Part shown: positions 1 to 20,385 of the stretch, one piece after another
Numbering within the stretch: the stretch's first letter is position 1
Layout of the letters: each line of letters starts with the position of its first letter
Source of the DNA: an archaeon
GTDB taxonomy: Archaea; Iainarchaeota; Iainarchaeia; Iainarchaeales; Iainarchaeaceae
Length of the DNA stretch: 20,385 nucleotides
Assembly: GCA_035289485.1 (NCBI GenBank)
Contig: DATDXA010000027.1
Location: forward strand, 1-20,385
Direction of reading: 5' to 3'
The notes under the pieces: model-generated
What the model saw: the letters and a program-made list of their open reading frames with translations, nothing else
Told to the model about the DNA's origin: nothing
Database searches by the model: none
Program-made: the position numbers and the translations under genes

Positions 1-57
1 AATTTTTTCCTACAGCCGCGCGGCATTCGGCTTAAACCTTTCGCCCTCTTGTGAGGC

Positions 58-71
58 CAAAAGGATTTAAT
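58..71 (+). promoter_or_regulatory. Putative archaeal BRE/TATA promoter for the small ORF + homing endonuclease operon
   Basis: CAAAAGGATTTAAT: purine-rich element followed by TTTAAT, resembling AAAAGGGATTTAAAT upstream of the second PCNA gene in this window. Confidence 0.45.
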
Positions 72-90
72 GCCTCTGCCGCGCCAAAAA

Positions 91-120
91 GCCTCCGGAA
101 AAAATTCCTTTCACGGAGGT
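91..120 (+). promoter_or_regulatory. Stem-loop sequestering the Shine-Dalgarno sequence of ORF 128..277
   Basis: GCCTCCG-GAAA (91-101) pairs with TTTC-A-CGGAGGT (109-120), with one bulged A and a 7-nt loop; the 3' arm contains the SD GGAGGT. Confidence 0.5.
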
Positions 121-127
121 GGTTCGA

Positions 128-277
128 ATGGAGTTTTCAAAAGAATTTCAAATTCTTCCTCCGACATCGGAGGAAATAATCGCGGCACAAAAGTTGCTGG
201 AAACGGATTCAGAATTCCTTACAGACAGGGAACTCTGGATTTTGTCAAACTATTTTGAGGAAGGTGATTGGGAATGA
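128..277 (+). CDS. Small acidic hypothetical protein (49 aa, MEFSKEFQILPPTSEEIIAAQKLLETDSEFLTDRELWILSNYFEEGDWE), not in the ORF track
   Basis: Translated by hand. SD GGAGGTG at 115-121 precedes ATG 128; its TGA (275-277) overlaps the endonuclease ATG (274) as ATGA, suggesting translational coupling. Confidence 0.7.
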   Translation: MEFSKEFQILPPTSEEIIAAQKLLETDSEFLTDRELWILSNYFEEGDWE

Positions 278-1362
278 ACTGTATGGCTTTGCCATACTTG
301 GCACCGGCACCGAACCCTGCACCGGAATATAATCCTCTCAAAGAGGCTTCTGTTATGGTGCCTCTTATCACTGAGCAGGATATCATTAGCACATATTCTG
401 CCAAAGAACAGTTTTCTTGCAGGAAATATTCTGAGTACCAGAAACTGATTGCAGAAAATCCAAGCTTTGGTTACAAGAGGGCTGCCAAAATTCTGGGAGT
501 CAAACCCGGAAAGACCCGCTGGTGGCACACCAAGGGCGAGAAGCGGGCGGTTCCATTGCCGCTCAAGGCTGCGCAAAAACTCAAAGACGCCGGGCTTCTT
601 CCATTTTACGAAAATCACAAAGACGCCGAGATTATCTTCAATATGCTCGGTGTATTGTTTGGCGATGGCGGAGTAGATGCCCTCTACAACGGGGTTGCAT
701 TCATCTCTTCGGACAAGAACGACATTGATTTGTGGGAATCAGATTTGCGCAGGGCATTTCCTTCAGCAAATGGGAAGATTGATATTATTGAAGGCGGGGA
801 ATACGGTCACTCGTATAATATCCGGTGTTACGACCGCTCAGTTATCAGATTTTTTGCGGCGTTAGGCGCTCCGGTCGGGGACAAAGTAAGCATTGTGTAC
901 TCCTTGCCAAAATGGATTTTCAACTCTTCGGATAACTCAAGGGCGGCTTTCCTTGACGGCTATCTTGCTGCTGAAGTTTCCGTAGTGAGATGGCGAGCCG
1001 ACTCGCTTGGAAATTTCCGATTTACCGATTTTGCCGTGGGCATTTCAAAGATTGAATTCCTTGAAAATGAGCACCGAATATTTATGAAAAGCCTTGAGGC
1101 GCTTCTTAAATCTGTCGGGATTCAAACCACAGGGAACATCCACAAAAACTCCGGTGCCGGCACACACCGCAAAGACGGTGCCTTTAGCGCCTCTTATAGA
1201 ATATTCATAAGAACGACTTTTCATCGTGTGCTTTTCTTCAACGAGAAATTTCAGTTACGGTACGCGTCATGGAAAAAGAGGAAAATGGTGAAAGTAATAC
1301 AAAAGGCCGTTTACGAGAAAAACGGCCAGCAAATCCCAGAAAATTACCTGCCAGAAAGTTAA
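274..1362 (+). CDS. Free-standing LAGLIDADG homing endonuclease (intein-type, with N-terminal HTH)
   Basis: Two LAGLIDADG-like helices, MLGVLFGDGG and FLDGYLAAEV; intein-endonuclease-type segment RFFAALGAPVGDK..LPKWI; HTH-like GYKRAAKILGVKPGKTRWW. No intein splicing blocks at either end. ATG 274 is preferred over TTG 268 (GAAGGTGA SD, ATGA overlap). Confidence 0.88.
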   Translation: MNCMALPYLAPAPNPAPEYNPLKEASVMVPLITEQDIISTYSAKEQFSCRKYSEYQKLIAENPSFGYKRAAKILGVKPGKTRWWHTKGEKRAVPLPLKAAQKLKDAGLLPFYENHKDAEIIFNMLGVLFGDGGVDALYNGVAFISSDKNDIDLWESDLRRAFPSANGKIDIIEGGEYGHSYNIRCYDRSVIRFFAALGAPVGDKVSIVYSLPKWIFNSSDNSRAAFLDGYLAAEVSVVRWRADSLGNFRFTDFAVGISKIEFLENEHRIFMKSLEALLKSVGIQTTGNIHKNSGAGTHRKDGAFSASYRIFIRTTFHRVLFFNEKFQLRYASWKKRKMVKVIQKAVYEKNGQQIPENYLPES

Positions 1363-1394
1363 ACCGGGTGTGTCAAATTATACTAGGCGATTCA

Positions 1395-1763
1395 ATGGAA
1401 AAAATTGATGGGCTCGAAGAAAAAGTAATGCTATTAATTAAAGCCAGGCAGGCCGGAAAACTTTCAGATTTAAGGCAATACCACGAAGCGCTTTCGGATT
1501 TGGATAGGGAACTGCTCGAATCAATCTTCACTGAAACTTGGGTACGTGGTTCTTTCTACAAAAAGCCAATGGGCTATGCCGAGAGAATGGGCCTGATAAT
1601 TGCAAAATACCCCGATGCTTACAAGCCTTGGGACAAAAACCAGGAAGAGAAACTAATCGAACTGCACAATGGTGGGAAATCAATAAGTGAAATCGGCGAA
1701 CTAATGCTCAGGCAGAAGGGTGCCATTAGTGCGAGGCTGAAAAGGCTCGGAGTGATAAAATAA
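1395..1763 (+). CDS. Small protein with C-terminal Myb/HTH-like DNA-binding domain (122 aa)
   Basis: C-terminal AYKPWDKNQEEKLIELHNGGKSISEIGELMLRQKGAISARLKRLG fits the W-x-x-x-E-x-x-x-L...G-x-S-I-x-E-I...R-x-x-G-A-I-x-x-R-L helix-turn-helix pattern. ATG 1395 avoids the overlap with the endonuclease gene. Confidence 0.7.
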   Translation: MEKIDGLEEKVMLLIKARQAGKLSDLRQYHEALSDLDRELLESIFTETWVRGSFYKKPMGYAERMGLIIAKYPDAYKPWDKNQEEKLIELHNGGKSISEIGELMLRQKGAISARLKRLGVIK

Positions 1764-1811
1764 CAAATCGTACCACAAAGAATTATAATTCCATTAACGG
1801 AAGTATCTCTT

Positions 1812-2495
1812 ATGGCCGGATTATTTGCGCACGAGTGGATTGCAAAACTGGTTTTGGGTAAGCTTTCCAAAAGGGGCTTCATTTCTGGCTACGAAAACAT
1901 CGATGATTATTTTTTCGGGGCAATAGCTCCTGATATAAGATACATAAACAATTCAGGGCGGGACATCACGCACCGGCCTTTTGGGGAGAATTCTATTTTT
2001 GAGGCATTGAAGGTAAGTAGTTCTTCAATGCCTTTCATTGCAGGCTATGAAACGCACTTAATTGTTGACGGCACATGGGCAAATGACAACGGTGCACTTG
2101 GAAGGAGCATCTACCAAAATTATGGCGTTAACGCAAATAATCCCATCCAAAAATTTTCCCTGTATCTGGCTGTTGATGATTATTTTCAGGCGGAAGCCGA
2201 TTGGGTTTTTCCTTTCGAAAGTTCAGGCAATATCCTGCGGGCAGATGACCTGTCTATTTTATTGAAACTTGGGTTCGGGCAGAAAGATATTGCCATATTC
2301 AAGGCAGCCGCAGCGGCATATGTGCGGGCTCCCGGGATTATCAATTTCAGGCCATTTAACATTCTGCCGAATAATTTTGACGAAACACTGCTAAGAAAAA
2401 TTGCCGACCAAATTCCTGCGATGACTTCTTTTCTCAAGGAGTTCAGGGATGTTTCGGTAGAAAAGTGCGTGGAGTCCTTGGAGCGGTATTTATGA
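1812..2495 (+). CDS. Zinc-dependent phospholipase C / P1-nuclease-fold family protein
   Basis: N-terminal His (AHEWIA), FFGAIAPD, ITH and AGYETHLIVD match the metal-ligand pattern of the Zn_dep_PLPC family; no signal peptide; substrate unknown. Confidence 0.7.
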   Translation: MAGLFAHEWIAKLVLGKLSKRGFISGYENIDDYFFGAIAPDIRYINNSGRDITHRPFGENSIFEALKVSSSSMPFIAGYETHLIVDGTWANDNGALGRSIYQNYGVNANNPIQKFSLYLAVDDYFQAEADWVFPFESSGNILRADDLSILLKLGFGQKDIAIFKAAAAAYVRAPGIINFRPFNILPNNFDETLLRKIADQIPAMTSFLKEFRDVSVEKCVESLERYL

Positions 2496-2620
2496 TAACG
2501 CCCCAAAAAATATTCATGATTTTTACACTGGTGTTTCTTGCCATTATCCTAGTTTTCGCCCTGTTCAGTTACGGCAGCCTCATGCTCTATTTCTACAATT
2601 TTTTCACTGCCGTGGACTGA
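2492..2620 (+). CDS. Small membrane peptide (42 aa, MITPQKIFMIFTLVFLAIILVFALFSYGSLMLYFYNFFTAVD), not in the ORF track
   Basis: ATGA overlap with the stop of the upstream gene; long uninterrupted hydrophobic stretch; fills the gap before the lon-C promoter. Confidence 0.55.
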   Translation: MITPQKIFMIFTLVFLAIILVFALFSYGSLMLYFYNFFTAVD

Positions 2621-2640
2621 TTGGCTTAACATAATGCACC

Positions 2641-2649
2641 CTATATAAT
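2641..2649 (+). promoter_or_regulatory. TATA box for the IntC-Lon(C) gene
   Basis: CTATATAAT lies about 25-30 nt upstream of ATG 2672, the spacing expected for a leaderless archaeal transcript. Confidence 0.55.
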
Positions 2650-2671
2650 GATTTTGGAATCACTAGCTATC

Positions 2672-2794
2672 ATGGAATTCAGGGCTAAAGAGGAAAATGT
2701 CACTTCCGTGCAGAAGCGCCCGTTCAAGGGCCATGTTTACAATGTCACAACCGAGACCGGAAATCTCTTTGTTGAAGATATTCTCGTTCACAAT
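2672..2794 (+). other. C-terminal half (IntC, 41 aa) of a split intein
   Basis: Block F-like [13 protein letters not shown] and block G ILVHN followed by Ser+1 (SGGLGTPPH). In-frame stops at 2618-2620 and 2627-2629 show that no N-terminal intein part is contiguous. Confidence 0.9.
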
Positions 2795-4102
2795 TCCGGC
2801 GGCCTTGGAACCCCGCCTCATTTGCGCGTGGAGCCCGGAATGATTCACCGCGCCTCTGGCGGAGTTTTGTTCATTGATGAGATTGCAACCCTTTCCATGA
2901 AATCTCAGCAGGAGCTTCTCACTGCAATGCAGGAGAAAAAATATCCAATTACAGGCCAGAGCGAGATGAGCTCGGGCGCAATGACGCGCACCGAGCCTAT
3001 CCCGTGCGATTTTGTCCTTGTTGCCGCGGGAAATTATGAGGACCTTGAGAAGGTTCACCCGGCACTTCGCTCAAGGATTCGCGGGTACGGATATGAAGTT
3101 TACATGAACCTTGAAATGGACGATAATGAGGAGAACAGAAACAAGATTGTGCAGTTCGTTGCGCAGGAAGTCACAAACGATGGGAAGATTTCGCATTTTG
3201 CAATGGACGCCGTTGAGGAAATAATTTTCGAGGCAAGAAGGCGCGCCGGAAGAAAAAACAAGCTAACCCTTAAGCTGCGTGATCTCGGAGGCCTCGTGCG
3301 CGCGGCAGGAGACATTGCAAAAGAAAAGAACCACAAGTTCACAACGCGCCAGGACATCATAGAGGCGAGAATGAGCGCAAAAACTCTTGAGCAGCAGATG
3401 GTTGGCAAGATGATTGATGAGAAGAAGGATTACGATGTTTATTTGCGCGAGGGCTCGGCAATAGGGCGCGTAAATGGCCTTGCCGTAATGGCAGATGGCG
3501 ATGCCGGCCTTGTAATGCCAATCGAAGCCGAGATTGCGCCCGCGCAATCCGCAAGCGAAGGAAAGCTGATTGCAACAGGAAAGCTTGGGGAAATTGCAAA
3601 GGAAGCCGTGCAGAATGTTTCGGCAATAATTAAGCGCCTCTCAGGCAAGGACATTTCAAAGAGCGATCTGCACATCCAATTCCTGCAATCTTATAGCGGC
3701 GTTGAGGGGGATTCTGCTTCAGTTAGCGTTGCAACAGCGGTTGTTTCCGCGCTTGAAGGGATTCCGGTCAAGCAAAGCCTTGCAATGACCGGCTCTCTAA
3801 GTGTTCGCGGCGAAGTCATGCCGGTTGGCGGAGTGACTTCAAAAGTTTCAGCGGCAATTACTGCGGGGTTTGCAGAAGTGATAATTCCAAAGTCCAATAT
3901 GGGCGATGTTGTGCTGACCGCGGAGCAGGCAAAGAAGGTGACCCTTATCGCGGTTTCAAATCTTTCCGAAGTTTTAGAGAATGCGTTCGTGAAAGGCGAG
4001 AAAAAGGACAGGCTGCTTGCAAGCCTTAAGAAGCTGATGAAGGATGCCTCGGCGAAAGATTCGGTGAAGGGAAAGCCGGGCGCCGCAATAACTTCAATTT
4101 AA
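2672..4102 (+). CDS. lon: ATP-dependent protease LonB, C-terminal part, fused to IntC
   Basis: [20 protein letters not shown], Walker [10 protein letters not shown], sensor-1 LVAAGN, Arg finger [13 protein letters not shown], catalytic Ser GVEGDSAS and Lys GGVTSKV. Walker A and the N-terminal region are absent. Alternative start ATG 2648. Confidence 0.95.
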
Positions 4103-4113
4103 TTAGGCTATTT

Positions 4114-5349
4114 TCAATTCAGCAAAATTCTTCCTTCGCTGAAAATGAAATCCCCGTTCTTTAGTTTCTGCGTCTTGTTCGTGCTCTTGTTCTTGAACTC
4201 GACGCTCTCGCGCGAATTTATCGATTCAACAGTGCCAATCCACTTGCCGTCCCTGCTATAAACCGGCAGACCCACAAGGAGCTTTGTGATTTTCTTGCGC
4301 AAATCAAGAACCTGTGAAACCCTGTATGCCGCAAGCCCGACAATGAACATCGCAAAAGCGTTTATGCCAAACCATGTAATGTCCGCGTACGGCTTGCCAA
4401 CTATTACCTGCCTTCCTGCATCGAGTATGTACCAGAGTATGAACACAGCCGCCGCTGAGAGGAAATATTTCCTGATGTTGTATGCCCTCTTAAGCTGCAG
4501 CGCATCCACGCTCTTTCCTATGACAAATGAAATCGATGAGAGTGCCAAAAAAAGAAGCATCTGCCCGATCGCTTCGGAGACCCTCACAAGGATTGTTCTT
4601 CCAAGCAGGCTGAATTCAATTACCGAGGCGTATACCCCGAACACGAAAAGCAATATTGTCATGAGGTAGAAGGGAAAGCTCACGCGCTGCAGCGAGAGGC
4701 TGCCAATAACCGTTTTCACGGCGCCGGCAATCCTGTATTCAAGCCCTGTTCCCTTTAGTATCAAATATGTTCCCACTACAAGCAGCATGCTCCGGAAGAA
4801 GAGCTCTTCAGAGTTCATGAATGCGAGTATTCCCCAGAGCAAAACAACCGTTCCGGGAACGAGTATGAATGTGCGCGTGAAATCGGGGTCCTGCAGCGCC
4901 CTTTTTATTGTAAAATAAGTGCTCTCAACTTCGGATGCCTGTGAAACTATTATTGTCTCTTTTGAAACTATCGGCGCCCTGCTCTGCAGAATCGGTATTA
5001 CTTGGTCATCCTCAGCGCCGTCCGTTACAAGCACAAAGCCTGTAGCCGGGAATTTGTCAAGCACCATTTCAAGCTGTTGGGAAATTTTCCTATCGGACTC
5101 ATACCCTGTTTTTCCATGGCCTGTGAGCACCGCAACTTGCGCATTGGATGTTGCCTTTACTTCCTCGTATTTTTTCACGGCGCCAAAGATGCTGTTTGAA
5201 TCTGAATCTGTCGGGTCTGCAAGCGCGAGTTTTGCCGCGGCCTTGATGCATTCATCCTTGCCTATAATGGGCCCCTGCACCCCCGCCTTTCTTCCAAGGT
5301 CGTTGTCGCGGTCAACGCACAAAACCAGTATATTTTCGTTCTTATCCAT
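4114..5349 (-). CDS. DUF373 family membrane protein with a C-terminal PRC-barrel-like domain
   Basis: LVLCVDRDNDLGRKAGV..GP, LADPTDSDSN and VTDGAEDD motifs, several transmembrane helices, C-terminal LVGLPVYSRDGKWIGTVESI. Confidence 0.85.
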   Translation of the reverse strand: MDKNENILVLCVDRDNDLGRKAGVQGPIIGKDECIKAAAKLALADPTDSDSNSIFGAVKKYEEVKATSNAQVAVLTGHGKTGYESDRKISQQLEMVLDKFPATGFVLVTDGAEDDQVIPILQSRAPIVSKETIIVSQASEVESTYFTIKRALQDPDFTRTFILVPGTVVLLWGILAFMNSEELFFRSMLLVVGTYLILKGTGLEYRIAGAVKTVIGSLSLQRVSFPFYLMTILLFVFGVYASVIEFSLLGRTILVRVSEAIGQMLLFLALSSISFVIGKSVDALQLKRAYNIRKYFLSAAAVFILWYILDAGRQVIVGKPYADITWFGINAFAMFIVGLAAYRVSQVLDLRKKITKLLVGLPVYSRDGKWIGTVESINSRESVEFKNKSTNKTQKLKNGDFIFSEGRILLN

Positions 5350-5376
5350 TAGCAAGCACTAACCCAAAGCCAGATA

Positions 5377-5388
5377 CCTATATATAGG
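5377..5388. promoter_or_regulatory. Palindromic TATA box in the divergent DUF373/SPFH intergenic region
   Basis: CCTATATATAGG, a perfect palindrome about 30 nt upstream of the DUF373 ATG on the minus strand. Confidence 0.5.
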
Positions 5389-5438
5389 ATTCCAGCATTT
5401 AATAATTTATTATCAAGGTTTAATTAAGGTTTTCTGAA

Positions 5439-6485
5439 ATGGTGTCTTTGAAGGACCAGGGGCATTCTGCCGCAGACCACGAGTTTGAGGAGCATCCTCA
5501 CGGTGAAACCCGCGGCCATCCGTCACATGACGAAAAGGAGAAGAATTTCAAGCAGGGCATTTTCATTGCGCTGCTCGCTGTTTTTGCGCTCATTCTTTTT
5601 TTCGTGCTCAAAACCTTTTCCGCGCTTTTGCCAAATCTTTGGTGGATTGTAATCGTTGTGCTGATACTCTATTTCATTTCAAGCTATGGCTACCTTCTCC
5701 AGCTCGCAGATTATGAAAGGGCTGTCATTTTCCGCCTTGGAAAAGTAAATCGTGTGGGTGGCCCTGGCTGGGCGCTTGCGTTCCCGCCGATTGAGGCTTA
5801 TAATGTCGTTGATTTGCGCACAAAAACTTTGGATATTCCAAAGCAGGAAGTCGTAACAAAGGACAATATTGAGGTCACTGTTGATGCAGTCATTTATCTC
5901 AAAATAGACAAGGACAACCAGTCCGTGATAAACAGCATCATTGAAGTTGATGATTACCTAAAGGCATCAGAGCTTTTTGTTTCAGGCCTAATCAGGGACA
6001 AGGCCGGCTCAATGGATTTAAGCGAACTCATTTCCAATGTAGAGGAACTAAATGTCGTGCTCAAAAAAGAGCTTGAGAGGCTTGCAAAGAAATGGGGCGT
6101 TGTAGTTGAGGAAGCGGTGATACAGGACATACAAATCCCAAAGGATGTTCTTGACTCGATGCATGCGCAAAAAATTGCGGTGCAAAATAAGCTCGCGCGC
6201 CTTGAGAGGGCCGAAGGGCACAGGGCGGAAATTGAGGCCGTGATGTCTGCTGCCGAGAAGCTAAATGACCGCGCGCTTGCTTACTACTACATCAAGGCAC
6301 TTGGAAAGCTCGGCGAGAGCAAGAGCACGAAAGTGATTTTCCCAATGGAACTTACAAACCTTGCAAAATCCCTTTCAGGCGATAAGGGGCTTTCTTCGGA
6401 CGCTCTCGAAGGGCTTTTTCGAAAGTACGCGCCGCTTGTAAAATCGCTTGCGCAAAAAGAAAAGAAAAAAGGGAAGAAGAAATAA
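5439..6485 (+). CDS. SPFH/band 7 (stomatin-like) membrane protein
   Basis: YERAVIFRLGK, GPG, VDLRTKTLDIPKQEVVTKDNIEVTVDAVIY, KWGVVVE..IQDI, KVIFPMEL; two N-terminal transmembrane helices. Confidence 0.92.
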   Translation: MVSLKDQGHSAADHEFEEHPHGETRGHPSHDEKEKNFKQGIFIALLAVFALILFFVLKTFSALLPNLWWIVIVVLILYFISSYGYLLQLADYERAVIFRLGKVNRVGGPGWALAFPPIEAYNVVDLRTKTLDIPKQEVVTKDNIEVTVDAVIYLKIDKDNQSVINSIIEVDDYLKASELFVSGLIRDKAGSMDLSELISNVEELNVVLKKELERLAKKWGVVVEEAVIQDIQIPKDVLDSMHAQKIAVQNKLARLERAEGHRAEIEAVMSAAEKLNDRALAYYYIKALGKLGESKSTKVIFPMELTNLAKSLSGDKGLSSDALEGLFRKYAPLVKSLAQKEKKKGKKK

Positions 6486-6514
6486 GTTCGCAAAAAAAAT
6501 TCCAAGCAGGCTTC

Positions 6515-7495
6515 TCATTTCCCAGATTCCCTAATCCTATTGAGCCTGTATCTCACCGAAGGAATATAGAGAACCATGTAGAGAGCAACGAATGCAACCA
6601 CTCCGCCAACCGCGGCTTCCCAGTAATTGAATATTTCCGCGGTTTCGATAAATGCGCCAATGAGAAGCGTTACAAGCGCGAGCATTAGCAGAAGCACCGT
6701 ATCAATGAACACTATGCGAATCTCGTGCTTTTTGAATGTTTTTTTCGATATTGCAGAGGATATTATTCCGCCGGCAATCGCGGCTATGAAGTATGCCATG
6801 ATTTCAGGGATCCCGTGCGGCAGATAGCTAATCGCGCGCACGATTCCCGCATCAAGGCTTTTTGAAGTTATCTCAAGGCCCACAAAAAGCCCGATTACCG
6901 ATGCGTTCCATCCCAAAAGGAAAAGGGCCCCCGCGCCCCATATTAAAGAAAATATTATCGCAAGCACCATCACCCAGTTGTTGTTGTTAAATATCAGCCG
7001 GAAACAGGCCTCAAAGCTTTTTGTTTGCGAGTTAAAGCACTCCTCCGCCCCCACGACTTTTCCGGTTATGCCGCTGTAAACATTTTGCTGCTCTGAAAAT
7101 ACCTTGTCCTTTTCAGGGAGCATGCACGAGAGGCCAAAAGGCGATGATTTGCAGTCCGCATTGCTCTCAGGCAGGGCAACTGCCCAGAAGCTGTATGTGA
7201 TTATCATCCCGACAAAAATCCAGCCGTATATGTGCAGGACATCAAAGTGCGTTCCAATGAATGAAAATGGCATGTCCTCTTCTGAAACCTCCTTCTCCTC
7301 GCTTCTTGCAAGGAGCTCATTGATTATTGGCATAAATGCAAGGGAAACGAAGGCAATCGCAAGCACCGAGCTGCTTTCGGGGAATGTGTGGTATGCGATA
7401 AAGAGTGAAATTGTGGTGATGGCAAAAGCGATGAAAAAGAGGGTTATAGGGTGCCTTTCTGCGCCTTCTGTCGTAATAAGCGATTCGAGCACCAT
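6515..7495 (-). CDS. Stage II sporulation protein M (SpoIIM)-family integral membrane protein
   Basis: Multi-pass hydrophobic protein with IFNNN, WNASVIG, LPHGIPEIMAYFIAAIAG and GAFIE motifs. Confidence 0.8.
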   Translation of the reverse strand: MVLESLITTEGAERHPITLFFIAFAITTISLFIAYHTFPESSSVLAIAFVSLAFMPIINELLARSEEKEVSEEDMPFSFIGTHFDVLHIYGWIFVGMIITYSFWAVALPESNADCKSSPFGLSCMLPEKDKVFSEQQNVYSGITGKVVGAEECFNSQTKSFEACFRLIFNNNNWVMVLAIIFSLIWGAGALFLLGWNASVIGLFVGLEITSKSLDAGIVRAISYLPHGIPEIMAYFIAAIAGGIISSAISKKTFKKHEIRIVFIDTVLLLMLALVTLLIGAFIETAEIFNYWEAAVGGVVAFVALYMVLYIPSVRYRLNRIRESGK

Positions 7496-7582
7496 TACAG
7501 CAAAACAGCCGTAGTGGTTTAAATAGGTTTCTGGGGACTGATTAGTAATTGTTAGGCAATCAATTTTTCAGGGGTTTTTTGA

Positions 7583-8143
7583 ATGGGTAAAGAGCTTGTT
7601 TTTCCGGGTTCAGTGCTAGGTTACGAGGAAGAATTCGTGGCGGGAGCGCACGCGTTTGAGAGCGAGGGAGCGGTTTTTTCCGATTCTGTTGGGTCAAAAG
7701 TGCTTGATACCACTAAATACGAGGCAAGTGTTGAGAAGGCAACCCGCGGGGTAAAAATCACCGAGCGCGGCTGCACAGTAACCTGCATTGTAAGCTTAGT
7801 GAAAGCCAACACTGTTCTTGTTGAGATTAAGGATTCAGAGATAAATGGCGAGGCGCGCGTTGTGCACGACCGCAACGGCTCTATTAATGTCCGGAACATG
7901 GCAAACAGCTATGTGCAGAGCACAGAGGACTGCTACCGCGCAGGCGACATTGTCAAGGCAAAAGTAATTGATGTTACCGCTTACGGAATAGAGCTTGAGA
8001 CCCGCGCGCCAGAGCTCGGAGTCATAAAGGCCTACGGAATAAGGTCAAGAAAGCCGCTTCATTTAATTGATGGGAAGCTAAGGGACCCCGCAACCGGGGC
8101 GATTGAGGAGAGGAAAATTTCTGTTGATTATTTGCTCAAGTAA
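7583..8143 (+). CDS. csl4: Exosome RNA-binding subunit Csl4
   Basis: LVFPGSVLGYEEEF..G N-terminus, S1 domain GDIVKAKVI, ELGVIKA...EERKIS; directly upstream of rpoL, as is typical. Confidence 0.88.
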   Translation: MGKELVFPGSVLGYEEEFVAGAHAFESEGAVFSDSVGSKVLDTTKYEASVEKATRGVKITERGCTVTCIVSLVKANTVLVEIKDSEINGEARVVHDRNGSINVRNMANSYVQSTEDCYRAGDIVKAKVIDVTAYGIELETRAPELGVIKAYGIRSRKPLHLIDGKLRDPATGAIEERKISVDYLLK

Positions 8144-8169
8144 TGGATTGATTTAAGGGGATGGATTGG

Positions 8170-8445
8170 ATGAAAATAGATGTGCTAAAAAATGAGAAGA
8201 ATTTTGTCGAGTTCACAATAGAAGGGCAGAGGCATACTCTTCCAAACCTTCTAAAGCAGAAACTGCTTGAAAATAAGAGCGTGGAATTCGTCTCATATGT
8301 GCTCGAGCACCCGATGGACAAAAGCGCGAAGTTCGTTCTGCGCACCGATGGGAAATCCCCAAAGAAAGCGCTTGAGGACGCGGCAAAGGAAATAGAAGAA
8401 GAGCTTGATGACTTCTCTAAAAAAGTCAAAAAGGCCTTAAAATAA
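8170..8445 (+). CDS. rpoL: DNA-directed RNA polymerase subunit L (Rpo11)
   Basis: IEGQRHTLPNLLKQKL...VEFVSYVLEHP...RTDG.SPKKAL. Alternative start 8161. Confidence 0.93.
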   Translation: MKIDVLKNEKNFVEFTIEGQRHTLPNLLKQKLLENKSVEFVSYVLEHPMDKSAKFVLRTDGKSPKKALEDAAKEIEEELDDFSKKVKKALK

Positions 8446-8446
8446 C

Positions 8447-8477
8447 CTTTTTCTTTTCGTTACACAAAAAGAAAAAG
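8447..8477. terminator. T-rich tract / inverted repeat after rpoL, probable terminator
   Basis: CTTTTTCTTTT (8447-8457) and AAAAGAAAAAG (8467-8477) are exact reverse complements, just after the stop codon. Confidence 0.45.
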
Positions 8478-8508
8478 CTTAACCAAAAAGAAAAGTGTAT
8501 TTTCTTTT

Positions 8509-9210
8509 ATGCCAAAAAGTTTTTGGGACAATCTCAAATGGCTTGACCCGTTCACTTACGTGGACAAGTATCTGATGCCTGTTGTGAACCCAAAGGGCGA
8601 CAAATTAATTGAAAATATTGTTTACGTTCTTTCCGCTCTCATTTTTGCGTATGTTCTCTACAATTTCGTGCTCGCTGGTTTACTTGGCACAAGCGCCCCT
8701 CTTGTGATTGTTTACTCCGGCTCAATGGAGCCTGTGCTCTACCGCGGTGATGTTGCCATTCTCACAGGCTCGAAAGATTTTACTGTTGCGCAGGCGGATG
8801 TGGATTTCCCCGTGGGCGGCAAGAGGCTTTCCGATTTTGCGGAGATTGGCTATGCCCAAAACGAAAAATATGGGCTGCGGCAGGCCGCGCTCAAAATCAA
8901 TGGCAATGAATACCGATTCGACCCGCAAGGGCCGATTGTGGTTTACTACTCGCAGCTGCGGGGGCAGGATATCATTCACCGCGCCGTGCTAAAGCTTCAC
9001 GCGCCCGACGGTGATTTTCTCATTACCATGGGCGACAACAACTCGCGCATTGACATCGATTGCCCATCGCAGAGCACGCAGTGCATTACGCTCTCGCCAG
9101 TTCCAGTTGAAAAGGTCCGCGGCAAGTACCTCTTTCACATCCCGCTTATAGGTTATGCAAAGCTCATTATTTTTGACGATTTGCCAAAACTTTTGGGGGG
9201 TTCGCAATGA
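8509..9210 (+). CDS. sec11: Signal peptidase I (archaeal/Sec11 type)
   Basis: IVYSGSMEPVLYRGD (catalytic Ser), IIHRAV (His), TMGDNN, IPLIGYAKL; N-terminal transmembrane helix. Confidence 0.9.
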   Translation: MPKSFWDNLKWLDPFTYVDKYLMPVVNPKGDKLIENIVYVLSALIFAYVLYNFVLAGLLGTSAPLVIVYSGSMEPVLYRGDVAILTGSKDFTVAQADVDFPVGGKRLSDFAEIGYAQNEKYGLRQAALKINGNEYRFDPQGPIVVYYSQLRGQDIIHRAVLKLHAPDGDFLITMGDNNSRIDIDCPSQSTQCITLSPVPVEKVRGKYLFHIPLIGYAKLIIFDDLPKLLGGSQ

Positions 9211-9575
9211 TAAAAAAACTAAACGTAGTGCCAACTACAATTGTGCCAATGGTTGGGGGTCTAGCATCTGCAGGAGTTGTAGGTGAATTCCGCGAGTTCA
9301 TAAAAGATTACAAGGTAGTTGGGCTTGCAGTTGCCGTAATAGTAGGCACAGCCGCCACAGGGCTGATTTCTTCGCTTGTGAACAATATCATTATGCCAAT
9401 AATCACTTTTTTCATTCCAACAGGCGAATGGGAGAGCGCAACATATGCTATCGGAACCATAAGCATCGGTTGGGGCGCATTCCTTGCCGCGCTTGTGAAT
9501 TTCATCATAATCGCCTTTGTGGTTTTTGCGATTGCAAAGTGGGTCATTAGGGAAGAAAAACAAAAGAAGAAGTGA
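9207..9575 (+). CDS. mscL: Large-conductance mechanosensitive channel family protein
   Basis: EFREFI..KVVGLAVAVIVG.A...LISSLVNNIIMPII and WGAFLAALVNFIIIAFVVF. Start position uncertain. Confidence 0.9.
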   Translation: MIKKLNVVPTTIVPMVGGLASAGVVGEFREFIKDYKVVGLAVAVIVGTAATGLISSLVNNIIMPIITFFIPTGEWESATYAIGTISIGWGAFLAALVNFIIIAFVVFAIAKWVIREEKQKKK

Positions 9576-9615
9576 GCGCGCAATGTTTTAAACGCTTTTT
9601 TCCTCTTTGTTAATT

Positions 9616-10470
9616 ATGGCTTTTGTAAACACCCTTCCATATGTCAGCAACCCGATTGAGGAATTTTCAGATTTCAAATTTGTCAGCTGGGAAAAAGAAA
9701 TCTACCCAAAGTTCAAGGGCGGGGTAAAAAAGAATGAGCGGGATTTTTTCCTTGACCTGGTAGTGCAAAACAAATTCAGAAGCATCATAGATTTTGGCGT
9801 AGGCGGCGGAACAGAGCTTAGCGCAATCCTCTCAGGCCTTGAAGAGAGAAACTATTTGCTTCAAAGTGCCGAAGCAAACGAGGTGAACAGTGATTTCATT
9901 GCCCAGGCATCAAAAGCTTTCGCCGCGAAAAACCAAGAAGTAACCATTCACAAGGCAAACTGGCTAGACCTTCCAAAAGCCGAGCCGCAGTATTCAAACG
10001 TTTTCGACTTCGGTTTTCTTACAGGAAATTCTCTCACATACATAGGCGGGGGCACGCGTGAGTACACAAAAAATGCGCAGCAGATTGTCGTGAGCAAGTT
10101 CGCGCAGATGCTAAGGAAAGGAGGGTATCTTTTCATAGACACAAGAAATTACGATTACATAAAATCGCTCATGCACCTTCCAAAAGAAAAAATATTCGAG
10201 AATTTTACGTTTGATTACTCCGTTTATTACCACGGTTTTCAGGAAAAGGTGCTTGTTTTCCCGGCATACATAAGCGAAACCGTTGTTGTCCTGCACTATT
10301 ATGATAAAGAGGGCAAAAAGTGGAGCAAGCTTGACCTTTATCCAATATACCAAAAGGATATGCTCGAAATTCTTGGCAAAGACTTTGCAATAGAAAAAGT
10401 TTACCATGATTTTTCAGAGGAAAAGAAGGAAAAAAGCCTATTTGTGCAGTACCTTGCAAGGAAAAAATGA
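9616..10470 (+). CDS. Class I SAM-dependent methyltransferase, glycine/sarcosine N-methyltransferase-like
   Basis: Motif I IIDFGVGGG, ANWLDL, GNSLTY and GGYLFIDTRNYDYI, which resemble the GNS and DxRNYD motifs of glycine N-methyltransferases. Confidence 0.75.
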   Translation: MAFVNTLPYVSNPIEEFSDFKFVSWEKEIYPKFKGGVKKNERDFFLDLVVQNKFRSIIDFGVGGGTELSAILSGLEERNYLLQSAEANEVNSDFIAQASKAFAAKNQEVTIHKANWLDLPKAEPQYSNVFDFGFLTGNSLTYIGGGTREYTKNAQQIVVSKFAQMLRKGGYLFIDTRNYDYIKSLMHLPKEKIFENFTFDYSVYYHGFQEKVLVFPAYISETVVVLHYYDKEGKKWSKLDLYPIYQKDMLEILGKDFAIEKVYHDFSEEKKEKSLFVQYLARKK

Positions 10471-10565
10471 GCATCTTCCTGCCGCCCCTCAATACTTTTA
10501 AAGGCTTCAGTGTTCCATACTATTAGCAAGTATTGTTCAAATTTCATGTTTTGCAGGTTTTACAA

Positions 10566-11312
10566 ATGAAGCTGGTTTTTGAGGACGCGTCGCTCTTTAA
10601 GCGCTATATAGACGGGCTTTCAGCGCTCGTAGACGAATCCGAATTCGTTATAAGCGAGAGCGGCCTTGGCCTCAAAGCTACCGACCCTTCGCAGATTTCC
10701 CTAGTGGATTTCACTTTGCCAAAAAAAGCCTTCAAGAAGTTTGAGGCCGCAGCAGCTACAAAAATCGGCGTGGACCTAAACTACCTAAACCAGATTACCG
10801 GAAGGGCAAAGGCCCGGGATTCACTTGAGCTTTCACTTTCTGAGGATTCATCAAAGCTTCTTGTGGTTTTCGCAGGCGGCTCTAAAAGAAGCTTTTCAAT
10901 TCCGCTCCTCGATATTTCTTCAGCAGATCTTCCGCTTCCGCGCATTGAGTTCGATGCTGAAATAAAAATCAGGGCGGATGCGCTGCAAAACAGCTTCAAG
11001 GACGCCGATCTCATTTCCACGCACATAAATCTTTCAGTTGAGAATGATTCATTTGTTGTGCGCGCGAACTCGAGCAAGGGAAACCTCGAGAACGTTTACT
11101 CCGCAAAGGACAAATCGGTAGTTTCACTTAAAGCCCAGGACCAGGTGCGCGCGATGTTCCCGCTTGATTATTTGGAAAATATTGTAAAGGCCGCTTCATC
11201 AGATACTGAAATAACAGTGAAACTAAAGACGAATGCGCCTGTTGAGATTTCATATTCGCTTGGCGAAGGGAAGTTCACTTACTACTTAGCGCCGAGAATC
11301 GAATCAGAATAA
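10566..11312 (+). CDS. pcn: DNA polymerase sliding clamp PCNA, paralogue 1
   Basis: ATDPSQISLVD, IGVDL, IPLLD connector, FPLDYL, C-terminal YYLAPRIE; about 248 aa. Confidence 0.95.
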   Translation: MKLVFEDASLFKRYIDGLSALVDESEFVISESGLGLKATDPSQISLVDFTLPKKAFKKFEAAAATKIGVDLNYLNQITGRAKARDSLELSLSEDSSKLLVVFAGGSKRSFSIPLLDISSADLPLPRIEFDAEIKIRADALQNSFKDADLISTHINLSVENDSFVVRANSSKGNLENVYSAKDKSVVSLKAQDQVRAMFPLDYLENIVKAASSDTEITVKLKTNAPVEISYSLGEGKFTYYLAPRIESE

Positions 11313-11315
11313 GAA

Positions 11316-11756
11316 CTATTTTTCGAGAGCGATTATTTTATCGACGCGCCGCAGATGCCTCTGCTCGCTTGCGCCTTTTGCCTTCAAAAATGCATCAAGT
11401 ATTTTCTTCGCGCGAGCAGGAGTGTATGTTCTACCCCCGAGGCATATGATATTTGCATCATTGTGCTCGTGCGCAACCTTCGCGGTGTACTCATCAAAAG
11501 GGTTTGCCGCGCGAATCCCCTTTATTTTATTTGCGGTGATGCTCATCCCAATTCCTGTGCCGCAAACAAGAAGCCCAAATGAGCCTTTCTCTTCGGCAAC
11601 ACGAAGTGCAACCTTCTGCGCAAAATCAGGGTAATCGGTTTTCTCTTCGTTAAAAGCGCCCACATCAAAAACTTCAATCTTTTTTTTCTCAAGGTGCTTT
11701 TTGAGCGCTTCTTTTGTTTTGAACCCGGCGTGATCAGAACCTGTGTAGAATTTCAT
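11316..11756 (-). CDS. rpiB: Ribose-5-phosphate isomerase B
   Basis: GSDHAG, DYPDFA, CGTGIGMSITANKIKGIRAA, HNDAN, RHLRRVDKI. Confidence 0.95.
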   Translation of the reverse strand: MKFYTGSDHAGFKTKEALKKHLEKKKIEVFDVGAFNEEKTDYPDFAQKVALRVAEEKGSFGLLVCGTGIGMSITANKIKGIRAANPFDEYTAKVAHEHNDANIICLGGRTYTPARAKKILDAFLKAKGASEQRHLRRVDKIIALEK

Positions 11757-11778
11757 CCAACTCACTCATTTTGGCGCG

Positions 11779-11794
11779 AAAAGGGATTTAAATC
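11779..11794. promoter_or_regulatory. Shared bidirectional TATA box for rpiB and PCNA paralogue 2
   Basis: Palindrome GATTTAAATC (11785-11794), about 30 nt from both ATG 11756 (-) and ATG 11823 (+), preceded by AAAAGG. Confidence 0.55.
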
Positions 11795-11822
11795 GTACAG
11801 TGGCTCATCTCTATAAGATTGC

Positions 11823-12545
11823 ATGATTGAGCTAAAAAACGCCGGTTTTCTAAGGTCTAGTATTGAAGCCATTTCTTCTTTCATACCAGAAGGCAACTTC
11901 AGGTTCAATGAAAAGGGAGTGCATTTCCGCGCAATTGACCCAAGCCAGGTGGTGCTTGTTGATTATTTCATTGAAAAGAGCGCCTTTGACGCGTTCGATA
12001 TAGAGCCTTCTTTTGTGGGAGTTAACCTCTCGGAGATGAATAAGATTATTTCGCGCGCGCTTCCGGATGATAGGCTTATTTTGGGGCTTTCAGAATCTGA
12101 AATGAAGATAAGCTTCAAAGGTGAACTTGAGCGCCAGTTCAAGCTCCCTCTTTTAGATATTTCAGAGGGCGAACTAAAGCTTCCTGAAACAAAGTACGAG
12201 GCGCAGGTTGAAATCAATGCGCGGCTCCTAAAAGAAGCGCTAAAGGACGCTTCGCTTTTCAGCTCAAGTGTTGTTCTAAAAACCAAGGGGGACAAGTTTT
12301 TTGTAGAATCGCGGGGTTCAGCCGGAGTTCTAAACATCAGTTCCGCGCAGGCAAAGGGCGTAAAAGTCAAATCCAAAGAAGAGGTTGTCTCAAAATATTC
12401 ACTTACTTATCTGCAAAACATTGTAAAGGAGGCGAATCCGGATTCAACCATTCTTCTAGAGCTCAAAACCGATTCGCCGATGAAGGCGAGCTATACAATA
12501 GGCAAGAGCGAGATACGGTTTTACCTAGCGCACATGCTAATTTAG
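11823..12545 (+). CDS. pcn: DNA polymerase sliding clamp PCNA, paralogue 2
   Basis: AIDPSQVVLVD, VGVNL, LPLLD, SKYSLTYL, FYLA; 240 aa. Confidence 0.92.
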   Translation: MIELKNAGFLRSSIEAISSFIPEGNFRFNEKGVHFRAIDPSQVVLVDYFIEKSAFDAFDIEPSFVGVNLSEMNKIISRALPDDRLILGLSESEMKISFKGELERQFKLPLLDISEGELKLPETKYEAQVEINARLLKEALKDASLFSSSVVLKTKGDKFFVESRGSAGVLNISSAQAKGVKVKSKEEVVSKYSLTYLQNIVKEANPDSTILLELKTDSPMKASYTIGKSEIRFYLAHMLI

Positions 12546-12656
12546 TTTTTGTGTTATGCCAGGCCCCTTGAAGAGGGTCCGCTCCCTCCCGAAGAGCAGT
12601 TCGGGTGCATCACCGCGCAGATTAAAATCACTTTTGCACCGCTTTCTTTCGGTCAG

Positions 12657-13703
12657 ATGAATTTCACCGTTCAAGAACTCCGCTTTGCGCAAAAATACCC
12701 TTTCACCTCTACTGCAAAGGGAGTTATTGCGGATTCAAAGCTAACGCTAGATGATATTCCAGAGTACGTGCTCTCAAGGGCATCCGCGCTGGTTTTCGCG
12801 GCGTTCTCTGAAAAGGATTATTCTCCAAAAATCGAGACCTCAACAGAGCTTTTGCACAATGAGGTGCTTGCGTTTCCCGTTTCAAAGATTTTAGTTTCAC
12901 TAATCAACCGCCTAGAGCTTAGCAGGCGCTTTGTGCAGATGTTTGCGCACTCGGTTTTCAAAAATCTTGAAGCGGAAAAGGACGATGCAATTTTTGACAT
13001 GGCATCGGATTTGAAAATGCGCTTTGATATTCCCGATTCAAAGGATTTTTTCGCGCAGGTTTCACTTGCCGATTATTTGCGCCCCGATTTGGAAGAGCCC
13101 GAGGCCAAGCTTGTGAACCAGAAAGTGGACGCAGGAATGGTTTTTCTAACTCGCCAAGAGTTTGCAAGGCTAATTTCAATTATAGTTGCGCAGGAGCTGC
13201 GAAATTCCCTTCCGGTTGACACAAAGTCCGCGCCGCAAAGCCTCAAGAGCGCCGCAGAATCACTTGACAAGGAGTTCGCGCAGAGCGTGCGAAGGCAATT
13301 TTCCAAATCCGATTTCGGCGCTGTTGCTCCTGAAGCGTTCCCTCCGTGCATGGCAAAAATTTACGGCGAACTTTTGAACGGAGTGAATGTTACGCACTCC
13401 GGAAGGTTTGCAATTGCAACATTTCTAAGTTCCGTTGGAATGAGCGCTGAAAAAATAGTGGACGCATTCAGGCGCACGCCAAATTTTAGCGAGCGCGTGA
13501 CAAAATACCAGGTGAGCAGGATTGCCGGAACCGGCAAAGCGGACGGCAAGCCAAATTACAGCGCGCCAAGCTGCGATAAGATGCGCTCATACAACCTCTG
13601 CGTTGCAAATTGCCCTGTTTCTCACCCCGTGCAGTTCTATGGGCGGGAAATTACAAAAGGCACAGGCCAGCAAATTCCGCCGCACGTTGGCAGCGCCGAA
13701 TAA
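12657..13703 (+). CDS. priL: DNA primase large subunit
   Basis: KYPF, KLVNQKVDAGMV, FPPCM, HSGRF, TKYQV, Fe-S ligand region APSCDKMRSYNLCVANC..HP. ATG 12657 preferred over TTG 12549. Confidence 0.93.
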   Translation: MNFTVQELRFAQKYPFTSTAKGVIADSKLTLDDIPEYVLSRASALVFAAFSEKDYSPKIETSTELLHNEVLAFPVSKILVSLINRLELSRRFVQMFAHSVFKNLEAEKDDAIFDMASDLKMRFDIPDSKDFFAQVSLADYLRPDLEEPEAKLVNQKVDAGMVFLTRQEFARLISIIVAQELRNSLPVDTKSAPQSLKSAAESLDKEFAQSVRRQFSKSDFGAVAPEAFPPCMAKIYGELLNGVNVTHSGRFAIATFLSSVGMSAEKIVDAFRRTPNFSERVTKYQVSRIAGTGKADGKPNYSAPSCDKMRSYNLCVANCPVSHPVQFYGREITKGTGQQIPPHVGSAE

Positions 13704-13762
13704 ACTCCGTCTTTATTTTGCGTCACTGTTTTATCCGCCGGCTTTTTCCGAAATGCATTTTT

Positions 13763-13777
13763 GCAAAACTTTAAATA
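13763..13777 (+). promoter_or_regulatory. BRE/TATA promoter of the small basic peptide gene
   Basis: GCAAAAC-TTTAAATA, about 60 nt upstream of ATG 13839; SD AGGAGGT at 13824-13830. Confidence 0.65.
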
Positions 13778-13838
13778 CCGGGCACTCTTTAGTTAGTTAC
13801 AAAATTTTTGCCAATAAATTTCAAGGAGGTAACAAACC

Positions 13839-13922
13839 ATGGCCGCGAAAAGAAAAAAGGCAACTCATAGGAAAGTGAAACGCAAATCACACAAGAAAGT
13901 GCACAAGAAGAAGAGAAGGTAA
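13839..13922 (+). CDS. Very small, extremely basic peptide (27 aa, MAAKRKKATHRKVKRKSHKKVHKKKRR), not in the ORF track
   Basis: Consensus SD AGGAGGT 8 nt before the ATG, upstream TATA box and downstream hairpin with T-run; 11 Lys, 5 Arg, 3 His, no acidic residues. Confidence 0.8.
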   Translation: MAAKRKKATHRKVKRKSHKKVHKKKRR

Positions 13923-13944
13923 ACCCTTGTTTGCCTTCAGTTAA

Positions 13945-13975
13945 GGGGCCGGCTGTTGCCGGTTTCCCGATTTTT
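13945..13975 (+). terminator. Hairpin plus T-run terminator after the basic peptide gene
   Basis: GGGGCCGGC-TGTT-GCCGGTTTCCC followed by GATTTTT. Confidence 0.55.
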
Positions 13976-14014
13976 CCCCCTCTTTTATTAACTGTTTCCT
14001 GGAATTAGTTTTTC

Positions 14015-15232
14015 ATGGGGGTTGAGATTGCGCTGCGCCGAATGCTAAAGGGCTTTTACGATTCAGCGGAAATAGCCACCGTGCCGGAAATTGCAGAGCG
14101 CGAGTTCGGCATCGGGGATTTTGGGAAAAAGATTTCCTCAAGGCACCTTGCATTCAAGAACGCAAAAGAGCTCAACACCTTCCTTCGCGAGAAAACTCCT
14201 TTCTACATTTCTTATTCAAGCGCGAGATATGAGCTCCCTGCCGCGCGCCCAATGGAAAAAAAGGGATTTGTTGGCGGGGATCTGATTTACGAATTCGACG
14301 CCGATGACATAAAAACGGATTGCAAATCCTCGCACGATTCGTGGAAATGCCCTCAGTGCGGCTCATCCGGAAAAGGGAATGTGCGGGAGTGCTCAAGCTG
14401 CGGCGCGGGAACAAAAATCGATGAATGGGTCTGCCCCGAGTGCATAACCGAGACAAAAAAGCAGACACTTAGGATGCTTCGCGCGCTTGAGAATGATTTC
14501 AATTTTTCAGATGGCGTGCAGGTGAATTTTTCAGGAAGCAAGGGGTTTCACACCCACGTGCGCTCTTCTGCCGTTCAAAAGCTCTCGCGCGCGGCAAGGC
14601 TTGAACTTTTAGATTATCTTACCGGGACAAACCTAAGCCTTGAGGCAATGGGTTTTGTTTTTTCAAAAGGCTCCGTTTCATGCCCGCGCAGGGGCATTGC
14701 AAAGGGCTGGGCAAAGAGGCTTCTTGCCAAGGCACAGGCTGCATTCGAAGCTGGCGATGCCGACAGGATCGGGGTAATGGGCTCCGTTCTCTCAGGCGCC
14801 GCCTCGAAATTGTTAAAAGAAAAGCAGCGCATAATTAGTGGCATGGAAAGGGGGCAACTTTTATCCGCTTCAGGCGTGAAGCCGGAAAAATTCTGGAAAT
14901 CAGCACTGCAATATATCGCCTCAGAAGAGCAGCTAACACTCGACCGCCAGACTTCGGTTGACATAAATAAAATAATCCGCGTCCCAAATACTTTGCACGG
15001 CTCGACTGGGCTGCAGGCAAAAATCGCGGATGTTTCATCCCTTAATGGGTTTGATGCGCTCAAAGAATCCGTGGTGCTCCCTGAATCAGAAATGAAAATT
15101 TCAAATGCGAGTTCCCCAAAATTTTATGTCGGCGGAAAATGGTTCGGCCCCTTCAAAGAGGAAAATGTTTCGCTTCCTTCATATGCCGCATTTTTCCTTC
15201 TCGCGCGCGGCGCGGCAACGGAGATGGTGTAA
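14015..15232 (+). CDS. priS: DNA primase small (catalytic) subunit
   Basis: REFG, YISYSSARY..P, DLIYEFDAD, FSGSKGFH, IIRVPNTLHG; Cys-rich zinc-binding insert. Confidence 0.95.
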   Translation: MGVEIALRRMLKGFYDSAEIATVPEIAEREFGIGDFGKKISSRHLAFKNAKELNTFLREKTPFYISYSSARYELPAARPMEKKGFVGGDLIYEFDADDIKTDCKSSHDSWKCPQCGSSGKGNVRECSSCGAGTKIDEWVCPECITETKKQTLRMLRALENDFNFSDGVQVNFSGSKGFHTHVRSSAVQKLSRAARLELLDYLTGTNLSLEAMGFVFSKGSVSCPRRGIAKGWAKRLLAKAQAAFEAGDADRIGVMGSVLSGAASKLLKEKQRIISGMERGQLLSASGVKPEKFWKSALQYIASEEQLTLDRQTSVDINKIIRVPNTLHGSTGLQAKIADVSSLNGFDALKESVVLPESEMKISNASSPKFYVGGKWFGPFKEENVSLPSYAAFFLLARGAATEMV

Positions 15233-15784
15233 ATGGATTTAAATTATGATGAAATAAGGCGCATACATCGCCTTGAGAAAAATTCCTCAAAGCTCGTTGA
15301 AGTGAGCCAGGAGTTTTATTCCGACCTCAACGCCTTCATTGCAACGGAAAAAAAAGAGTATTTGGATTCATTTAAGGACCTCTCCTCTACAAAGGCGCGG
15401 GACTTTACAAACCTCAAGAACATGGTTGAGGAGATTTTCGCGCTGCGAGAGAAAAAAATACTCAACAAGGTTCTAGTGGCATCGCGCACGGGCGATAAGG
15501 GCGAGGAGCACATGGCGCTTCAGGAAAAGAGGCTCTTTAACGAGCTTCTTGTGCTTCTTGAAAAGCACAGCCGCATCCTTGCGGGCGTTTTTTCCGATGA
15601 ATCAAGGGGCGAATCCGAGAAGGATTTAAATACACTTTCTGTCGAGGTTCTTTCCGACATACCTGTTTTTGTCGGAGGGGACATGAACGAATACGGCCCA
15701 TTTCCAAAGGGCAGTGTTGTGTCGCTTCCGCTAAAGATTGCAAAGCTCCTTTCCACAAAAAAGCTTGTTGAGGTGAAAGAATGA
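15233..15784 (+). CDS. GINS complex subunit (Gins51/15 type)
   Basis: Helical A domain with EIFALREKKIL, C-terminal B domain DIPVFVGGDMNEYGPFPKGSVVSLP; directly after priS. Confidence 0.88.
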   Translation: MDLNYDEIRRIHRLEKNSSKLVEVSQEFYSDLNAFIATEKKEYLDSFKDLSSTKARDFTNLKNMVEEIFALREKKILNKVLVASRTGDKGEEHMALQEKRLFNELLVLLEKHSRILAGVFSDESRGESEKDLNTLSVEVLSDIPVFVGGDMNEYGPFPKGSVVSLPLKIAKLLSTKKLVEVKE

Positions 15785-15978
15785 AAACAATCGAAAGCAT
15801 GATTCCAACGCCAAAGACCAAATTTCTTAAGGTAAAATGCGGTGCATGCGGCAGCGAGCAGACAATTTTCAGCGCAGCCGCTTCAAAAGTCAAGTGCCTT
15901 GCATGCAGCCTGCCTCTTGCAGAACCTTCGGCTTCGAAAGCAGAGCTTAAGGCAAAAGTTCTCAAGGAGTTCGGATAG
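15781..15978 (+). CDS. rps27e: 30S ribosomal protein S27e
   Basis: PKTKFLKVKCGACGSEQTIFS...VKCLACS..LAEP. Confidence 0.95.
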   Translation: MKTIESMIPTPKTKFLKVKCGACGSEQTIFSAAASKVKCLACSLPLAEPSASKAELKAKVLKEFG

Positions 15979-15983
15979 TTTTG

Positions 15984-16766
15984 ATGCCGCCAGCCGATAT
16001 CAATTTCCCAGAGCCGGGCGAAATTGTAATCGGAAGGATAACTAAAGTGCTAGATTACGGCGTGTTCATTGAACTTTTAGAATACGACGGGCTGCAGGGC
16101 TTTGTTCACATAAGCAATGTGAGCTCTAGCTGGATTAAGAACATCCGCAATTTTGTAAAGGAAGGGCAGATACGCGCGGGAAAAGTAATAAACATCGACC
16201 GCTACAAAAAGCAGGTTGACATTTCCCTTACAAAAGTTTCCCAAAATTCGCAAAGGGAAAAAATTGAGGAATATAGGCAGGGCAAGAGGGCACAAAAATT
16301 AATTGAGCTTCTTGCGCAAAAAGTGGGCGCAAAGCCAGAGGAAGCGTGGGCAGAAGTGGCTGAGCCCTTGCTCGAAAAATACGACTCCCTCTTTGATGCG
16401 TTCCAAGCCCTTTTGATAACTGGCGAATCCACGCTGCCGGAAATGGCAAAAAAGTGGGTTGCGCCGCTAGTTGAACTTGTCGGAAGCAATTTCGAGGTTC
16501 CTGAAAAGACCGTGCGCGGCAGGCTTTCAATCAATGTCCCCGGTGCCGGCGGCGTTGAAAGCCTCAAAAAGGCTCTTCTCGCTGGCGAGAAGAAGGGCGG
16601 CAAGCATATTGAAATTTTCTATGAGGGCTCTGGCAAGTACGCGATAAAAGCGACTTCAATTGATTACAAGTCCGCGGACAAATTGCTCGGCGCGGTTTCT
16701 GATGAGATAATTTCAGTTGCATCAAGCGAAGGCGGCAAGGCAGAATTTGAAAAGATAGAGGCGTGA
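15984..16766 (+). CDS. eif2a: Translation initiation factor 2 alpha subunit
   Basis: FPEPGEIVIG..YGVFIELLEY...GFVHISNVSSSWIKNIR S1 domain, VDISL, DYKSADKLL. Confidence 0.95.
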   Translation: MPPADINFPEPGEIVIGRITKVLDYGVFIELLEYDGLQGFVHISNVSSSWIKNIRNFVKEGQIRAGKVINIDRYKKQVDISLTKVSQNSQREKIEEYRQGKRAQKLIELLAQKVGAKPEEAWAEVAEPLLEKYDSLFDAFQALLITGESTLPEMAKKWVAPLVELVGSNFEVPEKTVRGRLSINVPGAGGVESLKKALLAGEKKGGKHIEIFYEGSGKYAIKATSIDYKSADKLLGAVSDEIISVASSEGGKAEFEKIEA

Positions 16767-16771
16767 TTTTC

Positions 16772-16963
16772 ATGGCGGCAAAATCAAAGCAAAAACCCGG
16801 TGAGGCGCAATTTGCAAAAGCTTGCATGAAGTGCCAATCATTCAACATCAAGGTGTTTTCGGGTGATGATAACAATGTTTTCGGCCTTAATCCGAAATAT
16901 CAATGCATGGATTGCGGAAGCGTTGGCATGCCAATAGAGCTGCCAATCCAAGTCAAGAAGTGA
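16772..16963 (+). CDS. Small zinc-ribbon protein of unknown function
   Basis: CMKC...YQCMDCG; tightly packed between eif2a and the PAC2 gene. Confidence 0.75.
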   Translation: MAAKSKQKPGEAQFAKACMKCQSFNIKVFSGDDNNVFGLNPKYQCMDCGSVGMPIELPIQVKK

Positions 16964-16969
16964 TTTTCA

Positions 16970-17740
16970 ATGACAACACATGTAAAATTCCTCGGCAAGC
17001 CAAAATTTAAGGGCGCGATACTTTTCACGGGGCTTCCCGGCATCGGCCTTGTGGGAAAAATCTGCGTCGATTACATGCTTAAGCAGTTCAAGGCTGAAAA
17101 AATTGCAGAAATCCACTCTGATTTTTTCCCGCCAAGTGTCCAGACCGAGAACGGCCTAGTTGAACTCATAAAAGACGAGCTTCATCATGTCCGCGCGCAG
17201 GGAAAAGATTACATTTTCCTCTCAGGGCCTGTGCAGCCGGCGCTTGACCCCAAATCAGGCTCCATGCAGGAGCATTTCGAGTTTTCCGCGGCGATTATAA
17301 ATTCGCTTAAAGACAAGGGGCTGGTTGAAATTTGCACTCTTGCAGGAATCAATGTCGGCGAGAGGCGCATGCACTTTGAGCCGCGCGTTGTGGTTGCCGC
17401 AACGGGCAAGAAAAAACTTGAGGAGTGGAAAAAACTGGGGGCAATTAGCGATAAGCCAATTGGCCTAATTAGCGGCGTTGCAGGTTTGCTTCTCGGCCTT
17501 GGAAAGGAAGATGGAATAGATGGCTCTTGCCTTATGGGCGAAACCAATGCCCGCCTTGTGTACGGCGACCCCGGTGCAGCAAAGAAACTTGTTGAAATTC
17601 TCGTGAAAAGGTTTGGCTTCAAAATCGACATGACCAAAATGGACAATGAGGCAAAGGAAATCGAGAAGGCGTTCGCAGACCTTAGCAAGCAGTTCGAGGA
17701 CCGCGAAGAGGGGCCTGCGAATCTTACATATGTGCGATGA
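16970..17740 (+). CDS. PAC2 family proteasome assembly chaperone-like protein
   Basis: GLPGIGLVGKI, FPP.V, ISGVAGLLLG, CLMGET, DPGAAK, C-terminal YVR; usual position downstream of eif2a. Confidence 0.9.
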   Translation: MTTHVKFLGKPKFKGAILFTGLPGIGLVGKICVDYMLKQFKAEKIAEIHSDFFPPSVQTENGLVELIKDELHHVRAQGKDYIFLSGPVQPALDPKSGSMQEHFEFSAAIINSLKDKGLVEICTLAGINVGERRMHFEPRVVVAATGKKKLEEWKKLGAISDKPIGLISGVAGLLLGLGKEDGIDGSCLMGETNARLVYGDPGAAKKLVEILVKRFGFKIDMTKMDNEAKEIEKAFADLSKQFEDREEGPANLTYVR

Positions 17741-17745
17741 CTTGA

Positions 17746-18006
17746 TTATTTTTTCTTCTTTTTCTTTGGCCCTAAAAACGAAGGCCAATTTTCCGCCAAG
17801 GCTTTTGTATAACCTGTAGCTCCTGAAGGCATAATTGCAATCCTTGCCTGAACGCCAGGATATGCATTTCCTCTTTTTCCAACTTCTTGTGCCATTTTTT
17901 CAGCAAGGTGTTTTGGTATAGACTTAATTCCAAATCCCGAATCAACTTTTCCTGTTTTAGTTTCACGAAACCCGAAGTGAATATCGACGCGTTTTTTCCC
18001 TGGCAT
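17746..18006 (-). CDS. Small basic hypothetical protein (86 aa)
   Basis: ATG-started ORF filling the gap between the PAC2 and EndoQ genes; ends PKKKKKK; no family recognised. Confidence 0.6.
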   Translation of the reverse strand: MPGKKRVDIHFGFRETKTGKVDSGFGIKSIPKHLAEKMAQEVGKRGNAYPGVQARIAIMPSGATGYTKALAENWPSFLGPKKKKKK

Positions 18007-18047
18007 GCAAAACTAACGATTTCAGAATTAAAAATACTTCCTCTAAT

Positions 18048-19328
18048 TCAAAACTGCCCAAGCGTCTTCTGCCCCGCGATTTCAGAAATTCCCTCAAGCT
18101 CTTTTTTCAATTCTATTTTCTTCTTCTCAAGCTCTTCTGCGTCTTTGCATATTATTGGTGCTCCATATTGCCCCCCGCCTCCGGGGATGTAGAGCACAAG
18201 CCCTTTTCTAAAAGAAATTATTTTCTCGCCTATTTCCTTATCGGCAGCGAGCAGTTCGGCTTCACTTGCATCCACAAGCACTGCTATTTCATTTCCAAAC
18301 ATTTCAACCATGCGAAGCCACTTGGATTGCACCTGCTTTGTCTGCGGGCTTTTCGAGCCAACTGCCAGCTGGATAATTTCTGCAAGCGGCAGAAGATGCA
18401 TATAAGGCGGCCTGAACTTTGGATGTATCCTGATTTCAATATCCGCAAGCATTGCAATCCGGTCACGCACGCCGCGCTTTATCGGTGAGCCGCACTTTAC
18501 GCATTTCCATTTCAATTGCTCTGCCTGCTCTGCTGAATATTTCGAGAAGCAATCATTGCACGCGGTGCAGTGATATTTTCCCTCACGCGGATTGAGCCCG
18601 GCGTTGAGCGTAATCAGCTTATCTTCCGCGCTGCGGGATTCAACCGCCCTTTTGAGCGATTTGAAATCCGCTTTTTCCATTTTCATCCTGTTGAATTCGC
18701 GGCCCACGCGGTGCGGCCATGGGCTGTGCGCATCGCTGCTTGTTAGAAAACTGTAATTGTGATTTTCAGACATCCTATCCGCGAGTTCTGTATCCGCACT
18801 GAGCCCGAGCTCGATGAATTTGAGTTCGCTGTGCATGTGCCCGTATGCGTCTTTTAGGGAATTGTAGTGCGCATAAATTCCAGTGTATGGAGTAAAGGAA
18901 TGTGCGGGGCCGAAAATCCCGCCCACTTGCGAAATTTTCTCCGCGAGCTGCTCTGCGCTCTGCCTTATGATTGGGCGGCCACAGAGGCTGCAATCAAGGT
19001 TTCCAAAAGGAAGCAGCTTTTCTCGCAGCTCCTGCGCGCTTTCAAGTGAGGGAAGATAAAAAAGGTGGTGCACGCGCTTGTTGTCCTCAACTTCCCCGCC
19101 CACAATGAAGTTGCATTGCGCTTTTAGGTCGCGGTAAACCCCGTTGCTCTCTTCCTCAAGGCTATTCTTCACATGGGTGAGCCATTTTTCCTGCAATATA
19201 TCAGCTGTCACAAGCGCCTGCAGGCCCTTTAGGTGTGCCTGCTCAGCCATCACTGGAATTGTCATATTCTTGCTAACGCCCGCGGCGTAATGGCCGTGCA
19301 TTTGCAAATCGAGGTTGTATTCTTTCAT
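18048..19328 (-). CDS. endoQ: Endonuclease Q (TIGR00375 family; PHP domain plus zinc finger)
   Basis: DLQMH, RVHHL, GPAHSFTPY, ELGLSAD, SSDAHS, GREFN, GKYHCTACNDC...CVKCG..IKRGVRDRI, RPPY, PGGGGQYG; C-terminal PIP-box-like QKTLGQF. Confidence 0.9.
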   Translation of the reverse strand: MKEYNLDLQMHGHYAAGVSKNMTIPVMAEQAHLKGLQALVTADILQEKWLTHVKNSLEEESNGVYRDLKAQCNFIVGGEVEDNKRVHHLFYLPSLESAQELREKLLPFGNLDCSLCGRPIIRQSAEQLAEKISQVGGIFGPAHSFTPYTGIYAHYNSLKDAYGHMHSELKFIELGLSADTELADRMSENHNYSFLTSSDAHSPWPHRVGREFNRMKMEKADFKSLKRAVESRSAEDKLITLNAGLNPREGKYHCTACNDCFSKYSAEQAEQLKWKCVKCGSPIKRGVRDRIAMLADIEIRIHPKFRPPYMHLLPLAEIIQLAVGSKSPQTKQVQSKWLRMVEMFGNEIAVLVDASEAELLAADKEIGEKIISFRKGLVLYIPGGGGQYGAPIICKDAEELEKKKIELKKELEGISEIAGQKTLGQF

Positions 19329-19456
19329 GGGGGTTTTGCTCCATTGTGTGTTGTTCGCTTAATATGGCGTTGACCCAATGATGGTTTTATTGCTTTCGGG
19401 AGGTGCTCCAATTAATAATAGAATAAATAATACAATTGATTAAGGTTGTATTCACT

Positions 19457-20116
19457 ATGAGCAAATTCACTCCAGAGCAGAAAAAAATCGCATTTGCGCT
19501 TGTCCAGGGGTCAAAGAGCGTGGATGCGCTGAATAAGTCGCTTGGAATGCCATTTGATGTCTTAAATGAAAACCTCAAGCAGATGCATAAACTAAATCTT
19601 GTGAAAGTGGAAGGCTACCCCTCCAAATATATGCTTGTTGAGAGCGTTTTGGAAGGCGTGCGGCGCAGGAAAGAAATTGCAGAAAAGGACCCATTCGAAC
19701 TGCGGCTAAAGGCAACAATTGAGATAACTGCCGTTGAGGAGTCTTTTCTAAAGAAGCATATGAAAGAAATAGAAGGCAAGCTCAAGGAGCAAAAAGTCCT
19801 CACTATTTATGATGTATACCAAGCTCCAACGCTTAGGCAAGGCACCCATTTTAGGTCATACCTAGAAGTGAACCTGAGCGCCAAGGATTTTACGGCAATC
19901 GTCCAATTCATGTATTTCTTTGGCCCGACTTCGGTTGAGGTTATAAAACCTGCAAAAATCACATTGGCTATGGATGACCTTCAGGATGCCCTCATGGAAA
20001 TGGCCCAAATGATACAGGCATACAACCATACTATGCTAAAGTCCATGGCAAAAGAAGAGCTCGAAGAATTTGCAAAGAACCTTTACATGCCAGTGGATAG
20101 GGATAAATCCAAGTAG
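19457..20116 (+). CDS. Hypothetical protein with N-terminal winged-HTH-like domain and an uncharacterised archaeal C-terminal domain
   Basis: TPEQKKIAFAL..GSKSVDAL...L......LNENLKQMHKLNLV resembles TrmB/ArsR-type wHTH; C-terminal SYLEV...FGPTSVEVIKP pattern resembles conserved archaeal hypotheticals (recollection). Confidence 0.65.
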   Translation: MSKFTPEQKKIAFALVQGSKSVDALNKSLGMPFDVLNENLKQMHKLNLVKVEGYPSKYMLVESVLEGVRRRKEIAEKDPFELRLKATIEITAVEESFLKKHMKEIEGKLKEQKVLTIYDVYQAPTLRQGTHFRSYLEVNLSAKDFTAIVQFMYFFGPTSVEVIKPAKITLAMDDLQDALMEMAQMIQAYNHTMLKSMAKEELEEFAKNLYMPVDRDKSK

Positions 20117-20310
20117 CAACTCAGTGATTTTGGGCTAATTTTTAAGTTATTTGCCGAAAAAATCGCCTTTTTAAGGGCTTTGTATCCTGTACTTGTAACG
20201 GGTTTGTGGTACAAGGGTAGTGATTTCGTTTATTGTCAAACCGGACTTCCCTTAAAGCCTTAAATTTTGGGCTCTTTTTGCCAAAAAAACCCCTAATCGG
20301 TTTCCTAAAC

Positions 20311-20327
20311 CGAAACGTATTTAAATA
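20311..20327 (+). promoter_or_regulatory. Consensus-like BRE/TATA promoter for a transcript running off the window end
   Basis: CGAAAC-GTATTTAAATA at the end of an AT-rich region with no credible gene. Confidence 0.6.
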
Positions 20328-20385
20328 AAGTGAGGAATTCAATATAAGAGCCTACAAAAGGGCTATGCTTCCAGCACCTTGTTCC

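Follow-up and report, generated by a model that had tools for sequence, protein, structure and literature searches.

The described systems closest to the locus reported here are the "fractured genes," known mainly from phage and marine metagenomes, in which an intein marks the point where a conserved enzyme gene has been divided into two genes of the same orientation at a single locus (Dassa, London, Stoddard, Schueler-Furman and Pietrokovski, 2009; PMC2677866). The fractured-gene loci described there have three coding regions with spacers of 27–51 nt, and in half of them the endonuclease belongs to a Vsr-like family; the term "LAGLIDADG" occurs 0 times in the main text of that paper (PMC2677866). 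For LonB, 10 inteins have been listed, which are contiguous and come from Euryarchaeota, and cyanobacterial DnaE is given in the same source as a natural split intein (Novikova et al., 2016; PMC4760082). Phage "HEG-islands," as described, tie homing endonuclease genes to co-mobilised neighbouring "cargo genes," with at least two flanking endonuclease genes, essential phage cargo and boundaries that are not fixed (PMC10448857).

The first base of the stretch of DNA analysed here (the window; 20,385 nt) is also base 1 of contig C27, from an Iainarchaeales (DPANN) genome, and positions 1–2794 of the window are the interior of a fractured lonB gene, whose LonN and IntN parts thus lie outside the window, on contig C35. 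The gap between the halves, about 2.75 kb in this genome, holds five genes, all co-oriented: a 50-aa ORF, a LAGLIDADG endonuclease gene, a helix-turn-helix (HTH) gene, a zinc hydrolase gene and a gene for a 42-aa membrane peptide. The corresponding open frames are 119/125–277, 268/355–1362, 1269/1398–1763, 1812–2495 and 2465/2492–2620 (where two starts are given, the second is preferred from comparison with relatives), in agreement with the five intact, co-oriented ORFs that a first-pass annotation of the sequence had placed ahead of IntC-Lon(C). Like a fractured gene, the locus consists of a conserved enzyme gene that an intein divides into two parts of the same orientation, and a free-standing endonuclease gene likewise stands between the halves; in contrast to the loci of Dassa et al. 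(2009), the host is a chromosomal archaeal gene, the endonuclease is of the LAGLIDADG type, and the spacers are not endonuclease-only gaps of 27–51 nt but stretches of 0.9–4.4 kb with up to several genes (PMC2677866). The intein interrupts the AAA+ part of an archaeal LonB, as the listed euryarchaeal LonB inteins do, but those are single cis-splicing polypeptides whereas the Iainarchaeales lonB is split (PMC4760082). Unlike HEG-islands, lonB has a single endonuclease gene, and its cargo is accessory and sharply bounded by the intein halves in a cellular gene. Nanoarchaeum PolB is another natural split intein, and the halves of both DnaE and PolB lie far apart, with no endonuclease. As with those two proteins, an essential protein would be made from two genes by trans-splicing; in contrast to them, the lonB halves remain at one locus, and the growing lonB spacer may be an intermediate toward unlinked split genes. 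A literature search found no description of such an archaeal chromosomal cargo-carrying split-intein cassette; what is new here is the survey of cargo in the split lonB spacer.

The sole LonB N-terminus of the genome lies at C35:1132–2151 (...DPLQ/CHYGF...) and is closed by a stop codon after 134 intein residues, 92 nt short of the end of this 2243-nt contig. The end of C35 and the start of the window overlap by 12 nt and tile a single intergenic region of the relative G005 (C35 covers letters 1–121 of that region and the window letters 113–260), and the same head-to-tail tiling on one intergenic region is found in G001, G003, and G004; from the overlap and this colinearity with four relatives, C35 and C27 appear to be adjacent, which places lon-N and IntN upstream of position 1, where the first-pass annotation had expected them. 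A window that begins at a contig end, a partner contig of merely 2243 nt with a transposase-like fragment at its start, and repeats near window positions 27–76 and 290–318 that interrupt Logan contigs might together speak for an assembly artefact with chimeric junctions, or for a dead lonB pseudogene broken by inserted DNA. Both halves are, however, linked on a single contig, N part first, in 28 relatives, and runs of three other studies have the identical layout: the hydrolase gene, the peptide gene, IntC, and LonC are bridged without differences by their contigs (X2 record 12 at 1898–2935, X3 record 20 at 2170–2935, and X4 record 26 at 2486–2827). Strong purifying selection acts on both lon halves and both intein halves, and this is the only LonB in a 90% complete genome; the artefact or dead-gene explanation is largely refuted and scarcely credible. 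Contigs of two runs (records 1 and 16) extend past window base 1, and together with the overlap and colinearity they mark positions 1–124 (+ strand) as spacer DNA continuing from C35 after the IntN stop, where the small ORF is preceded by a conserved block containing a TATA-like GGATTTAAT and, as ribosome-binding site, GGAGGTG. An Rfam search of positions 1–3000 gave 0 matches, and the window has no tRNA genes. No RNA data set was listed among those that contain the stretch.

The lon ORF listed at 2648–4102 matches LonB (TIGR00764, 663.9 bits; Lon_C, 7.3e-32), and comparison with relatives places the true start of IntC-LonC at ATG 2672 (MEFRAKEE...). IntC (2672–2794, + strand; 41 aa, MEFRAKEE...ILVHN) is delimited by an invariant terminal Asn and +1 Ser, and the LonB C-terminal extein follows at 2795–4102 (+ strand; Pfam Lon_C, LonB_AAA-LID, and AAA_32), comprising the AAA+ remainder, the LID, and the S16 protease domain; C35 supplies 205 aa of LonN and the 134 aa of IntN. 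The intein halves are fused in frame to LonN and LonC, and the exteins abut exactly in an intein-less lonB allele of the same genus (G006). All 25 intein sequences share TPEH, the terminal Asn, and the +1 Ser; the residue at position 1 varies, with 13 Cys and 12 Ser. Values of dN/dS, which are rough here and throughout because dS is near saturation, are 0.04–0.16 for IntN, 0.02–0.10 for IntC, and 0.04–0.06 for the LonC extein. Modelled together, IntN and IntC scored 0.85, while the best of 3 controls scored 0.00; 116 of 157 solved complexes attain that mark, as do 2 of 215 mismatched pairs (counts that apply roughly here, as our own alignments were used); at least 87% of contacts agree between runs, with partner pLDDT of at least 77. 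IntN is thus predicted to bind IntC, a pass that may reflect likeness to solved split inteins, and we infer that a naturally split class-1 intein restores LonB by trans-splicing. One-piece inteins occupy the same lonB site in 8 of the 43 relatives' loci mapped; three of them have an in-frame endonuclease domain, 31–33% identical to the free-standing endonuclease. An intein-less lon in run X4 (loose end at 2798, GDVRHDPLQ/S) was considered as a polymorphism of the same strain and rejected, since many synonymous differences from C35 show that it comes from another organism.

The endonuclease gene (355–1362, + strand) encodes 335 aa from a conserved ATG, with an N-terminal helical DNA-binding part, and was identified by profile, model, and motifs. 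Residues 103–341 match the intein part of NF038162 (9.7e-17), and with the AlphaFold model (pLDDT 92.7) Foldseek returned 89 matches at E ≤ 0.001, led by I-Tsp061I (3.3e-8) and then E-DreI, I-DmoI, PI-SceI, and PI-PfuI; for this copy, Pfam, including its LAGLIDADG models, gave no match and PDB sequence searches nothing meaningful. Both LAGLIDADG helices are present with their conserved acidic residues (LGVLFGDGG and LDGYLAAE), in an alpha-beta-beta-alpha-beta-beta-alpha fold, G103-D104-G105 and E207 are invariant in 24 endonuclease sequences, and dN/dS is 0.05–0.10; we infer that the enzyme cleaves. Directly upstream, the small ORF (125–277, + strand; 50 aa, "orf52") adjoins the endonuclease gene in G001, G003, G004, G005, G129, and G128, and G162 retains a remnant; its dN/dS is 0.19–0.39, and profile searches gave no family match. 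Between the two, positions 283–354 (+ strand) are a putative promoter of the endonuclease gene, with the motif GCACCGGCACCGAACCC (301–317) followed by a TATA-like GGAATATAATCC, a combination found at 9 places in the genome. For a second LAGLIDADG gene, on C21, profile comparison with the lon endonuclease family shows no relation (probability 9.8%).

Intein-less and split lonB alleles coexist within at least 10 genera (for example, G006 vs. G000–G005). In the final endonuclease tree, built from 21 free-standing sequences after 8 rows had been dropped (6 in-frame domains, G012b, and G033 C14), AU tests of one clade per family rejected f25 (p-AU 3e-65), f11 (0.0048), and f1 (0.027), and did not reject f30 (0.054); the groups are taxonomic but were tested after the first tree was seen. 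That first tree (20 label changes) was set aside, because its count took in in-frame paralogues, a contig of probable foreign origin, and one very long branch. The Lon extein tree has 16 label changes against a minimum of 15, and 0 of 200 shuffles were as low. Since the endonuclease tree conflicts with taxonomy and the Lon extein tree follows it, the cassette moves. The extein of G012 C43 groups with another family, and by its sequence this is probably a foreign contig. No lowering of dS specific to the cassette was seen; between G000 and G002, dS is no lower in the cassette than in the exteins.

The first passenger (1398–1763, + strand) encodes a 121-aa protein with a C-terminal HTH, recognised by a match of residues 72–119 to phrog_323, "transcriptional regulator" (3.3e-7); a Pfam search gave no match, and G004 has a 31%-identical HTH homologue in the same position. 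The second (1812–2495, + strand) encodes a 227-aa zinc-hydrolase-like protein, assigned by model comparison to the phospholipase C (PLC) / S1-P1 nuclease fold. Its match to Pfam Zn_dep_PLPC (PF00882; 4.6e-5, 23.9 bits) lies below the cut-off of 26.8, while orthologues reach 29–36.3 bits. When the model (pLDDT 84.6) was compared by VIA-align with 48,161 chains, the six best all belonged to the PLC/S1-P1 superfamily (rmsd 4.0–5.3; 148–162 residues aligned), namely Bacillus cereus PLC (Z 8.8), two more PLCs (Z 8.5), and three S1/P1-type nucleases (Z 7.3–7.4), with the next match at Z 3.5; the predicted structure has the all-helical fold of the superfamily. Foldseek against the PDB gave no match at E ≤ 0.001, a PDB profile search gave 0, and PADLOC and PHROGs gave none. 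The residues conserved without exception include H7, H54, H82, D86, D122, and D123. The zinc ligands of this superfamily include the free N-terminal Trp left by removal of a signal peptide; the present protein begins MAGLF... and by eye has no signal peptide. The gene is under purifying constraint by its dN/dS (0.04–0.06). Its stop is overlapped by the gene for the 42-aa membrane peptide (2492–2620, + strand; dN/dS 0.26–0.32), and a similar peptide, ending ...YNFLTAVD or ...NLVIAE, follows 24 of 27 PLC-like copies in relatives, inside and outside lon, a recurrence by which we take it as the second gene of a two-gene module. The module is also found elsewhere in these genomes, among toxin-antitoxin-like genes.

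The distribution of the PLC-like gene raises the question of whether its product could itself be the nuclease that mobilises the cassette, as a new kind of homing nuclease. The fold family includes S1/P1 nucleases, the gene is patchy (25 of 196 genomes, some with several copies) and its family tiny (135 of 1.84 billion representatives at E ≤ 0.001, 11 at 1e-30), and such an activity would account for gaps with the PLC-like gene alone: with its peptide it is the sole coding occupant in G023, and two copies stand without a LAGLIDADG gene in G002. The three top structural matches, however, are phospholipases C, 18 of the 28 copies placed on a tree lie outside lon (beside Fic, PLD-like, HEPN/NTase, and PIN genes), the pairing with a membrane peptide points to the membrane, and profile searches of the protein found no DNA-binding domain, so that we consider this reading very improbable. 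The lon gap has gained or lost the PLC-like gene at least 3 times, and the in-gap copies of genus g1 form one clade. GC content is 43.9% in the PLC-like gene, 51.0% in LonC, and 51.9% in LonN, with a genome mean of 46.4%; the spot counts by which the first-pass annotation had contrasted cargo with lon were right, but they carry no weight for a foreign origin, which we reject as a reading of GC: among 700-nt windows the PLC-like gene stands at the 20th percentile and LonC at the 93rd, so the cargo is within the normal range of the genome and lon is the GC-rich outlier.

Across the order, 35 split lonB loci were mapped, with both halves linked in 29 (all genomes compared are metagenome bins). 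Genes other than the endonuclease are carried by 20 of the 29 linked loci; an intact free-standing endonuclease is present in 20 and missing from 9. The spacers hold up to several unrelated genes, which differ between species, and the variable cargo foreseen at the same lon site in relatives is thereby borne out. Examples are AAA_14/DUF4143 ATPases (G017, G101, and G188), PanD and WYL proteins (G101), Bro-N (G188), Ldh_2 (G104), a TPR protein (G129), an MNT-type nucleotidyltransferase (G002), and, in G132, a diversity-generating retroelement (Lcl_C, bAvd, RT) in which 14 of 15 repeat mismatches fall on adenines; cargo ORFs without a family match in G003, G116, and G117 may not be genes.

How this cargo arrives bears on whether the locus is a payload-carrying gene drive, in which regular homing into empty lonB spreads the passengers and the cargo pattern reflects mainly co-conversion. 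The endonuclease is an intact gene kept by purifying selection, and its phylogeny shows mobility; the small ORF travels with it, occurring in genus g1 and in G129/G128 (f11), near neighbours on the endonuclease tree. The two PLC-like copies of G002 are sister to those of G000 (99/96) and G005 (97/94), which suggests, from the tree, exchange between cassettes; the module adjoins another free-standing LAGLIDADG gene outside lon (G033 C14); and phage HEG-islands, as described, are a precedent for neighbours being mobilised by homing genes (PMC10448857). Set against this, close endonucleases are accompanied by different cargo: endonuclease only in G187 and a PLC-like gene in the sister g1 clade; an HTH gene in G004 and a PLC-like gene in G154; endonuclease only in G056, a PLC-like gene in G098, and another ORF in G116/G117. 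The single g1 clade of in-gap PLC-like genes is consistent with vertical descent, 9 of the 29 linked loci have cargo without an intact endonuclease, and the G000–G002 comparison gives cassette dS not below extein dS. A drive of this kind is therefore unlikely, and the pattern suggests mainly local gain and loss of cargo. Double-strand-break repair copies whatever stands between homology arms, so homing from such a donor must copy the DNA between the extein arms, and it is plausible that passengers are carried along by homing, co-conversion being deduced from this mode of repair. The cargo-carrying homing element proposed by the first-pass annotation is thus upheld for the mobility of the cassette, given its presence and absence within genera and the conflict between trees; the co-conversion of passengers is plausible, although endonuclease neighbours from different families have no common cargo and loci without an intact endonuclease exist.

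A TATA-like box CCTATATAA (2640–2648, + strand) lies about 25 nt upstream of the IntC start. Independently of the cargo, 31 of 35 split loci have the same type of motif 90–118 nt upstream of the YNVTTE codons, against 4.2% of random 60-nt windows from the same loci, a background for an AT-rich pattern that was defined after the sequences had been viewed. IntC-LonC thus appears, on this motif, to have its own promoter, and a putative promoter for the downstream half would explain the tolerance of the spacer to insertions. The gap in lon had earlier been proposed as a neutral landing site, a view that gains support and, in the conserved box, a candidate mechanism. We propose that LonB is made as two polypeptides, LonN-IntN and IntC-LonC, that would be rejoined by protein trans-splicing; with IntN closed by a stop and a putative TATA promoter before IntC, inserted DNA would cost Lon nothing, and the spacer would serve as a permissive site that gathers accessory genes, here the HTH gene and the module of PLC-like hydrolase and membrane peptide. 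The cassette would be moved between Iainarchaeales families by its own free-standing LAGLIDADG endonuclease with the small upstream gene. A fractured lonB with split-intein trans-splicing, a mobile endonuclease, and a permissive, cargo-collecting spacer is the best explanation of these observations and probably the correct one.

Here the fractured-gene design recurs through an archaeal order in the chromosomal gene of a protease, with the spacer now a variable region. If the spacer is neutral through separate expression of the halves, a selfish element would have created a protected insertion site in a gene that cannot be lost, and the locus would show a possible route by which split genes drift apart and offer many natural split-intein variants (Cys1 and Ser1 forms) for protein engineering. 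A more speculative idea, to which we give little credence, is that the split lonB spacer is a "safe harbour" in an essential gene, which captures accessory genes (defence-like modules, ATPases and a diversity-generating retroelement among them) while a live endonuclease homes the payloads between DPANN lineages; if true, cellular chromosomes would have a natural, cargo-bearing gene drive, and a route by which linked fractured genes become unlinked split genes would be visible. The split lonB locus offers a natural setting in which homing with payload can be tested.

The sole LonB N-terminus in the genome, located by LonB profile search, lies on a 2243-nt contig (C35), where an ORF at 1132–2151 encodes LonB up to ...GDVRHDPLQ, continues into intein sequence (CHYGFNE..., with the TPEH block), and terminates 134 residues into the intein. 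C35 ends 92 nt past the IntN stop, and its last 12 letters are the first 12 of the window, which itself begins at base 1 of contig C27 (genome bin of 1.16 Mb, 64 contigs, 90% complete). The end of C35 and the start of the window tile an intergenic region of a related genome (G005) head to tail (letters 1–121 and 113–260), an alignment that holds in G001, G003, and G004 too. The lonN-IntN half expected upstream of position 1 by the first-pass annotation is thus found on C35, which a 12-nt overlap and colinearity with four relatives place directly before the window; contigs from two public runs extend upstream of window base 1, and contigs from three further studies span the phospholipase C (PLC)-like gene, membrane peptide gene, IntC, and LonC with zero differences. 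The LonN and LonC exteins abut exactly in the intein-less allele of a genome of the same genus (G006), and by arithmetic the spacer from IntN stop to IntC start is about 2.75 kb. C35 also carries the end of an integrase/transposase-like frame at 1–138 (locus L010), which may account for the shortness of the contig, and a 295-aa ORF of unknown kind at 220–1107, upstream of lonN.

The five co-oriented ORFs reported to precede IntC-LonC were confirmed, the next frame being the intein end followed by LonB. Comparison with relatives places the starts, all on the plus strand, at ATG 125 for the small ORF orf52 (GGAGGTG site upstream), ATG 355 for the endonuclease gene, probably 1398 for the helix-turn-helix (HTH) gene, 2492 for the membrane peptide gene, and ATG 2672 for IntC-LonC (MEFRAKEE... 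here vs. MDFKAKEE... in relatives). The GC values estimated earlier also stood (PLC-like gene 43.9%, LonC 51.0%, genome mean 46.4%); among 700-nt windows of the genome, however, the cargo falls at the 17th–20th percentile and LonC at the 93rd, so composition is uninformative on foreign origin.

Residues 103–341 of the endonuclease match the intein portion of an intein-containing RtcB model (9.7e-17). Its structure model (pLDDT 92.7, built from 24 sequences) yielded 89 structural matches at E ≤ 0.001, among them the LAGLIDADG enzymes I-Tsp061I (3.3e-8), then E-DreI, I-DmoI, PI-SceI, and PI-PfuI; the first motif's GDG and the second motif's Glu do not vary. Elsewhere in the genome, at ~28384–29830 of contig C21, both promoter-like blocks recur with an orf52-like gene (...LTDRELWILS...), followed by a gene for a 365-aa HTH and LAGLIDADG_3 protein (1.1e-6; L005:366–1463, minus strand) that shows no sequence relationship to the lon endonuclease. 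A methionyl-tRNA synthetase gene with an apparently frame-disrupted 5′ end lies immediately downstream. The motif GCACCGGCACC[GT]AACCC, a possible shared regulator site, stands 6–12 nt before a TATA-like box at nine places in the genome: window 301–317 (putative endonuclease promoter) and contigs C3, C4, C5 (twice), C14, C38, C43, and C47.

The intein begins with Cys in 13 and with Ser in 12 of 25 split loci, all of which share TPEH, a terminal Asn, and Ser at +1. Compared with five genus mates, dN/dS was 0.04–0.07 for the Lon halves, 0.04–0.16 for IntN, 0.02–0.10 for IntC, 0.05–0.10 for the endonuclease, 0.04–0.06 for the PLC-like gene, and 0.19–0.39 for the two small ORFs, values that are rough because dS is near saturation. 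Complex prediction scored IntN with IntC at 0.85 and none of three controls above 0.00; runs agreed in at least 87% of contacts, and partner pLDDT was at least 77. Of 157 solved complexes, 116 attain the 0.85 mark, as do 2 of 215 mismatches; these counts are only a rough guide here since custom alignments were used, and the pass may simply reflect likeness to solved split inteins. We infer that the LonB halves are joined by protein splicing. On the intein tree all split inteins form one group, separate from two groups of one-piece inteins (100/100, 94/100), so the split form may have had a single origin. Three genomes, G005, G023, and G031 (loci L034, L035, and L036), have a second intein ~70 residues further into LonB, in separate frames and with an endonuclease domain 26–30% identical to the free-standing one; LonB therefore seems to be built from three pieces there.

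LonB matches were found in 186 of 196 genomes of the same order, and 43 lonB loci were fetched and mapped: one is intein-less, eight have a one-piece intein at the same site (three with an in-frame domain 31–33% identical to the free-standing endonuclease), and 34 are split, or 35 once the window is added. The halves are linked in 29 of these 35; contig ends block a verdict in G039, G098, G115, G121, G128, and G173, and in G128 and G039, where the halves are on different contigs, the separation would be at least 5.7 and 5.9 kb, respectively, if those contigs adjoin, a hypothetical adjacency. In the 29 linked loci the endonuclease gene is intact in 20, broken or a remnant in three (G101, G031, G132), and absent in six (G002, G017, G023, G034, G104, G188). 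It is the sole sizeable gene in nine; further genes in the other 20 bear out the variable cargo predicted for this site. The spacer contents include the PLC-like gene [eight loci: the window's genome (G000), G001, G002 (twice), G005, G023, G033, G107, G154], an HTH gene (G000, G004), AAA_14/DUF4143 ATPases (G017, G101, G188), aspartate decarboxylase and a WYL protein (G101), a Bro-N protein (G188), a TPR protein (G129), an MNT-type nucleotidyltransferase (G002), a 522-aa protein (G034), and several ORFs without family match. The G104 spacer contains a single gene (L080, oriented 786–1886), an ordinary metabolic one of malate/lactate dehydrogenase family 2 (8e-121), and the G132 spacer holds a complete diversity-generating retroelement (L085, oriented 3954–6872) with an Lcl_C target gene, bAvd, and reverse transcriptase, whose 84-nt template/variable repeat pair has 15 mismatches, 14 of which fall on adenines in the repeat next to the reverse transcriptase gene. 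A retroelement of this kind is also noted in G128 (L088, 40–2650).

The recurrent passenger encodes a 227-aa protein with a zinc phospholipase C/S1/P1 nuclease fold, as judged by structure comparison of its model: the top six hits among 48,161 chains are all members of that superfamily (Z 8.8–7.3; next Z 3.5). Pfam scores reach 36.3 bits in orthologues and 23.9 in the window copy, below the 26.8 cut-off; invariant residues include H7, H54, H82, D86, D122, and D123. The family is very small, with 135 members among 1.84 billion representatives at E ≤ 0.001 and 11 at 1e-30, and occurs in 25 of 196 genomes. A gene for a 37–43-aa membrane peptide overlaps the PLC-like stop in 24 of 27 copies in relatives, and the two constitute a two-gene module. 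Outside lon, where 18 of the 28 treed copies lie, neighbors include Fic/DOC, PLD-like, HEPN/nucleotidyltransferase, PIN, and ParE genes; the module there repeatedly adjoins Fic/DOC and small PLD-like nuclease genes (L041, L043, L044, L048, and others), with which it may form a larger accessory island, and the copy on contig C14 of G033 adjoins another free-standing HTH-LAGLIDADG gene. The topology of the PLC-like tree requires the gene to have moved in or out of the lon gap three or more times. In G031, G162, G164, and G121 the peptide gene stands alone before the putative IntC promoter, possibly the trace of lost modules.

That putative promoter is marked by a TATA-like box ~25–40 nt before the IntC start in nearly every locus (e.g., CCTATTTAATAATTTT), whatever lies upstream; in the window it is CCTATATAA at 2640–2648, plus strand. 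The pattern, written after seeing the sequences, locates the box 90–118 nt upstream of the codons for YNVTTE in 31 of the 35 loci; of 7000 random 60-nt windows from the same loci, 4.2% contain it. Two of the four loci missing it (G187, G188) show TATTTAA without a T run. With its own putative promoter, IntC-LonC would be uncoupled from anything inserted upstream.

Split and intein-less alleles occur side by side within at least 10 genera. At window 2798, a contig of the public groundwater run X4 joins ...GDVRHDPLQ directly to S-GGLG, an intein-less lonB of a different, related organism, so that sample contains potential homing targets alongside cassette carriers. The Lon extein tree follows taxonomy (16 label changes vs. 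a minimum of 15; 0 of 200 shuffles as low), its sole offender being the copy on contig C43 of G012, a bin that holds both a split (L095, C43) and a one-piece-intein lonB locus (L032, C44); as the C43 exteins group with family f2 (G054, support 100), contig C43 probably does not belong to the bin. The first endonuclease tree mixed in paralogues; the second, restricted to 21 free-standing genes, needs 13 label changes vs. a minimum of 10 (25 of 200 shuffles as low). AU tests on the endonuclease tree, with groups that are taxonomic but were tested after the first tree was seen, reject a single clade for families f25 (3e-65), f11 (0.0048), and f1 (0.027) and do not reject one for f30 (0.054). Taken together with the taxonomy-like extein tree, these rejections indicate that the endonuclease gene has passed from family to family, whereas lon has descended vertically.

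If a cut empty allele were repaired from a cargo-bearing one, the copy would take in all that lies between the extein arms, and homing would spread the passengers with the cassette, the co-conversion proposed in the first-pass annotation. Orf52 does travel with the endonuclease, and the two PLC-like copies of G002 are each sister to a different genome's copy (99/96, 97/94); yet endonuclease-tree neighbors from different families have no common cargo, the PLC-like copies of the window's genus form one clade, nine linked loci have cargo although they lack a working endonuclease gene, and dS between G000 and G002 is not reduced within the cassette relative to the exteins. These last observations argue against frequent spread of passengers by homing; such spread is plausible, though less likely than not.

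Known fractured genes have three coding regions with 27–51 nt spacers and come mainly from phage (Dassa et al., 2009, PMC2677866; the word LAGLIDADG is absent from its main text), and the ten LonB inteins recorded are all from Euryarchaeota (Novikova et al., 2016, PMC4760082). The nearest concept is that of phage HEG-islands, homing genes with cargo (PMC10448857). Within the set of papers searched, on split or fractured inteins, archaea/DPANN/Iainarchae/Diapherotrites, Lon, LAGLIDADG, and cargo, none describes the present arrangement; the present analysis contributes the systematic cargo survey, the putative promoter before IntC, and the PLC-peptide module. The reading of the lonB spacer as a landing site for accessory genes is well supported.

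Follow-up and report, generated by a model that had tools for sequence, protein, structure and literature searches.

How does a homing endonuclease come to stand as a gene of its own between the two halves of an intein-bearing host gene? The origin of split inteins, and the gain of endonucleases by inteins, have been argued from models with few intermediates (PMC2677866). There Dassa et al. (2009) describe fractured genes (gp41-1, NrdJ-1 and IMPDH-1) that combine split inteins with a free endonuclease; the endonucleases, in what are probably viral loci, are GIY-YIG or Vsr-like, types "not known to be present in inteins". The model given there has a mini-intein invaded and allows later in-frame fusion, and LAGLIDADG enzymes are suggested to be capable of the same. 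Another route, in which a stop arises in a decaying endonuclease, is outlined in a 2025 preprint (10.1101/2025.01.02.630785).

Here we put the question to a split archaeal lon gene whose C-terminal half lies in a stretch of 20,385 nucleotides (the window) with which contig C27 begins, in an archaeal genome of 1.16 Mb; the close relatives that have names belong to Iainarchaeota or Diapherotrites. The original prediction held that a free-standing LAGLIDADG gene in the window appears to be the released internal domain of the Lon intein itself. Our joint reading, which we consider probable, is that this ORF is the endonuclease of the LonB intein inserted at HDP[LF]Q/SGGL[GE]T, that the split cassette homes, and that the endonuclease was freed from a fusion with the N-terminal intein half (IntN).

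Organization of the split lon locus

The locus runs in the order LonN-IntN, leader, endonuclease, passengers, IntC-LonC (Table 1). We treat it as one locus because the last 12 nt of contig C35 are the first 12 nt of the window, and the end of C35 and the start of the window are colinear in two related loci, L039 and L041. In four DNA sequencing runs, one contig spans positions 108-2827 without differences and one extends beyond position 1; contigs end at 2798/2827, which may point to a second allele. LonN ends in HDPLQ, and the IntN that follows begins with Cys and stops after 134 residues. The original prediction had given this side of the junction as DPFQ; HDPLQ is also what 46 of 47 empty alleles carry. 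At the other end the C-terminal junction reads ...VHN/SGGLGT, and the C-extein comprises the C-terminal two thirds of LonB. The end of IntC at 2794 agrees with the predicted distance of 1.3 kb from the endonuclease. The marks of a naturally split class 1 intein are thus all present: Cys1, TPEH (TxxH, block B) and His-Asn/Ser (block G and +1).

Table 1. Features of the split lon locus (window coordinates unless a contig is named).
Feature	Position	Strand	Remarks
N-extein of LonB + IntN	contig C35 1132-2151, outside window		Cys1, TPEH block B, own stop
Structured 5' leader, two hairpins	1..127, begins upstream on C35	+	fold z -5.2
Upstream ORF, 49 aa	128..277	+	stop overlaps endonuclease ATG at 274
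HTH-like + two-motif LAGLIDADG gene, free-standing	274..1362	+	conserved core from ATG 355
Promoter-like motif CACCGGCACCGAACC	302..316	+	TATA-like run 327-333 follows, 38 nt before ATG 355
Passenger ORF, 122 aa, no Pfam family	1395..1763	+	homologues within same cassette in L045, L047
Passenger ORF, 227 aa, weakly zinc-phospholipase-C-like	1812..2495	+	PF00882 E 4.6e-5, 23.9 bits, below 26.8 cut-off
IntC half, blocks F + G, ends His-Asn	2648..2794, start 2648 or more likely 2672	+	weak PF14890 match, positions 121-155, E 0.016
LonB C-extein, first residue Ser+1	2795..4102	+	TIGR00764 E 8e-198

This is the layout of the fractured genes of Dassa et al. (PMC2677866): extein N-IntN, free endonuclease and IntC-extein C, with the host gene in two ORFs at one locus and in one orientation, an intein half on each and a free-standing endonuclease ORF in between. 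Those genes are also alike in having a hairpin upstream of the endonuclease, endonuclease-less loci and an IntC of 33-54 residues; IntN is 134 aa here versus 88-105 there.

Homologues of the 227-aa passenger (42-84% identity) lie inside many split lon cassettes; the zinc-phospholipase-C-like gene was also seen in L117, L028, L026, L032 and L035, with two copies in genome G002. Farther along the window two PCNA-like genes lie close together (10533-11312 and 11823-12545), followed by apparent primase-like genes. Two more intein C-terminal motifs (V..HN/S) occur in the source genome, G000, on C4 (~5467, minus strand) and C43 (~3216, plus strand), one of which precedes an integrase-like tail.

A separate LAGLIDADG endonuclease gene

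As predicted, the endonuclease is a stand-alone ORF: the open frame covers 268..1362, and 362 codons run from ATG 274 to its own stop. Nor does it contain splicing blocks, another point of the prediction, as IntN and IntC references match other ORFs only. A Pfam/NCBIfam search gave a single weak signal, to an RtcB intein model (E 1e-16, residues 103-341), and neither a Pfam family nor a solved structure related by sequence could be assigned to it. The AlphaFold model (pLDDT 91.6, from a 27-row alignment), however, matches PI-PfuI (Z 17.4, rmsd 2.8, 189 residues aligned) and I-DmoI (Z 16.4), residues 88-322 corresponding to monomeric LAGLIDADG enzymes. The protein thus has a predicted two-domain LAGLIDADG fold, with an acidic residue ending each LAGLIDADG helix, in common with PI-PfuI, I-DmoI and I-Tsp061I, but it is only 13-18% identical to them and has an extra N-terminal helical domain of ~85 residues.

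Both LAGLIDADG motifs have an acidic residue at position 8, accompanied by a conserved Lys. Among 95 homologues, Asp 664-666 is kept in 93, Lys 883-885 in all 95 and Glu 973-975 in 94, so the prediction that both acidic positions are retained holds. We take these three residues to be catalytic, as they are in the LAGLIDADG family. The Gly expected after the second acid is replaced by Val, which we considered as a sign of decay and rejected, because Val is the family norm (59/95 homologues, with Gly in 7/95). Against six relatives dN was 0.15-0.32 and dS was saturated. By these comparisons the endonuclease gene now stands on its own, subject to purifying selection and with its presumed catalytic residues intact.

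Kinship with the endonuclease domain of Lon inteins

We found 102 proteins of similar length, most of them 46-81% identical to the ORF. The original prediction had named best matches in unrelated endonuclease families, or in inteins of other host genes, as evidence against it; all eight longer homologues are Lon proteins with a contiguous intein. The likeness to Thermococcales Lon inteins noted in that prediction is real: LonB of Thermococcus nautili (WP_042693108.1) aligns with 32% identity over 291 aa (E 7e-33), the motif counterparts being GLLPL, LFSDGN and RFFVALGAPVGNK..LPWW. In a profile search the distant relatives were inteins of Hef, RtcB, RFC and others, along with many stand-alone ORFs, two of which we located outside any split gene.

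Scanning the GTDB genomes yielded 86 confirmed stretches, the best 80 of which were kept and gave 79 loci; the patterns used were derived from this endonuclease family, and the scan is therefore silent on distant relatives elsewhere. In all 79 loci (best 80 of 86 stretches) lon pieces adjoin the endonuclease at one and the same site, the a site, which reads HDP[LF]Q/SGGL[GE]T in archaeal LonB (HDPLQ/SGGLGT in the source genome). The endonuclease is free in 45 of these 79, half-split in 28 (LonN-IntN-endonuclease, stop, IntC-LonC) and part of a contiguous intein in 6, and is never fused to IntC alone. Both lon halves share a contig in 36 of the 45 free loci.

The phylogeny with Lon-intein endonuclease domains that the prediction had called for puts 76 a-site lon endonucleases in one branch of a 114-row tree (SH-aLRT 99). 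A 92-row mixture-model tree agrees, with 50 a-site rows in one branch (support 99); relative to the 114-row set it omits 30 rows, which were near copies or belonged to three long branches, and gains 8. Supports of the endonuclease, Lon and joined trees are SH-aLRT values from short searches under LG+G4, the 92-row mixture tree excepted. A single clade (98/91) likewise unites the splicing domains of these elements, and for 39 matched rows the endonuclease-only, splicing-only and joined trees yield the same four groups: A, the free forms of Iainarchaeota and some Micrarchaeota, including that of the window; B, euryarchaeal-type contiguous inteins including that of T. nautili; C1, Micrarchaeota-type contiguous inteins; and C2, Woesearchaeota-type free and half-split forms. 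In AU tests on 47 rows, placing group A with stand-alone non-lon ORFs was rejected (p 0.001), as was placing it outside the other Lon endonucleases (p 0.028). The closest odd homologue, the sister sequence P0114, lies directly behind a LonN-IntN. P0157 is a form from a second lon site, the b site. For P0133, P0140 and P0146, stand-alone proteins near the Lon endonucleases, a search for genomic context gave one weak match in 401 genomes.

The eight Lon homologues, the 79 loci, the congruent trees and the AU rejections together show, at the level of sequence comparison, that the ORF is this intein's own endonuclease: it is orthologous to the domain that contiguous and half-split inteins carry in frame at the a site, and it has descended together with the splicing domain. 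That part of the prediction, the intein's own endonuclease and not an unrelated invader, stands. The locus in this respect departs from the fractured genes of PMC2677866, since the endonuclease is LAGLIDADG rather than GIY-YIG or Vsr-like and is not of a type foreign to inteins that came in by invasion; a capture in the distant past may nevertheless have occurred.

Leader and promoter-like motif

The leader is more stable than each of 200 shuffled sequences, and 11 of its 27 consensus pairs show two-sided change among 12 copies; there was no match in Rfam. Its second hairpin covers the Shine-Dalgarno-like GGAGGTGG of the small upstream ORF. A hairpin precedes the endonuclease, as in the fractured genes; in this locus the ribosome site under it is that of the small ORF, to which the endonuclease would be coupled. 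Homologues of the small ORF (41-76% identity) stand upstream of the endonuclease in relatives, and in all 11 loci where it was detected (33 examined) its stop is overlapped or directly adjoined by an in-frame ATG. The leader with an ORF of 40-50 aa bearing a TDRELWIL motif is repeated elsewhere in the source genome, on C21 (L149), C5 (L162) and C52; the pair is kept in many split lon cassettes, and the leader sequence is also present in L120, which is endonuclease-less.

The 15-mer promoter-like motif occurs in the genome in 12 exact and 6 one-mismatch copies, as against none in three shuffled genomes, and 14 of the 18 copies lie 38-41 bases before an ATG. Among the genes behind it are those for NurA, Hef, RadA, UvrB and a DHH nuclease, together with four other LAGLIDADG ORFs and some small genes of PIN or toxin-antitoxin-like type. 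Upstream of the endonuclease, L039 and L041 have the motif exactly or with one mismatch, and four further loci have a degenerate version; of 41 genomes, 6 contain exact copies, most of these being of the same genus. The form CACCGGCACC[GT]AACC, preceding TATA-like runs, was also seen in G001, G002, G005 and G016. We read the motif as a candidate operator of a DNA-damage regulon. Two starts are plausible for the endonuclease, since the conserved core begins at Met 355 while the variable extension, 274-354, overlaps the motif: expression would be coupled to the upstream ORF (ATG 274) or driven by a motif-TATA promoter shared with recombination genes (ATG 355). That ATG 274 is an artefact of the promoter motif was considered and rejected in view of the 11 loci with an ATG at the stop of the small ORF.

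Release or capture

The original prediction derived the three genes from a single contiguous intein. That is one of three histories of nearly equal standing, because roots on group A, B or C could not be told apart (AU p 0.57, 0.56 and 0.40) and one contiguous group looks re-fused. The contiguous forms do not make one group in the joined data (AU p 0.025) or in the endonuclease (p 0.009), which implies repeated changes of state at the junctions, although their monophyly is compatible with the splicing domain taken by itself (p 0.33).

The nearest outgroup in both domains is the Lon intein at the b site, 71 residues downstream of the a site. The best non-a match of IntN is to this intein (32-53 bits, others at most 31), and the two sites group together in both trees, though only weakly in that of the splicing domain (87/58). 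Wherever an endonuclease was seen at the b site, in 5 loci and 3 proteins, it is fused to IntN (half-split). Hand parsimony on the 39-row tree then counts three changes at the IntN-endonuclease junction if the a+b ancestor was fused and four if it was not; at the endonuclease-IntC junction it counts three changes if the ancestor was joined and two if it was already split (three with the first split included). There is therefore a margin of one step for release from IntN and none for a contiguous ancestor. We think it probable that the endonuclease was released from an IntN fusion, with about half of that likelihood going to a fully contiguous ancestor; most simply it would have been cut loose from the half-split state, which is the weakest step of our proposal.

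The main alternative, which we regard as rather unlikely, differs in direction only. It supposes capture in progress, in which a stand-alone HTH-LAGLIDADG gene invaded and fractured the Lon intein (step II of Dassa et al.); the free state would be old, and the half-split and contiguous states would have followed elsewhere by in-frame fusion (step IIIa). The lack of a single contiguous group speaks for it, and the window's group lies outside all contiguous inteins in the mixture-model endonuclease tree (support 89) and is the first branch of the joined tree (support 32). In a further splicing-domain tree, separate from the 39-row set, group A however sits beside contiguous C1 (91/81), and capture would need four independent IntN fusions (at the b site and in the euryarchaeal, Micrarchaeota and half-split forms), against three changes from a fused ancestor; the splicing domain's tolerance of a single contiguous group also counts against it. 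The Lon endonucleases nest among stand-alone ORFs (support 99, mixture tree), and since the wider family is rich in such ORFs outside lon, capture did happen at some depth. The hairpin leader is a further point for capture, being placed as in Dassa's invading endonucleases and having copies before other genes in the genome. So is the C-terminal end of the C1 inteins, where the endonuclease tail runs directly into a shortened, acidic IntC strand, which looks as a later fusion would leave it. By contrast with C1, and again speaking against release, the split IntC of A, C2 and the b site have the usual strand pattern, hydrophobic at -14, -11 and -6, and the same pattern is present in an unrelated contiguous intein at the a site. 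The strand is basic in split forms (mean charge +3.1 to +3.7) and acidic in contiguous ones (-2.3).

Distribution of the cassette and possible homing

The preferred reading, in which the endonuclease was released and the cassette homes, involves the following steps. LonN-IntN and IntC-LonC would be made separately and joined by protein trans-splicing; the endonuclease would cut intein-free lon alleles at the junction; and repair would copy the whole cassette (IntN, leader, endonuclease, passengers and IntC) into the cut alleles, so that a split intein would still home.

In a survey of the phylum, 40 of 215 genomes match the endonuclease at E 1e-30 (35 stand-alone, 3 in contiguous Lon and 2 in the b-site form only), the lon context having been checked for the fetched matches. 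On a 77-row tree of the part of Lon that follows the b site (empty in 41 rows, split in 30 and other in 6), the split state needs 22 changes, at least 12 of them forced by starred branches; shuffled labels gave a mean of 23.9, the observed number being no fewer, and the choice of empty genomes from carrier families favours such mixing. In the near-identical sisters G013 (split) and G009 (empty), 13 of 60 nt differ around the junction and 66 of 1740 elsewhere, and G127 and G125 differ at 16 of 60 versus 210 of 1740; in a 60-nt span chosen after the sequences had been viewed, the tract is clear in these two of four sister pairs and without significant excess in the other two. All 39 intein carriers encode Ser+1 by TCN, whereas 27 of 47 empty alleles use AGY; because the rows are related, the Fisher p for this contrast is an overstatement. 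G009 and its empty neighbours G016, G018, G007, G010 and G019 all have AGY, and the TCA tract of G013 therefore looks like an imported newcomer. Distances among 16 carriers correlate at 0.56 between LonN and LonC, at 0.33 between endonuclease and IntN, and at 0.07-0.22 between cassette parts and exteins. These patterns fit homing of the whole split cassette, with loss by recombination as the alternative; recombination with empty alleles would also produce a tract and a patchy tree.

A further possibility, which we hold to be improbable, is that homing has been lost, that the protein is kept for another job such as DNA binding or regulation, and that the patchiness reflects repeated loss of the cassette. 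WhiA does share the fold of our model (Z 14.8), the gene stands behind a host-like promoter motif, the split lon is endonuclease-less in the nearest relative, G002, as well as in G017, G023 and others, and broken copies of the endonuclease are found in L040 and L066. Yet a DNA-binding role of this kind is hard to square with near-invariant Asp, Lys and Glu, with the new look of the TCA tract in G013, or with the losses themselves, since absence from close relatives makes the endonuclease dispensable. As for the recent arrival of an unrelated endonuclease in the gap of a mini-intein that had been split before, passengers do enter the lon gap and a second, different intein family occupies the a site in G038 and G012, but the two AU rejections, the congruence of endonuclease and splicing-domain trees and the lack of any close relative outside lon (79 loci, best 80 of 86 stretches), in viral contigs or on plasmids make it exceedingly improbable. 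That second family, in G038 (L118) and G012 (L119), is contiguous, and its endonuclease is without the N-terminal helical domain.

Comparison with other inteins

A search for published accounts of split Lon inteins in these archaea found none, the literature covered being mostly outside subscription journals and exclusive of InBase; PMC4031507 cites a paper on the P. abyssi Lon intein. The contiguous Lon inteins of Thermococcales and Archaeoglobus (WP_042693108.1; P0007, Archaeoglobus sp.) occupy the same site, with homologous IntN and IntC and an endonuclease of 32-35% identity. They differ in being one polypeptide that splices in cis, in a second motif with DG where ours has E-V, and in an acidic IntC strand where ours is basic. 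Cyanobacterial DnaE and the DNA polymerase of Nanoarchaeum equitans are, like lon, encoded by cellular genes that an intein divides, and their products are joined in trans, as those of lon would be; their halves, however, are unlinked and without an endonuclease, and the DnaE split is read as one irreversible event (PMC2677866), whereas most genomes keep the lon halves linked and split alleles are interspersed with intact ones. From the fractured genes of Dassa et al. the locus is set apart as a chromosomal archaeal protease gene for which contiguous, half-split, free and endonuclease-less forms are extant, with signs of homing. It thus seems to work like a fractured gene, the new elements being the intein's own endonuclease and a cassette that seems to home.

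Since a single element occurs at this site in contiguous, half-split, three-gene and endonuclease-less versions, the order of steps is testable. If a split intein does still home, gene fracture could spread horizontally and would not be a one-off. More tentatively, and with some doubt, we suggest that the lon site in DPANN and other archaea preserves all states from contiguous to bare split, with release and re-fusion, and that the three-gene form is a selfish cassette that still homes, splits intact lon genes on its way and carries passengers, its endonuclease timed to a radA/nurA/hef/uvrB damage regulon. The endonuclease is a candidate LAGLIDADG scaffold, and the family supplies many natural split inteins, several of which begin with Ser or Thr and use Ser+1. 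Among 23 free Iainarchaeota loci the first residue of IntN is Cys in 16 and Ser in 7; it is also Ser in L117, L120, L035 and L124, split loci where no endonuclease was found.

Some loci depart from the common arrangement. In G525 the C half of lon is on another contig; L238, L247 (G525) and L224 have LonN-IntN and the endonuclease followed by unrelated genes, with IntC-LonC on another contig, possibly an uncoupling in which the endonuclease is kept. The Lon of L014 (G012 contig C43) groups with a family other than that of its bin, and L058 and L063 are Iainarchaeota-type cassettes under other taxon labels; binning errors or transfer are the probable causes. In L026/L039, L027/L067, L031/L069, L034, L035 and L166, lon is in three pieces, with split inteins at both the a and b sites, and would need two trans-splicing steps.

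Follow-up and report, generated by a model that had tools for sequence, protein, structure and literature searches.

How could a cell obtain a complete LonB protease from a gene that begins inside an intein? The question is raised by one open frame in a 20,385-nucleotide stretch of DNA (contig DATDXA010000027.1, hereafter the window) from a small groundwater DPANN archaeon. The frame opens with what appears to be the C-terminal half of an intein and continues into the rear part of LonB. We conclude, with a probability of about 0.86, that lonB of this organism is a fractured gene, split within its intein, and that the two products are joined by trans-splicing. Judged from motifs and structure models, LonB would very probably be stitched together after translation.

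The Window Gene Starts with an Intein Half

The gene lies on the forward strand as a single open frame with an ATG at 2648, a further in-frame ATG at 2672 and a stop codon at 4100–4102. The frame spans 490 aa and is limited upstream by an in-frame TAA at 2627–2629. The second ATG is the start used in relatives and leaves exactly 41 aa of intein before the extein; read from there, the gene (2672–4102) encodes a product of 476 aa. A TATA-like box, CCTATATAAT, is located at 2640–2649 on the same strand, 22 nt before ATG 2672, and we infer that it is a promoter of the leaderless type. An A/T-rich box is present at about the same distance from the start of the C-terminal intein half (IntC) in all 12 relatives printed, and nine of them have (C/G)CTAT(T/A)TAA. 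The same TATA-like box also precedes the start of the front-half gene (LonN) in several genomes. The first-pass annotation of this DNA had described an upstream in-frame stop and a separate TATA box, and both were found.

IntC occupies 2672–2794 on the forward strand. Its 41 residues end in ILVHN and are followed directly by SGGLGTPPH from 2795 (VHN/S at 2786–2797), exactly as had been read at first pass. The assignment is based on the conserved motif, on homology to the end of a contiguous intein and on predicted docking. The LonB C-extein (2795–4102, forward strand; 435 aa plus stop) comprises Ser+1, Walker B, the LID and the S16 protease domain, as judged from Pfam, TIGR00764 and a match to LonB in the PDB. 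Pfam returned Lon_C (E 7e-32), LonB_AAA-LID and AAA-type matches. Since the AAA-type matches begin only at profile positions 58–96, the window ORF is without the P-loop. The motifs that can be read are Walker B (VLFIDE, 2864–2881), GDSAS (3707–3721) and the lysine of GGVTSK (3842–3844). The earlier claim of intact AAA+ and protease motifs with no Walker A agrees with these readings.

The NCBIfam profile for LonB, TIGR00764, matches the window ORF over positions 181–607 of 608 (658.5 bits). An apparent extension of this match upstream to 2507 crosses two stops and was taken as a spurious hydrophobic match to a 51-aa ORF. Contigs from other studies that cover 2170–2935 (X4) and 2486–2827 (X3) show no difference from the window sequence. 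The window sequence is not an assembly quirk. A search for window positions 1–4102 gave no match among RNA runs, and the runs compared here consist of DNA contigs.

The Front Half Lies on a Second Contig

The front half of lonB is found on contig C35 of the same assembly (G000:C35:1132-2151). Its 339-aa product consists of LonB residues 1–205, with Walker A (GLPGTGKS), a membrane segment and GDVRHDPLQ, followed by a 134-aa N-terminal intein half (IntN). IntN begins with Cys206 (Cys1 of the intein), contains the block B motif TPEH and ends at a TAA stop (C35:2149–2151), 92 nt inside the 2243-nt contig. A partner gene with Walker A, an intein start and a stop had been proposed from the window alone, and this gene has Walker A, DPLQ, Cys1, TPEH and the stop. 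TIGR00764 matches the C35 ORF over positions 3–196 with 189.6 bits, the cut-off of the profile being 516.6 bits. The two ORFs are complementary on TIGR00764 (3–196 on C35, 181–607 in the window). A match to the PDB LonB structure 4zpx has an E-value of 8e-49. With the N-terminal half, the match to 4zpx and 3k1j stops at DPFQS, which places the intein between Q and S. Across the two halves, the features of an archaeal LonB are all encountered: Walker A, the membrane insertion, Walker B, the LID and an S16 Ser-Lys protease.

Window positions 1–12 (forward strand) overlap exactly with the 3' end of C35, the only end overlap found for this contig. The join rests on this 12-nt overlap and on synteny: the tail of C35 and the head of the window are collinear, and in register at the overlap, on single contigs of three relatives (G005, G001 and G003). 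Because C35 adjoins the start of the window, the two halves are 2751 nt apart on the same strand. The first-pass annotation had inferred two separately expressed polypeptides. The two separate genes are there, and their loci are not unrelated; they share a strand, with an endonuclease cassette between them.

Profile searches of the genome found no second lonB in the 90%-complete assembly, although an intact copy may lie in the unassembled part; another intact lon, with decay of this copy, had been named at first pass as evidence against the reading. The nearest other Lon-like protein is 840 aa long and has a lone Lon_C-like domain and no AAA+ match.

Motifs and Predicted Docking of the Intein Halves

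The two halves are separate translation units, with a stop after IntN and a start before IntC, and this arrangement is kept in relatives. Position 1 of the intein is Cys in six and Ser in seven of 13 split genes. All 12 readable split genes have TPEH (that of G013 is masked), and two contiguous alleles have TPNH. Across 14 split genes, the IntC motif F.GH(V/A)...[IV]LV[HS]N hardly varies. The junction reads HN/S in 14 of 16 sequences and SN/S in the other two (G039 and G012 contig 43); the Asn and Ser+1 are invariant.

Over its 34 C-terminal residues, IntC is 44% identical (E 2e-9) to the last part of a contiguous intein that a relative carries at this position in Lon, which argues that IntC is not a chance motif. 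IntN alone aligns with a contiguous allele over block B only (29 aa, E 5e-5). The contiguous allele at this site matches the Pfam family Intein_splicing (PF14890) with an E-value of 5e-13. In the genome search and the Pfam scans, PF14890 matched neither half alone at E≤0.01; because the profile spans both halves, a single half may score below the threshold. Block F is VYNV, which is shared by the contiguous alleles. Many class-1 inteins carry an Asp in block F where VYNV stands here.

In a model of the complex, IntN and IntC are predicted to associate into one fold. The ipSAE was 0.88 (0.87, 0.88 and 0.88 in individual runs) versus 0.00 for the best of three controls, a mark attained by 51 of 78 solved complexes and by 2 of 108 mismatched pairs. 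Structures of split inteins have been solved, and resemblance to them may account for part of this result. The partner pLDDT was 72, and at least 85% of the contacts agreed between runs.

A Homing Endonuclease Gene Occupies the Gap

All ORFs of the gap are on the forward strand. The first (128–277) encodes a conserved peptide of 49 aa (LTDRELWIL), is preceded by GGAGGTG and shares an ATGA with the endonuclease gene, in which its own stop codon overlaps the start of the latter. G001, G003, G004 and G005 retain both the peptide and this overlap, and the peptide is also present in G013. It has no Pfam match. A conserved stretch at the contig join (about 80% nucleotide identity) was considered as a non-coding element and proved to be this ORF, coupled to the endonuclease start. 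Rfam searches of the window, C35 and the loci of three relatives returned no matches at gathering thresholds; neither introns nor structured RNAs of known type are supported for the gap.

The next ORF (274–1362; 362 aa from ATG 274, with an alternative TTG at 268) is assigned, on fold and motifs, as a free-standing, double-domain LAGLIDADG-type homing endonuclease with putative activity. LFGDGG (G130-D131-G132) and FLDGxxxxE (D228...E234) are invariant in 10 homologues. The AF2 model has a pLDDT of 84.8. Its best Foldseek match is I-Tsp061I (E 8e-7), followed by E-DreI, I-DmoI and PI-SceI (probability 1.00), and 82 matches were obtained at E≤0.001. The sequence also matches NF038162, the RtcB intein family (E 9.5e-17). 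No Pfam match was found, LAGLIDADG_3 included, and PDB searches with the single sequence and with a profile gave nothing useful. Homologues are present within the lon gap of G001, G003, G004, G005, G012, G013 and G033. At E≤1e-3, the enzyme shows no similarity to the endonuclease region within the contiguous alleles.

A poorly conserved ORF follows at 1269–1763 (164 aa, or 126 aa from ATG 1383). It has no Pfam match, and its sole homologue among the loci compared is in G004 (34% identity). ORF227 (1812–2495), a passenger gene of the gap, encodes a conserved protein whose predicted fold may resemble that of zinc phospholipase C or S1/P1 nuclease. Its Pfam match to Zn_dep_PLPC (E 4.6e-5, 23.9 bits) is below the cut-off of 26.8. 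The residues H7, D31, H54, H82, D86, D122 and D123 are invariant. The model has a pLDDT of 85.5, and its six best VIA matches are all phospholipases C or S1/P1 nucleases, with Z scores of 8.8–6.7 (the next is 3.7) in a range, below 13, that the tool's own note calls weak for helical proteins. Foldseek gave no matches for ORF227, and a PDB sequence search gave nothing useful. The gene is present in 23 of the 151 genomes, mostly outside lon. The last ORF, a hydrophobic 51-aa frame at 2465–2620, is doubtful as a gene. It has weak similarity only in G002 and bears no relation to the membrane ORFs of 210 aa downstream of ORF227 in distant loci.

Spread and Selection

The relatives compared are labelled Candidatus Diapherotrites by NCBI. 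With 41 of them examined, LonN frames of 335–375 aa that end after IntN were found in 12 genomes, the present one included. The LonN frame of G023 also ends after IntN and is 822 aa long, and in G034 pieces are present at contig ends. Both halves are located on one contig and strand, 1.1–3.4 kb apart, in eight relatives (G001, G002, G003, G004, G012, G017, G031 and G033). They also share contig and strand in G005 and G023, and are on different contigs in G039.

An even sample of the order (151 genomes) yielded IntN matches at E≤1e-5 in 42 genomes, distributed over 17–18 of the 32 families. The corresponding open frames are 335–400 aa long in 31 cases and 822–827 aa in two; three are contiguous (1124–1158 aa), and six are shorter than 300 aa, probably cut by contig ends. 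Frames ending after IntN amount to 33 of the 151. Public data contain 62 protein clusters at 90% identity (209–428 aa) that match IntN. In some relatives (G005, G023 and G031) the same LonB protein carries a second, related split intein. One X3 contig joins GDVRHDPLQS directly to window position 2798.

A measurement of dN/dS on IntC had been proposed at first pass. Where dS is below 1.5, the ratios are 0.10–0.16 for IntN, 0.04–0.09 for IntC and 0.05–0.06 for the exteins; dS is saturated in most pairs, so that few give a ratio and the rest give a low dN only. The ratios show no sign of decay, and by this measure of the sequences both intein halves are under purifying selection.

Proposed Assembly of LonB and Alternatives

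We propose that an intein at the DPLQ/SGGLGT site in the AAA+ module was broken at the usual point of endonuclease insertion, giving two genes. Each has its own TATA-like box and would be expressed separately. IntN and IntC would associate into one HINT fold and perform class-1 protein trans-splicing: an N–S acyl shift at Cys1, trans-esterification to Ser+1, cyclization of Asn41 and a final O–N shift. Splicing would yield a LonB of 640 aa, joined at DPLQ/SGGLGT. The gap would hold the remains of the mobile part, namely the small ORF translationally coupled to the free-standing LAGLIDADG endonuclease, plus passenger ORFs. Such an arrangement could provide a post-translational control point at LonB, which is speculation.

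The Lon fragments might instead assemble without a covalent bond, the intein halves being retained (175 residues) as a high-affinity dimerization module that does not splice. The docking prediction speaks for association and not for chemistry, two relatives lack the penultimate His, and block F has an Asn where Asp is common. However, position 1 is always Cys or Ser, and TPEH, the terminal Asn and Ser+1 show no variation between families; for binding alone, none of these would be needed. Moreover, Walker A and Walker B lie on opposite sides of the cut, which is at the centre of the AAA+ fold, and 175 residues retained there would probably disrupt the hexamer. We consider assembly without splicing very unlikely. 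Death of the gene is less probable still: insertion of the endonuclease cassette would have broken intein and protease, and the pieces would be decaying pseudogenes. DPANN genomes are reduced and do contain split genes, but here both ORFs are intact, the start and stop codons are conserved, as are the promoter boxes, and the same break recurs in many families, in 33 or more of the 151 genomes sampled. Nor does a dead gene fit with dN/dS far below 1 in exteins and intein halves (dS being saturated) or with a genome in which no replacement lonB was found.

We give the least credence to an artefact of assembly or binning, in which the halves would derive from separate strains or an intein gene that is in fact contiguous would have been mis-assembled. 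C35 has just 2243 nt, its join is a 12-nt overlap, and run X1 contains several alternative contig ends, at window positions 32, 71 and 280. Against this, both halves and the gap are on single contigs in eight relatives, in three relatives the sequence runs collinearly through the join, and contigs of other studies reproduce 2170–2935 exactly. The stops after IntN and before IntC also lie inside contigs. Trans-splicing of a fractured lonB is the reading that we retain. The two-part Lon of the first-pass annotation is supported: a LonN gene is present, no second lonB was found in the assembly, and neither half looks degraded.

We give a low probability to an extension of the trans-splicing proposal, in which the locus would combine a composite mobile element that is still active with a functioning regulatory device. 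The cassette (small ORF, endonuclease and ORF227) would still home into coexisting lonB alleles of that groundwater community that are free of the intein, for which the X3 contig joining GDVRHDPLQS to 2798 can be cited. The host would set the level of active LonB after translation through the separately promoted membrane-bound N-terminal half and soluble C-terminal half. In G005, G023 and G031, LonB would arise by ligation of three polypeptides through two natural split inteins orthogonal to each other, and the Ser1/Ser+1 variants would be natural cysteine-less split inteins.

Significance

Protein-ligation tools are built on natural split inteins, of which there are few. The lonB locus is a real, further example of the fractured-gene and split-intein kind already known. 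The LonB split inteins form a large and diverse family, given the 62 clusters and at least 33 of 151 sampled genomes, with a canonical split site, a short IntC of 41 aa, Ser at +1 and both Cys1 and Ser1 forms. The Ser1 forms are without a catalytic cysteine, a property that users look for (PMC13014065), and the second split intein in the same protein of some relatives offers natural pairs for tests of orthogonality. Throughout a whole lineage, an essential-type AAA+ protease would require trans-splicing. Both halves are annotated publicly as 'ATP-binding protein', so Lon would score as missing or truncated in these genomes.

Comparison with Known Systems

The PolB split intein of Nanoarchaeum equitans, reportedly described by Choi et al. 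in 2006, likewise belongs to a DPANN archaeon, is naturally split and unites the two parts of an essential enzyme. It differs in that its extein is a DNA polymerase, its halves are far apart and no endonuclease gene is known to lie between them. It is also known from a single organism, whereas the LonB split intein is a widespread family. The split intein of a bacterial replication enzyme is similarly fixed and lineage-wide, with assembly of the host protein dependent on it; unlike the present case, it has Cys1 and Cys+1 and is not known to have an endonuclease gene between the halves.

Within a collection that includes few subscription journals, we found no publication on a split Lon intein in the literature on split, archaeal, DPANN, Diapherotrites and LonB inteins. 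Contiguous LonB inteins are documented; Table 2 of one source lists 10 for Euryarchaeota (PMC4760082). Contiguous alleles also occur in G012 (contig 44) and G038, at the same site as the split intein (DPLQ/SGGLGT) and with homologous blocks B, F and G. In contiguous LonB inteins a single ORF contains the endonuclease domain in frame, whereas the present ORF is interrupted and a gene of its own encodes the endonuclease.

The closest likeness in layout is to the fractured genes of Dassa et al. 2009 (PMC2677866), in which, according to the main text, a conserved enzyme gene is broken by a split intein whose two halves flank a free-standing homing endonuclease gene. In lonB, too, a gene for a putative free-standing homing endonuclease is located between the predicted split-intein halves of one enzyme gene; the endonuclease genes of that study have control elements of their own. 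The IntC length of 41 aa falls within the 33–54 aa given there, whereas IntN is longer (134 aa versus 88–105 aa). The endonuclease is Vsr-like in half of those cases and LAGLIDADG is not named in the main text, while the enzyme modeled here has a LAGLIDADG fold. The gap of lonB also holds extra ORFs, unlike the cases in that text. The exteins described there belong to DNA-metabolism genes of phages, and the present one is a membrane protease of a cellular archaeon. The fractured-gene route of gene breaking would thereby extend from phage DNA metabolism to a housekeeping protease of cellular archaea.

The two halves of a split LonB

A single open frame runs on the forward strand of the window from an ATG at 2648 to a stop at 4100–4102; another ATG follows in the same frame at 2672. 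The corresponding genes of relatives start at the equivalent of this second ATG. From there, 41 residues ending in ...FVEDILVHN (the C-terminal intein half, IntC; 2672–2794) are followed directly by the LonB C-extein, which opens with SGGLGTPPH at 2795. On the same strand, an in-frame TAA (2627–2629) lies upstream, and a CCTATATAAT box (2640–2649) is located 22 nt 5' of ATG 2672. The Pfam matches (Lon_C, LonB LID, and AAA-type) all begin well inside their profiles; the P-loop part is therefore absent. The NCBIfam LonB model TIGR00764 matches the ORF over profile positions 181–607 of 608 (658 bits), and Walker B, GDSAS, and the lysine of GGVTSK are legible. The features that the first-pass annotation had observed here are right in every detail; it read them as a natural split intein in an archaeal Lon.

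We searched the genome assembly of the window (G000; 1.16 Mb, 64 contigs, 90% complete) with TIGR00764. There are two strong places, the window ORF and positions 1147–1767 of contig C35 (profile positions 3–196). The ORF at C35:1132–2151 (339 aa; the contig has 2243 nt) carries the Walker A motif GLPGTGKS, two hydrophobic segments, and then ...GDVRHDPLQ. Intein-like sequence of 134 residues follows, with a cysteine at residue 206 and the block B TxxH within ...SVTPEHKV..., and ends in a TAA stop 92 nt inside the 3' end of C35. This LonN-IntN gene is the separate front half that the first-pass annotation had foreseen, with Walker A, nucleophile, block B, and stop. The solved Thermococcus LonB structures (4zpx, 3k1j) align with it as far as ...DPFQS, which places the intein between Q and S, the junction that the first-pass annotation had named as the intein site of archaeal LonB. 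The exteins sum to 640 aa (205 + 435); intein-less lonB frames of close relatives have 637–644 aa.

At its 3' end, C35 repeats the first 12 bases of the window exactly and in the same orientation, the sole end overlap detected for C35. In each of the relatives G005, G001, and G003, one contig matches the C35 tail and the window head collinearly, and the register exactly fits the 12-nt overlap. Given this join, the IntN stop lies 2751 nt from ATG 2672 and 347 nt from an endonuclease ORF (TTG 268), the latter spacing being identical in G005. A 12-nt inverted repeat (GGAATTTTTTCC / GGAAAAAATTCC, approximately 85 nt apart) spans the break (window 1–110, C35 2100–2243), and sequencing run X1 has several alternative contig ends at window positions 32, 71, and 280. 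These features are probably the reason the assembly broke at this junction.

Spread and conservation

Among 41 genomes (relatives including G000), 12 have a LonN frame of 335–375 aa whose match extends through IntN, after which the frame ends. The frame of G023 likewise ends after IntN but has 822 aa, with one more intein upstream, and G034 has its lonB pieces at contig ends. A contiguous intein occupies the same site in two genomes, in frames of 1066 and 1130 aa. Frames without an intein (625–754 aa) are present in about 20, and four gave no match to the query used. The LonN half and IntC ORF lie on one contig and strand, 1.1–3.4 kb apart, in G001, G002, G003, G004, G012, G017, G031, and G033; they also share contig and strand in G005 and G023, and are on different contigs in G039.

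In an even sample of the order, 42 of 151 genomes have IntN matches (E≤1e-5), spanning 17–18 of 32 families; the newly added genomes were judged by frame lengths alone. The frames are 335–400 aa in 31, 822–827 aa in two, and contiguous (1124–1158 aa) in three, while six below 300 aa are probably cut by contig ends. Against 5.8 billion proteins, IntN retrieved 62 clusters of 209–428 aa; they come from MAGs of Candidatus Diapherotrites and Micrarchaeota and are annotated as 'ATP-binding protein' or 'Lon-like protease'.

Intein position 1 is Cys in six and Ser in seven of 13 aligned split genes, and the block B TPEH is invariant in all 12 readable there. The last 23 residues of IntC are nearly invariant; the terminus is HN, but SN in two of 16, and +1 is always Ser. 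An A/T-rich box ends about 22–24 nt 5' of the ATG in 12 of 12 IntC genes (nine as (C/G)CTAT(T/A)TAA), and a similar box precedes most LonN starts. These boxes fit separate, putatively leaderless transcripts for the two genes.

The IntN of G001 (locus L048) has diverged much further (dN about 0.6) than the IntC and exteins of the same genome (dN about 0.1), and resembles Ser1-type IntN from other families. This suggests an exchange of the N-half, or two IntN types coexisting with one IntC type.

Genes in the gap

All ORFs between the halves lie on the lon strand. A 49-aa ORF (128–277), with a Shine–Dalgarno-like GGAGGTG in front and a conserved ...LTDRELWIL..., is kept in five relatives (G001, G003, G004, G005, and G013). 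Its stop overlaps the endonuclease start as ATGA, also in four of these five, and the small ORF is apparently part of the endonuclease cassette. The free-standing endonuclease ORF (274–1362; 362 aa) gave no Pfam match and is LAGLIDADG-type by predicted fold. Its AF2 model (pLDDT 84.8) has 82 PDB matches in Foldseek at E≤0.001, with the LAGLIDADG enzymes I-Tsp061I, E-DreI, I-DmoI, and PI-SceI at the top. The protein matches the endonuclease part of the NCBIfam RtcB-intein model (E 9.5e-17), is 26–30% identical to the endonuclease domain of the relatives' second Lon intein, and has LFGDGG and FLDGxxxxE invariant among its homologues; it is presumably an active endonuclease. The ORF at 1269–1763 is poorly conserved, and the 51-aa ORF at 2465–2620 is a doubtful gene.

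ORF227 (1812–2495; 227 aa) is conserved, and its predicted fold is nearest to zinc phospholipase C (PLC) and S1/P1 nucleases. Among relatives, the lon gap holds an endonuclease homologue in seven and an ORF227 homologue in five; that of G002 has two ORF227 copies and no endonuclease. The distribution of ORF227 in the order is patchy: 23 of 151 genomes have one to three copies, mostly away from lon and in some as fragments. The protein has invariant His and Asp residues. Its Pfam match falls below the cut-off. The best six VIA matches of its model are all zinc PLC or S1/P1 nucleases (Z 8.8–6.7; next 3.7), which is weak for a helical protein. One possibility is that ORF227 is a mobile passenger, another that it is a second type of nuclease.

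Other inteins and an intein-less allele

G000 is a small, intein-rich genome. Six contiguous inteins occur elsewhere in it (C31, C51, C4, C62, C43; L096–L103; frames of 703–1179 aa), so the organism handles inteins routinely. Five of these match LAGLIDADG_3, and there are several free-standing LAGLIDADG ORFs of 204–426 aa.

A second split intein, absent from G000, cuts LonB of G005 (L054, 4258–7358), G023 (L055, 3838–6992), and G031 (L056, 3129–6229, reverse strand) at ...EPIP|CDFVL..., near sensor 1. The middle Lon piece is fused to IntN2, a LAGLIDADG domain, and an HTH-like tail (627–646-aa ORFs). The IntC2 gene (403–406 aa) opens with a 41-aa IntC2 (...IVVHN|C) and overlaps the IntN2 ORF stop by 1–4 nt. 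By this gene layout, LonB would be made of three polypeptides in these genomes.

In X3, an independent groundwater run, one contig passes from ...GDVRHDPLQS straight into window position 2798, and from there on it resembles the window by at least 95%; the same community thus holds an intein-less lonB allele. The fractured allele and unoccupied target sites occur side by side in this groundwater community.

Proposed assembly and alternatives

From the observed anatomy, conservation, and selection, and from the predicted docking, we infer that the halves are expressed and spliced. Of the two polypeptides, LonN-IntN would be anchored in the membrane and IntC-LonC would be soluble; the intein halves would dock and undergo class-1 splicing steps via Cys1, Ser+1, and Asn41. 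The product would be a 640-aa LonB whose junction, HDPLQ-SGGLGT, falls between Walker A and Walker B of the AAA+ module; a complete ATPase is present in neither half by itself. We modeled IntN together with residues 1–60 of the C-half. The predicted complex scored 0.88 (runs 0.87, 0.88, 0.88), and the best of three controls scored 0.00. The partner pLDDT was 72, and the runs had at least 85% of contacts in common. The mark is attained by 51 of 78 solved complexes versus two of 108 mismatched pairs; passing it shows likeness to solved split-intein structures, short of proof that this pair binds. Such docking could also end in a purely non-covalent LonB, which we consider improbable.

That lonB is a pseudogene is less credible still. 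NG86 dN/dS estimates from six congeneric genomes (dS is saturated in most pairs; ratios are from pairs with dS<1.5) are 0.10–0.16 for IntN, 0.04–0.09 for IntC, and 0.05–0.06 for the exteins. Decay beside another intact lon was the case that the first-pass annotation had set against its own claim. The sole other Lon-like gene in the 90%-complete G000 (C13; L112, 503–3025, reverse strand) encodes 840 aa, of which residues 72–182 make up a Lon_C-like S16 domain; the protein has no AAA+ or any other family match. Similar frames of about 800 aa occur in nearly all relatives. Least likely of all is that misassembly created the split, since contigs from other studies' runs match 2170–2935 (X4) and 2486–2827 (X3) with zero differences, and two contigs cross the window start.

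Comparison with known systems

The recorded LonB inteins are contiguous, and PMC4760082 gives ten for Euryarchaeota. We found no split Lon intein in the literature searched. The closest known system is that of the fractured genes (Dassa et al. 2009, PMC2677866), which have the layout of split lonB. They differ in that they come mainly from phage, interrupt enzymes of DNA synthesis and repair, and have Vsr-like and other endonucleases. The split LonB intein belongs to this known fractured-gene kind.
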